Notes under the pieces: model-generated
Told to the model about the DNA's origin: nothing
Databases searched by the model: none
The model's input: the letters and a program-made list of their open reading frames with translations, nothing else
In this document: positions 1 through 64,000 of the stretch, piece by piece
Layout of the letters: each line of letters opens with the position of its first letter
Position numbering within the stretch: the stretch's first letter is position 1
DNA from: Nitrospirota bacterium
GTDB taxonomy: Bacteria > Nitrospirota > UBA9217
NCBI GenBank assembly: GCA_963790205.1
Contig: CAWBNQ010000005.1
Span: 1-64,000, forward strand
Direction: 5' to 3'
Length of the DNA: 64,000 nucleotides
Position numbers and translations under genes: made by a program

Positions 1-595
1 CTTGACCGGCCACCTTAAACCCAATTCCGGGGCTGTCTATTTCAAGGATCACGAAATCACCCATTTCTCGCCCATCGGATCACTCGGTCCGGGATCGGCC
101 GGTCTTTTCAAAAGACCAATATCTTCCCTCGATTGACCACCTTTGAAAATATTCAGGTGGCCTTGATGGCCTGGAAGAAGAAAACCCGTAATATTATTGA
201 AAGGGCCGATACATTTTTCCAAAAAGAAACCGAAGAAATTTGGGCAGTTTAGGGCTGGTAGACAAAAAAGAGAGGATGGCCGGCTTATTGGCCCACGGGG
301 ATCAACGATTATTGGAAATCGGCATAACCCTGGGAACCTATCCGGACCTTCTTTTGCTGGATGAACCCACCGCCGGGATGAGTCGGAGGAATCCCATAAC
401 ACTATGGAACTGATTCAAAAGATCGTACGCTCCAGGAATCTGACCCTGCTTTTCATTGAACATGACATGAATATCGTCTTTGGGATATCCGAAAAGGTCC
501 GGGTGATGCACTTTGGTTCCATTATCGCCGAAGGGACGCCCCAGGAAATACGGGCCAATGATCAGGTTCAAAAAATCTATCTGGCCGAGGAATAA
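1..595 (+). CDS. livG: Branched-chain amino-acid-type ABC transporter ATPase (LivG-like), 5'-partial, frameshifted
   Basis: Reads LTGHLKPNSG... then LLDEPTAGMS and LFIEHDMNIVF across frames; directly upstream of a LivF-like gene. Confidence 0.8.
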
Positions 596-597
596 TA

Positions 598-1297
598 ATG
601 CTGTTGGAACTAAAGAACATCAATACCTATTACGGCATCAGCCATATCCTGTTTGACGTATCTCTTCAGGTCGAGAAAGGAGAAGTGGTTTGTGTTCTGG
701 GCCGCAACGGTGTGGGAAAAACGACCCTTATTCGCAGTATCATGGGGCTGACCGTTTCCCAAGACAGGCAGCATCTTGTTCGAGGGGACTTCCCTGCGAG
801 GTAAAAGGCCATTTGAAATCGCTTACATCGGGATTGGCTATGTGCCCAAGGACCGCCTCATTTTTCCCAACCTTACGGTTAAGGAAAATCTGGAGATGGG
901 GATGAAGAAAGGACCAAAGGGGCACTGGAGTATTGATCGGGTTTATCAGATGTTTCCTATCTTAAAAACAAGACAGTCTCAATCCGGAGGGACTCTCTCC
1001 GGGGGCGAGCAGCAGATGTTGACCATCGCCAGAACCCTGATGGGCAATCCCCAACTGCTGCTATTGGATGAACCTACCGAGGGGCTTTCCCCGCTTATTG
1101 TTAAGGAATTGGAAGCCCAAATAAAGGCCCTAAAAGAAGAAGGAATGACTATTTTACTGGCCGAACAGAATTCAAAGGTGACGCTCAGCCTTTCTGATCG
1201 TGCCTATATCTTGGAAAAGGGCCAAGTCAAATGGGATGGTAACGTCATGATGCTCAAGGAGAAAAAAGAAATCTTACACCAATATCTGGGCATTTGA
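598..1297 (+). CDS. livF: ABC transporter ATPase (LivF-like), one frameshift near 755-780
   Basis: Walker A GRNGVGKT in ORF 598-804; LSGGEQQ and LLLDEPTEG in ORF 776-1297. Confidence 0.85.
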
Positions 1298-1495
1298 TGG
1301 CAGACCTTATCCCGCTTGCATTCCACCGAACTCTTTGCTTTTCCACTCCCTAATTCAAACTAATCACTCCGAACCATGAACTTTGACCCTTGACCCCCAA
1401 TCTCCCCATACTTCCACCCCTTAGTTTATCTCGTTTCCTCGTCTGTCGACCCTCCCTGGAAAGGTGTTTTAACCAGCGGAGGCCGGTTTTTTTGC

Positions 1496-1523
1496 TTGAC
1501 AATAGATTTCAGAAAATTATAAT
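1496..1523 (+). promoter_or_regulatory. Sigma70-type promoter
   Basis: TTGACA (1496-1501), 16 nt spacer, TATAAT (1518-1523). Confidence 0.75.
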
Positions 1524-1591
1524 CATATTATAGTTAAAATATAGTTAATTTATAGCCACATTCTTTCCAAAAATTAAGGCAGGAATCCCCT

Positions 1592-1791
1592 ATGTCCTTC
1601 TCCAAAAAAGAAAAAAAACCTAAAGAGTATGTTTTTGTGGAAGAAGAGCCTTACAAATCTCCTAAGGCCAAATTTGAGGTTTTTGGTGAGGAGATGATGA
1701 GAAGGAAGTCAAACAGAGCGGGAACAGCGGGCGCGTGTACTTGCCTCCTGAATGGGTGGGCAAACATGTCAAGATTATAAGGATCGACTGA
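1592..1791 (+). CDS. DUF2080-like small protein, frameshift near 1700
   Basis: After a frame change it reads VKQSGNSGRVYLPPEWVGKHVKIIRID*; its TGA overlaps the next ATG. Confidence 0.6.
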
Positions 1792-2252
1792 TGAAAAATA
1801 AGACCTTGAAAACAATAAAAATAAGAAAATTGATGGTAAAGGACCTGCTCCAGATCGTCAAGATTGAGGAGGCGATTACCAAAGTTAAAGTCAGCCAGCA
1901 AAAGAAGTCGTTTTTTAAGGGACCATATTCAGAAGGAGGGCAGTGTCAGCTTTGTGGCCGAGGCGGAAGGGCAGGTGGTGGGGTTTATCATCAGCGAAAT
2001 TTTGACCAACAGTTTTGGTTTGGATCAGGGCGGTTGGATTGAAAACTTTGGGATTCTCCCCAATACATGGGACAAGGGATCGGGCGATCTTTGGCCCATC
2101 ATCTATTCGAGGTTTACCGAAAGAAGAAGATATTCGAAATTTATACCTCCGTCCGCTGGGATTCGGTCGATCTGCTTTCCTTTTTTAAATCTACCGGATT
2201 TGATCGGAGCAACTTCATTAATTTGTATAAAAAGTTGGAACAGAAAGAGTAA
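1791..2252 (+). CDS. GNAT family N-acetyltransferase, two frameshifts
   Basis: FVAEAEGQVVGFI, GQGIGRSL acetyl-CoA motif and FFKSTGF split over three frames. Confidence 0.75.
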
Positions 2253-2296
2253 GTTAGTGCAAAAATACCATAAACCAAGCTACAGGGTCGTTTTTC

Positions 2297-2375
2297 CGTC
2301 ATGCCGGACCTGATCCGGCATCCAGGACTATTAGTGTCTAAATTTATCTGGATTCCGGCTTTCGCCGGAATGACG
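2297..2375. repeat. REP-like palindromic intergenic element
   Basis: CGTCATGCCGGACCTGATCCGGCATCCAG...CTGGATTCCGGCTTTCGCCGGAATGACG; nested inverted repeats. Confidence 0.7.
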
Positions 2376-2454
2376 ATCCAATCCCTAGCATAGCAATATT
2401 TTTATGCTTCGGGGTGTTTAAAAAGGATTCAGGTAATATCAAAGAGGTACAAGA

Positions 2455-3140
2455 ATGCGTTACGCAGAGACAGGTTATAATTTGGAGATTGATCTAACCC
2501 GGGGAAACATTGAGCGGGTGGAAACCGATCCCAGGGACAGCGAACTGTATCTGGGGGGGCTCGGTACGAATGCTAAAATATTATGGGACAGGGTGCCCCC
2601 GGAAACCCATCCCTTTTCTCCTGAGAATCTCCTGATATTCGGCACCGGTCTTTTATGCGGCACCCCGGCCATCGGCTGTAACCGGACCATTGTTACGACT
2701 GTTTCACCCCAAACGGAGTTGATGGCCTATTCCATGATGGGGGGATTTTGGGCCCCGGAATTGAAATATGCCGGGTATGACAAAGTGATCCTGCGCGGCA
2801 AGTCCTCCAAACTGGTCTATTTGTGGATCAACAATGACAAAGTGGAAATACGGGATGCCTCTCATTTGCAGGGTAAGGGAGCGGTGGAGACACCAGGAGC
2901 TCATCCGGCAGGAATTAAAGGAACCCAAGGCCCAGGTGGCGGCTATCGGCCTCGCCGGTGAAAACCGGGTCTATTTTGCCTCCATCGAGCGGGGCGGTCC
3001 AGTGCCAGCCGGCAGGGAATCGGCGCTGTTATGGGAGACAAAGGGGTCAAGGCCATCGCCGTCCGCGGAACCAAGGATATCAATGTGGCCCAGCCGGCTG
3101 AATTTATGGAACTGTGCAACGAAGTGATGAAATATATACG
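2455..3140 (+). CDS. bamB: Tungsten aldehyde:ferredoxin oxidoreductase family, class II benzoyl-CoA reductase BamB-like; frameshifted and 3'-truncated
   Basis: N-terminus MRYAETGYNLEIDLTRGNIERVETDPRD...YLGGLGTNAKILWDRVPPE and SMMGGFWAPELKYAGYDK match my recollection of Geobacter BamB; similarity ends at LCNEVMKYI. Confidence 0.75.
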
Positions 3141-3142
3141 AA

Positions 3143-4003
3143 TGGCTCCAGTAGAAACTTAACTTGTTCGTCCGTATAACCGTCAACTGTGTTAATAAAC
3201 CCATTTATAATGTCTCTAGTTTTATCCGAAAAGTATTTATTTAGTCTAGAGAAAACTGATACAATCTTGTTTATATATTCAATTACCCTAGGTTCATAAA
3301 TATCCGATATCTTAGCAATGTTCGTTTTCTTTGTGCTTATGTTCGTTACGCAGTATGGACAATTATCAGATAAGTCTAGATACACCCTTCCATCAATAAT
3401 CCATTTTATCCATTTTATGTTATTCTCCGACTGGATGTACTCTTTATAGCCTTCGACTTCCTTCGGAACATTGCGTACTTTGTTCCCGCCCTTAAAGGCC
3501 TTTGATATATTGCTTGATCCGTGAATCCCACTTTTTACCGGTTTCCCAAAACTGCTGCTCAACTCATTAAAGTCGTTGATGAGTTCATCGATATCTTTAT
3601 CATGAGCAAACATCTCTTGGATTGTTTTTGTTAGTTCATTGATTTCTGCCATACCTTTCTCGTACTCCTCATCCCGGATGAAGATATCGAAACTACCTTG
3701 AACGAGTTCGTCCGGAAGAAAGATGTATTTGTTGGTATATTCCTCATCAAAGACTTTCACCAACTTTATGGAATCGATTCCAGTTACTGATGGATTATTA
3801 TCTTCAGAATCGATGTGCTTGAAGGGCTTCAGCTTTAGCAATTCCTTGCTGCCGTTCTTCTGATCATTTATTGATGCTATAATTGCCTTTGAAATTGTGC
3901 TCTTACCGGTTCCGTTTATGGCATACTTGATATTCAGCCTGTTTTCTTTCAGGGTTATAGTTCCATTGTCGATGTTGTTGCAGTTATTTACCAATATGTC
4001 CAT
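3143..4003 (-). CDS. Rad50/RloC-like ABC ATPase, N-terminal part only
   Basis: Walker A-like AINGTGKST, helical region and a CPYC zinc-hook-like motif; AT-rich; cut off at the junction near 3140. Confidence 0.6.
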
Positions 4004-4149
4004 GATCATCCTCTTTCGTAAGTGCAGATACAGAAATTCATATTTAATCTAATTTGCTAAAGGTTCTCTGTCTCATGCACGAATATATGCCTGATTAATG
4101 CTGCTGTCAACACCAGGTAGGGTATTTTGCTGTGATCGTTAGACGTTCC

Positions 4150-5900
4150 ACTGCGCTATATTTCCTTACAGTAAGAACCCCGCTCCGCTCAAACGCGCAC
4201 TGCGCCACAGATCGTCGCAGAGCGCACCGCTTCGCATGAGGAGGCTCGGCTCCGTCACCACGGCTTCTCCACTTCGCTCCGCTTGGCTCCGCGCACTCCG
4301 CGAACATCCGCTCCGATGCGCTGCGCCCGCTACGCTCCGTTCCGTACGCCGTCGTGCCTTCGCCTCGCATCTTTTTATTTAGTGACAGAGACAGCTCCGC
4401 GTAAACGCGGACTTCGCCAAGGTGCGGCGAAGACCGCACGCTTCGCAATCGGTGGCCGGACATCCGCAGCAAGGCAGGGGACGCCTTCCTGCGGCTGACC
4501 GGCAGCTGAGAGGCTTGATAGAACCAAGAGCTTTATCATAGCGCTCCGCTTCGCTCTGCTCACTTGCCGGCAGGCGCGGCGTAGCGGCCGCGCGGCGGTA
4601 AGACCCACTCATTCAATACAATCTTGACCACCAAGAGCGATGCAAAACCGATGGTATTCCCGCCGCCTGGTATCGCTATCGACGAACTCGCCGGGCACCG
4701 GATGCGTCGCCGCTTTGCGACCGATCGCACCCGACGCCCGGCTCGCAGCCACCGACGACAAACCAACGGCTCCGGGGCACTACGCCGCACCCCCCCGCCT
4801 TCCCCCTCCCCCCTGGACCCCCCAACCTCCCGGCATCCCCCCCCTCTTCGGAACTCCCAGGGGGGCGGGGGCACTCTTGGGGGGGGAGTTGCGGCTCGGT
4901 CCGGCCCTCCCTCGCCCTACGGGCTCCGTGCCCCGACCCCCTTCGCGTCGTCATTTTGCTCCGGGGGCACACGTCAACACCACACCTCGGGGGTTCCGCA
5001 TTATGGCAAGCATGGTTGGCGCAAACAACAAAGGCGCGCCCACCAGACATGCCCGGGCTTCACCCCCGAACCCCCGGGGTCGCACCGGTCATTCGCTTTG
5101 CAACAAACACCGCAAAGCGAACGCCCGTTGCTCCGAGGAAGTACACCTTCTATCTATAAATTCAACAACAACTCCAGCAACAGCAACGACAACACCAACA
5201 TCATACGGCAACACCCCGCTACGCTCGCGCCCGGTGGGTTCCGTCGTGCCCGCAATGCGCTAAAAGCCCCTTGGCATCCGGCCTGGGTCGGCTATCTCAT
5301 GGCGCCGCAAGCGTGCGCGGCGCGGGAAGGAGCGTCCCGCGTCGCATGCGCGGCTTGTCCGGCTTTCCGACGCGCTCAGGCAATCGCGCTGAGCCGGCAC
5401 TCCTCCACCCACTCGGTCGTTCGCTTCGCTAATCCCCCCGCCCATCCCCGCGAAGAAACGGAAGACGACAACGACAGCCTCCCGCCTCTTCGCTTCCCGT
5501 CTGCCCCCAGGGGCTCCCCGCATCCCCCTCCGAAAGATAAAACCATGAACCCTGTGTGGTATCGGGCTCGTGCCTCCGCTTCGCTCCGGCACCAGCCCGT
5601 TTGTTTGCTCGGTCATGCGCCTTGCGTGAACCGGCAAGGTTCATGCCCTCGCTCGATCTCCCGCCCGCACCACGCGCGTCAAAGACTGCCTCACTCCATC
5701 GGTCACTCGTTTTGCAGGGATCGGCAAACCTCGCGCCCTCCTTCGTTCGGCAGACTTCGCCGCGCTCCCGTCCGCCCTCTCTGGGCTCCCCGAGAAAAAA
5801 AGCGGAACGCGAAGCGGGGCGCGAAGCGCGTAGCGCAAGCTGCTCGAAAGGTCAACGGCATTTTAGATAGAGACAACTTCCCGCCTGCGACTTTTCATGC
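4150..5900. other. GC-rich, probably non-coding structured tract
   Basis: No credible protein in any frame; 17 GCGNAGC motifs counted by eye, plus C/G tracts. Confidence 0.6.
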
Positions 5901-6082
5901 CGTGCAAGAAGAGCAGTCGTCATGCCAGGAAAGAAACCCTGTCATGCCGACCGCATGTCCTTCTTGGCGCACGTCCTGCAAAGCCGAGTGAATCGCAGTC
6001 GGAGTATTGGAACTCTCCACCACCGGCCTGTCGCTTGTAGAGGCCGGTGGTTTAGAGTTTTTCCTGAAAGGAGGTGGGTCTT

Positions 6083-6253
6083 GTGGAGCAGGTCGTCGCG
6101 GTCCTCAACCAGGTCGCCGGTCCTTCCGGCTGGTGCGAGGTCGGCCCGGCCTGCGCGGAGTGCGGCGGGTGTGCCCTGGCGCGGTTGTTTCCGGTAGATC
6201 CTCAGTTGTCTTTCCGGTTCTCGGAGCCGGAATTAATCTCAAGCGGTAAATAG
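6083..6253 (+). CDS. 56-aa Cys-rich small protein, not in the ORF track
   Basis: AAGGAGG RBS then GTG; MEQVVAVLNQVAGPSGWCEVGPACAECGGCALARLFPVDPQLSFRFSEPELISSGK*; the stop overlaps the next RBS. Confidence 0.55.
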   Translation: MEQVVAVLNQVAGPSGWCEVGPACAECGGCALARLFPVDPQLSFRFSEPELISSGK

Positions 6254-6264
6254 GAGGTAGCACA

Positions 6265-6646
6265 ATGGACAAGCAGCATGTAGAAGGGTGGGGCGTGATT
6301 CACATGTACACGCGTGAGCAGGCTATTGCAGACGGTCAGCTGGTCGATGTGAGCGACACGCCCGAGGCGAAAGAGGCGGGTTTCCGTGTTCCGGTCTGTC
6401 TTACTGTGGGCGTGCATGCGCTCGTGCAGGTGCCGGAGCTTCTTTCCGGCTGGCAGGACTACAGCGGGCGGTTATGGGACACGTTGTTCCTGGCTGCTGC
6501 GGCTTTCAAGCGGGCAGGGGAGAAGCACCTTGTCCCGTTCGAGGTGATCTACCAGACCGATCCGCGCCGGTCCGCCACGGTCACGCTCTGGCTCTGCTTC
6601 TCGGAGTATCGAGGGCTTCACGATCCTGCTGCCGGAAGAATATTGA
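6265..6646 (+). CDS. DUF6573-like plasmid/ICE protein, frameshift near 6610
   Basis: YTREQAIADGQLVDV N-terminal motif; removing one base restores the C-terminus EGFTILLPEEY*. Confidence 0.65.
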
Positions 6647-6660
6647 GCGTGCGGGTTGTG

Positions 6661-6689
6661 GATAGCCCCGGAGGCCATCCGGGGCTATC
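6661..6689 (+). terminator. Hairpin closing the small-gene operon
   Basis: Perfect 12-bp stem GATAGCCCCGGA/TCCGGGGCTATC; no strong U-tract. Confidence 0.5.
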
Positions 6690-6838
6690 TGAATGATGTC
6701 GGGAAAAATCTATACATATGTCAAATAAATAAAACTAATAGTAAAAATATTTAACATAATAGGTTAATAAATAAGTATTAAAAAACAATTACTTAATAAA
6801 GTTAAGGTAGAAAAATATCTGTATCTTGTTATAAATTC

Positions 6839-6867
6839 TTGCTTTTATACCAGATATGGTATATATT
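6839..6867 (+). promoter_or_regulatory. Promoter of the peptide-E2/E1-JAB operon with an internal operator-like palindrome
   Basis: TTGCTT-17 nt-TATATT after an AT-rich tract; TATACCA-gata-TGGTATA at 6846-6863. Confidence 0.55.
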
Positions 6868-6951
6868 CTGACCGTTAGCACTCAGGCTGCGTAAGTGCTA
6901 GACAAGGTCGATGATCCACAGTAATAATTCCAAACGAAGGAGACCAACAGC

Positions 6952-7095
6952 ATGAGTCAAGAAAAAAAGACGGATGACAAAGAACATCCAGTCCATCCGG
7001 AACACCCGGAGCATCCAGAGCATCCGCACCATCCACCGGTGCCGCCCGGACCACCGTCACCACCAAAGCCGCCACACCACAGGCAAGTAGGATAG
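6952..7095 (+). CDS. 47-aa His/Pro-rich peptide ending in Gly; candidate conjugated modifier
   Basis: GAAGGAG RBS (6936-6942) 9 nt before the ATG; MSQEKKTDDKEHPVHPEHPEHPEHPHHPPVPPGPPSPPKPPHHRQVG*; the TAG is part of the next gene's RBS (TAGGAG). Confidence 0.75.
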   Translation: MSQEKKTDDKEHPVHPEHPEHPEHPHHPPVPPGPPSPPKPPHHRQVG

Positions 7096-7106
7096 GAGAA
7101 ACTCTT

Positions 7107-8915
7107 ATGATTAAGAGATGGTGGCAACGCCATCCCGGGCGACTCGAGTTTGAAATTGAGGCTCTCGCCAAACTAGGCGCCCCTTTCAATTTGGATAAAG
7201 ACCTCTTTGAAAGGGGCGTAGTTATTCTCAAAGGATACTTTCCTCTGGGGACAGAGAATATCTATCTCGAAATCGAATACCCTGAATACTATCCGTATTT
7301 TCGCTTTCAAGCTTTTGCTCCTTATTTAAATCTCCGCTATCATCAGCAGCCGTTCCAAAAGAATCTTTGCCTTCTTCAGCAGTCAACTAGGGCATGGGAT
7401 TACCGTGATACGGCAGAATCGGTTCTGTCTTCGCAACTCCCTAAAATATTGACTGCTAATAATCTGATGAGTAGGCAAGACGTCCTGGACCATGAGCTTC
7501 GCACTGGCCTGGATCTGGAAACTCGTGAACCAGAGCCCGTCGAGCGGTTTATGTCTTTTGAGCCAGGTGTGTATATAATTATTGATAGTAACTGCAGGCC
7601 TACTGGAACAAATGGCGCTCTTATCATAGGATTCAGGCCAGCTGGTAAATACGATGTATTGTCGGGTGCGGTCCTCGAAGTTACTGATCAGAATGGCCGT
7701 CTCCTTCATGCGGCTTCCCCTCAAATAGCAGGAATGTTTCCGATTCGGATTAAAGGCAGATGGCAGCGAGCCGATGCTCCAATCATAAACAACGACCCGC
7801 GACAATATCTCGAGCAACTTGCAAAATTCAACACTGCCGTTTCCGCGATAATTCCTCAGTCTGCAAGAAACATAAAGACCGATGCGCCCAAGGACCGTGA
7901 TATCAAAATTGACATAGTTGCATCCATATACGAAGATGAAACTTCACATCGCCACAAGGATGGCACCTTGTCTTGGGTATTTATCGGTCGATGGATAGTT
8001 GCTTACAAAGGAAACGTAACTAAGAACGGGAAAAAGCGAACCGATATTCACCCTTTTTTCATTAAAGGGGAAAGAGCAGGAAAGGATGATATGACCAGTC
8101 GAATTCCGGAATTGAGAGGTCTTTCTGAAAAAAAGATCGCATTATTTGGCCTCGGTTGCCTTGGTTCTCAGTGCGCAGTTGAATTTTCAAAGGCGGGCAT
8201 TGGAGAACTGCGAATTCTCGATTACGACACAGTGTCAGCTGGTAACACTGTACGTTGGAGCATCGGACTGTCCGCTGTGGGTAAATTGAAAATTGTCGCT
8301 ATGATGGAGTACATAAAGTTAAACTATCCTTATACACAGATAATCGGTTTCAACTCTAGAATTGGCGAAACGTATCGCCCTGGCCAAGATCCTAAGCACA
8401 TCTCCCAGAATGACATCCTAGAGCAAATGCTTGATGGTGTTAATGTCATCGTCGACGCCACTGCGGAAGAAGGTGTCCAAAATTTTCTATCGGACATAGC
8501 CAGGGAGAAGAATATCCCTTATATCTTTATATCAACAACCCACGGTACAAGGGGCGGAATGGTTGCGCGTTTCAGACCAGACAAATCTAAGGGCTGTTGC
8601 CATTGCCTACGTTACTACCTAAATGACGAAAGTATTCCAGTTGCTAATGATGATTTAACCGCAGCCGGTGAAGTTGTTCCGGCTGGATGCGGCGAACCAA
8701 CATTTACCGGAAATAATTTCGATGCTCTCCAGATATCACTTGCAGGTGTTCGTACGACCATTTCTACGTTGATGGAGGGAATTCCTGGCGGATACCCCAC
8801 GGTGCCCTGGGATGTTGAAATAATCAACTTGAGGGACGCAGCGGGAAACCTGATACCTCTACAAAGTATAACACGAGTGATCGAAAAACATCCTTCATGC
8901 GAAAATCACAATTGA
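7107..8915 (+). CDS. E2-E1 (ThiF) fusion, Cap2-like ubiquitin-transferase-type enzyme
   Basis: N-terminal E2-like YPEYYP...HQQPFQKNLCLL (Cys88); C-terminal ThiF GLGCLGS, LDYDTV...NTVR, DATA, CCHC, PAGCGEPTF and HPSC; 602 aa. Confidence 0.85.
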   Translation: MIKRWWQRHPGRLEFEIEALAKLGAPFNLDKDLFERGVVILKGYFPLGTENIYLEIEYPEYYPYFRFQAFAPYLNLRYHQQPFQKNLCLLQQSTRAWDYRDTAESVLSSQLPKILTANNLMSRQDVLDHELRTGLDLETREPEPVERFMSFEPGVYIIIDSNCRPTGTNGALIIGFRPAGKYDVLSGAVLEVTDQNGRLLHAASPQIAGMFPIRIKGRWQRADAPIINNDPRQYLEQLAKFNTAVSAIIPQSARNIKTDAPKDRDIKIDIVASIYEDETSHRHKDGTLSWVFIGRWIVAYKGNVTKNGKKRTDIHPFFIKGERAGKDDMTSRIPELRGLSEKKIALFGLGCLGSQCAVEFSKAGIGELRILDYDTVSAGNTVRWSIGLSAVGKLKIVAMMEYIKLNYPYTQIIGFNSRIGETYRPGQDPKHISQNDILEQMLDGVNVIVDATAEEGVQNFLSDIAREKNIPYIFISTTHGTRGGMVARFRPDKSKGCCHCLRYYLNDESIPVANDDLTAAGEVVPAGCGEPTFTGNNFDALQISLAGVRTTISTLMEGIPGGYPTVPWDVEIINLRDAAGNLIPLQSITRVIEKHPSCENHN

Positions 8916-9403
8916 TACGCAAAGCATGGGTTCGGCGGGAGGCTGCAGAAAAGATGCTGTCTGAAGCCAGTCTTCGATACCCGCTTGAAACTGGCGGCAT
9001 CTTGATTGGATATTTTATGGAATCTAATGTCGTGATTGTTGATGCGATCGGACCCGGCAAATCAGCATCTCACGCGCTGGGGACATTTACACCGGATTAT
9101 TCTTGGCAGGACAAAGAAGTCGCACAGCTTTACAAGAAGTCCGGTCGCCGTCATACATATTTAGGAGACTGGCATACGCACCCTGATGGCAGTGGTTCTC
9201 TCAGCATGAAGGACATTTCCACCCTGGAGAACATTGCCACCTGCAAGACGGCCCGAGTGTCTAGTCCCGTTATGGCGATACTTTCCGGGACTAACGAATG
9301 GGAAATAACGATATGGAACTACTATGCAACAAACACAGAGAAGATCCTTGTCGCAGAAATTCATGAAATCCATATTTATGGCAATGATCAGGTTCGTTTG
9401 TGA
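8897..9403 (+). CDS. JAB/MPN+ metalloprotease, Cap3-like
   Basis: ETGGILIG and YLGDWHTHPDGSGSLSMKD form an intact JAMM motif; overlaps the end of the E2-E1 gene. Confidence 0.9.
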   Translation: MRKSQLIRKAWVRREAAEKMLSEASLRYPLETGGILIGYFMESNVVIVDAIGPGKSASHALGTFTPDYSWQDKEVAQLYKKSGRRHTYLGDWHTHPDGSGSLSMKDISTLENIATCKTARVSSPVMAILSGTNEWEITIWNYYATNTEKILVAEIHEIHIYGNDQVRL

Positions 9404-9418
9404 CAACGCACGAGAAGC

Positions 9419-9447
9419 TTGACACGCTCTTCGCTTTAGTGTAAGCT
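9419..9447 (+). promoter_or_regulatory. Promoter of the recombination module
   Basis: TTGACA-17 nt-TAAGCT. Confidence 0.6.
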
Positions 9448-9678
9448 ATGGCTTACTTATTGTGGAGGGTGTATTTGGACGTAAAAATTCTGATCAGAAA
9501 TGAAAAGGGTGATCCGCTCGCTGCTACATGCAGGGTTTGCGGTAAATTCACCCTGGACACGCGAGACTTTCTCTGCGCATCCTGCACATTTTGGCAGTTC
9601 ATGCGCTCTTTTTTTGCCCGTAGTGTAAGCGAAAGCGTACAAAACGATAAGGAGGACGACAATGTTTCAAAAAGCTGA
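9448..9678 (+). CDS. Small putative zinc-binding protein
   Basis: CRVC...CASC; overlaps the start of the sak4-like gene; start codon uncertain. Confidence 0.4.
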   Translation: MAYLLWRVYLDVKILIRNEKGDPLAATCRVCGKFTLDTRDFLCASCTFWQFMRSFFARSVSESVQNDKEDDNVSKS

Positions 9679-10558
9679 ACGGAAGAAAGCTCGCCTGCGG
9701 CTGGCGCTCTGCGGACCGGCAGGCAGCGGCAAGACTTACAGCGCGCTTCTGATCGCCCAAGGCCTCGGCGGAAGGATCGCGCTGATCGACACGGAACATG
9801 AAAGCGGATCGCTTTACGCCGACCTCTGTGAGTTCGACACCGCCTCACTCACCCCGCCGTACACCCCCGAGAAGTACCGGAACGCCATCGCCGCTGCCGA
9901 GGCAGCAGGCTACTCGATCCTGATCATCGACAGCTTTTCCCATGCATGGGCTGGGGAGGGCGGCCTCCTGGACATGCACGACAAGGCCGCTGCCGCCATG
10001 CGGAGCGGGAACAGCTTCACGGCATGGCGAGAGATCACGCCGCAGCACAACGCCCTGGTCGAGGCTGTTCTCGGGGCGCGGCTCCACGTTATCGCAACGC
10101 TCAGGACAAAGACGGCCTACGACCTCGTAGACGACGGCAACGGCAAGAAGAAGCCTGTCAAGATTGGGCTTGCTCCGGTCCAGCGCGAAGGCGTGGACTA
10201 TGAGTTCACCTGTGTATTCGACATGAGCATCGACAGTCACGTTGCCACGGCGAGCAAAGACCGCACGCGCCTGTTCGACGGCAAGCACTTCACTCCGGGG
10301 ATCGAGACCGGTCAGGCGCTCATGAACTGGTTGGAGACTGGCGTAGACGGGGACGCGAAGGCGGCGGCTGCGCGGGACGCGCTCGCGGCCCGGATCAATG
10401 CCATCCAAAACCTGTTTGAATTCCGCAACTGGTGGAAGAAGCACCAGGCGGAGATCGACGCCCTGCCGCTCATAGACCGGACTATCATCATCGACCTTAA
10501 GGAGCGGAGGAAATCCGAACTGGAGAAAGGAGAAGTCAAAGATGGCGCACTTGTATGA
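9662..10558 (+). CDS. Sak4-like phage recombinase (AAA_24/RecA-fold ATPase)
   Basis: KARLRLALCGPAGSGKTYSAL, IDTE and IIDSFSHAWAGEGG are typical of Sak4; strong RBS. Confidence 0.8.
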   Translation: MFQKAERKKARLRLALCGPAGSGKTYSALLIAQGLGGRIALIDTEHESGSLYADLCEFDTASLTPPYTPEKYRNAIAAAEAAGYSILIIDSFSHAWAGEGGLLDMHDKAAAAMRSGNSFTAWREITPQHNALVEAVLGARLHVIATLRTKTAYDLVDDGNGKKKPVKIGLAPVQREGVDYEFTCVFDMSIDSHVATASKDRTRLFDGKHFTPGIETGQALMNWLETGVDGDAKAAAARDALAARINAIQNLFEFRNWWKKHQAEIDALPLIDRTIIIDLKERRKSELEKGEVKDGALV

Positions 10559-11039
10559 ACTAAGCACCGAGCTTGCCACGATCAATGACGAGATCATCAG
10601 CGCGGACGGGGAGCTGACCCCGGACCTGGAGGCGCGGCTCGACTCCGTAGCCCTCGACTTCCGCGCGAAGTCCCAGGGCATTGCAAAGTGGACGCTCGAC
10701 ATCGCGGGCGTCGAATCTATGATCGAGACAGAGATAGCTCGGCTCCAGCGTAAGAAGAAGATTGCCGAGAATCTCCGGACGCGGCTCTTGGCATACGTCA
10801 AGGCCTGCATGGAACAGGCGGACGTGCAGAAGATAGAGTCCCCGACCATCACGCTCCGCATCCAAAAGAACCCGTCGAGCGTGGAGATCCTCGCGGAGGA
10901 CCAGCTCCCCGCAAAATTCATTCGCATCAAACAGATCACAGAACTCGACAAGACTGGAATGCTCGCAGCCCTCAAGAACGGCGAGGAAGTGTCAGGCGCA
11001 CGGCTTGTCACGGAGCGGACCCATCTTCGGATCAGATAG
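10542..11039 (+). CDS. Siphovirus Gp157 family protein
   Basis: LYELS..., coiled coil, IQKNPSSVEI, DKTGMLAALKNGEEVSGARLV...LRIR. Confidence 0.85.
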   Translation: MAHLYELSTELATINDEIISADGELTPDLEARLDSVALDFRAKSQGIAKWTLDIAGVESMIETEIARLQRKKKIAENLRTRLLAYVKACMEQADVQKIESPTITLRIQKNPSSVEILAEDQLPAKFIRIKQITELDKTGMLAALKNGEEVSGARLVTERTHLRIR

Positions 11040-11047
11040 GAGGCACC

Positions 11048-11218
11048 TTGGATAAGAAAGCGCTCTGGATCATCTACATCAACCCGGACTATCCGAAATG
11101 CGGCGACATGTTCACCGCAGTCAAAACGACGCCGAGGCAACTGGAAAAGGACATTGCCTTTGTGAAGTCACAGCACTCGTGCCAGGTCTTTATCGCGCAG
11201 GGGGTCGCGCTCCGATGA
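11048..11218 (+). CDS. 56-aa hypothetical protein
   Basis: GGAGG RBS then TTG; MDKKALWIIYINPDYPKCGDMF...VALR*; stop overlaps the next ATG. Confidence 0.5.
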   Translation: MDKKALWIIYINPDYPKCGDMFTAVKTTPRQLEKDIAFVKSQHSCQVFIAQGVALR

Positions 11219-11397
11219 TGGCTGACGGCTCGTTCGACCTGGACTTTCATTGTCCTGCCTGCAACATGGTCTGGCTTGTCACCTGCCGCGCGGACAACGC
11301 GGACGACCGCCCGGTGCCGTGCCACAAACCCGAGACCGAGTGTCCGCTCTGCGCAACACCCGGCGAAATGGGAAGAAGGAGGATAACAAGAGCATGA
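11215..11397 (+). CDS. Small zinc-ribbon protein
   Basis: CPAC...CPLC; ATGA overlaps on both sides. Confidence 0.55.
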   Translation: MMADGSFDLDFHCPACNMVWLVTCRADNADDRPVPCHKPETECPLCATPGEMGRRRITRA

Positions 11398-11615
11398 ACC
11401 CGGTAAGAATCCATGTGACATTCACTCAGACCTTGGACAAGGAACCGTTGGCAGTGCTGCACGGCCCATTTTACGGGGACTGCTCGGCGCACACACCGAA
11501 GCAGCTTCGCGCGATCGCCGCCACTCTCACGAAGATCGCGGACGATGCATTCGATCATCCGGCGACGAAGCGCACGTACAGGACAGTATCACGCGCCTAC
11601 GATGTGAAAGTCTAA
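11394..11615 (+). CDS. Hypothetical protein
   Basis: MNPVRIHVTF...; ATGA overlap with the upstream gene. Confidence 0.5.
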   Translation: MNPVRIHVTFTQTLDKEPLAVLHGPFYGDCSAHTPKQLRAIAATLTKIADDAFDHPATKRTYRTVSRAYDVKV

Positions 11616-11634
11616 CCATCGGGAAGGGGGAACA

Positions 11635-11865
11635 GTGAAGATATACGATCTGCTTTGGAAAAGGACTGAGGACAAAAACGGCAAGGCGAGATGGGAGAAG
11701 GTCGGCGTCCTGATGGACAAGGACGACGGCAAGAAGTCGGTCAAGATCGACCTCGTGCCGGCCAGCGGCTGGGACGGCTGGCTTGTCGTGGCGGAGCGCA
11801 GGCCGAAGGAAACGAACACGGAACAACACTCAGCGCCTCTTGACGAGGGCGAGATTCCATTCTAA
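11635..11865 (+). CDS. Small putative ssDNA-binding protein with an SSB-type acidic tail
   Basis: Aromatic beta-rich core (RWEKVG, WDGWL); C-terminus LDEGEIPF. Confidence 0.6.
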   Translation: MKIYDLLWKRTEDKNGKARWEKVGVLMDKDDGKKSVKIDLVPASGWDGWLVVAERRPKETNTEQHSAPLDEGEIPF

Positions 11866-11879
11866 AAGGAGAAACACGA

Positions 11880-12065
11880 ATGCAGAATGCAGAGTATGTG
11901 GCACAGAGGAATGCACTCATCCCCAGCGCCGTAGCATTTGCGAACAAGAAGGCCGGAAAGTACCCGCAGAGCAATGATGAACGTGACGCATGGAACCGGG
12001 CATATCATGGGAAGATGAATGACCTTGCGCGGACGATCAGCGTCGGCAGCCGGGCGAACAATTAA
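11880..12065 (+). CDS. Hypothetical protein
   Basis: AAGGAG RBS; in line with the operon. Confidence 0.5.
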   Translation: MQNAEYVAQRNALIPSAVAFANKKAGKYPQSNDERDAWNRAYHGKMNDLARTISVGSRANN

Positions 12066-12088
12066 CGAGAGATCAAAGGAGCGTGTAG

Positions 12089-12328
12089 ATGGATAAAGGA
12101 CAACAGGCTGTGGGTAACATCCTGCCGGAAACGGGACTTGTGAGATTATCTCAGATTCTCGGGGACAAGAAAAAGGGGATACCGCCGATCATCCCTATCA
12201 GCAAAAGCACCTGGTGGGCGGGGGTCAAGACCGGCCGTTATCCGCAGCCTGTGAAGTTATCGGATCGCTGCACGTGCTGGCACGTTGATGATATCCGGTC
12301 GCTGATAACCCGGCCACCGCAATCATGA
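12089..12328 (+). CDS. alpA: AlpA family regulator/excisionase
   Basis: VRLSQILG...ISKSTWWAGVKTGRYPQPVKLS...W. Confidence 0.85.
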   Translation: MDKGQQAVGNILPETGLVRLSQILGDKKKGIPPIIPISKSTWWAGVKTGRYPQPVKLSDRCTCWHVDDIRSLITRPPQS

Positions 12329-12456
12329 CGAGCCCCGCGATCCGGCGCAAAGCTTTGCCTTGCATCCTCGTAATGGATGCTGTATCATCGCATCATAACA
12401 CCACTCGGACAGCGACAGTTGCACCCCGGTTCAAAGGAATTTTAGGGGCGAAGTAG

Positions 12457-12552
12457 TGGGTGTAGTTTTGGGTATACGAAGAAAAATCGAATAGGAATAG
12501 TATAGGTAAATCATGCTGTTATAGGATCAGTTCGATTGCCTTCTCGCCACCA
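12457..12552 (+). other. att site: arm-type repeats plus tRNA 3'-end remnant
   Basis: TGGGTGTA (12457) and TGGGTATA (12469) direct repeats; CAGTTCGATTGCCTTCTCGCCACCA (12528-12552) looks like a T-loop to CCA end. Confidence 0.65.
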
Positions 12553-12699
12553 ATTCTTTTTTTCTTGTCTTTCCTATCGACCAACAGGCCGCGCGAGGCG
12601 GCCCGTACGAATTTTGTGTTTTTTCTATTCTGAAGACAAATTGTTTTTCGTTAAAAGCATTATGAAGCAAAGCCTTCTTTCTTTTGAGGATGCTCGTAC

Positions 12700-13554
12700 A
12701 TGAGGCCCAGGACGATCTTAGGAACTCCCGGCAAGCTCTCCAAGCCAATCCTTACACTTGTCGGATTTCTTCTCACGTTCCTTATCGGCCTGCTCGATTA
12801 TATAACCGGCTATGATTTCTCCGTTTCAGCCCTTTATTTGTTTCCCGTCATGCTGCTCGCCTGGTACGCGGGTGCAGTCCCTGCCATTCTGATATCAATT
12901 ATCAGCGCTGTCGTCTGGGCACTGGCCGATCTGGCGTCCGGACATATCTATTCCAGCAGCGCTATTCTCGTCTGGAATGCCCTCATGCTGCTCGGTATCT
13001 TTTTGATCGTCTCCTTTACCACTGCAGCAATGAAGAAATTGTCCATAAACGAACGCGACCATGACCACAACGATTATTGGACGAGAGTGACCAACGCGGG
13101 ACGTTTTTACGAACAGGTAAGCATGGAAATCGTCAGATCTGCCAGATATAACCGGCCCCTTACCATCGCTTACCTCGATATCGATAATTTAAAACGGGTG
13201 AATGATACCCTCGGGCGCAGCACGGGTGATGACCTTCTCCGGACAGTGGTAGCAACGATGAAGACGACGTTACGGTCAACGGATATTATTTCAAGACTCG
13301 GGGGTGATGAATTTGCCGTTCTTATGCCGGAAACAAAGCTGGAGTCTGCCACCGCAGCTACCTATAAGGTCAGGGATCAGCTGCTTGAAACGATGGGAAA
13401 GAACGGCTGGCCGATAACGTTCAGTATCGGTGTCGCTGTATGCTACAACCCGACCTGTACTGCACATGCACTGATCAAGAAAGCCGAGACCCTGATGTAC
13501 GCGGCCAAGAACAGCAGTAAGAATATGGTGAAATTTGAAATTATGGACTGGTAG
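12700..13554 (+). CDS. Membrane diguanylate cyclase
   Basis: N-terminal transmembrane helices; DIDNLKRVND and SRLGGDEF. Confidence 0.9.
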   Translation: MRPRTILGTPGKLSKPILTLVGFLLTFLIGLLDYITGYDFSVSALYLFPVMLLAWYAGAVPAILISIISAVVWALADLASGHIYSSSAILVWNALMLLGIFLIVSFTTAAMKKLSINERDHDHNDYWTRVTNAGRFYEQVSMEIVRSARYNRPLTIAYLDIDNLKRVNDTLGRSTGDDLLRTVVATMKTTLRSTDIISRLGGDEFAVLMPETKLESATAATYKVRDQLLETMGKNGWPITFSIGVAVCYNPTCTAHALIKKAETLMYAAKNSSKNMVKFEIMDW

Positions 13555-13786
13555 CGGCGATCAACAAGGCCGTCTCTCCCGCACCGTTCCCTCCTTGTAA
13601 GGAAAACACCGACAGAAAAAACAGAAAAATCCTACAAAAAAATCAGACGTTCCCCCGGCCCCTTCTCAATTCCGCGCTGTATACTAGCTGTATACTGAAT
13701 GAATTAAAACGATCAATTCATCTCCAGTCGGCCCATACTGTGTAACGAAATGGCAGTTGATCGGACTTTTAAGAGGAGGTATTGCC

Positions 13787-13975
13787 ATGTACAAAGTTGA
13801 GATTCTCGAGAGAAAGCGGCTGGAAAAGGGACTGAGCTACACTGAAATCGCGGAGAAACTGGGCATGCATAAAGTGACGGTGTCGAGAACGCTCAAGGGA
13901 ATGACCATGAAGCCCAGGACCGTGAAACTACTGGCGGATTATCTGAGCGTTGAAATGGAAGGGATTGTCCAGTAA
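13787..13975 (+). CDS. XRE-family HTH protein
   Basis: GAGGAGG RBS; GLSYTEIAEKLGMHKVTVSR. Confidence 0.8.
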   Translation: MYKVEILERKRLEKGLSYTEIAEKLGMHKVTVSRTLKGMTMKPRTVKLLADYLSVEMEGIVQ

Positions 13976-14103
13976 CCGCTCACGGCTCTTTTTTACTGAC
14001 AGCATAGTGACGCTTGTCGGGGAGAGCGAGGGGCATTTGTTGTGAATTCCCAAGATGAGTTCATCGCCTTCCGGACAGGGACGGGACAGGGCCTCGGCGA
14101 ATT

Positions 14104-14526
14104 TTAATGGATCTCCTCCCGGTCTTTTCTGAGGTAGTCGACCAGTGTCGCAACGATGCGCTCGGGGTCCTGAAGCGGCCCGCAAGGCTGCGAGTGTTCA
14201 ACCTGCTTCCGCAGGCATTCTTCTTCCGCCTGGTTAAGCGTGATGAACTGGATGCCGGCCCGGTATCCCAACCCGCTCTGTTTGCACCACACCAGAACGC
14301 CGTACTTTTGTCCGTACACGCAATCCTTGAACCAGATGATGCCGGGCTCGAGCGGCCGCTCGGACTCAATCCCGAGACCGGTTGCGCTGAGGTCCACGAT
14401 CCTGGCACAGTGGTCCATCCACTCGAGATTGTCGAACGTGATGACCCCAAGGGAACAGTCGCGCTGCAGGGCGACAGAGTGCCGTCTCAACCTTTTCCTC
14501 TGGCCGTCCTTCATTTCAGCCGTCAT
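14104..14526 (-). CDS. PilZ-domain protein
   Basis: RKRLRR and DLSATG motifs. Confidence 0.65.
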   Translation of the reverse strand: MTAEMKDGQRKRLRRHSVALQRDCSLGVITFDNLEWMDHCARIVDLSATGLGIESERPLEPGIIWFKDCVYGQKYGVLVWCKQSGLGYRAGIQFITLNQAEEECLRKQVEHSQPCGPLQDPERIVATLVDYLRKDREEIH

Positions 14527-14843
14527 AATGAAATCACCCCGCCGCGTGAAAGCAGCCGTGTTATTTTATAAGCGCTTGTCGAGTCCTTGTTGGTAATTTT
14601 TTTCCACTGTTCGTATTTTATTTCACGCCTGCAATGAAACGCTCCTGAGAAAAAAGCCCTGACAGCGTGTAACACATCATTTTGCAATAGTATTCCTAAT
14701 TGTACATATATACCTGCCTGAAAACAAGTATATTTTTATCAGGTCCGGCCGAGGAGCAGCGCGCCGATAAGCGATATACTAATTAATAAAGATGGTTCCC
14801 GTTAATTCAAAAAAGCAGGCCCTTCAAACTGAAAGGATACATC

Positions 14844-15722
14844 ATGAAAGAAATCATAGAATGGCTTATCGGGATGGAGCATCTGTCCGGCGAAATCTAC
14901 AACGATGCCGCAGGAATTTTTAAGGAGGACAAAGCTTTCGCAGAGTTGTTAAAGCATCTGGCGGAGGATGAGGCATGGCATTTTCATATCATGGCAAGCG
15001 CCGCTGAAATCATGCGCAGCGAGACCCGGAGGCCTTCGGCTATATCACTGTTCAGCGCTGCCAAGGCAAGGCTGGAAGCTCCTTTTCACGAAAACAGAAA
15101 AAAGATTTCATCAGGAACTCTGACAAAGGAACGTCTCCTCGACTGTATTGCAACGACGGAATTCTCGGAATGGAATGATATTTTCCTGTACGTAGTTAAT
15201 ATGCTGAAAGAAAAAAGACGGGAATTCACCTACGTTGCCTCGAAACTGGAACAACATAAGAAGTTGATTGAGCGGTATTTTGAAAAACTTTCGAACAATC
15301 GTCAATACCTCGATAAGATCCGGCACTTGCCGAAAGTATGGGACATGAGGATACTCATAGTGGAAGACTATGCCCCTCTACGTGAATTGCTGTCCGAGCT
15401 TCTTGCCTCGGAAGGGACTGTCGACACAGCCGAGAGTGGGCAAATAGGTCTGAAAAAATCGACTGAACAATACTATGACATCATACTGGCCGGCAGTATT
15501 TTGCCCGAGATGAAGGGCATTGAGTTTTTCGGACAGGCCGCTCTGCATGCCCCCCTCATAGCAGAGCGTTTTTTGTTTTTAACGGGCTTCAACGATGATG
15601 AGCACATCGACTTCGCAAAAAAGAATAAAATCAGATATCTGGCAAAGCCCTTTCTCCTGGATGAGCTCAGAGAGGTTGTACATGGCCTTCTTGCCAAAAC
15701 GCCGGCAAAAAGTCCCCTATGA
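14844..15722 (+). CDS. Ferritin/rubrerythrin-like domain fused to a receiver domain
   Basis: MEHLSGEIY...LAEDEAWH; C-terminal ILIVED...KPF. Confidence 0.7.
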   Translation: MKEIIEWLIGMEHLSGEIYNDAAGIFKEDKAFAELLKHLAEDEAWHFHIMASAAEIMRSETRRPSAISLFSAAKARLEAPFHENRKKISSGTLTKERLLDCIATTEFSEWNDIFLYVVNMLKEKRREFTYVASKLEQHKKLIERYFEKLSNNRQYLDKIRHLPKVWDMRILIVEDYAPLRELLSELLASEGTVDTAESGQIGLKKSTEQYYDIILAGSILPEMKGIEFFGQAALHAPLIAERFLFLTGFNDDEHIDFAKKNKIRYLAKPFLLDELREVVHGLLAKTPAKSPL

Positions 15723-15774
15723 ACGTACGGTGACGAAGCAGGATTTTCAAGAGCAAGAAGCAGAGGAGAACAAC

Positions 15775-16206
15775 ATGAAAAACAAGGTCATTCTTTTGGC
15801 GGAAGACAATCCCGACGACGTGCAGCTTACCCTGCGCGCGCTCAAGAAAAACAACATTCTGAACGAAGTGGTGGTGGCGCCGGACGGGGTCGAGGCCCTG
15901 GATTATCTTTTCGGAACAGGCAAGTACAAAGACCACGACACGAACGTCAAGCCCCAGGCGGTCCTGCTCGATATAAAAATGCCGCGGATGGACGGGCTCG
16001 AGGTATTAAGCCGGATACGCTCCGATGAAAGGACGAAACTCCTGCCGGTCATCGTTCTCACCACCTCGAGCGAGGATAAGGACCGGGTCGAAAGCTACAA
16101 GCTCGGAGCGAACAGCTATATCCGCAAGCCTGTGGACTTTAATCAATTCGCATCCGCGGTGCAGCAACTCGGGCTCTACTGGCTGGTCCTGAATGAAGGG
16201 CCCTGA
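15775..16206 (+). CDS. Single-domain response regulator (Rcp1-like)
   Basis: ILLAEDNPDD, LLDIKMP, LTTS, GANSYIRKP. Confidence 0.9.
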   Translation: MKNKVILLAEDNPDDVQLTLRALKKNNILNEVVVAPDGVEALDYLFGTGKYKDHDTNVKPQAVLLDIKMPRMDGLEVLSRIRSDERTKLLPVIVLTTSSEDKDRVESYKLGANSYIRKPVDFNQFASAVQQLGLYWLVLNEGP

Positions 16207-16564
16207 CGGGGGTAAGCTCGGGAATGAGTTAAAGTCGTCTTCTCTTTTCAGCAAATAAAGGCCCCGCATATTCCCCCTTCCGCCCATTCATCTCCGCCCG
16301 ATGGTCTTTCCGTATCTGTCGAAACTCTTCGGTAAAAATCCGTCTCGTCTTATGAGCTGCCCAAAAAAAACAAGGATCGCGATCGTCCATGATGTTCGGG
16401 ATCCTTTTTCTTTTTTCGCACCGCCGCTCCCGGAAGGGGTTTACACTGCCCACTCTGAGAGGAGAAGACTCTAAATAAAGTTCATCGTTCATTCTTGTCG
16501 TTTTTCAGCAGGTTTCGTGCTACAATATTTTTGCTTTTGATCATCTGGGGCGGAAGCGCCGGCG

Positions 16565-16998
16565 TTGAACAATGTTGACCAAACCGTCTCTTGTTTTAAG
16601 AAGGGCTTTAACTGAGCCCAGGCCGTGCTGTCTACGTACGGCCCGCGGTCCGGTCTGGACCGCGAGATGGCGTTAAAAGTCGCCGGGGCCTTCGGCGGCG
16701 GAATGGGGCGTCTGGGCGAGACCTGCGGCGCGGTTACCGGCGCGCTCATGGTCATCGGGCTCAAACACGGCAAGATTAAGGACGATGACGACGCGGCGCG
16801 GGAGAGGACGTATGAGCTGGTGCATGAATTCACAACCCGGTTCAGGGCCCGGAACGAGTCCATCCTTTGCCGGGAACTGCTGGGCCACGACCTTGCCACG
16901 CCTGAAGGCATGGAGGCCGTGGCGGATAAGCAGCTTTTACCGTGCTCTGCCCCCGGTTCGTCCGGCAGGCGGCGGAGATCCTGGAACAAATATTGTAA
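16565..16998 (+). CDS. C-GCAxxG-C-C family selenoprotein (Sec at 16613-16615); probable 1-nt indel near 16935
   Basis: KGFN-TGA-AQAV at the family's first Cys position; TCGAVTG, ILCRELLG, LCPRFV; SECIS-like hairpin at 16644-16664. Confidence 0.8.
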
Positions 16999-17008
16999 TT
17001 TTGAAATC

Positions 17009-17224
17009 TTATTTTTGCATCAGCGAAGCGATCGCCTTGAGGATGAGCAATCCCCACGGCGTTCCATGAAGGATGAGATCGAACCAGTCGATCGGCCTGA
17101 CGAGTTGGCCCCTCGCCAGCATCTGGAGCTTTTCCCAGATGTGCGGCGGATTGAACGGCGCGAGCCCCAGGGTCAGGCAGGCGAGAACGAGCATGCTCCA
17201 CGGCAGCTTGGATATGAATTCCAC
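17009..17224 (-). CDS. Small membrane protein
   Basis: AAGGAG RBS then GTG; LTLGLAPFNPPHIWEKL...DWFDLILHGTPW. Confidence 0.7.
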   Translation of the reverse strand: MEFISKLPWSMLVLACLTLGLAPFNPPHIWEKLQMLARGQLVRPIDWFDLILHGTPWGLLILKAIASLMQK

Positions 17225-17401
17225 GGCACCTCTCCTTAGCAGCGGGATACGCAACTGCTGCAATTATAGCATTGTTCGACCACGGTTGGCGATGTATGAT
17301 TTTTTTCTTATCCGGCAGTCTCTGCTTGAAAAAGTTTTTTTCCATTCATTATTGTCTGGTATACTGTTTAGCACACGCTCTACCTGGTTAAGGAAACCAT
17401 T

Positions 17402-19961
17402 GTGTCCACTCCCTTCGACATCAACTCCATAACAGGTCTCTCCGAGCAGGAGGCCGCCGCGCGCCTCCGGAGAGAAGGCTATAACGAACTGCCCTCAACG
17501 AAGCAGCGCAGCATCTTCGCCATCGCCTTCGACGTGGTGCGCGAACCCATGTTCCTTCTGCTCGTGGCCTGCGGCATCGTCTATCTCTTCCTCGGCGACA
17601 TGCAGGAAGCGATCATGCTGTTGGGCTTTGTTTTCGTCGTCGTCGGCATAACGTTGTACCAGGAGCGCAAGACCGAACGGGCGCTCGAGGCGCTCCGCGA
17701 TCTGTCGAGCCCCCGCGCGCTCGTGATCAGGGACAATGGGCAAAAGCGCATACCCGGCCGCGAGGTGACGCGCGGAGACGTTATTGTTCTGAACGAAGGA
17801 GACCGCGTGCCGGCGGACGCCGTGCTCATGTCCTGTCTCAACCTTTCCGTGGACGAATCGCTCCTGACCGGCGAATCCGTGTCCGTGCGCAAGACCGCCT
17901 GTGCCGGTACACCGGAAATGGGCCGCCCGGGCGGCGATGACCTGCCGTTCGTTTTTTCCGGAACGCTGGTTGTCAAGGGGCAGGGGATCGCAACGGTGCA
18001 GGCCACGGGCATCAACACCGAGATCGGCAAGATCGGGAAGGCGCTCCAGAGCCTGGAGGTGGAGGAAACGCCCCTCCAGCGGGAAACGGCGAAGATCGTC
18101 CGCAACCTGGCGTTTATCGGGCTTTTTATGTGTACCCTCGTGGTCATCGTCTACGGATTTACGAGAGGCAACTGGCTGAACGGTTTTCTGGCAGGTATTA
18201 CGCTCGCCATGGCGCTTTTGCCCGAGGAATTCCCTATGGTGCTGACCATCTTCCTCGCCTTGGGCGCGTGGCGGATCTCGCAGAAGCGGGTGCTGACCCG
18301 GCGCGTGCCGGCTGTCGAGACCCTGGGCGCGGCCACGGTGCTGTGCGTGGACAAGACCGGGACGCTCACGCAGAACCGCATGTCCGTCAACACCATATAC
18401 TCGGACGGCGCGTTCTATGAGGTGGATTACCTTACGGAAAAGTCCATCCCCGAGAACTTCCATGAAGTCGTGGAGTTCAGCATCCTGGCGAGCCAGAAGG
18501 ACCCCTTCGATCCCATGGAGAAGGCGTTCAAGGAACTCGGCAATCATTATCTTGCCCGCACCGAGCATCTCCATGACGACTGGACGCTGGTGCATGAATA
18601 TCCGCTCTCGAACAGCCTGCTGGCGCTGTCTCACGTCTGGAAGTCTCCCTCGGGAAACGAGTATGTGATCGCGGCAAAGGGATCTCCCGAGGCGATCGCC
18701 GACCTGTGCCATTGCAACGCGTCGCAGAAGAAGGAGATCTCCAACGCTATCGAGATCATGGCGAATGAGGGGCTGCGCGTCCTCGGCGTGGCCAAGGCGT
18801 ATTTCAGGTCACCGACCTGCCCGGGGAACAGCACGATTTCACGTTCGAATTTCTGGGGCTCGTGGGGCTCGCCGACCCGGTGCGTCCGGGAGTGGCGGAG
18901 GCGGTCAAGGAATGTCATACCGCGGGCATCCGCGTGGTGATGATCACCGGCGATTACCCGGGTACGGCAGCGAACATCGCGGCCCAGATCGGCCTTCAGC
19001 ACAGCGACTAACATCATCACCGGCCAGGAGCTCGACGGCATGGACGATGCCGGACTTCAAGCGCGCATCGGGACCGTCAATATCTTTGCGCGCGTCGTGC
19101 CGGAGCAGAAGCTCAGGATCGTGAACGCGCTCAAGGCCGTCGGCGAGGTCGTGGCCATGACCGGCGACGGGGTGAACGACGCGCCGGCGCTCAAGGCCGC
19201 GCACATCGGCATTGCCATGGGCGGCACGCGGCACGGACGTGGCGCGCGAGGCCTCGGCGCTCGTGCTGCTCGACGACGATTTCTCGTCCATCGTGCAGGC
19301 CGTGCGCATGGGCCGCAGGATCTTCGACAACCTGAGGAAGGCCATTGCCTACATCTTCGCCGTGCACGTGCCGATCGCGGGCATGTCGCTGCTCCCGGTC
19401 GTGTTCAAGTGGCCGCTCGTGCTTTTGCCCGTGCACATCGTGTTCCTCGAACTGATCATCGACCCGGCCTGCTCCGTCGTGTTCGAGGCCGAGCCCGAGG
19501 AAGCGGACGTGATGACCCGCCCTCCGCGCAGGCCCGACGCACCGCTCTTCGGCGCCCGCACCGTGGGGTTGAGCGTGCTCCAGGGCTTGAGCGTGCTCGT
19601 TATCCTGCTGGGCGTTTACTTTTTTGCCCTTAAGCGCGGGCGGAGCGAGGAGGACGCGCGGGCGCTCACTTTTACCACGCTGATCGTCGCCAATCTGGGC
19701 CTTATTTTCGTCAACCGTTCGTGGTCGCGTACCGTGCTGGCCACGCTGCGTTCGCCGAATACCGCGCTGTGGTGGGTCACCGGCGGCGCGCTTCTCGTTC
19801 TCGGTCTCGCGCTGTACGTGCCTTTTCTGCAGCAGCTTTTCCGCTTTTCCCTGCTCCATCCTACCGATGTCGCTCTTTGTGTCGCCGCCGGCGTTTTCAG
19901 CATCATCTGGTTCGAGGCCCTGAAAATGGTGAACCGGAGAAAAGCGGTCCCGCTCGCGTAG
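17402..19961 (+). CDS. Cation-transporting P-type ATPase (Ca2+-type), frameshifts near 18810, 19010 and 19230
   Basis: LTGES, PEEFP, DKTGTLT, MITGD and [11 protein letters not shown] motifs. Confidence 0.9.
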
Positions 19962-20241
19962 CCACCTTATTAGTAGAAGTTAGAAGTTTGAAGAGTGAAG
20001 TTTGAAGAGGCCCCTGCATCCCGCGAACAGCGACCGCGCATCGTCGTTGCCCTATTTCTTACTTCTTACTTCTTTGTCATGTCTGCGCGGACCTGTGAGC
20101 GGCGGTGCAGAAAAAAACAAAGGATCCCGCACTTCCTTGAAGTCTTTTTGTCTACCCGCATTGGAGATGATCTTAATAATATTTACTTCATTTATCAGTA
20201 ATACTCGGGTATCATAAGAAGCAACCCGGAGGAAACAAGTC

Positions 20242-20997
20242 ATGGCATTCATTTTCTTAAAGACCGCTCTCTCTTTGATCCTGCCTCCGGCAAGCCTGGT
20301 CATCATCATGGCCCTGGGTTTTCTGGTGGGACCTCGACGCGTACTCGGCAGGCTCCTCGTCGCTCTGGGTTTTCTTTTTTTGTATCTGCTGAGCATCAGC
20401 CCGATATCGGACGCGCTGCTGAAGCCGCTTGAAACGGGTCTTCCGCCCTGGAAGAACGGATCGGTCAAGGCCGTTGCCATAGTGGTGCTCGGGGGAGGGG
20501 TGAGGGACCTCACGTGGCTCGATTTGCCCTCCGAACCATCCTGCTCCTCGATGGAGCGGGTCGTCAGGGGGGTAACGATCTACCGGAAGCACCATCTTCC
20601 GCTCATTTTCATGGGGGGTAACGGCGATCCGTCGAGAACAATGACCCCCGACGCGGAGGCCATGGCGCGCACGGCCCTCGAACTCGGCGTTCCGGCCAAG
20701 GATGTCAAGGTCGAGAACAAATCAAGAAACACCCTTGAAAGCGCTCGAACGCTGAAAAGCATGATCAAAGGAAACGGCATTATCCTCGTTACATCGGCTT
20801 TTCACCTGAAGCGCGCATCGGCAATGTTCATGAAACAGGGGTTCCGCGTCATTCCTGCGCCTGCAGGGTATCGATATGAACACCAAAAACTTGCCTTCTT
20901 CTCCTTCATTCCCCATGCGGGAAATCTTGACGATTCCTCGACGGCTCTTTCCGAATATGCCAGCCTGTTCTGGTATTCGTTGAACAAGGCGATCTGA
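20242..20997 (+). CDS. YdcF/DUF218 (ElyC-like) protein
   Basis: IVVLGGG, ENKSRNTLES, LVTSAFHLKRA. Confidence 0.85.
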   Translation: MAFIFLKTALSLILPPASLVIIMALGFLVGPRRVLGRLLVALGFLFLYLLSISPISDALLKPLETGLPPWKNGSVKAVAIVVLGGGVRDLTWLDLPSEPSCSSMERVVRGVTIYRKHHLPLIFMGGNGDPSRTMTPDAEAMARTALELGVPAKDVKVENKSRNTLESARTLKSMIKGNGIILVTSAFHLKRASAMFMKQGFRVIPAPAGYRYEHQKLAFFSFIPHAGNLDDSSTALSEYASLFWYSLNKAI

Positions 20998-21361
20998 TTA
21001 ACCACAGAGCGCACAGAGAAGGTCTTGAATGTAAGGAGTAACTTCCTCCGTGTCCTCCCTCCCCATCTGCACTCTTTTTATTACCAGCTTCGTTTATTTT
21101 GTCTTATCATTTGAACCGCGAGAACACAGAACATCTTATTGATAAATAGACTCAAAGAATTTGTGTTTCCCCGGCTATTCTCAGCGACCCCTGCCCGCAC
21201 CCAGCGCTTATGAGCCTGCGGCCGGTGCTTATGAGTGCACTGCGCGAATGCAGGGTGTGGTTTCGCGCCCCTTTTCTCCCTCCCTTGACAAGACTGCCCG
21301 GCGCGGTATAATTAGTTCAGCACTAAACTATTTAGCGATAAACCTGTTGGCACGGAATGCT

Positions 21362-21817
21362 ATGGTGAAAACGAAGTATAAAGGCAGCAAGAACGAGGCA
21401 AGGGCGCTCAACGCTTATGTAAAGCTGATGCGGGCTTCGGAAAGCGTGACCGCGCGGATCCACCGTCACGTGACCGATGCAGGCCTGACCGTGACGCAGT
21501 TCGGCGTACTGGAGTCGCTCTACAGCCTGGGCCCGCTGAACCAGCGGGAAATTGCCGGCAAGATCCTTAAAAGCAGCGGGAACATTACCCTGGTCATCGA
21601 CAATCTTGAAAAAAGGGGACTGGTAAAGCGCGAGCGGAGCAAAGAGGACCGCCGTTCTTATGCCGTCGATCTGACCGCAGCGGGGCGTAAAATGATCGGG
21701 ACCATCTTTCCCCGCCATGCGGCAAAGGTCGTTGAAGAGATGAAGGCCTTGACGGGCGCGGAGCAGGAAGAGCTTTCCCGGCTTTGCCGCAAGGTGGGGT
21801 TGAAGGGGGAAACTTGA
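21362..21817 (+). CDS. MarR family regulator
   Basis: LTVTQFGVLE, SGNITLVIDNLEKRGLVKR, DRR. Confidence 0.9.
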   Translation: MVKTKYKGSKNEARALNAYVKLMRASESVTARIHRHVTDAGLTVTQFGVLESLYSLGPLNQREIAGKILKSSGNITLVIDNLEKRGLVKRERSKEDRRSYAVDLTAAGRKMIGTIFPRHAAKVVEEMKALTGAEQEELSRLCRKVGLKGET

Positions 21818-21871
21818 GAGGGATAGAAGGGTGCAGTTCACGTAAATGTATTTGTAAAAAAGGAGGTACAT

Positions 21872-22339
21872 ATGTTTAAGAAATTATTCCAGACAGAGAA
21901 TGACACCGCAACAATGATCCTCAGGGTCCTGCTCGGGGTCGTGTTCTTCCCGCACGGGATGCAGAAGCTGTTTGGCTGGTTCGGGGGCTACGGTTTCGGG
22001 GGCACCATGGGATTCTTTACCGGCCAGATGGGCATCCCCGCGGTCTTCGCGTTTCTCGCCATCATGGCTGAAGGCCTGGGTTCTCTTGGCCTGCTCACCG
22101 GCCTCTTGACCCGGATTGCCGCCTTCGGCATCACCGTCAACATGGTCGTTGCCGTGTACATGATCCATTGGCATAACGGGTTCTTCATGAACTGGTTCGG
22201 CGCCATGACGAGCGCGGGCAAGCCTGCGGGCGAAGGCTTTGAGTATCATCTCCTCGTTATCGCGATCGGCATCGCGCTTATGATCAGAGGCGGCGGGAAG
22301 TGGTCCATAGACAGGGTCATTGCAAAGGGCCAGAAATAG
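21872..22339 (+). CDS. DoxX family membrane protein
   Basis: HGMQKLFGWFGG and GEGFEYHLL. Confidence 0.9.
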   Translation: MFKKLFQTENDTATMILRVLLGVVFFPHGMQKLFGWFGGYGFGGTMGFFTGQMGIPAVFAFLAIMAEGLGSLGLLTGLLTRIAAFGITVNMVVAVYMIHWHNGFFMNWFGAMTSAGKPAGEGFEYHLLVIAIGIALMIRGGGKWSIDRVIAKGQK

Positions 22340-22383
22340 GGCCATACCAGACGGGTGTCACATGCGACGGGGTCATCCCTCAG

Positions 22384-23984
22384 CGGGCTGTTGCCCAAAT
22401 GATATTGAGAAAGCCACTCAGTAATGCTATATTGCTGCGACGTCAATCACGACATCAGGAGCCAATAGCCATGATGGGATTGCAGCAACCGCCTCAAAGC
22501 AGCTTGTTCTATATCGGCATCAATATAGAAAAACGGGTTCGTGAGAACCATCCTTTGAGAAAAGTCAATACGCTGATCGATTTCAACTTCGCCTATGACG
22601 AAGTCAAGGACTTGTACGGCAACAACGGCAACGTTTCAGTGCCACCACCAATTATCCTGAAACTGATGCTACTCCTGATCTTTTATAATGTCCGCTCGGA
22701 GCGGGAGCTGATGGACACCCTGCCAGAGCGTATGGATTGGCTCTGGTTTCTCGGGTATGACCTTGATTCTGAAATTCCCAACCATAGCGTGCTATCCAAG
22801 GCCCGCAAAAAATGGGGCCTCGATGTTTTTCAAAGGTTCTTCGAACGTATTGTTCTGCAGTGCGCGGAAGCCGGTCTTATTGACGGCCGCAAGATCTTCG
22901 TCGACTCCAGTCTGGTGGATGCAAATGCCTCCAACAGTTCGGTTCTCGATACCCGGAACCTGAAACATCAGTTGCACAAAAATTATAAAAAGCTGGAAGC
23001 CCGCTTGGAAGAACGCACCGAAAGCACTGATCCTTCCAGGACCTACGAAAAAAAGAACAACCGCTATATCTCCACCACCGACCCGGACGCGGCCCTGGTG
23101 AACCGGGGGAAATCCAAACTTTCCTACCAAGTGCATCGGGCCGTTGACGGTAAAAAAGAAATCATCACTGCAACCGACGTAGCGCCCGGCGATGTGAACG
23201 AAGCCCATCTGATGCTTTCGCTGCTTGAGCAACACCACGCAACAACGGAAGTCGAGGCCGAAACGGTTGTTGCGGACAGTAAGTACGGAACGATCGACAA
23301 CTTCCTTGCCTGCCATGACAAGGGCATAAAGGCGCATATCCCGGATTTACGAGACGTGGCGATCAATCGCATAGCGAAAACCGACATCTTTATGGAAGAT
23401 AGATTTTCCTATGATCCTGCCACCGACTCCTATATGTGCCCGGCAGGAACTCAGCTCAAGCCGAAGTCGCTGCATATAGCCAGACAAAGCCGGGATTACG
23501 CAGCGCCCAGGAAAGTCTGCGCAGCGTGCCAGCTTAGAGAGCAATGCACGAAAAACAAGTCCGGCCGAACGATCAAGCGTCATCTCCGGCAGAATGTTCT
23601 GGAGCGCATGCGTGCAATCAGTCGATCAGCCAATGCACGGTACGACATCAAAACCAGACAACACCTGATGGAGCGATCCTTTGCCAGGGGCACCCGATAC
23701 GGCTTCGATCAAGCACGCTGGCGAGGCCTTTGGCGAATGCGGGTCCAGGAATATATGACCTGTGCCATCCAGAACATGCAAGTGCTAATAGCGCATGCTT
23801 CCAAGCCGAAGAAAGCAGCTGCGGTACGGCTGCTCGTTGTTCAAAGAACAGTGGCAAAGGCTTTCGGATCGCTCATTTTGCATGTTCCCTTGAGACAGAA
23901 CCGATATTGCCCGTCATTAGCTTAGACCTCTTTACGCATCAAGGCGCTTGATCGTTCGCGGGAAGTCCTTTGGGCAACAGCCCG
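22384..23984 (+). mobile_element. IS1182-family insertion sequence
   Basis: Perfect 16-bp terminal IRs CGGGCTGTTGCCCAAA; TCAG duplication at 22380-22383 and 23985-23988. Confidence 0.9.
22471..23925 (+). CDS. IS1182-family DDE transposase
   Basis: RSERELM, PNHSVLSKAR, FVDSS, VADSKYG, CPAG...CAAC, MERSFA. Confidence 0.9.
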   Translation: MMGLQQPPQSSLFYIGINIEKRVRENHPLRKVNTLIDFNFAYDEVKDLYGNNGNVSVPPPIILKLMLLLIFYNVRSERELMDTLPERMDWLWFLGYDLDSEIPNHSVLSKARKKWGLDVFQRFFERIVLQCAEAGLIDGRKIFVDSSLVDANASNSSVLDTRNLKHQLHKNYKKLEARLEERTESTDPSRTYEKKNNRYISTTDPDAALVNRGKSKLSYQVHRAVDGKKEIITATDVAPGDVNEAHLMLSLLEQHHATTEVEAETVVADSKYGTIDNFLACHDKGIKAHIPDLRDVAINRIAKTDIFMEDRFSYDPATDSYMCPAGTQLKPKSLHIARQSRDYAAPRKVCAACQLREQCTKNKSGRTIKRHLRQNVLERMRAISRSANARYDIKTRQHLMERSFARGTRYGFDQARWRGLWRMRVQEYMTCAIQNMQVLIAHASKPKKAAAVRLLVVQRTVAKAFGSLILHVPLRQNRYCPSLA

Positions 23985-24039
23985 TCAGAAGATGACCTCG
24001 ATTTTTATATCGGGTTCTGCCTGTGTCACCTGCCGTTCG

Positions 24040-24417
24040 TGGCCACCAGGTTATTGGGGCCGCCGTCGGCCTCGGCATCGGCTCGCACCTGGTCCTCGAT
24101 CTGATCACGCACCGCAGGGACATCGCCCTTGGCCCGGCCCTGAACGGCCCGAAACTGGATCTCGGACTGTATGAAAATCTGCCAATCCCGGCGTTCATCC
24201 TGGAGCTCGGCTACGGCGCGTTCTGCTGGTGGGTCTACACAAAGGCAGCACGGCGCTGCTCGCGGCGATCATCGCTTTCAACGCTGCAAACCTTTCGATG
24301 TTCGTCAGATCCATACCGGGGATCGAGCGCGGATTGGCAAACAGGCCCCGCCTGATCGCCACCGTGATCCTCGTCCAGATCGTGGTCACACTGGTTCTCG
24401 TCGGGCTTTTAAGCTGA
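24040..24417 (+). pseudogene. 5'-truncated membrane protein remnant
   Basis: SHLVLDLITHRRD motif; frameshift near 24238; no start codon. Confidence 0.5.
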
Positions 24418-24677
24418 GCCGGGCCTGACGGCGATCCTTACGCCATGTTATGTCCACGCCGTCACGTCGCGTAAGGAAAATTCCGCATTTGAATTGCCTC
24501 TCCCCCTCTCCAGACTCCGAACTGATTTAACCCATTCCGCACTCCGCACTCTCCACTCCGCTCTGTGATCACTCCGCATTCGATAAGTCCTTGCATTTTA
24601 AAATAAGTTGTACTATGCTCCTTTTATTGAGAATATTTGTTAATTCTCAGGCGTTGATTGCGAGGGGGGATTCAGGC

Positions 24678-24950
24678 GTGTACTTCATGTCGATCAACAA
24701 GTTCAAACCCAGCGGGGACCGGGCGGAGATCAACAAGGTGATCCCCCTGCACCGGGAATGGGCGAAAAAGCAGCTTGCTGCGGGGGTCCTTGTGCAGGCC
24801 GGCAAGTGGGGCGACAACGGAGGCATGATCGTCGTCAAAGCGGAGAGCAGGGAAGAAGCTGATAAAGTAGTGAACCAGGACCCGTTCGTCGAAGCGGGCC
24901 TTATCACGTTCGAAACAGCGGAGCTTCATCCGGCAATTGCGTTCAAATAA
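24678..24950 (+). CDS. YciI family protein
   Basis: H...GVLVQAG...GGMIVVKAESREEA...DPF. Confidence 0.8.
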   Translation: MYFMSINKFKPSGDRAEINKVIPLHREWAKKQLAAGVLVQAGKWGDNGGMIVVKAESREEADKVVNQDPFVEAGLITFETAELHPAIAFK

Positions 24951-25109
24951 AAAAGAGAATGCAACGTAGGAAACAATGTTGTGGCCTCGAAATATCAAAA
25001 TACAAGATGTGACCCTGATGTCTCTAGATGTGACCCTGATATGGTTGACAGTTGTCAAGGAGAAAACAGTTTCCCCGCCCCTTTGTGTAAAAGGATGATG
25101 TTAGTTATT

Positions 25110-25300
25110 GCTCTAGGGCATAACCAGAGACGGGACCTATCGGCGACGATTGATCACTCTGATATTCGCGGATTTGACCGCATGACTTGTCTGCATCGCG
25201 GAGCTGTCTCGCTCTAAGAGCGGAAGTTCGGCTAGGCCTTATTCCATAGGGTCAACGAGAGTTCTCCTGATCGTGGTCGCGTCTCTGGTGATGCTCTAGA
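25110..25300 (-). ncRNA. Putative bridge/seek RNA of the IS110 element; ends approximate
   Basis: Two stem-internal-loop units containing matches to the target and donor junctions. Confidence 0.7.
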
Positions 25301-25365
25301 TAGTTGTATCTGATCTTGTCAGTTCTCCTTAATAGCTGTCACGTTCTTTGAAAGTGTTTCTGGTC

Positions 25366-26475
25366 TTATGCAGGCATGGGTACTTCCTTGGCAATGGCCC
25401 ACATAAACCCGGAAAGTTCTCGCGCGATCGCGGTTATGGTCCCGTTTCTGCTTTTTCCCTTGGCCATGAGTTTGCGGAATCGTCCACAGAGCCGCACTTG
25501 GGCTTTCCAGGAGATCTCCTTAATCTCGCGTGGCAAGCCTTCTTGACGCTTGAGGAGCACCCTGCTGACCTTGGCAGGGAAACTATATGTCTGTGCTGCT
25601 TCGATCAAGGCTCGCCGAGCATGGCTATTGCCCGTTTTCGTGATGCCGCCCCGCTTGGTGGTCTGGCCGCTGGAGTTTTCTGAGGGTACCAATCCCAGAT
25701 AGGCCATGAGCTGCCGGGGATTATCGAATCGTCGGAGGTCTCCGATCTCGACCACCATAGTTGTTGCAACGATGGGTGCCACGCCCCGAAGAGATTGGAG
25801 AGCAGCCACGACCGGTGCCATGCGCCATGCCGGAATCAGGTTCAATATCTGATCGGTCAAGCGGTCAACACGCTCAGAACTCTCTTCGATGCTGTTGATG
25901 TACTCCTGAAGCGTGATTTGCTGGGCCGGATGCGGCATCTTGATATCCGCAAGCCACCGCAGATGGACTACGCTCCAGGCATTTCTGCCCGAATATCGGA
26001 AGCCATGGCGGAGAATGAAAGCGCTCAAGCGTTGCCGGGCCTTCCGTGTTGCGTTTACGGCGTCCCCCCGGCCACGAACGAGATCACGCATGGCTTCGTC
26101 ATCCTCGCGGGGAACGTAAACTGGCGTCAATTCGCCCGCCCGGTAGAGTCGGGCCAGGGACAATGCATCCCGTCGGTCGGTTTTGATACGATCGCCGCTC
26201 TTCTTCGGTGTCATCGAAGGCGCGATAACATCGCAGCGGAACCCTTGAGCGGTCAGATGTCGATAGATCTCATAGCCACAGGGGCCTGCTTCATAGACGA
26301 AGCGAAGCTCAGTACCAGAACGGCGGAATTTACGGATCGCCTTGTCGAGCGACGTCAGATCGCCACCGATGGTGCCGTAGAATCTGATCTCTCCGTTTCT
26401 GCCGTCATCGGCCAGGGCGATATCAATAGAATCTTTATGTACATCGAGTCCGACAAAAATGATAGAATGTTTCAT
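25366..26475 (-). CDS. IS110-family DEDD recombinase
   Basis: FVGLDVHK, YEAGPCG, KTDRRDA, GLVPSENSSG, TKTGN. Confidence 0.95.
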   Translation of the reverse strand: MKHSIIFVGLDVHKDSIDIALADDGRNGEIRFYGTIGGDLTSLDKAIRKFRRSGTELRFVYEAGPCGYEIYRHLTAQGFRCDVIAPSMTPKKSGDRIKTDRRDALSLARLYRAGELTPVYVPREDDEAMRDLVRGRGDAVNATRKARQRLSAFILRHGFRYSGRNAWSVVHLRWLADIKMPHPAQQITLQEYINSIEESSERVDRLTDQILNLIPAWRMAPVVAALQSLRGVAPIVATTMVVEIGDLRRFDNPRQLMAYLGLVPSENSSGQTTKRGGITKTGNSHARRALIEAAQTYSFPAKVSRVLLKRQEGLPREIKEISWKAQVRLCGRFRKLMAKGKSRNGTITAIARELSGFMWAIAKEVPMPA

Positions 26476-26829
26476 GACCTGCCTCCTTGGTTGTGGCTCT
26501 GTATTTGGGAACCGGGTTCCCAAGTATAACCCACGTTGCAAGGGGCAGGTCACTTGATTTTCAACTGTCAACCATTATGTCTAATGTCTTCTACTAAGCA
26601 GATGTCCCGGCTGCACAAGCCTGCTTCCTGAATCCTTCGACGCACCGCCCGTCCTGTTCAGTCCACCTTTTGACAACGAGTCTTCAAATGGGCGACCCAT
26701 ACGTCCCTAAATTTACAAGATCCAGGTTCTTTGACCTTATTGACATTTACCGCCTGCTATGCTGAAATAGTGACAGGGAATGACGCGAATCATGACAACC
26801 CTATTCAGTGAGGAAGCGAGGAGCGGAAC

Positions 26830-28452
26830 ATGAAAACACCGGGCACGGGAGTGCTCATCGGATCAGCGGTTGGGGCATTGCTGACCGCGGCGCTAATCGC
26901 CGTCTTTTACGCGGGATGGCGGCTGGCGGACCTGCCCTTTGTTCCCTTTGATGTATTCGACTGGACGACCCGCATACTGCCTGGAGCGCTCATCGAATTC
27001 GTCATCGGCGCCATGGTGGCCACCATCCGCGTGCTGCACCTGGGCCCCACCTCGGTCGCCGCCAAAATCATTGAGCAAACGATGGGAATCATCGGGCTGT
27101 TCACCGCGGGCGTTGCTGCCGGCGGTGTTCTCTTCGGCGTGCTGCGCGTGCAGCGCGGCCAGTACGCCTACGCGTCCGGTTTATTCCTGGGATCGATCGC
27201 GGCTATTCCTTCCGTGCTCATCAGTTCTTCTCTCCGTAAGACAGCCGTCGCCTTGCCCTTGATCAGCGCGCTCTGGATCCTGTTTGTGTTCGCTTCCTGG
27301 GGCTTGGCGCTCGCCTGGGTTTATCTGCGGCTGGCGGCCATAAGCGCGGCGACGGAACAAGGTCCGGACCTCGAATCATCCGTCCAGCGGGTTAACCGGC
27401 GTCAATTCCTGGTCCGGTTGGCGGGGTACACGGCGACCATCACGGTCACCGGAGCAATGGTGGGTTTTTTGTCCGAGCGCCATAGCCGGCTGAAGCTGGA
27501 GAGCCTGATCCCTTGGTCACGAACCCACGACCTGCCGAACGACGGCGCCGCTGTCAAGCCTGCGCCCGGCACACGGCCCGAATACACCCCGTTGGAGCGG
27601 CACTACCGCATAGACATCAACACGACCCCTCCGAAGATCGACGGCTTGATGTGGCGGCTCTGGATCGAAGGATTTGTCGAAAAGCCCAGGTCATTCACGC
27701 TGGACGAACTCCGGCGCTATGAACCCATGCACCAGTTCGTCACCCTGTCCTGTATCTCCAATCCGGTGGGCGGCGATCTGATCGGCACGACCCGTTGGAC
27801 CGGCGTCAGCCTGAAAAAACTCCTGCCTGATCTCGGCCTGAAGCCCAGCGCCACGCACCTGAAAATCAGCTCGGCCGACGGGTTCTTTGAAATCCTGCCC
27901 CTGGAAACGGTCATGGCTGACGAGCGGGTGATGCTGGCCTACGCCTGGGACGAGGTGCCGCTGCCTGAGGACCACGGCTTTCCGGTGCGCATCTACATTC
28001 CGGACGTATACGGGATGAAGCAGCCCAAATGGATCGAGTCCATCGAGGCAATGGACCATTGGGAGCCGGGCTACTGGGTGGTCCGCGGCTGGGACAAGGT
28101 CGCAAAGATGAAGGCAACGTCCGTGATCGACACCATCGCCGTCGATATGACCATCATCAGCGCAGATCAGCGGAAGCTGGTGCCCATCGGAGGCATCGCC
28201 CACGCGGGCGCCCGCGGAATCTCGAAGGTCGAAATGCGGGTTGATGACGGCCCCTGGCAGGCGGCTGCGATCAGAACCCCCTTGTCGCAAACGACGTGGG
28301 TGATCTGGCGCTATGACTGGCCGTTCCTGCCTGGCAAACACACCTTTTCGGTGCGCTGTTATGACGGAAGCAACACCCCGCAGATCGTTGAAGCGATGCC
28401 GCCCGCTCCTAGCGGCGCCTCCGGACTGTTCAGTAAAAGCCAGAAATTCTGA
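26830..28452 (+). CDS. Membrane-anchored sulfite-oxidase-family molybdoenzyme
   Basis: Transmembrane region, RRQFL, TLSCISN, HGFPVR, YGMKQPKW, GYWVVRGW. Confidence 0.85.
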   Translation: MKTPGTGVLIGSAVGALLTAALIAVFYAGWRLADLPFVPFDVFDWTTRILPGALIEFVIGAMVATIRVLHLGPTSVAAKIIEQTMGIIGLFTAGVAAGGVLFGVLRVQRGQYAYASGLFLGSIAAIPSVLISSSLRKTAVALPLISALWILFVFASWGLALAWVYLRLAAISAATEQGPDLESSVQRVNRRQFLVRLAGYTATITVTGAMVGFLSERHSRLKLESLIPWSRTHDLPNDGAAVKPAPGTRPEYTPLERHYRIDINTTPPKIDGLMWRLWIEGFVEKPRSFTLDELRRYEPMHQFVTLSCISNPVGGDLIGTTRWTGVSLKKLLPDLGLKPSATHLKISSADGFFEILPLETVMADERVMLAYAWDEVPLPEDHGFPVRIYIPDVYGMKQPKWIESIEAMDHWEPGYWVVRGWDKVAKMKATSVIDTIAVDMTIISADQRKLVPIGGIAHAGARGISKVEMRVDDGPWQAAAIRTPLSQTTWVIWRYDWPFLPGKHTFSVRCYDGSNTPQIVEAMPPAPSGASGLFSKSQKF

Positions 28453-28864
28453 GGTCTCCGGCCGGACCAAACACGCCGGGTCGTTTATGACATGTTGTCC
28501 TGTACACGAATGTAAAAAAATGGAAATAAGAAAGGCTAGAATTGATGATGCTCGAACGATTCGTATAGTTTAATGAGATATTCTGGAGATAGAGAATGGT
28601 TTGGGCTATTGAGGTGCTGCCAAACGAAAGAGGCAGAAACAGAGAGGCCCAACCGTGGCCACTACGCCAAGGCTCCACGCTACGGTGCTCATCATGAGGG
28701 TCTGGAACGATCAGAAGTGAAGAATTACGATTGAAACATATAGCGCAAGAGCCTTCCTGTACTCCGCAACAGTTTCGACTTATTGAAATTGCATTGATCA
28801 TCTTGTAATCATCGTCGTATCGCCCAAAATACAGCAAAAATATTGACAACAAATCAACCCTATG

Positions 28865-28909
28865 CAATATTAGGAAGTGGGTCAGTTTCTGACCCACTTC
28901 CTAATATTG
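28865..28909. repeat. Perfect 21-bp inverted repeat
   Basis: CAATATTAGGAAGTGGGTCAG-TTT-CTGACCCACTTCCTAATATTG. Confidence 0.9.
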
Positions 28910-28919
28910 GTAGATAATC

Positions 28920-29648
28920 GTGACCATGAACTCAAACAATACAATAATACGTCTTTGCCTCGTGCTACTCATGTCTGCCGGGTGTGTGGCAAGACGGGTG
29001 AACCTGACGGAAAATAGCACACGCGGCGCACGGACGGAGTTCGTCGCATCGATCGGCAATGACGATAAGGGCCTGCCTGTTCCCGGACCGACCCTTGCGC
29101 GGAGGCCTTCCAAACCGGGTGATCATTTTACAATTCTGCGCCTGACTGACGGTCGGCCAGAACTCAGCTGCGATGTCGCTATCATCGGCCGGGATCCGGA
29201 CTTCCAAAAACCGATCAAAGCTGTTTACAAGTGGACGGGAAAAGGATTCCGGCTGGGGGTTAGCATCTCGGCGTTTCTGTTCGATGCTGTTCTTCAAGGA
29301 GGAGGAGAAGGAGGAAACCCGAATCCTAAGGGGATCGTTACAGCCGTCGTTGTTATGTTGTTGCCGATTCCGGCAGGCACTGCGGGCGGTCTCGTCGTCG
29401 GCGTTGCAGATGGATTAGAAAAGACGTTCGAGGAGGTCGGCAAGTCCATGACAAAGGATGAGAAGGCACTCACCTGCACGACCTACGAATACGACGATCG
29501 CAAACGTCTACTGTTTATGCACATGTACCTGCCCGACTACACGCGGGAGCTTGTCCGGACCCGGTTCGAGTATGAAGGAAATAATACCGTACCGGCGAAG
29601 GCCGTCGTACGAAATAGGGGGGATGGGCAGGAGCGCGAGATCCGGTAA
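28920..29648 (+). CDS. Hypothetical lipoprotein
   Basis: Signal peptide with lipobox-like SAGC; internal hydrophobic hairpin. Confidence 0.55.
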   Translation: MTMNSNNTIIRLCLVLLMSAGCVARRVNLTENSTRGARTEFVASIGNDDKGLPVPGPTLARRPSKPGDHFTILRLTDGRPELSCDVAIIGRDPDFQKPIKAVYKWTGKGFRLGVSISAFLFDAVLQGGGEGGNPNPKGIVTAVVVMLLPIPAGTAGGLVVGVADGLEKTFEEVGKSMTKDEKALTCTTYEYDDRKRLLFMHMYLPDYTRELVRTRFEYEGNNTVPAKAVVRNRGDGQEREIR

Positions 29649-29898
29649 GCGGCTGAACATCCTAGAGTCAGGAACAATTTAAGCCCCTTGCTCGTGTAGG
29701 CACTCACTATCAAAACTATCAATGTCAGTGAGTGATGCTCTAATGTATTAACTACTCGCTTCGTGAGGGTCGCTGAGAAACGCGCCCCTCACGGCGGCGT
29801 TCATGTGCAAGATACCATCCGTATTCGATGATAGTTTCACGCTATCGAAATTACAAAGTAGGTGAAGTCAATAACGTTGAGGTAAATAAATCATTCCC

Positions 29899-30285
29899 AT
29901 GGACCGTTCCTCTTTTGAAAAACTGGTACAGCAATCCCTCCGCCGCCTGCCGCGGAGGTTCAAGAAGAAACTCGAGAACATATCCGTTGAGGTGGAGGAC
30001 CGTCCTTCCGCGGAGCTGCTGCGCGATATGGGGATAACGTCCGGCACGCTCTTCGGCCTGTACCAGGGGGTGCCGCTCACCCGGCGGGAGTGGAATTACG
30101 CCAACATGCTGCCGGACCGGATCGTCATCTACCAGCGGCCGATCGAAAGCGCTGCCTCGTCGCCCGGGGAGCTCGAGGAGATCGTCCTGGATACGGTGAT
30201 GCACGAGGTCGGCCACTATTTCGGGTTTTCCGATAACGAGCTATACGAGATGATGGCTGAGGTAAAAAAGAAAAAAGACTCGTAA
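29899..30285 (+). CDS. Minimal zincin metallopeptidase
   Basis: LFGLYQGVPL, PDRIVIYQRP, HEVGHYFG. Confidence 0.9.
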   Translation: MDRSSFEKLVQQSLRRLPRRFKKKLENISVEVEDRPSAELLRDMGITSGTLFGLYQGVPLTRREWNYANMLPDRIVIYQRPIESAASSPGELEEIVLDTVMHEVGHYFGFSDNELYEMMAEVKKKKDS

Positions 30286-30367
30286 GTGAAGGGGAAGATC
30301 AACGCTCTTATTCCATTCCCATGCAACGGTGTTTTTAGTTGACTGGAGCCTATTTCCCGGTATAATC

Positions 30368-31783
30368 ATGACCATGCGCGAGCTCACGAGAGGGGAGGAA
30401 TTCTATGACGGGACAGCGCTGCTCGGCGACCCGGTCCATGGCTACATCTCGTTCACCACTCCCCGCGCATTGGGAGAGAAAACAGAAAAGGACCTGATCG
30501 ACACCTCCTGGATGCAGCGGCTGAGACAGATCTACCAGCTCCAGAGCGCGCGCTGGGTCTATCCCTCGGCGGAGCACAGCAGGTTCCAGCACTCCCTCGG
30601 CGCCATGCATTTGGCCGGGAGGTTCGCCCGCCATCTCTATCCATCCCTGAAAGCGGCCGTGCCGGACTGCCCCTCGGAACACTGTGTCGAGGAACTGCTC
30701 CGCGTCGCCGCGCTGCTCCACGACATCGGACACGGCCCCTTCGGCCACTTCTTCGACGACAACTACCTTGAACAGTTCGGGCTCACGCATGAAAAACTCG
30801 GACAGCACATCATCAAGACCGAACTGTCGGAGATCATCAAGGCCGTACGCCGGAGCCCCTCGGGAGAGTTTGCCAAGGGGGAACGGCTGAACCCCGATCA
30901 GGTCGCATTCCTCATCGGCAAGGGGCCCGCGGCCCCGGTCAAACAGCCCCGGTGGCTTCAGTTCCTCCAGCCCCTTCTTTCCGGCATTTATACGGTCGAC
31001 AACCTCGACTATGTGCTGCGCGACTCCTACATGTGCGGCGTGGCCATCGGCGCGGTGGACATCGACCGGCTCATGTATTACACCTTTTTTACGGACAAGG
31101 GCCTGACCCTCCACAAGTCCGGGCTCACGGCGCTCAACATGTTCCTGAACGCCCGGCTGTACCTGTACACGAATGTTTATTATCACCGCACCACGCGCGC
31201 CATCGACGAGCACCTGAAGGAGCTCTTCAAGGACACCATGGCCGCGCTCTTCCCCTACAATCCCGTTGAAAATCTCTCCGAGTACCGCGAGCTCACCGAT
31301 TGGTCGCTCCTCGAAACGGTCCGAAAATGGGGAACAACGGACGATGGGTCATTGGCCAAGCTCGGCCGCGAATGGTCGGCGGTCCTCTCCCGCGAGGTGA
31401 AGTGGAAGATGGCCTATGACGTCACGCTCTCCATGCGCGCCTTCGAGAAGGGGAAGACGATCATCGACGCCGGGGAGCTCGTCAAGCGGATCAGAAAGAA
31501 CCTGCCCCAGAAAATAAAGGACCTGCAGTTCCGCGTGGACATGGCTAGCCAGGACCCGCGGCCGATCAACCCGCTCATGATGGGCGGACGCCAGATCTAC
31601 GTGTTCAACCCCTCGACCCGCAAGGTCGAGAAGGAGCCGCTCAAGGATTTTTTCGACTACATCCCCGCGCGCGTGGTCCAGTGCCGCGTGTTCGCGCTGA
31701 ACCACGACCACGATCCTGTTCTTGCCGATATCGTGGAAAAGGTGCTCGGTATCCAGGAAGACAGCATCAAAACGAATGTTTGA
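30368..31783 (+). CDS. HD-domain phosphohydrolase (SAMHD1/dNTPase-like)
   Basis: DPVHG, QRLRQI, HSRFQHSLG, LLHDIGHGPF, DYVLRD. Confidence 0.9.
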   Translation: MTMRELTRGEEFYDGTALLGDPVHGYISFTTPRALGEKTEKDLIDTSWMQRLRQIYQLQSARWVYPSAEHSRFQHSLGAMHLAGRFARHLYPSLKAAVPDCPSEHCVEELLRVAALLHDIGHGPFGHFFDDNYLEQFGLTHEKLGQHIIKTELSEIIKAVRRSPSGEFAKGERLNPDQVAFLIGKGPAAPVKQPRWLQFLQPLLSGIYTVDNLDYVLRDSYMCGVAIGAVDIDRLMYYTFFTDKGLTLHKSGLTALNMFLNARLYLYTNVYYHRTTRAIDEHLKELFKDTMAALFPYNPVENLSEYRELTDWSLLETVRKWGTTDDGSLAKLGREWSAVLSREVKWKMAYDVTLSMRAFEKGKTIIDAGELVKRIRKNLPQKIKDLQFRVDMASQDPRPINPLMMGGRQIYVFNPSTRKVEKEPLKDFFDYIPARVVQCRVFALNHDHDPVLADIVEKVLGIQEDSIKTNV

Positions 31784-31869
31784 GCGCGTTTTTCGTATCT
31801 TTTTTCACTTTTCACCGGTTCTATTTTAGAGTATAGTACTAAGGGGTATGGTGCAAAAGAGGAATTGGG

Positions 31870-33384
31870 ATGCCAGCCGCAACTAAAATAGAACGCAAAA
31901 TCGTTACGTTGTCGTTGTTAGCCGCGCTGTCCCTTTGGGGCATAGATGCGGCGGTGGACGCTTTTATCTTCAAGCAGGGCAGGTTCCTCGACAAACTATT
32001 CTTCGAAGTCTCTCCTCACGAGATATACTCCCGCGGACTTTTTATCGTCAGCTTCGTCCTGTTCGGCCTGATAATCTCCCGCGTGGTGACGAAACACAAC
32101 CAGGTCGCGGAAAAGCTTAAAAAGCATTCGGCTGCCATTGAATCCTCGATGGACGGCATCGCCATTTATGATCCTGACGGGGAGTACCTCTATGTGAACC
32201 AGGCCTATGCCGCAACCAACGGCTACGAGAACCCGAAGGAAATTATCGGTAAGAACTGCAAGGCTGCATACGATGAAAAGGAATATCAGCGGATAGAACA
32301 GTCGATCATGCCCGTGCTTCAAAAGGGCAGACGATGGCGGGGGGAATTGATCGCGCGGAGAAAGAATGGAAGCACCTATTTCCAGGAGGCTTCGATCACG
32401 CTGCTTGAAGACGGAGGGCGCGTATGCATCGTCCGCGACATAACCTGGCGCAAGCGCAGCGAGGAGCGGCTGCACCGGTCGGAGCGCTTTCTCAATACCA
32501 TCTTCAACAGCATCCGCGATCCCTTCTGCATCTTCGACAGCGATTTCAGGATCATCCGGGTCAATGAAGCCTACGCTCATATGAAGAACAGGCCGGCTGG
32601 TGAATTGATCGGCATGAAATGCCATGAGGTCCTGGCGGAACGGGACAGCATGTGCGACGGCTGCGTCGTGGGCAAGACGCTCGACTCGGCCGATCCCTGC
32701 GCCAAGGACAAGCTCGTCACCCTGCGGGACGGGACGGAAATCTGGATGGAAATATATACCTATCCCATCCTCGATGAGGACGGCAAGGTCTCGCACGTGA
32801 TCGAATATACACGCGACATCACGGAACGCAAGAAGACCGAGGACGAGAAACGGCGCCTGATCGACAAACTGGAACACCTTTCGAAGACCGACGGTCTGAC
32901 CGGCATGATCAACAGAAGAGCGCTTACCGACAGCCTGGCCTACGAGGTCGACCGTGCCAGGCGCTATCACTCGGAGCTGGCCATCATCCTGTGCGATATC
33001 GATAATTTCAAGGAAATAAACGATACCTACGGCCACGACACGGGAGACCGGGCGCTGCAGACGCTTTCCTCCACGTTGAAGACCATTCTCCGGAACAGTG
33101 ACATTGCCGGCAGGTACGGCGGGGACGAATTCATGCTTATCCTGCCTGAAACCACGGTCAGGGGCGCCGAAAGCCTTGCGGAAAAGCTTCTTTTCGCTGT
33201 TCGAGAGACCGAACTGCGCCTTCCGGACGACAGGCGTATCCGTCTTTCAATGAGCATCGGCATAGCCGGCCTTGAGACGGACCATATGGACGAGAACATC
33301 GACTTCTTCGTCAAACGCGCGGATGACGCAATGTATGTTTCAAAACAAGGCGGCAAGGACCGCGTTTCCATCGTCAACGTATGA
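31870..33384 (+). CDS. PAS-PAS-GGDEF diguanylate cyclase
   Basis: Two PAS domains; GRYGGDEF. Confidence 0.9.
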   Translation: MPAATKIERKIVTLSLLAALSLWGIDAAVDAFIFKQGRFLDKLFFEVSPHEIYSRGLFIVSFVLFGLIISRVVTKHNQVAEKLKKHSAAIESSMDGIAIYDPDGEYLYVNQAYAATNGYENPKEIIGKNCKAAYDEKEYQRIEQSIMPVLQKGRRWRGELIARRKNGSTYFQEASITLLEDGGRVCIVRDITWRKRSEERLHRSERFLNTIFNSIRDPFCIFDSDFRIIRVNEAYAHMKNRPAGELIGMKCHEVLAERDSMCDGCVVGKTLDSADPCAKDKLVTLRDGTEIWMEIYTYPILDEDGKVSHVIEYTRDITERKKTEDEKRRLIDKLEHLSKTDGLTGMINRRALTDSLAYEVDRARRYHSELAIILCDIDNFKEINDTYGHDTGDRALQTLSSTLKTILRNSDIAGRYGGDEFMLILPETTVRGAESLAEKLLFAVRETELRLPDDRRIRLSMSIGIAGLETDHMDENIDFFVKRADDAMYVSKQGGKDRVSIVNV

Positions 33385-33480
33385 ACCACGCGCCGGGTTT
33401 CTGAGAACGTTCCTTCCCCCCCTGCCGGCAACAACCTTCTCCGCTCAGTGTCGTGCGTCATCAATCTCTTTATACCGGTG

Positions 33481-33610
33481 GTCATTTTGAGCGCGGCGAA
33501 GAACCCCGCATTTTCAGACCATTGCAAGACCCTTCACGGAGCCCGTCCTGAGCAAGATTCTTCACTTCGCTACGCTCCGTTCAGAATGACTGCGAAGGGT
33601 TCAGGCTGAC
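33481..33610. repeat. REP-like palindromic element between convergent genes
   Basis: GTCATTTTGAGCG...GATTCTTCACTTCGCTACGCTCCGTTCAGAATGAC. Confidence 0.55.
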
Positions 33611-33642
33611 TGATTAAGCAAAGAAGCGTTGGACGCGCCACC

Positions 33643-35472
33643 CTAGCGTCCGGCGATCTCTTTGACCTTTTTCACGATCGCGTTTTTTGAGAGCTCTTCG
33701 AACTCCATGAGTTCCTCGGGTTTGCCGCTCTTCGGCATTTTTCGGACCGCGAGGGAATAGACGGGCGCCGGATGCTCCGCGATCGCGCTTTTGACCGCAT
33801 CTCCGATCCCGCCTTCGGCAAAATGGTCCTCAACCGTTATTATCGCGCCGGTCTCGCTTGCCGCCTGTCTGAGCGTTGACGCGTCGACGGGCTTGACGCT
33901 GTAGAGATCGATCACCCGGACCATGATTCCGGAAGCCTTCAATTCCTCATAGGCCTTGAGCGCCTCGTGGACCGTGATGCCCGCGGCCACGATGGTCGCG
34001 GCGTCCTTCCTGCTCGATTTGAGCGTTTTGCTCCCGCCGATGCGGAACACCTCGTCGTTGCGGTACAGGATCGGCAGGTCCTTTCGCGTCGTGCGCAGGT
34101 ACGCGATGCCCTTGTGTTCCGCCATTGCCTCGACGAGCTTTTCCGTTGACACGGCGTCCGACGGGTAGAGCACAACGCTGTCCAAAAGGGTCCTGAACAT
34201 GGCCAGGTCCTCGAGCCCCATCTGCGACGACCCGTCTTCGCCGATGGACACGCCGGCATGGGACCCGCAGAATTTTATGTTGGCGCGGGAATACTGGCAC
34301 ATCCGTATCTGGTCAAAGGCCCGGGTCAGGAAAGCGGCAAAGGTCGATACAAAGGGGACCTTACCCCGGAGCGAGAGGCCGAGGGCGGTGCCGACCATAT
34401 TTTGTTCGGCAATGAACATTTCGAAGAATTGTTCGGGGTGCACTTCCTTGAACAGTTCAGAAAAGGTGGAGTTGCTCACCTCCGCGTCGAGCACCACCAT
34501 GTGCGGGAACCGGGGCGAGATGCGCACCAGCGCGCTCCCGTACGCATGCCTCGTGGACACCGGTCTATCACCCGTATAGGCCGGGGGACGGACCATTTGC
34601 TCCGCCCGCACTGCCGGCCGGCGCCGTTCCGGTTTGGCTATCTGTCCCCTGATCGTTTTGTCGACCGGTCCCAGCTCCTCGAGCGCGCGGGCAAGCTCAT
34701 CTTTTTTGAGCGGTTTGCCGTGCCATCCGTTCTTGTCCTCGATGAACGACACGCCTTTGCCTTTGATGGTCCTGGCGATGATCATGACGGGCTTGTTCCG
34801 GGCCTCCAGCGCCTGCTTATACGCGGTAAGGATCTGGGGAAGATGATGGCCGTCGATGACGATCGGTTCCCAGCCGAAGGCCGATACCCGGTCCTTATAC
34901 ACCGTAAGGTCATGACCGTACATGGTCTCGCCGCGCTGTCCTAAACGGTTCACATCCATGATGCCGATGAGGTTGTCGAGCTTGTAATAGGCGGCAAGCT
35001 CCATGGCCTCCCACTGCGATCCTTCGGCCATTTCGCTGTCTCCCAGAAGCACGTAGGTACGATAGGGGAGCTTGTCGAGATATTTTGCGTTCAATGCCAT
35101 GCCCGCGCCGATCGAAAGCCCCTGCCCCAGGGAACCGGTGGCGGCTTCGGTGTATTGGAAGGCGGGCGTCGGATGTCCTTCGAGAGGACTGCCAAACTTT
35201 CTGAAGCTCAGGAGTTCCTTTTCCGTGACTTTCCCGGCAGCAGCCCATATCGAGTAGAAGAGCGGCGACGCATGGCCCTTGGAGAAGATCAACCGGTCGT
35301 TGTTCGGCTGACGGGGGTCGTCGAGATCGTATTTGAACGTTCCCCCGAACAGGAGGCCCGTCATCAGGTCCGCGGCCGACAGCGACGACGTCGGGTGCCC
35401 CGAGCCCGCCTCAGTGGACATGACAAGGCTGTAGTAACGGATGAGCTTGGCGATGCTTTCAAGGTCGTTCAT
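33643..35472 (-). CDS. tkt: Transketolase
   Basis: SGHPTSS, SKGHA, ATGSLGQG, GDSEMAEG, IAEQNM. Confidence 0.95.
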   Translation of the reverse strand: MNDLESIAKLIRYYSLVMSTEAGSGHPTSSLSAADLMTGLLFGGTFKYDLDDPRQPNNDRLIFSKGHASPLFYSIWAAAGKVTEKELLSFRKFGSPLEGHPTPAFQYTEAATGSLGQGLSIGAGMALNAKYLDKLPYRTYVLLGDSEMAEGSQWEAMELAAYYKLDNLIGIMDVNRLGQRGETMYGHDLTVYKDRVSAFGWEPIVIDGHHLPQILTAYKQALEARNKPVMIIARTIKGKGVSFIEDKNGWHGKPLKKDELARALEELGPVDKTIRGQIAKPERRRPAVRAEQMVRPPAYTGDRPVSTRHAYGSALVRISPRFPHMVVLDAEVSNSTFSELFKEVHPEQFFEMFIAEQNMVGTALGLSLRGKVPFVSTFAAFLTRAFDQIRMCQYSRANIKFCGSHAGVSIGEDGSSQMGLEDLAMFRTLLDSVVLYPSDAVSTEKLVEAMAEHKGIAYLRTTRKDLPILYRNDEVFRIGGSKTLKSSRKDAATIVAAGITVHEALKAYEELKASGIMVRVIDLYSVKPVDASTLRQAASETGAIITVEDHFAEGGIGDAVKSAIAEHPAPVYSLAVRKMPKSGKPEELMEFEELSKNAIVKKVKEIAGR

Positions 35473-35569
35473 AAGAACCTCCGAAATTCAATGCAGGTTA
35501 AGACTGAGGCTGAGGTCGAGAAGACTTAACCTGAATCTGAGCCTCAACCTCAACCTTTTTCTCTATCGT

Positions 35570-37003
35570 TTATATCAGACTCTGTATCGTCTTCTTGATA
35601 ATATCAATAAGCGGCCCGGGATATACCCCGAGCCAGACCAGCGAGATCGTGAGCCCCGCGAGCACTGCTTTGCCCGAGAGAGACAGCGCCGGACTTGCCG
35701 CGGTTTCCTCCTCCGGATGCGCATACACGGCTCCAACGATCCTCAGATAGTAAAACAGCCCGATGGCGCTGTTTATGACGAGGGCCATCACGAGAAGCCA
35801 GAGCGCAGACCCCATACCCGCGGCAACCACATAAAATTTCCCGATGAACCCGGCGGTAAGCGGGATGCCGGCCAGGGAAAGCAGCATGGCGGTAAAGACC
35901 CCGGCAAGCCACGGCCTGCGCCATGCAAGACCCGTGTAATCATCCATGCTGTCCGCGTCCCGGTCCTTATCCGAGAGCACGGTCACGACGCCGAAAGCGC
36001 CGAGGGTGGTCACGAAGTAAGCGGCGAGGTAGAAGGCCGCTGCGCTCACTGCCAGCGGTCCGCTTGCAAGCAGGGTCACCAGAAGATAACCGAGGTGGGA
36101 TATGGACGAGTACGCCAGGATGCGCTTTACGTTCCGCTGGAGCAGGGCGAGCAGATTGCCGGCGAACATGGAAGCGATAGCGGTGATCGTAAGGATCACG
36201 AACAGGGATTGATGGGCGTGGAGATCGACGCGGGAGAAGTAACGCAGCACGAGGGCGAACACCGCTCCCTTGGACACGGTGGCGATAAAGGCCGTGACCG
36301 GCGCGGGCGCGCCCTCATATACGTCGGGCGTCCACATGTGGAAGGGGACCACGCCGAGCTTGAAGCCGAGGCCGATGACGATCATCCCGAGGCCCGCCGT
36401 GAACGGAAGACCGTGCACGCCCGAGGCCGTTGCGCGCAGGGCGATCTGCGCGAATTCCATGCTTCCGGTCTCGGCGTAGACGAGCGCCATCCCGAACAGA
36501 ATGAAGGCGGAAGAAACAGCCGCCAGGATCAGGTACTTGACGCCCGCTTCGATGCTGCGGTCGCTGTGCCTGAGATAGGCGGCCAGCGCATAGAGCGAGA
36601 CGCTCAAGACCTCGATGCCGAGGAAGAGGGAGGCGAAGTGGTCGCTCGCAACGAGCACAGCCGTGCCGAGCGTAGCGAAGAGAAGGAGAAGGTAGAACTC
36701 TTCATGGCGGCCGATATGAATGTCCAGATACGAGTAGGCGAGGGAAGCTACAACAAAGGACGCGAAAAAGATCAAACCCATGTAATAGAGCGCGTAGTGG
36801 TCGATGATGAGAAGCCGGGTAACATTTCGCGGCGCCGCCGCGGAGATGAAGGGGAGGGAAGCCGCGGCCAAAAAAAGCCCCGCGAGCGTAAGGATGGCCG
36901 TGAGCCTGTGGTCCCGGTAAAAAGCGATCACCAGCATGATCACGATCGACGTGGCGGCAATGATGATGAGGGGAAGGAGGGCTGTCATATCCGCGGCGTT
37001 CAT
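35570..37003 (-). CDS. nuoN: NADH-quinone oxidoreductase subunit N
   Basis: EAGVKY, PFHMWTPDVYEGAP; operon order. Confidence 0.95.
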   Translation of the reverse strand: MNAADMTALLPLIIIAATSIVIMLVIAFYRDHRLTAILTLAGLFLAAASLPFISAAAPRNVTRLLIIDHYALYYMGLIFFASFVVASLAYSYLDIHIGRHEEFYLLLLFATLGTAVLVASDHFASLFLGIEVLSVSLYALAAYLRHSDRSIEAGVKYLILAAVSSAFILFGMALVYAETGSMEFAQIALRATASGVHGLPFTAGLGMIVIGLGFKLGVVPFHMWTPDVYEGAPAPVTAFIATVSKGAVFALVLRYFSRVDLHAHQSLFVILTITAIASMFAGNLLALLQRNVKRILAYSSISHLGYLLVTLLASGPLAVSAAAFYLAAYFVTTLGAFGVVTVLSDKDRDADSMDDYTGLAWRRPWLAGVFTAMLLSLAGIPLTAGFIGKFYVVAAGMGSALWLLVMALVINSAIGLFYYLRIVGAVYAHPEEETAASPALSLSGKAVLAGLTISLVWLGVYPGPLIDIIKKTIQSLI

Positions 37004-38550
37004 TTTGCCCCTCCCTGCAGCCCCGCGCGCAGCAATGGCCCGCCCGCGGCCCCCGGCGGCGCGTTGTCATGCGATGAAAGCGCACGGTTCTGCAGCGCGC
37101 TCAGGACAGGACCGGTCGTGTTCAGTATCGGCCGCGGGTAGAGACCCAGCCAGAAAATAGCAATGATCAAGGCCGTCATGATCCCTGTCTCAAGTTTCGA
37201 GAGATCGGGTATTTTCCATATCCCGCGAGGCTCTCCGTGGAAAACGCGCTGGACCATCCAGAGAGAATAGATGGCGGCGAATACGAGCCCGGCTGCCGCG
37301 AATGCGGTCACGAACAGGTTCACCCGGTATGCGCCGAGGAGGACCATGAACTCAGCCACGAAGTTCCCGAAGCCCGGCAGCCCGAGGGAGGCCAGGGCGA
37401 AGACCAGGGCCATGCCGCTCAGGCGGGGTACTGTGGACCAGAAGCCGCCCATGCGGTCCATGTCGCGGGTATGGATCCGCTCCTGGACCATGCCGGCGAT
37501 GACGAACAAGGCGCCGGTGCTCACGCCATGGGCGAGCATTTGCATGATCGCGCCCTGCATGGCCGTCATGTTCCAGGCGAAGATGCCGAGGAGCACGAAG
37601 CCCATGTGGCTGACGCTGGTATACGCCACGAGCCGTTTGAGATCGGTCTGGGCAAAGGCGAGCACGGCGCCGTAGATAATGCCGATAACGGCCATGATCA
37701 TGACCGCCGGAGCAATGGCCATGGCCGCTTCGGGGAAAAGGGGCAGCACGAACCGCAGAAGACCGTAAGCCCCGGTCTTGAGGAGCAGCCCCGCGAGGAT
37801 GACGCTCCCGGCCGTCGGCGCCTCGGTATGCGCGTCGGGCAGCCAGGGGTGGAAGGGGACCATCGGGAGCTTCACGGCAAAGGAAATAAAGAACCCCAGC
37901 ATGAGCCAGAAGGCCGCCTTCGGCGTCAGGGAGGTCCCGAGGAGCAGGGAATAGTCAAAAGTGTATACGCCCGTGGACCTGCCGTGTATGAAATAGAGGC
38001 CGAGGATCGAGAGCAGCATGAGCAGGCCGCCGGCCTGGGTAAACAGGAAGAACTTGAGCGAGGCGTAGGCCCGGTTCTCATGCCCCCAGATACTGATGAG
38101 GAAATACATGGGCACGAGCATCAGTTCCCAGAAGAAGTAGAAGAGGAACAGGTCGAGCGACAGGAACACGCCGAGGATGCCGGCAAGGATCGCCATCAGG
38201 TTCAGGTGGAAGAAACCGGTCTTTTCACGGACCTCGGTCCAGGAACAGGCCACGGAGACGATGCCCAGGAAGAGGGTGAGCGCAACAAGCACAAGGCTCA
38301 GCCCGTCCATGGCCAGATGAATACTGATGCCGAGCTGGGGGACCCAGGGCCTGTTCAGTTCGAGCAGCCAGGTCCCGCGTCCGAGCGCGGTTTGTGCTGA
38401 AGATTCCGACCAGAACGATATCAGCAGGACGAGATCGAGCACGAGAGCCGCGAGCGAGATGAATCGCGGCGCTAAATCGCTCTTCCTGCCAAATAGCCAG
38501 GCAGCCAGTCCGCCGATGAGCGGTATGATGATCAACAATGCAAGAATCAT
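37000..38550 (-). CDS. nuoM: NADH-quinone oxidoreductase subunit M
   Basis: FFWELMLVPMY, PWLPDAHTEAP. Confidence 0.95.
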   Translation of the reverse strand: MILALLIIIPLIGGLAAWLFGRKSDLAPRFISLAALVLDLVLLISFWSESSAQTALGRGTWLLELNRPWVPQLGISIHLAMDGLSLVLVALTLFLGIVSVACSWTEVREKTGFFHLNLMAILAGILGVFLSLDLFLFYFFWELMLVPMYFLISIWGHENRAYASLKFFLFTQAGGLLMLLSILGLYFIHGRSTGVYTFDYSLLLGTSLTPKAAFWLMLGFFISFAVKLPMVPFHPWLPDAHTEAPTAGSVILAGLLLKTGAYGLLRFVLPLFPEAAMAIAPAVMIMAVIGIIYGAVLAFAQTDLKRLVAYTSVSHMGFVLLGIFAWNMTAMQGAIMQMLAHGVSTGALFVIAGMVQERIHTRDMDRMGGFWSTVPRLSGMALVFALASLGLPGFGNFVAEFMVLLGAYRVNLFVTAFAAAGLVFAAIYSLWMVQRVFHGEPRGIWKIPDLSKLETGIMTALIIAIFWLGLYPRPILNTTGPVLSALQNRALSSHDNAPPGAAGGPLLRAGLQGGAK

Positions 38551-38588
38551 ATTATGTAATTCCTCCCACGAGGGGAGGGGTTAAACTT

Positions 38589-40484
38589 TCATTGAAGGAA
38601 GACAATAATTCCCAGGAACACGACAGCCCCGATCGCTATTCCCATCGCGTACCAGCGAATGCTGCCTGTCTGCGTAAAGCTTAATACATGGTGAACGGCC
38701 CGGTTGAATCTGGCGAGCTCCGTGTATCCTGAATCAATAAAGTCGTCCTTGTTCGCGCGGGCCGCCCGGATGTACGGTCTGACAAAAAGCGTATCATACA
38801 GCCGGTCAAAGCCCCAGCCCGATAACCAGAAGCGCCGCAAAGACGCGACCGCGGGAGTTTGGGCAAGCTTCTCCGCATCTTGAGGCCGCCGAAGGAAGAA
38901 CAGCCAGGCCATGAAAATTCCGGCAAGCGATATGATCGAGGCTATAATTTGCAGGGTCAATTCATCGCCTCCAGTGCTCGTTACCGGTGCTGTCCCCGGG
39001 AAAACAGGCCGCATGAAATCAGTGAACAGGGGGAGATTGCCGAGCGTTTTCGGCAGCTCAACGAAGCCCCCGATGATCGACAAAAACGCAAGGACGAGCA
39101 GCGGTACGGTCGTGAGAACGCCGGGCTTCCAGCCCACCTCCATCTTTGCCGGGCCGAAGAACGTGATGAAGACCATACGGAACGTGTAGAGCGACGTGAG
39201 CAGTGCGCCTACGAGCCCCGCGGCCCAGAGGAGGCGGCCCCCCAGGGGCGATGACCATGCCTGCCAGAGGATGAGGTCCTTGCTGTAAAATCCGGCGGTC
39301 ACGAGGGGCAGCGCGGAGAGCGAAGAGGCGCCGATAAGAAAGGTCCAGAACGTGACCGGGAGCCTGTTCCTCAAACCTCCCATCTTGAACATATCGTGTT
39401 CATCATGCTGGGCCAGGATCACCACGCCCGCAGCGAGGAACAGGAGCGCCTTGAAGAAGGCATGGGTCATGAAATGAAACATGGCCGCGGACCAGGCCCC
39501 GACCCCCAGGGCGACGAACATATAGCCGATCTGGCTGATCGTGGAATAAGCAAGGACCCGCTTGATGTCCTTTTGCGCGAGCGCGCTGAATCCCGCGATC
39601 AGCAGGGTAGCGGCCCCGATCACGGCGATTGCGAACTGCACGGGCGGCGCGAGGGCGAAGAGCACGTGCGTGCGCGCGATCAAGTAAACGCCGGCGGTCA
39701 CCATGGTCGCGGCATGGATCAGGGCGCTCACCGGGGTGGGCCCGGCCATGGCGTCCGGCAGCCAGGTCTGGAGCGGGAGCTGGGCAGACTTGCCCACGGC
39801 ACCCCCGAGCAGCAGCGCTGAGGCAAAAACGGCCGTCAACGAGCCGACGGGCCATTGTTTTGAGGCGTCCTGCATCAGCTCCTGGATGTTGAGCGTGCCC
39901 AGGTTCGTGAACAGCAGGAAAAGCCCGAGCGCCATGGCCGTATCGCCGATACGCGTAACGATGAAGGCCTTGCGCGCCGCACGGCCGTTCGCCGGGTCTT
40001 TGTACCAGAAGCCGATCAGGAGATAGCTGCAGAGGCCCACGCCTTCCCATCCGAGATAGAGAAGCAGCAGGTTATCGGCAAGCACGAGGGTCAGCATGGA
40101 GCCGACGAAGAGGTTCATGTACGCGAAGAACCGGCTGTACCCCTCTTCGTCCAGCATGTGCTCGGTGGAATAGAGGTGGATCAAAAATCCCACGACCGTG
40201 ACGACGAGCGCCATGAGCAAAGACAGCGGGTCGAGGTAAAAAGATATGGCCGAAGAATAGCCGTCAAACTGCATCCAGGTCCAGAGCGTTTGGGTGAAGG
40301 CATGGTCTTGGGGAGGCGCAGTAATGAACCGGACGCCGATAAGGACCGTAAGAACGGCTGACAGCCCCACGGAGCCGGTCCCTACCGCGGCAATGGCTGT
40401 CTTCGAAAGACGCCGGCCCGCGAGCGCCAGGACAAGGAACCCGGCAAAGGGGAGAGCGGGTATGAGGAAGAGGAGATCGTTCAT
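38589..40484 (-). CDS. nuoL: NADH-quinone oxidoreductase subunit L
   Basis: GKSAQLPLQTWLPDAMAGPTPVSALIHAATM. Confidence 0.95.
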   Translation of the reverse strand: MNDLLFLIPALPFAGFLVLALAGRRLSKTAIAAVGTGSVGLSAVLTVLIGVRFITAPPQDHAFTQTLWTWMQFDGYSSAISFYLDPLSLLMALVVTVVGFLIHLYSTEHMLDEEGYSRFFAYMNLFVGSMLTLVLADNLLLLYLGWEGVGLCSYLLIGFWYKDPANGRAARKAFIVTRIGDTAMALGLFLLFTNLGTLNIQELMQDASKQWPVGSLTAVFASALLLGGAVGKSAQLPLQTWLPDAMAGPTPVSALIHAATMVTAGVYLIARTHVLFALAPPVQFAIAVIGAATLLIAGFSALAQKDIKRVLAYSTISQIGYMFVALGVGAWSAAMFHFMTHAFFKALLFLAAGVVILAQHDEHDMFKMGGLRNRLPVTFWTFLIGASSLSALPLVTAGFYSKDLILWQAWSSPLGGRLLWAAGLVGALLTSLYTFRMVFITFFGPAKMEVGWKPGVLTTVPLLVLAFLSIIGGFVELPKTLGNLPLFTDFMRPVFPGTAPVTSTGGDELTLQIIASIISLAGIFMAWLFFLRRPQDAEKLAQTPAVASLRRFWLSGWGFDRLYDTLFVRPYIRAARANKDDFIDSGYTELARFNRAVHHVLSFTQTGSIRWYAMGIAIGAVVFLGIIVFLQ

Positions 40485-40525
40485 AGTTCAGAGTCCGTAG
40501 TTCGGTGCGCTCACGATAAAGATAT

Positions 40526-40837
40526 TCACCCTTTCATCGTTGACGCCGAATCGGCATTCAGCGTTTTGAAACTGTGATGGAACTGGATCACGAGCGCCAG
40601 GCCGACCGAAACCTCGGCCGCGGCCATGGTGAGAATGAAAATGAACATGATCTGGCCGTCGACCTGTCCCCAGCGGGCGCCGGCAACCACGAAGGCCAGG
40701 CCCACGGCGTTCAGCATGACCTCGATGGACATGAGCATGAACACGATGTTACGGCGAGCCAATACACCGGCCAGGCCGAGCACGAAAAGTACGGCGGCAA
40801 GGATCAGGCCGTGTTCCATGGGGACGTTTGCGATCAT
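40526..40837 (-). CDS. nuoK: NADH-quinone oxidoreductase subunit K
   Basis: [25 protein letters not shown]. Confidence 0.95.
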
Positions 40838-40873
40838 GAAAGCTCCTCAAATTTGCCACAGAGGCACAGAGAC

Positions 40874-41149
40874 TCAGAGAATAACTCGTTGGATCCCATC
40901 TTTTAAAACCGGCACGTTGAAATTGATCAGTAATCCCAACTTCTTTTCTGTTAGTCTTAACTATGACAGTACTTGTGCCTTAAATACAGGGTCCATTCTA
41001 TCAACTGCTTTAAATTCTACGATGACTTCACTTCAATGAGAAAGTCGAGTCTATGCTCTCCTAAGTTCGTACCCTTGTATGTACCCAATTGCACACTTGA
41101 TGGTTTTGTCGGTAATAATGTTTAACTTATCTGTAGTTATTTTTTCCAT
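40874..41149 (-). pseudogene. Decayed GxxExxY gene
   Basis: Pieces ITDKTIKCAI, RLDFLIE, VIVEFKAV, AQVLS*LRL, LGLLINFN; internal deletion, frameshift and stop. Confidence 0.75.
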
Positions 41150-41183
41150 TCTTAGTGTCTCCGTGTCTCGGTGGCGTATAGTA

Positions 41184-41678
41184 TTAATGTTTATGCGGCC
41201 TGCCTAAATGGTAGGCCCCGATAAGCCCTGCCAGGAGCAGCAGGGAGGCCAGCTCGACGCCGAGCACGTAAGGGCCGAAAAGCGCCATGCCGACCTGCTT
41301 GGGGCCGACGAGTTCCATTGCGGAAAGTCTCGCGCGATCGACCGTGAATAGATAGATCAGCTCCGCGGCCAGAATTACGATCAGGACCGACGGTCCGATC
41401 CAGATCCCCGGGCTCATTAATTGTGATTCCTGCTTTGACGCCTGGGCGCCGATGTTCAGCATCATGATGACGAACACAAAGAGCACCATGATGGCGCCGG
41501 CGTAGATGATCACTTCGAGCGCGGCCACGAAGGGCGCGCCCAGGGAAAAGAAAATGAGCGCCACGGCCAACAGCGACACGATCAGGTACAGGAGCGCGTG
41601 CACGGCGTTCTTCCTGGTGATGACTATGAGGGTGGACACTGCCGCAACGACGGCTGATATGTAGAAAAGAAGATTCAT
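41184..41678 (-). CDS. nuoJ: NADH-quinone oxidoreductase subunit J
   Basis: NAVHALLYL, YAGAIMVLFVFVIMML. Confidence 0.95.
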   Translation of the reverse strand: MNLLFYISAVVAAVSTLIVITRKNAVHALLYLIVSLLAVALIFFSLGAPFVAALEVIIYAGAIMVLFVFVIMMLNIGAQASKQESQLMSPGIWIGPSVLIVILAAELIYLFTVDRARLSAMELVGPKQVGMALFGPYVLGVELASLLLLAGLIGAYHLGRPHKH

Positions 41679-41775
41679 TTGAAAAACCTTTTGCCACAGA
41701 GGCTCAGAGACACAGAGGAATAAGTAAAGTAATTTTGAAGTCTGCTCTGTGCCACTGTGCCTCCGTGGCGGATGT

Positions 41776-42291
41776 TTACGGCATTAAGCTCTTCACGTCG
41801 ACCGGTTTTTCTTCGTTCTCCGCTTCGCCCTTGCCCTTTCCCTTGATCGAAAGTCCGGCGACCCGGTAAAAATCATAATCAGGGTACTTGCCCGGTCCGC
41901 TGATGAGCAGGTCTTCCTTTTCATACACGAGGTTTGTCCTCTTGTATTCGCTCATCTCGAAATCGGTCGTAAGCTGGATGGCGTAGGTCGGGCACGCCTC
42001 TTCGCAGTACCCGCAGAAGATGCAGCGCGAGAAGTTGATGCGGAAGAACTCCGGATACCGCCGACCGTGCTCATCCTCGGCCGCCTGGAGCGAGATGCAG
42101 GCAACGGGGCATGCGACGGCGCAAAGGTAACAGGCCACGCAGCGCTCTTTCCCGTCGGGATCGCGTGAGAGGATGATCCGTCCGCGCCACCGGGGAGGAA
42201 TGTAGGGCCTCTCCTCCGGGTACTGGATCGTCGCCCGTTTCCGGAACATGGTCACGAAGACCGTCCAGATTGTTTTGAGTATGCTGAACAT
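41776..42291 (-). CDS. nuoI: NADH-quinone oxidoreductase subunit I
   Basis: Two 4Fe-4S motifs: [12 protein letters not shown] and [12 protein letters not shown]. Confidence 0.95.
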
Positions 42292-42395
42292 ATAAACTTT
42301 TTTTGACACTAAAGAAGCGGACAAAAGCCGGGATTTTCACGGATAATAAAATCTTAATCCGCTCTTATCATGGTCTTCCCAGTGTAAATCCGTGT

Positions 42396-43352
42396 CTAAG
42401 GTTTTCTTAATAAAATAACCGCTCCTGTAACGAGCAAATTCACCAGCGACAGCGGCAAACAGATCTTCCACCCGAACGACATAAGCTGATCATACCGGGG
42501 CCGGGGAAGCGAGGCCCGGAGCAGAATGAAAAGGCTGATGAATAGAAAGGTCTTGATCAAAAACCAGACCAGCGGCGGCAGCACCGGACCCAGCCAGCCG
42601 CCGAAGAACAGAGTTGCGGTGAGCGCCGAGATGAGCGTGATGCCGAGATATTCACCCACGAAGAACATGCCGAACTTCATGCCCGAATATTCAGAATGGT
42701 ATCCCGCAACCAGTTCGCTCTCGGCTTCGGGAAGGTCAAAGGGCAGGCGGTGTGTCTCGGCGATGCCCGCGATGAAGAACACGACAAAGCCTATGAACTG
42801 CGGTACGACGAACCAGAGACCGCGCTGCGCTTCGACGATCTCGCGCAAATTGAAGGATCCGGCAAGCATCACCACCCCCATGAGAGACAGGCCCATGAAG
42901 ACCTCGTAGGAGAGCATCTGGGCCGACGCGCGCAGGCCGCCGAGGAGCGAGTACTTGCTGTCCGAGGCCCAGCCTGCCAGCGCCACGCTGTACACGCCGA
43001 GGGACGACATGGCGAGAAAGAACAAAAGACCGATGTTCAGGTCCACGACCTCAATCCCCGGCGCATAGGGGATGACGGTGAAAGACATGAGTACGACCGC
43101 GACGATCACCGCGGGCGCAATGATGAAGACGGCTTTGTCCGCAAAAGGCGGTATCCAGTCTTCCTTGGTGAAGACCTTGAGCATGTCCGCTAAGACCTGG
43201 AGGAGGCCGAAGGGGCCTACGCGGTTCGGACCGTAGCGGTCCTGCCAGAGCGCCAGGAGCCTCCGCTCGTACCAGATCAGCCCGCCTCCTATGGTCAGCA
43301 CCGCGATGAGGATGCCGAAGAGGATGAGAAGATGCCGGATGGCGTCCGTCAT
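42396..43352 (-). CDS. nuoH: NADH-quinone oxidoreductase subunit H
   Basis: [24 protein letters not shown]. Confidence 0.95.
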
Positions 43353-45955
43353 GATGAAGTGTCCTTCCGTTGTTTCAACCGGCCGGCTTCGACAACAGCC
43401 GGGGAGTATGAACTTAATTCTTCCGAGCCGAAGATGGAATATCCCGGCAACGAAGCGCCTTCAGGCTTCACGGGGCGAGGCGAGGGAATGTCTGAAAAAT
43501 ACTTCGGCCTGTCATCCCGCTTCGGCTCGATCAACCGCTTGCCCGGATCGCCGCTTTTGAGCGGGCCGCCGACCTCCTGCTGGAATTTGTTCAAGGCCTG
43601 GACGGAATTCCAGCCCGGCGACCAGTAGCGCGGGATCAACGGCGCCGGCGGCTGGCCTCCATATCCCTCCATGGAGAAAGAGAGGGGAGTGTCGGGGTCC
43701 TCCGGCGGCTTCGGCTCATGAACGGTGATGTTTGCAAGCATGGCCGTGCGTCCGCTGTAGCGATGAGGCTGGCGCGGGACTTTCTGCCCTGATATCCGGA
43801 AATCCGCGTTTGGCGCGATGTCCTGGACAGGTTTGAGTACGGGCAAAGCCGCCGCCATGGCTGCTGTGATAGTATCGAGATCTTTCCATTTAACGGCCTC
43901 GGAACGTCCTGACTGAGTAAGTATATCACGGATCCATTTCCAGCTTTCCTGGATATCGTGATCCGGCGTGAAGACCTGATAAAAGCGCTGGGCGCGGCCT
44001 TCGTTGTTCACGAGCGTACCGTTCGATTCCGCGAACGTGCCGGCAGGAAGGGTGATCTCTCCCTTTGATGAAGTGGGATTAATGAGATGGTCAAGGACAA
44101 TGACGTATTTGGTCCTGCCCAGGAATTCATTGACGGTTTGTTCGTCGGCCCTGCGATAAAGATCGTTCTCCAGGATAATGACAGTCTCGGCCCTCGTTCC
44201 CTTGGGGGCAAGAGGGGATTTAAATAATTCTTCAAGGTTCTTCCCGTTCATGAGACCCAGGCCCATCGTGTTGCACTCAGGGATTGCATAGCAGAGTTCA
44301 GCGGGCTTTCCGCTTGCGCAAAGCGCCCAGGCAATATTGGCGGCGGACTGTATGACTGCTTCACTCAGGCACCCGGCGCCGGAGACGATGAGGGGCCGTT
44401 TGGCGTTCTTGAGCGCTGCGGCGATTTCCCTGGCAAGAGCGAATGCTTTGTCCGGAATATCTGTAACTGCGGGGGCATCGGGATCGAGTTCATGCGCCAC
44501 GGCGAAACCGAGCCTTGCAATATCATCGGGCGCGGAGCAATATGTCTTTGCCGCGATGTGGTCCAGCTTTGTGCCTGCTGCCGCGGCGATATAGAGGGGG
44601 CCTTTCTCGTCCTGGACCATATGCCGGACCGCATTGTCGTCCCATGCGGGAATGCGTTTTTTTTCAACCGACTCTACGGGCTGGTTCCGCACGGAACGGC
44701 GAAGCGCCAAAGCGAGCATCGGAGCGGTATTGGTCAGGTCCTCGCCGAGCACGAGCACGGCATCCGCCATTTCAACATCGTGCAGGGACGGCGTGCGGGC
44801 CGGACCGTTCTGAAGAATGTCGATAATAAGCGAGACCAGACAACGGTCCTTTGTTGACATGCCTGAATAAAAATTGTCCGGACCAACGAGCGTGCGAAGG
44901 GCGAAATTCGATTCCAGCGATGCACGGGGCGAGCCGATGCCGATGATCTTATCAGTTTTGGAAAGAACATCGGCAATATGTTTGAGAGCGGATTCTTTTG
45001 AGACAGGTGCTAGGCCCTCTTGCCCCCCTCTCCTCATGTCCTCTCCAGCGAGGGGAGAGGATGGTGCCCCTCCCTTCAGGGGAGGGGGTGGGGAGGGTGA
45101 TTTTTCCAGCGGCTTTCTGATCCTTTTACCGCTGTTCACGAACTCATACCCGAACCGGCCGCGGTCGCAGAGGAAATAGCCGTTCACTTCGTGGTTATAG
45201 CGGTTCAGTATTCTGCGAAGCGTGCCGTACCGCTCACCGGCAATGGTGTTACAGCCGATCCCGCAGTGCACGCAGACAGACGGCGCTGTCTGGAGGTCCC
45301 ACTTGCGCGTGTAGTGCTGCTTGAACGTTTTGTCTGTGAACACACCGGTAGGACAGACCTCGACCAGGTTGCCGCTGAATTCGCTTTCAAGCACGCCTTC
45401 TTCGTGACGGCCGAAATAGACGGAGTCATGACAAGCAAAGACGTCGAAGTCCCTGCCGCCTGCGTAGTCGCGGTAAAACCTGACGCAGCGGTAGCACTGG
45501 ATGCAGCGGTTCATCTCATGGTTGATGAAGGGGCCGAGATACTGATTGCGATGCGTGCGCTTCTTAAATCTCGTCCTTCTATAATTGTGGCCGGTCATGA
45601 CGGTCATGTCCTGGAGATGGCATTCGCCGCCTTCATCACAGACCGGGCAATCGTGCGGGTGGTTCAGCATGAGCCACTCGATCACGCCCGTCCGGAAGGC
45701 CTTTGCATCGGGATCATCGATGGACAGGCGCATGCCTTCTGCCACCGGCGTCATGCAGGACATGACGATCCTGCCGCGGGTGTCTTTCTCGTCCTTGAAC
45801 AGCTTTATTGCGCATTGGCGGCATGCGCCAACGGAATGCAGGGCCGGGTGCCAGCAAAAGTAGGGCAGATCGAATCCGAGTGAAAGACAGGCCTGGAGAA
45901 GGTTCTGGCCTTCTTTTACGTGATATGGCTTATTGTCGATGAAGATCGTGATCAT
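43349..45955 (-). CDS. nuoG: NADH-quinone oxidoreductase subunit G, long form
   Basis: CWHP...[35 protein letters not shown]. Confidence 0.95.
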
Positions 45956-46036
45956 AAAACAACCTTTGACACGGATTTGCACGGATTAAAATCCTGATAG
46001 AAGCGGATACCGATAAATTGATTATAAAAAATGAGT

Positions 46037-46417
46037 TTAAAAGACACGACGAACGATTTTCAACTTTTCTCCGAAATTGAGCAGCAGCCCGACCTTTGTG
46101 CCTGTTGCCTTGAGATAATGAACCAACTGTGCTTCGTGGGCTTTTGTAAGAGCGGAAACAGCTTTTAACTCAAGGATGATTTTATTGTCAACGAATATGT
46201 CGGCAAAGTATTCGCCGACAAGCTGGTCTTCGAATCGAACGTTAATAAGGGCCTGTTGGATTGACGGGAGCTTTCTTTGAGACAATTTAATCATCATTGC
46301 ATTTTCGTAAACTTTTTCCGAAAAGCTGAAACCCAGCTTGTTGTAGACATCATATGCACAGGCTATAATTTGGTCGGTTACTTCAGCATACAACAAATGG
46401 TTGTCCGCTTTTATCAT
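46037..46417 (-). CDS. GxxExxY family PD-(D/E)XK protein
   Basis: LGFSFSEKVY (motif Gly replaced by Ser), ADIFVDNKIILELKAV, GLLLNFG. Confidence 0.85.
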   Translation of the reverse strand: MIKADNHLLYAEVTDQIIACAYDVYNKLGFSFSEKVYENAMMIKLSQRKLPSIQQALINVRFEDQLVGEYFADIFVDNKIILELKAVSALTKAHEAQLVHYLKATGTKVGLLLNFGEKLKIVRRVF

Positions 46418-46440
46418 CGTTCAATCCGCCTTTTCCGTGT

Positions 46441-47715
46441 CTAAGGTTTTCCCCACGGGCACTTCTTCTCCCGTATGTGCCTTTCGAAATCGTCTCTGAA
46501 ATACTTTATCGCGCTCTGGAGCGGCTCGACCGCGCCGGGTGCCAGCGCGCAGTAGGTATTGCCGGGACCGAGCAGTTTACACTGCTGTGCCAGGATGTCG
46601 ATGTCCGAAAGTTCTCCCTCACCGTTCTCGATCGCATGGAGCATTTTTTCTATCCATGAGAGGCCTTCACGGCAGGGCGTGCACCACCCGCAGGATTCCC
46701 GCGCGAAGAATTTTATGAGGTTATGCACGAACCCGACCGGACAGGTCTTGTCATCGAGCACGATCATCGTGCCGGTGCCGAGACGGCTTCCCGCCTTCAT
46801 CACGGAATCGAATTCCATCTTTACGTCGAGGTGCTCCTTCACCAGAAAATCGGTCGACGCGCCGCCGGGGATCAGGCCCCGGAAGGAATAGCCGTCCTGC
46901 ATGCCGCCCGCGTGCTCCTCGAGCAGTTCACCGACTGTCACGCCCATGGGCAGTTCCCAGATGCCGGGTTTTTTGACCCTGCCGGAGACGCCGTAGAGCT
47001 TGGTGCCGGCATCCGTGCTTTTGCTCAGGCCCTTGAACCAATCGGCGCCGTTGTAAATTATAGGAGGAATGTTTGCAACAGTCTCGGCGTTGTTCACGAT
47101 GGTGGGTCTTCCGAAAAGTCCGCAGACCTGCGGAAATGGCGGTTTTGCGCGGGGCGTTGCCCGCTTCCCTTCGAGAGCGTTCAAGAGCGCCGTTTCCTCG
47201 CCGCAAATATAGCGGCCCGCGCTGCCGTGGATACGAAGTTCGAGGCTGTATCCCGACCCGAAGATGTTTTTCCCGAGATAGTTGCTCCGGTATGCCTCGT
47301 CAATCGCCTTTTGCAGCGATTTTATGGCCGGCTTGTATGCCCACCGCACAAAGATGAAGGCCTGCTCAGCCTCGATGGCGTAGGAGCAAAGAATAACGCC
47401 TTCGATGATCTGGTGAGGAGCTCCCTCCAGCAAAAGGCGGTCTTTGAACGTGCCGGGTTCCATTTCGTCCGCGTTCACGATGAAGTACTTCGGCCGGGTC
47501 TCCGGCCCCATGGGCACGAAACTCCATTTCATGCCCGTGGGAAATCCCGCGCCACCGCGGCCGCGCAGGTTCGATGCCTTGACCATGTCCTGCACCTGCT
47601 GGGGCGTCATCGCAAGCGCCTTACGCAGGGCATGATAGCCGCCTGTTCTCTCGTAATCCTTGAGAGAAAGGGGCGCCTGGCCAGGGCGAATGTTTTTTGT
47701 GAGAGGTCGTTCCAT
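46441..47715 (-). CDS. nuoF: NADH-quinone oxidoreductase subunit F
   Basis: GRGGAGFPTG, NADEMEPGT, YICGEETAL, SCGWCTPCREG. Confidence 0.95.
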   Translation of the reverse strand: MERPLTKNIRPGQAPLSLKDYERTGGYHALRKALAMTPQQVQDMVKASNLRGRGGAGFPTGMKWSFVPMGPETRPKYFIVNADEMEPGTFKDRLLLEGAPHQIIEGVILCSYAIEAEQAFIFVRWAYKPAIKSLQKAIDEAYRSNYLGKNIFGSGYSLELRIHGSAGRYICGEETALLNALEGKRATPRAKPPFPQVCGLFGRPTIVNNAETVANIPPIIYNGADWFKGLSKSTDAGTKLYGVSGRVKKPGIWELPMGVTVGELLEEHAGGMQDGYSFRGLIPGGASTDFLVKEHLDVKMEFDSVMKAGSRLGTGTMIVLDDKTCPVGFVHNLIKFFARESCGWCTPCREGLSWIEKMLHAIENGEGELSDIDILAQQCKLLGPGNTYCALAPGAVEPLQSAIKYFRDDFERHIREKKCPWGKP

Positions 47716-47811
47716 AGAAATCAGTTCAGAGTTCGGAGTTCAGAGTTCGTGGTAAAGGCGCATGGCAAAGTAAGTCACCCTGAATTTACTTGCGCCAATG
47801 CTGTCCAAACA

Positions 47812-48276
47812 TTACTTATATTTTAGAAGTATCTCTTCCATCATCTCCGGCGTCACGGGTCCGTACAGGTCCTCATCCACCATCATGGCCGGGGCCCGGT
47901 CGCAGGCGCCGAGGCAGGAGATCGGAAGCAGGGTGAACCGCTTGTCCTCCGTTGTGCCGCCGAAGGTGATGCGCAATCTTGTCTTGAGAATATCCAGCAG
48001 AGGATTGTATCCCATGACCCAGCAGCTTATGCTGTCGCAGACGAGGATCACGTGCCGCCCCACCGCCCTTCTGAATATGAAGCTGTAGAACGTTGCCACG
48101 GCATCAAGCTCATCTGTCGTCATATCGAGCATTGCCGCAACGTCCTTGACCGCTTCGTCGGACACCCAGCCTCGGTGACGCTGTACGATATTCAGCGCGT
48201 CGACGGACGCCGAGACCTTCGTCACGGAGTGAGTCAGCTCGGCGTTGATTTCCTGTATCTCTTCATTGGACAACAT
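47812..48276 (-). CDS. nuoE: NADH-quinone oxidoreductase subunit E
   Basis: VATFY, CDSISC, CLGACD. Confidence 0.95.
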   Translation of the reverse strand: MLSNEEIQEINAELTHSVTKVSASVDALNIVQRHRGWVSDEAVKDVAAMLDMTTDELDAVATFYSFIFRRAVGRHVILVCDSISCWVMGYNPLLDILKTRLRITFGGTTEDKRFTLLPISCLGACDRAPAMMVDEDLYGPVTPEMMEEILLKYK

Positions 48277-48314
48277 AAGTGCCCCTTACTCTACGCTCCG
48301 AACTCCGGACTGTT

Positions 48315-50066
48315 TTACCTGTCCAGATCAGCCAAGATAAAATCAATGCTCCCCAGGATCGCCAACAGGTCCGCGATCATCAACCCGCGGCTCAGCTTCG
48401 GCACCATCTGCAGGTGCGGGAACGAGGGAGTGCGGATGCGCGTACGGTACGATACCGTGCTGCCGTCGCTTACCAGATAATACCCGTTGTTTCCCTTGGT
48501 CGCTTCAATACCCATGAACGCCTCTCCGGCAGGGATCACCGGTCCCCAGCTTACACCCAGAAAGTGATTGATGAGCGTCTCGATGTCGTGCATGGTGCGT
48601 TCCTTGCGGGGCGGCGTCGTAAGGGGATGATCTGACTTATACGGACCGGAGGGCATGTTGTTCACGCACTGCTCGATGATGCGAAGGCTCTGGCGCATCT
48701 CTTCAACACGCACGACGCCCCGGTCGTAGCAGTCGCCGTGAACGGCAGTGGGAATATCGAAATCAAAATTCTCATAACCCGAGTAGGGGCGTTTCTTGCG
48801 AAAGTCCCATTCAAACCCGCAGGCCCTGAGGCCCGGTCCGGTCACTCCCCAGTCGATGGCCTCGTCGAGCGTATAGGCGCCGACGCCCTTGGTCCGGCCC
48901 TTGAAAATGCTGTTCCGCATCACGATCGAGTCGTATTCCTTAAGACGCGGCGGGAGATAGGTAAGAAAATTTCTTACGAGCCCGTCCCATCCCCTGGGAA
49001 GGTCCTGCGCCACGCCGCCGATCCGGAACCATTCGGGGTGCATGCGGCCGCCGCAGACCGCCTCGATGATGTCGAAGATGCGTTCGCGGTCCGTGAACAT
49101 GTAGAAAACCGGGGAGAGGGAACCGACATCCTGCGCAAAGGTCCCGTACCAGACGAGGTGGCTCGCGATGCGGAAGAGCTCGGCCAGCATGACGCGGATG
49201 GTCTTTGCGCGGTCCGGGACCTCGATGCCGGCGAGCTTCTCCACGGCGAGGCAGTAGGCCAGGTTATTCATCACGCCGCCGAGATAGTCGACGCGGTCGG
49301 TATAGGGTATGTAGGTATGCCAGGACTGGCGCTCGGCCATTTTTTCAGCGCCGCGGTGATGGTAGCCGATGTCGAGCACGGCGTCCACGATCTCCTCGCC
49401 GTCGAGCTGAAGGATGAAGCGGATGAGGCCGTGGGTGCCGGGGTGCTGCGGTCCGAGGTTCAGGAACATGAAGTCCGTGTCCCCGGAGCGGCGTTTCATG
49501 CCCCAGTCCTCGGGCCTGAACTGGAGCGCCATTTGTTCGGACAGCTCCTTTTCACCGCCCGGCAGGTGGAAGGGCCCCATCTCGGTGGCGCGCGCGGGAT
49601 GTTCCTTGCGTAAAGGATGTCCTTGCCACGTCGGGGGCATCAATATTCTCTTTAAATGGGGATGGCCGTCGAACCCGATGCCGAACATGTCCCAGACCTC
49701 GCGCTCGTACCAGTTCGCGGATTCCCAGAGGCCGGTGACGGTGGGGAGGGAGGAGGAGTCCTCCGTGAGAGGCACTTTGATCCTGACGTCGTCATTCCGG
49801 TCATAGGACAGGAGATGGTATACCACGGTGAAATCACTTTGAGGCTGGTCAATACGGTGTGACCGCGTACGCTCGTCTATGGCCGTGAGATCGTAAAGCG
49901 TGCGATACGGGCGTTCCACTCCGCTCTTGAGATGGCGGAGAACGTCGCGCGCCTTGTCCCTGCCCACCCAGAGCGTGGGAATGTCGTCGCGGGTTGGCTG
50001 CACGGCGAGTATGCTTTCGCCGAAGATGCTTTTCAGCTCATCGATGATCGAAGGGGATGGGGTCAT
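48315..50066 (-). CDS. nuoCD: Fused NADH-quinone oxidoreductase subunit C/D
   Basis: [35 protein letters not shown]. Confidence 0.95.
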
Positions 50067-50253
50067 AGAAACATTTGAACTTTGCCACAGAGGACACAGA
50101 GGTCACAGAGAACACTGAAACTCGAAATAGTAAACAATATCGAAGGACCAAATTACGAAATCCGAAGTATTTTTGATTTTGACATTGTTGAGAGTTTAAA
50201 AATTCGTGTTTAAGATTTCCGCAATTCTCGTTTGTCTCCGCAGACGAATTGCG

Positions 50254-50877
50254 TTACACTTCCTCCGGCGACCGCAGCACCGTCGCCTTTTGCCGCTCTT
50301 CACGCTTCAGGTCCCGCATGCACGGCATTTCCGGCCGGACAACTCCCTGCGGACCGGCGACCCAGCTCAGGGGACGGCGCTCTTTGCCGACCTTTTCACG
50401 GAGCATGAGGAGCCCTTCCATGAACGCGTCCGGCCGGGGCGGGCAGCCCGGCACGTACACGTCGACGGGCAGGAACTTGTCCACGCCCTGGACCACGCTG
50501 TAGATGTCGTACATGCCGCCCGAGTTGGCGCAGGAGCCCATGGAGATGACCCAGCGCGGCTCCATCATCTGCTCGTACAGCCGCTTGATGACCGGCGCCA
50601 TCTTGATGAACACCGTGCCGGCGATGATCATCATGTCCGCCTCGCGCGGCGTTCCGCGGATCACCTCGGCGCCGAAGCGGGCGATGTCGTACTTGCTCGT
50701 GAGGCTCGTGGCCATCTCCACGTAGCAGCAGGAAAGCCCGAAGTTGAAAGGCCAGATGGAGTTCTTCCGCCCCCAGGCGAGCATGTCCTGCAAGCGGGCC
50801 AGGACCAGGCTCTGTCGCACGGCGTCTTCAACGGTATCGTTGACGGGGTCCCCGGGTTTGGTTAAGGAATAGTTCAT
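50254..50877 (-). CDS. nuoB: NADH-quinone oxidoreductase subunit B
   Basis: [26 protein letters not shown]. Confidence 0.95.
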
Positions 50878-50945
50878 AAGGTAAAGAGTACGGAGTACAC
50901 AGTACAAGGTACAGAATCAAAATACCGGGAAAACACCGCAGAGGG

Positions 50946-51362
50946 TTACTTTGGACCTGGTACTGTGTATTTTGCGCTGTTTTTAATAAACGTTCCCCAC
51001 TCCAGGGCTCCGAGCTTCCAGAGGTAAACAAGCGCGGCAGCGAGGACCCCGATAAAGAGTAGCATCTCCAGGTAGCCCGCCCAGCCGGTCTCGCGGAGGG
51101 ATACGGCCCATACATACATGAACGCCGCCTCGAGGTCAAAGATGACGAAAAACATGGCTATGAGGTAAAATTTTATATCGAAACGCACCCGGGCCGTGCC
51201 GGTGGACACGATCCCGGATTCGTAAGGCTCGTCTGTCTGCTTTTCCCGGTGACGCTCTCCCAGAATGAAGGAGAACGCTATCATGGCCGTGACCAGGACA
51301 ACGACTGCGGCACAATAAACGGCCATGGGCCAGAGAGCGGATGATATCGCTTGCGTTTCCAT
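50946..51362 (-). CDS. nuoA: NADH-quinone oxidoreductase subunit A
   Basis: PYESG, FYLIAMFFVIFDLE. Confidence 0.95.
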   Translation of the reverse strand: METQAISSALWPMAVYCAAVVVLVTAMIAFSFILGERHREKQTDEPYESGIVSTGTARVRFDIKFYLIAMFFVIFDLEAAFMYVWAVSLRETGWAGYLEMLLFIGVLAAALVYLWKLGALEWGTFIKNSAKYTVPGPK

Positions 51363-51636
51363 AGTTAAAAGAATATCACAGGGGCGGAGAAAGTCAAGGT
51401 TTGGATTTGTTTGCGGAATTCGTATTGACAAACAGCGGGAAGACTGTTAATCTACCGTCACCGCAGCATGACCACGCGGCGCACTTTTGCCCGCGACGAG
51501 CAGGCATGAAGCCCGAGGCCGGCGGAAGGCTCCTCAAATCCGGGATGCGGTTGTCGAGTTCGAGTTAAAGAGAGGCAAGGAGTTTTCCTGACCTGGCCCT
51601 GTCAGTTATTTCGTAAAAATCTGAAAGGAGAAAATC

Positions 51637-52317
51637 ATGAAATTGCAGTTAGCAGCCGCGGCATGCGTTATGCTTTTGGCAAGCCATGCCATGGCAGGGG
51701 AAAAACAGGAGTTGAAAACCCAGAAGGACAAGCTCGGTTATGCCATTGGCCTCAACCTGGGAAAAAATCTGAAAAAGAACGCCGCCGATGTTGATCTGAA
51801 CGTGCTCATGCAGGGGATAAGAGACGGGTATTCCGGCGGGAAGGAACTCATGAACGATGAGCAGATCAGGGAGACCTTTGCTGCATTTCAGCAGGAACGC
51901 GTCGAAAAAACCAAAAAGGAAGGGGAGGATTTCCTTGCGGCGAACAAGAAAAAGGACGGAGTGATAACCCTGGCAAGCGGTCTCCAGTATAAGATCATCA
52001 AAAACGGCAGCGGGAAAACGCCGAAAGCGACCGAGTCGGTGACGGTAAATTATCGCGGTACGCTCATCGACGGGACCGAGTTCGACAGCTCATACAAACG
52101 CGGGCAACCGGCGACCTTCAATGTGAACGGCGTCATCCCCGGATGGACCGAGGCGCTGCAGCTCATGAAGGAAGGCTCCAAATGGCAGCTCTTTATTCCA
52201 TCGAACCTCGCCTATGGCGCACGGGGAGCGGGGGAAGTAATCGGGCCGAATGCGGTCTTGATTTTTGAAGTCGAGTTGATTTCCGTTAATAAAGGGGAAG
52301 CGCCTCAACACCCCTGA
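51637..52317 (+). CDS. FKBP-type peptidyl-prolyl isomerase (FklB/Mip-like)
   Basis: Signal peptide; YRGTLIDGTEFDSS, VIPGWTEAL. Confidence 0.95.
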   Translation: MKLQLAAAACVMLLASHAMAGEKQELKTQKDKLGYAIGLNLGKNLKKNAADVDLNVLMQGIRDGYSGGKELMNDEQIRETFAAFQQERVEKTKKEGEDFLAANKKKDGVITLASGLQYKIIKNGSGKTPKATESVTVNYRGTLIDGTEFDSSYKRGQPATFNVNGVIPGWTEALQLMKEGSKWQLFIPSNLAYGARGAGEVIGPNAVLIFEVELISVNKGEAPQHP

Positions 52318-52326
52318 TGCTTGATG

Positions 52327-52356
52327 CGGCCGGCCGCCTGGCCGGCCGTTTTTTTT
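52327..52356 (+). terminator. Rho-independent terminator
   Basis: CGGCCGGCC-gcct-GGCCGGCCG followed by T8. Confidence 0.85.
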
Positions 52357-52371
52357 ATATCCGCTCAGCCA

Positions 52372-53154
52372 TCAGGCGGTGGGCCCTTCAACGGACCATT
52401 CCTTCAGCTTGCCGCGGATAAATTCAATGATCGCCGCATGCTCTTCACTGCCCCGGCCCCTGATCAGCAGCGGTTTGCCGAAAGCAAAGTGCACGCGGAG
52501 GGACGGGATTATCCTCCCATAGTCTTTCAAAATGCGGCCGTTGCTCCAGGCGTCGGTCTTGAGCGCGATGGGCACCGCCGGGACCCCGGCCTTTTTTGCC
52601 AGTTTTACCCCGATCGTGTTGAACGATCCCGGATCGAAGACCGGCGTTCGCGTGGTCTGGGGGAATATGACGATCGACCTGCCCGCCTTCAGCCTCTCGG
52701 CCCCCCCTTCCAGCACGGCCTTCAGATCGTCTCGGGGATTGGACCTTCCCACGGTGATGGGGTCTCTCGAACGCATGATATGCTTGAAGACCGGATAATC
52801 GACAAGGCCCTGTTTCACCACGAAGGTGGCGTCCTTGAATTGCGATATGATCGTCGGAAGGACGAAGGTCTCGAGCGTGCTCATATGATTTGCGATGAAT
52901 ACGCAGGGGCCGTCGAGGGCGCGAAAGGAGCCCGTACCCGCGATCTCCAGGTTCACGCCCACCTGTTCCAGGGCGCGGAGCGTGGCAAGACTGCTGCCGC
53001 ACCACTCGGGGGTCTTGTACAAGCCGCGTTTCGCCAGGGAACTTGCGCGCCAGACGATCATGAACGCATGGCAGTAGAACGTGAATGAAGGCAGTGCTTT
53101 CGCCGCCAGGGAAAGGGGGCGGGAGGGGGTCCTGTACACATCATCAACATACAT
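52372..53154 (-). CDS. 1-acylglycerol-3-phosphate acyltransferase family protein
   Basis: ANHMSTLE, IFPQTTR. Confidence 0.85.
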   Translation of the reverse strand: MYVDDVYRTPSRPLSLAAKALPSFTFYCHAFMIVWRASSLAKRGLYKTPEWCGSSLATLRALEQVGVNLEIAGTGSFRALDGPCVFIANHMSTLETFVLPTIISQFKDATFVVKQGLVDYPVFKHIMRSRDPITVGRSNPRDDLKAVLEGGAERLKAGRSIVIFPQTTRTPVFDPGSFNTIGVKLAKKAGVPAVPIALKTDAWSNGRILKDYGRIIPSLRVHFAFGKPLLIRGRGSEEHAAIIEFIRGKLKEWSVEGPTA

Positions 53155-53290
53155 AAGCTCTTCCAACGGAGCACTCCTCTTCTTGCCGGTATCGGCGTTG
53201 TTTGCGGTCCGGGCCGGGAAACGCCCGGATACTATACCATGTACGGAAAGGGGATGGAAGGGGGAAAACGGGGAGGGGGCCGCCGCTTTA

Positions 53291-55090
53291 TCAGAACAGG
53301 TCGGGCGACGGTTTTTTGATGAAATATCCCTGGGCGTAGTGTATGCCGGCGGATTCCACCTGACCGAGGATTTCCTTGGTTTCAACGAACTCCGCGATGG
53401 TCTTTATCCCGAGTTTACCGGCGAGGCCGGCGATGCTTGACACGATCGCATTTTCGACAACGCTCGTTCCGGACATGTTCCTGATGAACTCCCCGTCGAC
53501 CTTCAAAAAGTCTATGCTGAAGGCCTTGATGTACTGAAACGATGAATAACCGGCGCCGAAGTCGTCGATCGCGAACCGGAACCCTTCCCTCTTGAGCTCA
53601 TGGATGTACTTCTCGATGCTGCTCAACGCTTTCACCGTGTCCCGTTCGGTGATCTCGAAGACCAGGTTCGAAGGGTCTATGTCGTAACTCTTGAGCAGTT
53701 TTCTGACCGTCGGGATGAATTCATTCAGTATCAGCGCCTTCGGAGAAAGGTTCAGGAACAACTTTCCGCGATAGCCGCTCTCTTTGACCTTTGCGAACGC
53801 CAGCTCGATGAGCTGGTAATCGATCTTGCCGATCACTCCCATGTTCTCGGCCGTTTCGATGAACTCCACGGCGGGGACCACGCGGTCGGACGTGATGATC
53901 CGCGTAAGCACTTCGTAGGCCTCGATCTTCGAGTCTTTTATGCTCATGATCGGCTGGAAGTAAGGCACGATGCGCCGCTGCGACAGCGCCTCCAGGATCA
54001 GGATGCTCTTTTCTCCCATGCTTTTCAGGACCTCGACGTCGTCGTGCTCGCTCGGCATGCTGAGACGGTCCTTGCCGAAGGTCTTTGCCTGCAGGAGCAT
54101 GCTGTCCGCCAGGAGGTAGAGGTCTTTCGCTTCCTTCGCGTGATCGGGGAACACGGCGACGCCGATGGAAGCCGTCTGCCTGACGGTCGTCCCGTTCGGG
54201 AGCCTGACCGAGAACGACCGCAGGTTTTCAATGATGCGACGGGCAACGATGCGTGCCTGGCCCTCGTCGCACACCGGAAGGATGGCCGTAAACTCGTCGC
54301 CCGCGTACCGCGCCGCGATATCGCCGCCGCGGACCGCCGTTTTCAGGATCGAGGCGAATTCCTTCAAAAGCATGTCGCCCACGTCATGGCCGTAGGCGTC
54401 GTTGATGGCCTTGAAATTGTCGACGTCGATCTTCAGAAGGGTAAATTTGTACTGCTGCCGTTTGGAGCGCTCGGTCTCGTACTGGAGCAGGTCCCAGAAG
54501 GAAATCTGATTGTAGAGGCTCGTCAGCGGGTCACGTGTCGCAAAGCGCTCGATTTCCCGCTTGTAGCTGGTCAAGGCCTTTGCCGTCCCGACGAGGTTTA
54601 TGAGCGCGATGATGATGCTGTTGACGGCGATCGCGTCCTCGGCGCAGGTATGGTTCTTTGCAAGCCCGACCCCCACCGTGCCGCGGAGACCGAGGGCGTC
54701 GAGAGAGAAGGCCTGAGATCGTACGTCCAGCCCCCTGGAAGTAAGCTCCGGAAGAAGCGAGGCCGGGGCCGCGATCGTATGGGTCGGTGGACGGTCTTCT
54801 TCGACTTTGAAGGAGGGGTCCGCGCAGAGCGCGTCCTTGACCGCGCGGAGGGCAAGGTCGCGAGACGGCGCGGACGGCGTGCCGGTCCAGAAAAATTCCA
54901 GCTCCTGCGTGTCGTCGCCCTGCTGGAACGTGTAGAGGAAATAGACATCCATGACCGTCCGGGCGACCGCCGCGATATTTTTGAACTGGTTTTCCCTGTT
55001 CTTGAACGACCCCGGGGCGAGCGAGAGCTCTTTCAGCAGGCGCGACTGGAATTCAATGATGCTGTGGTTTTTTTCCTTTTGAAAAGGCAT
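53291..55090 (-). CDS. GGDEF-EAL protein
   Basis: RYAGDEF, YEVLTR, DDFGAGYSS. Confidence 0.9.
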   Translation of the reverse strand: MPFQKEKNHSIIEFQSRLLKELSLAPGSFKNRENQFKNIAAVARTVMDVYFLYTFQQGDDTQELEFFWTGTPSAPSRDLALRAVKDALCADPSFKVEEDRPPTHTIAAPASLLPELTSRGLDVRSQAFSLDALGLRGTVGVGLAKNHTCAEDAIAVNSIIIALINLVGTAKALTSYKREIERFATRDPLTSLYNQISFWDLLQYETERSKRQQYKFTLLKIDVDNFKAINDAYGHDVGDMLLKEFASILKTAVRGGDIAARYAGDEFTAILPVCDEGQARIVARRIIENLRSFSVRLPNGTTVRQTASIGVAVFPDHAKEAKDLYLLADSMLLQAKTFGKDRLSMPSEHDDVEVLKSMGEKSILILEALSQRRIVPYFQPIMSIKDSKIEAYEVLTRIITSDRVVPAVEFIETAENMGVIGKIDYQLIELAFAKVKESGYRGKLFLNLSPKALILNEFIPTVRKLLKSYDIDPSNLVFEITERDTVKALSSIEKYIHELKREGFRFAIDDFGAGYSSFQYIKAFSIDFLKVDGEFIRNMSGTSVVENAIVSSIAGLAGKLGIKTIAEFVETKEILGQVESAGIHYAQGYFIKKPSPDLF

Positions 55091-55235
55091 TCAGCCCCTC
55101 GATAAATCACTGTCGCAGCGGAACGGATTGCTCGGTAAAGTATATAACAGGCGATTTTCCCGGTCAACTGCTAAATGAGCGCGCGTCCGGCAAAAAAAGC
55201 TTGCAATGCCGCACGGAAAAAGCGAAAATGCCGCC

Positions 55236-56804
55236 ATGAAAAAACGGTCGCTGAAGGAAGAGGTCGCGCAGATGGTCATGCCGCGGGTCGACGGGCCGAA
55301 GCTCGATGATCCGGCCTACCGGGAACGCATGGAAGAGCTCGTCCGGCAGGGCATCGGCGGCTTCATTCTCTTCGGCGGCGATATCGATGAAACGCCCCGC
55401 CGGCTGCGTTCGCTCCAGGGCGCGGCCGAAGTCCCCCTCCTCATCGCTTCGGACGTCGAGCGGGGCCTCGGCCAGCAGCTTTCAGGCGGGACCCATTTCC
55501 CGAGCCAGCGGGCTGTCGCGTCTGCCGTCAACCGCCGGTCGAAGAAAGACATCGAACTGCTCGACCGGATGCTTGACGCGGTGCGGCAGGAGACGCGCGC
55601 AGCGGGCATTCATGCCGTCTTCTCGCCTGTTCTGGACGTGAACAACAACCCGGACAATCCCATCATCTGCACCCGGGCCTTCGGGGAGGAGCCGGAGATC
55701 GTCGAGTGGTTCGGCTCGCGCTATATCAGGGGGCTTCAGAAAACGACGAAGCGCGGGAATGAGGACCTTTTCGCCTGCGCCAAGCATTTCCCCGGCCACG
55801 GCGATACGGACCAGGACTCTCACTCGGTGCTTCCCGTGATCCGCGCGGACAAACAGAGGCTGAACCGCGTTGAGCTGCCGCCGTTCCGCGAAGCCGTGAA
55901 ACACCGCGTGGGCATGGTCATGGTGGCGCATTTGCTCGTGCCGGCGCTCGACCCCGCGGAGCCCACGACGTTCTCGAAGAAGATCGTCACCGCTTTGTTG
56001 CGGGAGGGCATGGGGTTCGAGGGCCTCATTGTGTCCGACGCGCTCGACATGGGCGCCCTTGCGGGGCGGTATTCCCGGGAAGAGATCGCCGTGCGGACCG
56101 TCGAGGCGGGAATGGACATCCTGCTCCATCCGGGGGACGCGCTGGCGACGGTGGAGGCCGTGGCCGCAGCAGTGGCACAGGGGAGGCTGACCCGGCAGCG
56201 GATTACTGAGTCCGTGGAGCGGATCATGCATGCCAAAACGAAACTCGGGCTCTTCGACAAGGACCTGCACGCTCCGGAGCCGATCGATTATGAACAGAAC
56301 CGCCAGACGGCGTCCGAACTCGGGCGCAAGGCGGTCCGGATCCTGAACGGCAACGACAAAGGCAAGGGAGTACTGCCCGTCCGGCATAACACGGGCGTAG
56401 CGTGTTTCATCGTCGATGACGACAACAACAGGGACTCGGCGCATGTTTTTATCCGCGCAATGAAGAAACAGTTCGAACACCTTTCCCTGATCACCCTTAC
56501 TCCTGACGCGGAGATGCCCGCCTGCCTGGCGTATGACGGCATCAGGGCGGCCGGGTTCGTGGTCATGGCGTTTTATTCCAGGATTTCCGCTTCAAAGGGG
56601 CGATCGGGAATCAGCGACAAGCTCAGAGGTATGGTTACGGACGTGCTTCGCCGCGCCAGGGAAGTGAATGCGAAGTCGGCCGTTATTTCCTTTGACAGCC
56701 CCTATATCCTCGATCTATTCAAGGACGCCGACGTGCGTATTGCGGCTTATGACCGGATGGAAGGGATCCAAAAAGCCGCGGCCGACCTGCTGGCGGGAGA
56801 GTAA
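55236..56804 (+). CDS. nagZ: GH3 beta-N-acetylhexosaminidase
   Basis: KHFPGHGDTDQDSH, SDALDM. Confidence 0.85.
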   Translation: MKKRSLKEEVAQMVMPRVDGPKLDDPAYRERMEELVRQGIGGFILFGGDIDETPRRLRSLQGAAEVPLLIASDVERGLGQQLSGGTHFPSQRAVASAVNRRSKKDIELLDRMLDAVRQETRAAGIHAVFSPVLDVNNNPDNPIICTRAFGEEPEIVEWFGSRYIRGLQKTTKRGNEDLFACAKHFPGHGDTDQDSHSVLPVIRADKQRLNRVELPPFREAVKHRVGMVMVAHLLVPALDPAEPTTFSKKIVTALLREGMGFEGLIVSDALDMGALAGRYSREEIAVRTVEAGMDILLHPGDALATVEAVAAAVAQGRLTRQRITESVERIMHAKTKLGLFDKDLHAPEPIDYEQNRQTASELGRKAVRILNGNDKGKGVLPVRHNTGVACFIVDDDNNRDSAHVFIRAMKKQFEHLSLITLTPDAEMPACLAYDGIRAAGFVVMAFYSRISASKGRSGISDKLRGMVTDVLRRAREVNAKSAVISFDSPYILDLFKDADVRIAAYDRMEGIQKAAADLLAGE

Positions 56805-56915
56805 AGCGGGCGATTCCACGAATTTGCTGCGCAGCCACAGGTCTTGGCTGAGGTCAGGAAGGACTTAACCTTAACCTGAGCCTCAACCTTCGATCCTTCC
56901 GTATTCATCAACTCT

Positions 56916-57542
56916 ATGATCAAGACCATCATGATCTTCCTTATCTTCGCGTTCATCCACAGCATTACCGTCACCCGATGGTTCAAACACTTTTGTAAAC
57001 GAACGCTCGGTGATGCCTTCATGCGGGCCTGGTATCGCGCGTTCTATAATGCCGTCAGTTTTGTTACCATTCTTGTCGCGTTCCATTTCATTGCGCGGGT
57101 CCCGGACCACCGGCTCTGGATTGCGCCGCTCTGGCTGCAATGGTCCATGCGCGTTATCCAGCTTGCGGGCCTTGCTTTCGGAGCGCTCGCGTTCGAGTAT
57201 CTCGACGGAGCGGAGTTCATGGGATTCAAACAAGTGTGGCGGTATGTTGCACACCGCGAAGTCGCCGGCAACCTCGAGGGACTGACGCAGAAGGAACTGG
57301 TGACGAGCGGCGTTTACGGGATCGTCCGCCATCCCCTGTATCTGGCGGGGATCGTCATCTTCACCTTTAATCCGAACATCACCGTTAACAATCTCACGAT
57401 TACCGTTCTCGCGGACCTCTACTTCATCTTCGGCATGTTCATCGAGGAGCGGAGGTTTCTTCGCATTTTCGGCGACCAGTACCGGGAGTACAGGAAGCGG
57501 GTCCCGCGCCTTGTACCGGGAAGACGGAAGTCCGTTCGCTGA
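56916..57542 (+). CDS. Isoprenylcysteine carboxyl methyltransferase-like membrane protein
   Basis: LVTSGVYGIVRHPLY, EERRF...YRKRVP. Confidence 0.8.
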   Translation: MIKTIMIFLIFAFIHSITVTRWFKHFCKRTLGDAFMRAWYRAFYNAVSFVTILVAFHFIARVPDHRLWIAPLWLQWSMRVIQLAGLAFGALAFEYLDGAEFMGFKQVWRYVAHREVAGNLEGLTQKELVTSGVYGIVRHPLYLAGIVIFTFNPNITVNNLTITVLADLYFIFGMFIEERRFLRIFGDQYREYRKRVPRLVPGRRKSVR

Positions 57543-57672
57543 CCGGATAGCACTCTCCCTTCATTCCTGCCTGAAACAAGCACAATTGCTTGTCTTTTCA
57601 TTCATTTGATGCTATTGTACCCGCATGTATCGTTGATGCCTGTCTACGACCGGAGTTCCGGAGGTCCGCTCA

Positions 57673-58170
57673 TTGGCTGATTTCAGTTCATGCAAGGAAG
57701 AACTCGGGGAATTGGTCTCGAAATTCGAGCAGGACAAAAACCACTACCTCCGGAAGGGCTGCCCCGAAGTCCAGGTCAGGATCGGCTCCCTCAATCCTTT
57801 CTTCGACGCCCTCGGCTGGGGCATTGAGAACAAGGCCCACAAGCCGCCCCACGAGCGCGACGTGATCGTCGAGCTTTCTCCGGAAACCTCGCTCAGGCCT
57901 GATTACAACTTTCGCATAAACGGCAATAGGAAATTTTTCATCGAGGCTTCGATTCGCATGATTGACTTCAACAATCCGAATATGCCGTCCACGATAAGCT
58001 CGTCTCGCTGGTGGACCGGATGCCCGAGCTTCATAGGAAGAAGCCGCCCTTCCTCAGTCCGAAGAACGCGAAAAGATCGAACGCGAGATCGCCGTGACGG
58101 ATGAGAAGATTGATGATATCGTTAGTGGACTATAGGGGTTGACGGATGAAGAGATACAGATCGTGATGAG
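57673..58170 (+). pseudogene. Internally deleted type IIG restriction-modification gene
   Basis: N-terminal LNPFFDALGW...RPDY...FFIEA joined directly to C-terminal HDKLVSLVDRM...TDEKIDDIV...LTDEEI pieces; the methyltransferase core is absent. Confidence 0.65.
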
Positions 58171-58348
58171 TGCTGCAAAATCTTAAGCATAAGAAATGAC
58201 AATACAAGCAAGATGCGGAGAAAAAGATATTTATAGAGAGATCCGCTGAAAACAAACGATAGAAGATATCTCCAATTCTGAACACCCTGGATGCTGTTGA
58301 ATTGCACTGAACCGCCTTTGCTTTAGACGAAACTTCGGGGGCAGTCCG

Positions 58349-60100
58349 ATGACACGTGACTTGAGAAAAAAGCGCAAGGACTGGAAGCCGTTCCTGCTGA
58401 AACTAACGCCCGCCCGGATCGCGCTGCTCTATGCCGCGGCAGGCTGTCTGTGGATCGCGTTTTCAGACACGGCGCTCACTGCGCTTGTCCATGACGTGAA
58501 CATGATCACTCTGATCGCGATGATGAAAGGCTGGTTGTACGTCGCCGCTACCGCGGTCATCCTCTACCTGCTCATCCGCCGTGCCGAGGCGACCCTGCGC
58601 GAGAGCGAAAAGAAGTTCCGCATGCTGGCGGATACGGCGGCCGCGGCCATCTTCATTTACCGGGACACGGGCTTCTGCTACGTCAATTCACAGTCGCAGC
58701 GACTCACGGGCTACACGCAGGAGGAGCTGCTCCGGATGCATTTCTGGGACGTGGTCCACCCCGATTACCGCGATATGATCCGGGTGCGCGGAACGGCCCG
58801 TCTGCAGGGCGGCGATATCCCGCCCCGGTATGAATTCAAGATCGTCACGAAAGGCGGGGAAGAGCGCTGGGTGGATTTTACCTCGGGCACGATCGAATTC
58901 GAGGGAAGACCCTCGGCCCTGGGGACCGCATACGATATAACCGGGCGCAGAAATCTCGAGGCGCAGCTCCTGCAGTCCCAGAAAATGGAGGCCATAGGAC
59001 TTCTTGCCGGCGGCGTGGCCCACGACTTCAACAATATCCTGACCGCGATCATCGGGTACGGCGATCTTGTGAAATCGAAGATCACCGCGGACGACCTCAG
59101 GTCTTACGTCGATCAAATACTGCAATCCGCCGACCGGGCCGCTCGTCTTACTCACGGACTGCTGGCGTTCAGCAGGAAGCAGGTCCTCGATCCGAAACCG
59201 GTCGATATCAACGAGATCATTGTGAACGTCGGCAAGCTGCTCGCGCGGTTGATCGGAGAGGACATCGATCTGAAGCTCGTGCTGTCTCCCGAGGGCATGA
59301 CCATTTTGGCGGACAGCGGCCAGATCGAACAGGTCCTCATGAACCTTGCGACAAACGCGCGCGACGCCATGCCTCACGGCGGGTCGCTGACCATTGCGAC
59401 GAAACGGATGAAGATCGACGCTGCGTTCATAAAACAACACGGCTACGGCAGTCCCGGCGAATACGCGGTCGTTGCCGTGGCCGACACGGGGGCCGGCATG
59501 GAACGGAAAACGCAGGATCGGATGTTCGAGCCTTTCTTCACGACCAAGGAGACGGGAAAGGGCACGGGGCTCGGCCTGTCCATCGTCTACGGGATCATCA
59601 AACAGCACGACGGGTTTATCAGCGCGGCCAGCGAGCCGGGCAAGGGTTCCTCGTTCAGCATCTTTCTCAGGCTGCTCCCCAGTTGCGAACGCGAGGACCA
59701 GGCGCAGCTCCCCGACGAGGCGGCATGGGGCGGTTCGGAAACAGTGCTGCTGGCCGAGGACGACGAGACCGTCAGAAACCTCACGAAGACGGTGCTTGCG
59801 GAAGCGGGCTATACCGTCATTACCGCAGCCGACGGGGAGGAGGCGCTCGCGAAGTTTTCCGGCGATAAAGACCGCATCAACCTGCTGCTCCTCGACGTAA
59901 TCATGCCGAGAAAAAACGGCAGGGAAGTGTACGAAGAGGCCCTGAGAATACGGCCCGGCATAAAAACGCTCTTCATAAGCGGTTATGCGGGCGACGTTTT
60001 TAACAAAGACGTCAGCCCCGACGCGGGATTGAACTTCATCTCAAAGCCGGCGCCCCCGATGGAACTGCTCAAAAAAATCAGGGAAACGCTCGATGGCTGA
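58349..60100 (+). CDS. PAS hybrid histidine kinase (CckA-like)
   Basis: AHDFNNIL, NARDAM, PFFTTK, GTGLGL, C-terminal receiver domain. Confidence 0.95.
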   Translation: MTRDLRKKRKDWKPFLLKLTPARIALLYAAAGCLWIAFSDTALTALVHDVNMITLIAMMKGWLYVAATAVILYLLIRRAEATLRESEKKFRMLADTAAAAIFIYRDTGFCYVNSQSQRLTGYTQEELLRMHFWDVVHPDYRDMIRVRGTARLQGGDIPPRYEFKIVTKGGEERWVDFTSGTIEFEGRPSALGTAYDITGRRNLEAQLLQSQKMEAIGLLAGGVAHDFNNILTAIIGYGDLVKSKITADDLRSYVDQILQSADRAARLTHGLLAFSRKQVLDPKPVDINEIIVNVGKLLARLIGEDIDLKLVLSPEGMTILADSGQIEQVLMNLATNARDAMPHGGSLTIATKRMKIDAAFIKQHGYGSPGEYAVVAVADTGAGMERKTQDRMFEPFFTTKETGKGTGLGLSIVYGIIKQHDGFISAASEPGKGSSFSIFLRLLPSCEREDQAQLPDEAAWGGSETVLLAEDDETVRNLTKTVLAEAGYTVITAADGEEALAKFSGDKDRINLLLLDVIMPRKNGREVYEEALRIRPGIKTLFISGYAGDVFNKDVSPDAGLNFISKPAPPMELLKKIRETLDG

Positions 60101-60234
60101 ACACGCCGACGCCGGACGCGGGATCGCGATCGCTTCTGTCAGAACTGATGCGCTTTCGGATGGATTGAATACAGCCTTGCACCAACATTCAGTGAAAAAA
60201 CGGCGGGATGGTCTGCGAGCCTTGACGGCAAAGG

Positions 60235-60762
60235 TCATTCCGTGGTTTTGATTGTCGCTATATACGGGAGGTTTCGGTACTGTTCAGCGTGGTCCATTCC
60301 ATAGCCCACGACAAAGGTATCGGGGACCTCGAAGCCGCGGTAGGCGATGGGCACTTCCACGGTGCGCCTGCATTTCTTGTCAAGCAGGGCGACCGCTTTG
60401 AGGCTCGCCGGTCCTTTTCCCGAGAACTTCTTCATCAAACAGTCCAGCGTCCCCCCCGTGTCGACAATCGTATCAACGAGCAGGACGTGTTTCCCTTGAA
60501 TGCCGGTATTGAGGTCCTTTTTGACGGCGACGGCCCGCGAGGACAGGGTGCCGTTGCCGTAACTCGTTGCCTGGATGAATTCCGCGGTAACGGGCAGGGA
60601 AATACGGCGCATGAGGTCGGCCGCGAACATGACCGCCCCTTTCAGGATAACGATGAGAACAAGCTCCTTGCCGGCGTAATCATGGGAAATTCGCGCTGCC
60701 AGTTCGCTGACTTTCCCGGCAATGGCCTGCTCGTCGAACACTATCTCCTGGATTTCAGCCAT
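60235..60762 (-). CDS. hpt: Hypoxanthine phosphoribosyltransferase
   Basis: ILKGA, LLVDTIVDTGGT, FVVGYGMD...YRNLP. Confidence 0.9.
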   Translation of the reverse strand: MAEIQEIVFDEQAIAGKVSELAARISHDYAGKELVLIVILKGAVMFAADLMRRISLPVTAEFIQATSYGNGTLSSRAVAVKKDLNTGIQGKHVLLVDTIVDTGGTLDCLMKKFSGKGPASLKAVALLDKKCRRTVEVPIAYRGFEVPDTFVVGYGMDHAEQYRNLPYIATIKTTE

Positions 60763-60902
60763 ACTCCTTTGTTTTTGCCCACCCTTCGCGAATGAAACGC
60801 CTCTTGTTTGCCGGGCCACCCGGACCGCAGGCCCTTACTTGAAAAAGATACAGCATATTGTTACAATTGTAAAGAGAGACGCAAATGGAGGAGGTGATTT
60901 TC

Positions 60903-61463
60903 ATGCACAAGGAGGCCTTGCTCGTTATCGACATGTTGAACGACTTCGTGCTTCCCGGCGCTCCCCTCGAAGTGCCCGCTGCGAGGGCGATCATTCCCGT
61001 TATCCGGAACGAGATCGACAAGGCGCATGCGGTGGGAAACCCCGTGATCTACGTCTGCGATGCCCATGAGCCGAGTGACAGGGAGTTCAGGAAGTTCGGG
61101 TGGCCGGCCCACGCGGTGAAGGGGACCACGGGGGCCGAGATCATCGAAGAGCTCAAGCCGACCGGGGAAGACGTTGTTATTTACAAGAAGACCTATTCCG
61201 GTTTTTTCGGCACGATACTCGATGCGACGCTGAAACGGCTTGGCGTGGACGCTCTCAGGCTTACGGGCGATGTGACCAACATCTGCGTGCTGTTCACGGC
61301 GTCCGACGCGGTACTCAGGGACTATGAGGTCACGGTGCTGGAGAACGGCGTTGCCGGTCTTGCCCCGGAAGACCACGAGGCTGCGCTGCGGATCATGAAA
61401 AATGTGCTCGGTGTGCGGATAAGGAAGGCGGAACCGGAGAACAAGGGCCGGAAAGCGGCGTAA
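60903..61463 (+). CDS. pncA: Nicotinamidase/isochorismatase family protein
   Basis: IDMLNDF, WPAHA, KKTYSGF, TNICV; adjacent to pncB. Confidence 0.8.
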   Translation: MHKEALLVIDMLNDFVLPGAPLEVPAARAIIPVIRNEIDKAHAVGNPVIYVCDAHEPSDREFRKFGWPAHAVKGTTGAEIIEELKPTGEDVVIYKKTYSGFFGTILDATLKRLGVDALRLTGDVTNICVLFTASDAVLRDYEVTVLENGVAGLAPEDHEAALRIMKNVLGVRIRKAEPENKGRKAA

Positions 61464-61681
61464 TTGCAGCAGCGTCATTCCGGATTTCACCCTGCACTCG
61501 CGCCAGGGCACAATACCGAGACCCATTGTCGTACCATCTCGCTGAGGATCGCGAGACGGGAATCAAGGGCCTCATAAACGCTGGGCGCGGGCGGAATGCG
61601 AATTGCAAATCCTTACGTTCCATTGTGCCGCTGTTCATTCCGCAATCCGCAATCGAAAATCCGAAGTCAAGAGGAGGCCCC

Positions 61682-62843
61682 ATGTTCCTTACCGCGGACC
61701 CAAAAGAGGTCCTTGAAGGCAGGATCACGGACGTGTATTTCGAGCGCGCGCTTGCGATCCTCAAGGCAAAGGGCATCAACCCGGTGGTCAAGGCCGAGTT
61801 CATTGCAAAGGAACTTCCGCGAGAATGGCCCTGGGCCGTTCTTACCGGCATGAGCGAAGCGATCGAGCTCATGAAACACCTGAAGATAAAGGTCAGGGCC
61901 ATGCGGGAGGGTTCGGTCTTTTACCCCTATGAACCGGTCATGGAGATCGAGGGGCGGTATCAGGACTTTTGCGTATACGAGACGGCGCTTTTGGGGCTCC
62001 TCTGCCAGGCGTCGGGCATTTCGACGCAGGCGGCGCGGATGAAGAAGCTCGCCGGGGACCGGCTCGTCATGAGCTTCGGCGCCCGCAGGATGCACCCGGT
62101 CCTGGCGCCCATGATCGAGCGGAACGCGTATCGTGGGCGGGTGCGACGGCGTGGCCGTGGTCAAGTCCGGCGAGATCATCGGTGAGGACCCCATGGGCAC
62201 CATGCCGCACTCGCTGGTCCTGTGCATGGGCTCCACGGTGGAAGCGATCAAGGCCTATGACGAGGTGCTCGATCCCAGGCTCAAGCGCGTGGCGCTCATC
62301 GATACCTTCCAGGACGAAAAATTCGAGGTCCTGAACGTGGCCCAGGCGCTGGGCGACAGGCTCTACGCCGTGCGGTTCGATACGCCCGGTTCGCGGCGCG
62401 GAAATTTTTACCGGATCCTCGAAGAGGCGCGCTGGGAGCTCGATCTCCGGGGACACGGCCACGTCAAATTTTTCGTAAGCGGCGGCATCCATGAAGCTGA
62501 CATCCCGGTCCTGAACCCCTTGGTCCACGGCTACGGCATCGGCACCTCCATCAGCAATGCGCCGGTCATTGACTTTGCCATGGACATCGTCGAGGTCGAC
62601 GGCAAGCCGCTCGCGAAACGGGGCAAATGGTCGGGCAGCAAAAGGGTGCTTGCCTGCGCGGCCTGCGGAGAGAGAACGATCGTTCCGCTGGCAGGCAAGG
62701 AGCGGCATCGGTGCTCCTGCGGCGGCGTCTTTGACGATCTGCTCATACCTCTGCTTGACAACGGGAGAGCGCTGCGGGAGCAGGAACCGGCGGCGCGCAT
62801 CAGGGAATCGGTCTTGCGGAGCGTGAAAGACCTGGAACTGTAA
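61682..62843 (+). CDS. pncB: Nicotinate phosphoribosyltransferase, frameshift near 62133
   Basis: TDVYF, SFGARR, GTMPH, VRFDTP, VSGG. Confidence 0.85.
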
Positions 62844-62887
62844 CGCGGTTCCCACCGTGCTCGATCGATATTCGCGGTGACATGTTG

Positions 62888-63931
62888 TCACCGAAGGCAC
62901 TTCCAGTATCTTCCGTGGATCGCGACGATGTTCTTTACCACCTGTTCCGCAGCGGGTGATGAAGCGCCTCCTTGAGGGGGTGTTGGTCCCAGAAGGGTAT
63001 TGAGCACCGACCTGACTCCATCCCTCAGCCCGCGGGGGTTGTAACCGCCTTCGAGCGCAAGTAAAACCTTTCCGCCGCAGGTCCTGTCCGCTATGTCCCG
63101 TACGATCGCGGCAAGCGCTCCGAAACCTTCTCCTGATACTTTCATGCTTCCAAGCGGGTCCTCTCTATAAGGATCAAATCCGGCTGACACGAGAACGAGC
63201 TCGGGACGATATTCGAGGGCGATCGGTTTCAGGACCGTATCGTAAACCCGATAGTACTCGGCATCGCCGAAGCCCGGAGGAAAGGGCGCGTTCACCGTAA
63301 AACCCTCGCCCGGCCCGCTCCCGACCTCGTTGAAATTTCCCGAGCCCGGATAGTAGGGGTATTGATGGGAAGAGAAGTAAAGGACCCCGGGATCATCGTA
63401 AAAAGCGCGCTGCGTGCCGTTGCCGTGGTGCAGGTCCCAGTCTACGATCAGAATTCTTTGGAGCCCGTATTTTTGTTTTGCATGTTCAGCGGCAAGGGCG
63501 ATGTTGTTAAAAATGCAGAATCCCATGCCGCGGTCCGGTTCGGCATGGTGGCCGGGAGGGCGGACGAAGGCGAAGATGGATTGCGGATTGTGGATTGCGG
63601 ATTGCGGATCGAGAAGAGCATCGACGCCGTTGAGCAGGCCGCCGGCTGCGAGCCGGGCGATCTCGTAGGACCGGGCGGACAGTCCCGTGTCGGGGTCGAG
63701 TTGGGAGTGGACCTTTCCTTCGGTTTTTGCCACGGTCTGAATGTAGAAGGGGTCATGAATAAGTGCGAGCTCGGATTCTGTTGCGAGGCGCGGTGCAATG
63801 ACCGGCAGGCCGGCGAATTCTCGGCCAATGAGATCATAAATCACGCGCAGCCGGTCCGGGCTCTCGGGGTGGCCAAGGCCGGGGTTGTGCTCCCGGTAGC
63901 GGTCGTCTTTGATGATGGCGAGGGATGACAT
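62888..63931 (-). CDS. Histone deacetylase family protein
   Basis: HPESP, RPPGHHA, DWDLHHGNGTQ, SAGFD, LEGGY. Confidence 0.95.
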   Translation of the reverse strand: MSSLAIIKDDRYREHNPGLGHPESPDRLRVIYDLIGREFAGLPVIAPRLATESELALIHDPFYIQTVAKTEGKVHSQLDPDTGLSARSYEIARLAAGGLLNGVDALLDPQSAIHNPQSIFAFVRPPGHHAEPDRGMGFCIFNNIALAAEHAKQKYGLQRILIVDWDLHHGNGTQRAFYDDPGVLYFSSHQYPYYPGSGNFNEVGSGPGEGFTVNAPFPPGFGDAEYYRVYDTVLKPIALEYRPELVLVSAGFDPYREDPLGSMKVSGEGFGALAAIVRDIADRTCGGKVLLALEGGYNPRGLRDGVRSVLNTLLGPTPPQGGASSPAAEQVVKNIVAIHGRYWKCLR

Positions 63932-64000
63932 TATTGCAACCTGAACGGGCATAGAGGAATAAAGCTGCGGCATGGACAAGAAAATGTCCACGCTGATAAA

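Follow-up and report, generated by a model that had tools for sequence, protein, structure and literature searches.

Organization of the cassette and its insertion site

The window analysed, a 64,000-nt stretch of DNA from a Nitrospirota bacterium, contains a small inserted cassette with the following features (positions are those of the window).

6686..9407, + strand: whole inserted cassette, promoter region plus three genes (2.7 kb, AT-rich)
6839..6867, + strand: candidate promoter, -35 TTGCTT, 17-nt spacer, -10 TATATT (read by eye; absent from the output of a consensus scan)
6847-6862: perfect palindrome ATACCA-N4-TGGTAT, within the spacer of the candidate promoter
6875..6901, + strand: CIRCE-like operator, a candidate site for the heat-shock repressor HrcA (16/18 matches; ends 50 nt before the peptide ATG)
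6952..7095, + strand: 47-aa Pro/His-rich peptide ending PGPPSPPKPPHHRQVG, predicted conjugatable tag (conserved tail, coding-type codon pattern)
7107-8915, + strand: E2-linker-E1 fusion of 602 aa with Cap2 architecture (Pfam ThiF at residues 337-505; catalytic residues and fold match)
8897-9403, + strand: JAB/JAMM metallopeptidase of 168 aa, Cap3-like (Pfam Prok-JAB, E 2e-12)

The cassette holds only these three genes, all of them as described in a first-pass annotation of the sequence. It lies between a DUF6573 gene with a terminator-like hairpin and the AAA/gp157 recombination module of a mobile element. Its GC content is 44.9%, against 63% and 58% in the flanks, and relatives have empty sites: some 15 nt separate the sequences corresponding to positions 6685 and 9408 in genome G014 (locus L144), which lacks the cassette at the same site, and in two further genomes without it (G057 and G035) short unrelated stretches occupy the site. 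The view that the operon is AT-richer cargo of a mobile element is thus borne out. No tRNA was found within the window, nor any repeats bounding the cassette. With carriers in 2 of the 401 genomes of the phylum, the distribution of the cassette is patchy and mobile (a class-level search covered the same 64 genomes as the family-level search). In the closest relative, G002, the E2-E1 gene is frameshifted; frame breaks are seen in several other loci as well, decay and sequencing error being possible causes.

The 47-aa peptide

The first ORF is preceded by a ribosome binding site (GAAGGAG), and its TAG stop codon overlaps the AGGAG of the next one, as originally noticed. The product includes 15 prolines, has three Val and one Met as its only hydrophobic residues, and terminates in HRQVG. 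In a single-sequence AlphaFold2 model (pTM 0.23) it shows neither helix nor strand, which, together with its composition, agrees with the claim that it would be unable to fold as a beta-grasp. No match to the peptide was found in Pfam, NCBIfam, PADLOC or PHROG, and no usable one in the ESM Atlas; literature searches gave no description of such a free peptide. The characterization of the tag as His/Pro-rich holds for proline, which is conserved (37% of residues), but not for histidine, which is not a conserved trait (8%). His-dependent metal binding was considered as a core function and rejected because several of the peptides lack His.

The E2-E1 and JAB proteins

The E2 part of the fusion carries H79, C88 and W97; the E1 part has a GxGxxG motif at 348-353, R383, K395, D450, a cysteine in the catalytic position (C528) and zinc ligands C497, C500 and C598. 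All 68 intact proteins of the family retain H79, C88, W97, G350, G353, R383, K395, D450, C497, C500 and C528, and 67 of the 68 retain C598; both catalytic cysteines named in the first-pass annotation are among the invariant residues. The AlphaFold2 model of the protein (pLDDT 92.5) finds Cap2 (7TO3) as its best Foldseek match (E 2.5e-23, TM 0.59), with a VIA Z score of 22.4 over 501 residues (rmsd 4.8); the predicted fold resembles that of Cap2 from end to end. Further fold matches of the E1 part are Atg7, MccB and PaaA, and the E2 profile matches UBE2L3. In the JAB protein the JAMM motif is complete, as claimed (E31, H93, H95, S103 and D106), with a score of 45 bits against a Cap3 equivalog cut-off of 200. 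A JAB ORF follows E1 in 92 of the 98 loci with enough sequence. The enzyme family is extensive, since the enzyme profile matches 1,238 clusters (50% identity) at E<=1e-30.

Conservation of the peptide tail

A proline-rich tail, PGPxxPPxPPxxRxVG, is found directly before E2-E1 in 96 of the 97 assessable loci. Applied as a control to the long ORFs of the Nitrospirota genome, this rule is satisfied by 18 of 1,984. The suggestion of a conserved RxVG-type C-terminus is thus upheld, and homologous E2-E1/JAB pairs nearly always have a Gly-ending Pro-rich peptide, a cyclase occupying the substrate slot in only one of the 97 loci. Free peptides account for 89 loci in eight phyla (31-83 aa, median 48 aa) and are nearly devoid of Leu, Ile, Phe and Tyr. 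In five loci the tail forms the C-terminus of a cyclase (CBASS) or of a TIR protein (Thoeris), and in two it is fused to small domains; a suspected likeness of the N-terminal domain at one locus (L085) to DUF3606 was discarded, Pfam giving no match, and the domain is left unassigned. For 83 distinct tails, the entropy of the final 16 codons is 0.76, 0.68 and 1.88 bits at codon positions 1, 2 and 3, indicating that selection acts on the tail at the protein level. In 12 of the 96 tails, two to four residues follow the terminal glycine, as expected of precursors processed by the JAB protein.

The cyclase locus, L016, is a complete type II CBASS operon (patatin, CD-NTase, E2-E1, JAB) whose CD-NTase ends in the same tail, and the ThsB TIR proteins of L013, L017, L103 and L104 likewise end in it and are served by the same enzyme family. 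On the best reading, the 47-aa peptide is a conjugation tail freed as a stand-alone tag. The direction of this change was approached with trees. In a quick 67-row tree the TIR/CD-NTase clade (SH-aLRT 99) was nested among peptide-only rows. In a 24-row tree, however, the root moved and peptide-only monophyly scored higher and was not rejected (AU p 0.756). We therefore do not claim that the peptide came first.

Regulatory sequences and neighborhood

The operon may have its own promoter, as claimed: the candidate at 6839..6867 is plausible by eye, but a consensus scan gave TAGACA-18-AATAAT at 6899-6928 instead, and its four sites in total are not above chance (5.4 expected). A search of the window with the CIRCE consensus, allowing up to three mismatches, finds the operator-like sequence and no other, where chance would give 0.01 matches. 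The genome carries three perfect CIRCE sites and an hrcA gene (G000:C1:26241-26894), and at the homologous locus L061 a perfect CIRCE lies ahead of the peptide gene. With both a near-promoter CIRCE-like site and a genomic hrcA present, the cassette is likely, on the strength of these sequences, to belong to the HrcA regulon. As a general feature of the system CIRCE was rejected, being found at 2 of 92 loci.

At 42 of 76 loci (35 of 66 once dereplicated) stress or defence regulators are encoded no more than 2 kb away, many relatives having CapH/CapP-, WYL- or LexA-type genes; 34 of the 76 loci have no recognised regulator. CapH/CapP and DUF2188/DUF3892 have been linked to defence (10.1101/2022.04.27.489752). 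PADLOC gave defence-type matches to 13 of the 116 neighbour proteins, spread over 10 of the 47 loci, a count without a control set; the other 37 loci gave none among their neighbours. No effector recurs among the neighbours, which, with the three-gene content of the cassette, agrees with the reported absence of an adjacent effector. Protein and profile scans of viral contigs found no relative. A degenerate DNA pattern for the tail gave four matches, none next to E2-E1, judged to be chance.

Relationship to known conjugation systems

Type II CBASS is represented here by Cap2-CdnD02 of Enterobacter cloacae (PDB 7TO3; Ledvina et al., 10.1101/2022.03.31.486616; Krüger et al., PMC11153139). There, Cap2 conjugates the tail of the CD-NTase (10.1101/2022.03.31.486616; PMC11153139) and as a rule binds the cyclase's folded body too (10.1101/2022.03.31.486616), so that a bare tail must be recognised differently. 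The cassette resembles these operons in its E2-linker-E1 architecture and fold, its E1 cysteine of crossover type and its E2 cysteine, a downstream JAB gene and an upstream gene ending in Gly with a conserved tail (RxVG, in the loci counted above), and L016, a member of the same enzyme family, is itself such an operon. It differs in having neither a CD-NTase nor a cyclic-nucleotide effector, the substrate slot holding the tail only. Identity to Cap2 is 15%, and the E2 retains an HxN-like motif, a Trp and a Pro motif that Cap2 lacks according to Ledvina et al. (10.1101/2022.03.31.486616). Thoeris operons with Cap2/Cap3 are described in the text of a 2025 preprint (bioRxiv 10.64898/2025.12.03.692087, Fig. 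6F/S10A) as encoding TIR proteins with a Gly-ending tail. The four TIR loci above fit that description, with motif and enzyme family in common, whereas TIR and effector are both missing from the window and from 88 other loci; the preprint passages compared mention neither a free peptide nor proline.

Bil (BilABCD) and Bub are, like the cassette, conjugation operons without an effector; both involve JAB pre-processing, Bil tags a phage tail protein, and Bub (6E) operons carry CapH/CapP and CapW regulators (10.1101/2023.09.26.559546; PMC11601596; PMC11601603). Their modifiers have between one and three domains of the beta-grasp type, whereas that of the cassette is predicted to lack a fold. Bil further differs in its separate E2 and IAD-AAD E1, and Bub in its Tyr/Ser oxyesters and DUF6527 protease; the cassette's cysteines are intact, and a DUF6527-type protease is absent from its three genes and does not recur among the neighbours. 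The 6A-MBL class (NCBIfam NF058523; class 6a, Iyer et al., PMC1779556) shares an E2 that has conserved His and Cys residues and is joined to E1, as well as a JAB domain. There, however, the JAB is part of the fusion and the partner is an MBL hydrolase, whereas here JAB is a separate ORF and the cassette has no MBL gene; E2-E1 scores 56 bits against NF058523 (cut-off 320).

Pup, a small intrinsically disordered tag, is attached by the glutamine-synthetase-like chemistry of PafA/Dop through a C-terminal Glu (GGE/GGQ ends) and feeds the proteasome. The first-pass comparison with Pup stands as far as a small tag without predicted fold is concerned. The likeness goes no further: the peptide ends in RQVG, its partner enzyme is of the ThiF/E2 type, and no sequence or enzyme relationship was seen. 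Since the same motif ends CD-NTase and TIR proteins that use the same enzymes, the kinship of the peptide is with the CBASS conjugation tail and not with Pup.

Proposed function and alternatives

We consider it fairly probable that the cassette is a ubiquitin-like tagging system whose tag is a short, unfolded, Pro-rich peptide, and which is stress-induced and anti-phage. The E1 domain would use ATP to adenylate the C-terminal glycine of the peptide; a thioester would form on C528 and pass to C88 of the E2, which would ligate the peptide to an amine, most likely of lysines in target proteins. The conserved motif may be the recognition signal for both E1 and JAB, the latter being predicted to trim the two to four extra residues from pre-peptides and to strip tags in unstressed cells. 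Since no effector gene is present, the tag itself may be the output: a rigid, charged appendage of 30-80 residues that would keep the modified protein, probably one of a phage, from assembling or functioning, in the manner of Bil with its folded Ubl. Stress would gate expression, through the regulators found in many relatives and likely through HrcA in the window.

That the same chemistry serves instead to mark, following heat or DNA damage, host proteins that are damaged or have aggregated, for Pup-like degradation or sequestration, seems unlikely to us. The CIRCE-like operator, the perfect CIRCE at L061, the genomic hrcA, the DNA-damage-type regulators at many loci and three plasmid copies located among metal-resistance genes would suit such a role. 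However, housekeeping quality control does not resemble a system so rare, patchy and mobile, the neighbours include no recurrent family of proteases, proteasomes or chaperones, and the scarcity of CIRCE argues likewise. We give still less credit to a lipid (as in Atg8-PE), small-molecule or nucleic-acid amine as acceptor, or to the adenylated peptide as product, as in microcin C. Although the fold matches to Atg7, MccB and PaaA and the RiPP-like layout of a short peptide beside a ThiF enzyme are in keeping with it, the invariant E2 cysteine, the canonical HQN and Trp features and the invariant JAB imply reversible amine transfer, the same tail on a CD-NTase points by analogy to protein acceptors, and no exporter, protease or immunity gene recurs among the neighbours.

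It is quite improbable that the peptide is a decoy or modulator that occupies E2-E1 or a phage anti-CBASS deconjugase, the real cargo being a cyclase or TIR protein encoded elsewhere. The motif shared with cyclase and TIR tails would fit, but the genome of origin (98% complete) has no SMODS or ThsB_TIR match and no other motif-bearing ORF. Among 19 genomes with the peptide-type locus, mostly incomplete MAGs, 14 lack a SMODS match, and the seven SMODS and three weak TIR proteins of the remaining ones do not end in the tail. Most doubtful of all is that the ORF is the remnant of a decayed cyclase or a polyproline leader that stalls ribosomes and only tunes E2-E1 translation. Its translational coupling to E2-E1 and its PP/PPG motifs resemble those of a leader, and the 24-row tree is compatible with the peptide-only forms having arisen once, through loss of an enzyme domain. 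Against this, the peptide is retained in its 89 loci of eight phyla while the enzymes have diverged to about 30-50% identity, the variation is of a synonymous-only pattern, the spacing between peptide gene and E2-E1 is variable (up to 176 nt), the intact enzymes lack any other substrate, and a stalling leader would have no need of a strict RxVG end.

Returning to the peptide as a conjugated tag, a broader proposal has, in our estimate, slightly better than even chances: that a bare polyproline peptide is the ubiquitin of a widespread, almost unannotated class of bacterial E1/E2 systems, its 16-residue motif being a portable conjugation signal that works alone or grafted onto cyclases, TIR enzymes and small domains. 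Here it would be wired to HrcA as a sensor of chaperone load, so that chaperone overload, for instance by phage protein production, would trigger tagging of phage proteins. The E1/E2 modifiers in the literature compared are either proteins of the beta-grasp type or tail-bearing, folded signalling enzymes. A free, foldless tag of 30-80 residues would, if the proposal is correct, show that the tail suffices as a complete modifier, and would provide a minimal system for asking how Cap2-type enzymes choose their targets and what conjugation alone does. The motif, one enzyme and one protease would make a compact, reversible protein-ligation tool. That the enzyme family has been overlooked is explained by the rare annotation of the tag gene, which is annotated in one of nine plasmid records.

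Gene organization of the cassette

The three ORFs reported in the first-pass annotation are all present in the window:

6952-7095, + strand: peptide ORF, 47 aa, ending HRQVG
7107-8915, + strand: E2-E1 fusion, 602 aa, ThiF domain at residues 337-505
8897-9403, + strand: JAB gene, 168 aa, Prok-JAB match

A GAAGGAG ribosome-binding site precedes the peptide, whose stop codon overlaps the ribosome-binding site of E2-E1. The peptide has no match in Pfam, PADLOC, NCBIfam or PHROGs. All NCBIfam matches of the operon proteins lie far under the cut-off, and PADLOC, proposed earlier as a check for an already named system, matched the CBASS E1-E2 and JAB components in part only.

A conserved Gly-ending tail precedes the E2-E1 gene

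Comparison covered 113 loci (the window, 9 plasmid and 22 genome loci, the best 80 of 114 metagenome matches, and genome G002); 16 loci without the E2 N-terminus were left uncounted, giving 97 assessable loci. An ORF with a conserved Pro-rich C-terminus, of the kind that the first-pass annotation had suggested looking for upstream of homologues, was found at 96 of the 97, with L082 as the exception. The rule applied was an ORF ending in Pro-rich [R/G]x[V/A]G no more than 330 nt before E2-E1; in the window's own genome, 18 of the 1,984 long ORFs also have such an ORF ahead of them. Last-residue frequencies are partly by construction, since the rule demands those residues; unfiltered inspection of all frames revealed the same tail in 7/7, then 21/21 assessable loci. 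The 77 distinct tails have the consensus PGPxxPPxPPxxRxVG, with Pro at -14, -11, -10, -8 and -7 in 68-74 of them. Entropy in the 16 tail codons is concentrated at position 3 (1.88 bits, against 0.76 at position 1 and 0.68 at position 2), so that conservation is at the protein, not the DNA, level.

Complete free peptides (n=85) measure 31-83 aa (median 48). Pro makes up 37% of their residues, Gly 13% and His 8%; large hydrophobic residues are nearly absent, and Lys is present in 78 of the peptides. A single-sequence AlphaFold2 model of the 47-aa peptide has neither helix nor strand (pTM 0.23), in line with the earlier description of a disordered peptide. By named record, free peptides occur in Actinomycetota, Patescibacteria, Acidobacteriota, Pseudomonadota, Thermodesulfobacteriota, Bacteroidota, Planctomycetota and Gemmatimonadota; the gene is annotated in one of nine plasmid records (the gene table being incomplete). 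At L066, a small ORF resembling the GIY-YIG type by eye lies upstream of a peptide ending RPAG.

The free-peptide system is real and conserved, and apparently undescribed: a bacterial E1/E2/JAB conjugation variant whose predicted tag has no fold. In modifier or effector it differs from each of the known candidates: type II CBASS, Bil, Bub, Thoeris, Pup and 6A-MBL. The variant with the tail on a TIR protein is described in the accessible part of 10.64898/2025.12.03.692087. Classes 6a-6e of Iyer et al. 2006 include none with such a peptide in the available text (PMC1779556), and the available portion of PMC11601603 deals with beta-grasp Ubls only. No description of the free peptide was found in the literature searched, which covered few subscription journals; supplementary operon tables could list such loci.

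The conjugating enzyme and the protease

The motifs called apparently intact at first pass are conserved: all 68 intact E2-E1 proteins share H79, C88, W97, G350, G353, R383, K395, D450, C497, C500 and C528. The AlphaFold2 model of E2-E1 (pLDDT 92.5) finds its best structural match in Cap2 (7TO3; Foldseek E 2.5e-23, TM 0.59; VIA Z 22.4, 501 residues), the E2-E1 conjugating enzyme of type II CBASS, and the E2 profile matches UBE2L3 (E about 1e-6). Whereas Enterobacter cloacae Cap2, in the accessible text of 10.1101/2022.03.31.486616, has no HPN motif, Trp or Pro motif of canonical E2s, the window's E2 retains HQ[N/H], W97 and P63. Where the sequence extends far enough (98 loci), E1 is followed by a JAB ORF in 92, of which 88 have the full HxH...SxxD motif. 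Judged by sequence and model, E2-E1 and JAB look active, and the system likely works like Cap2 and the CBASS protease Cap3.

E2-linker and E1 are two genes in 17 loci (L019, L025, L027, L028, L030, L033, L047, L051, L055, L061, L067, L071, L079, L087, L093, L110, L113). The split point is identical (profile position about 280-292) and the ORFs overlap or adjoin; this is probably a natural two-gene form. A search with the enzyme profile yielded 1,238 clusters (50% identity) at E<=1e-30.

The tail on larger proteins

The tail terminates a larger protein in 7 of the 96 loci:

L016: CD-NTase of a complete type II CBASS (LexA-like regulator, patatin effector, CD-NTase, E2-E1, JAB), C-terminus PPRPTPGPYTPPMPPRRREVG
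L013:5346-5987, L017:1185-1802, L103/L104: Thoeris-like operons, in the order hydrophobic protein, tailed ThsB TIR, E2-E1, JAB
L015:5555-6004: DUF3892 fused to the tail
L085:4624-4968: ~85-aa domain with no Pfam match, fused to the tail

The hydrophobic protein is small and has no Pfam match; a LexA-like gene lies upstream in L103. L015 and L085 occupy separate tree positions, which suggests that the tail was grafted independently onto their domains. Enzymes linked to a TIR or a CD-NTase group in a single clade, with SH-aLRT 99 in each of the two quick trees. Rooting is unstable, however, and monophyly of the peptide-only forms is not rejected (AU p 0.756). The larger tree was built without any gene that was broken or split, without one outgroup that was split and without six near-duplicate rows.

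Cap2 adenylates and conjugates the cyclase C-terminus, and Cap3 cuts after it (accessible parts of 10.1101/2022.03.31.486616 and PMC11153139). By analogy with this chemistry, and because the same tail ends CD-NTase and TIR proteins, we infer that the tail is a conjugation signal and the free peptide a substrate tail minus the enzyme. Twelve of the 96 tails run 2-4 residues beyond the glycine, which fits precursors cut by JAB, as is known for Bil and Bub. Five more distant CBASS cyclases have C-terminal tails unrelated to the motif, which is thus specific to this E2-E1 family.

A search for substrates in trans gave none in the window's own genome (no SMODS match, ThsB_TIR match or second motif copy) or in 19 mostly incomplete genomes with free peptides: 14 had no SMODS match, and the remainder had 7 SMODS and 3 weak TIR proteins, all without the tail. 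The peptide is very probably itself the conjugated substrate.

Proposed mechanism and alternatives

E1 would adenylate G47 of the peptide, the thioester would pass from C528 to C88, and the peptide would be joined by an isopeptide bond to lysines of targets; JAB would reverse tagging and trim precursors. Expression would be gated by stress, and the tag itself would be the output, acting against phage proteins. This reading as a whole, from conjugation to defence, is one that we favor with some reserve. At the peptide itself, a decoy role seems highly improbable, and an ORF that is only a remnant or leader slightly more so; an acceptor other than protein is improbable to a lesser degree.

That the tag serves host quality control instead of defence is unlikely, though the least so of these alternatives.

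Clustering of neighbor genes gave no recurrent effector or target; the recurrent families are JAB, HTH/IrrE, DUF2188, LexA/S24, WYL and Xre. Upstream sequence of 1,200 nt or more is available for 76 free-peptide loci. A regulator lies within 2 kb in 42 of them (HTH/IrrE 30, Xre 5, WYL 4, LexA 2, CIRCE 1), and none was recognised within that distance in the other 34; dereplication leaves 35 of 66 with one. DUF2188 lies immediately upstream of the peptide, in the same direction, in 12 of the 76 (L020, L029, L048, L057, L065, L073, L077, L083 and others), a possible accessory or target. The available text of 10.1101/2022.04.27.489752 links CapH/CapP, DUF2188 and DUF3892 to defence operons, and that of PMC11601596 gives Bub operons the same regulators. 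PADLOC defence-type matches, counted with no control set, concern 13 of 116 chosen neighbor proteins at 10 of 47 loci. Divergent Xre-type antitoxin genes lie directly upstream of the peptide in L003, L004, L117, L102 and L105; the three of these that are plasmid loci also have a RES toxin.

A CIRCE-like site in the window

The window's cassette has a CIRCE-like site in place of a regulator gene:

6875-6901: CIRCE-like site, 2 mismatches to the CIRCE consensus, 0.01 expected

The genome contains hrcA, and CIRCE occurs in it three times without a mismatch. A perfect CIRCE lies at a similar position in L061; the site is absent from the remaining 90 of 92 loci, and none of 1,083 control windows matches at up to 4 mismatches. 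HrcA depends on GroE, so one may speculate that the operon could be induced when heat or the synthesis of phage proteins overloads the chaperones. A perfect palindrome, ATACCA-N4-TGGTAT (6847-6862), in the candidate promoter's spacer is possibly a second operator.

Mobile setting

6265-6696: DUF6573 gene, upstream flank
6686-9407, + strand: cassette, GC 44.9% (flanks 63% and 58%)
9662-11039: AAA_24 (weak Sak4-like match) and Sipho_Gp157/Gam-like module of a mobile element, downstream flank

The cassette is mobile cargo, AT-richer than its surroundings as first described. The downstream AAA gene was found in 5 other family genomes, and 3 of these loci extend to the DUF6573 side; the cassette is absent from all three. 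Positions 6685 and 9408 are ~15 nt apart in one (G014), and short unrelated stretches replace the cassette in the others (G057, G035). In related genomes, the site between DUF6573 and the AAA_24 module holds variable cargo. E2-E1 is carried by 2 of 64 family genomes and 2 of 401 sampled across the phylum. The other carrier, G002, shares only 6944-9237 with the window (69% identity), in a different setting. At its locus (L141, G002:C5:40000-56000), which is the closest relative, a divergent HTH and IrrE pair stands where the window has CIRCE, and E1 is frameshifted. Two genes follow downstream, one for a hydrophobic protein of 153 aa and one for a protein of 329 aa that by eye resembles an MBL hydrolase.

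About 3 kb upstream of the cassette, an ATPase (3104-4009, - strand) matches PADLOC PDC-S06 (E 4e-99) over 288 of 693 profile positions only and looks truncated. Plasmid copies L002, L004 and L006 are surrounded by copper/cadmium resistance genes, probably in shared cargo regions.
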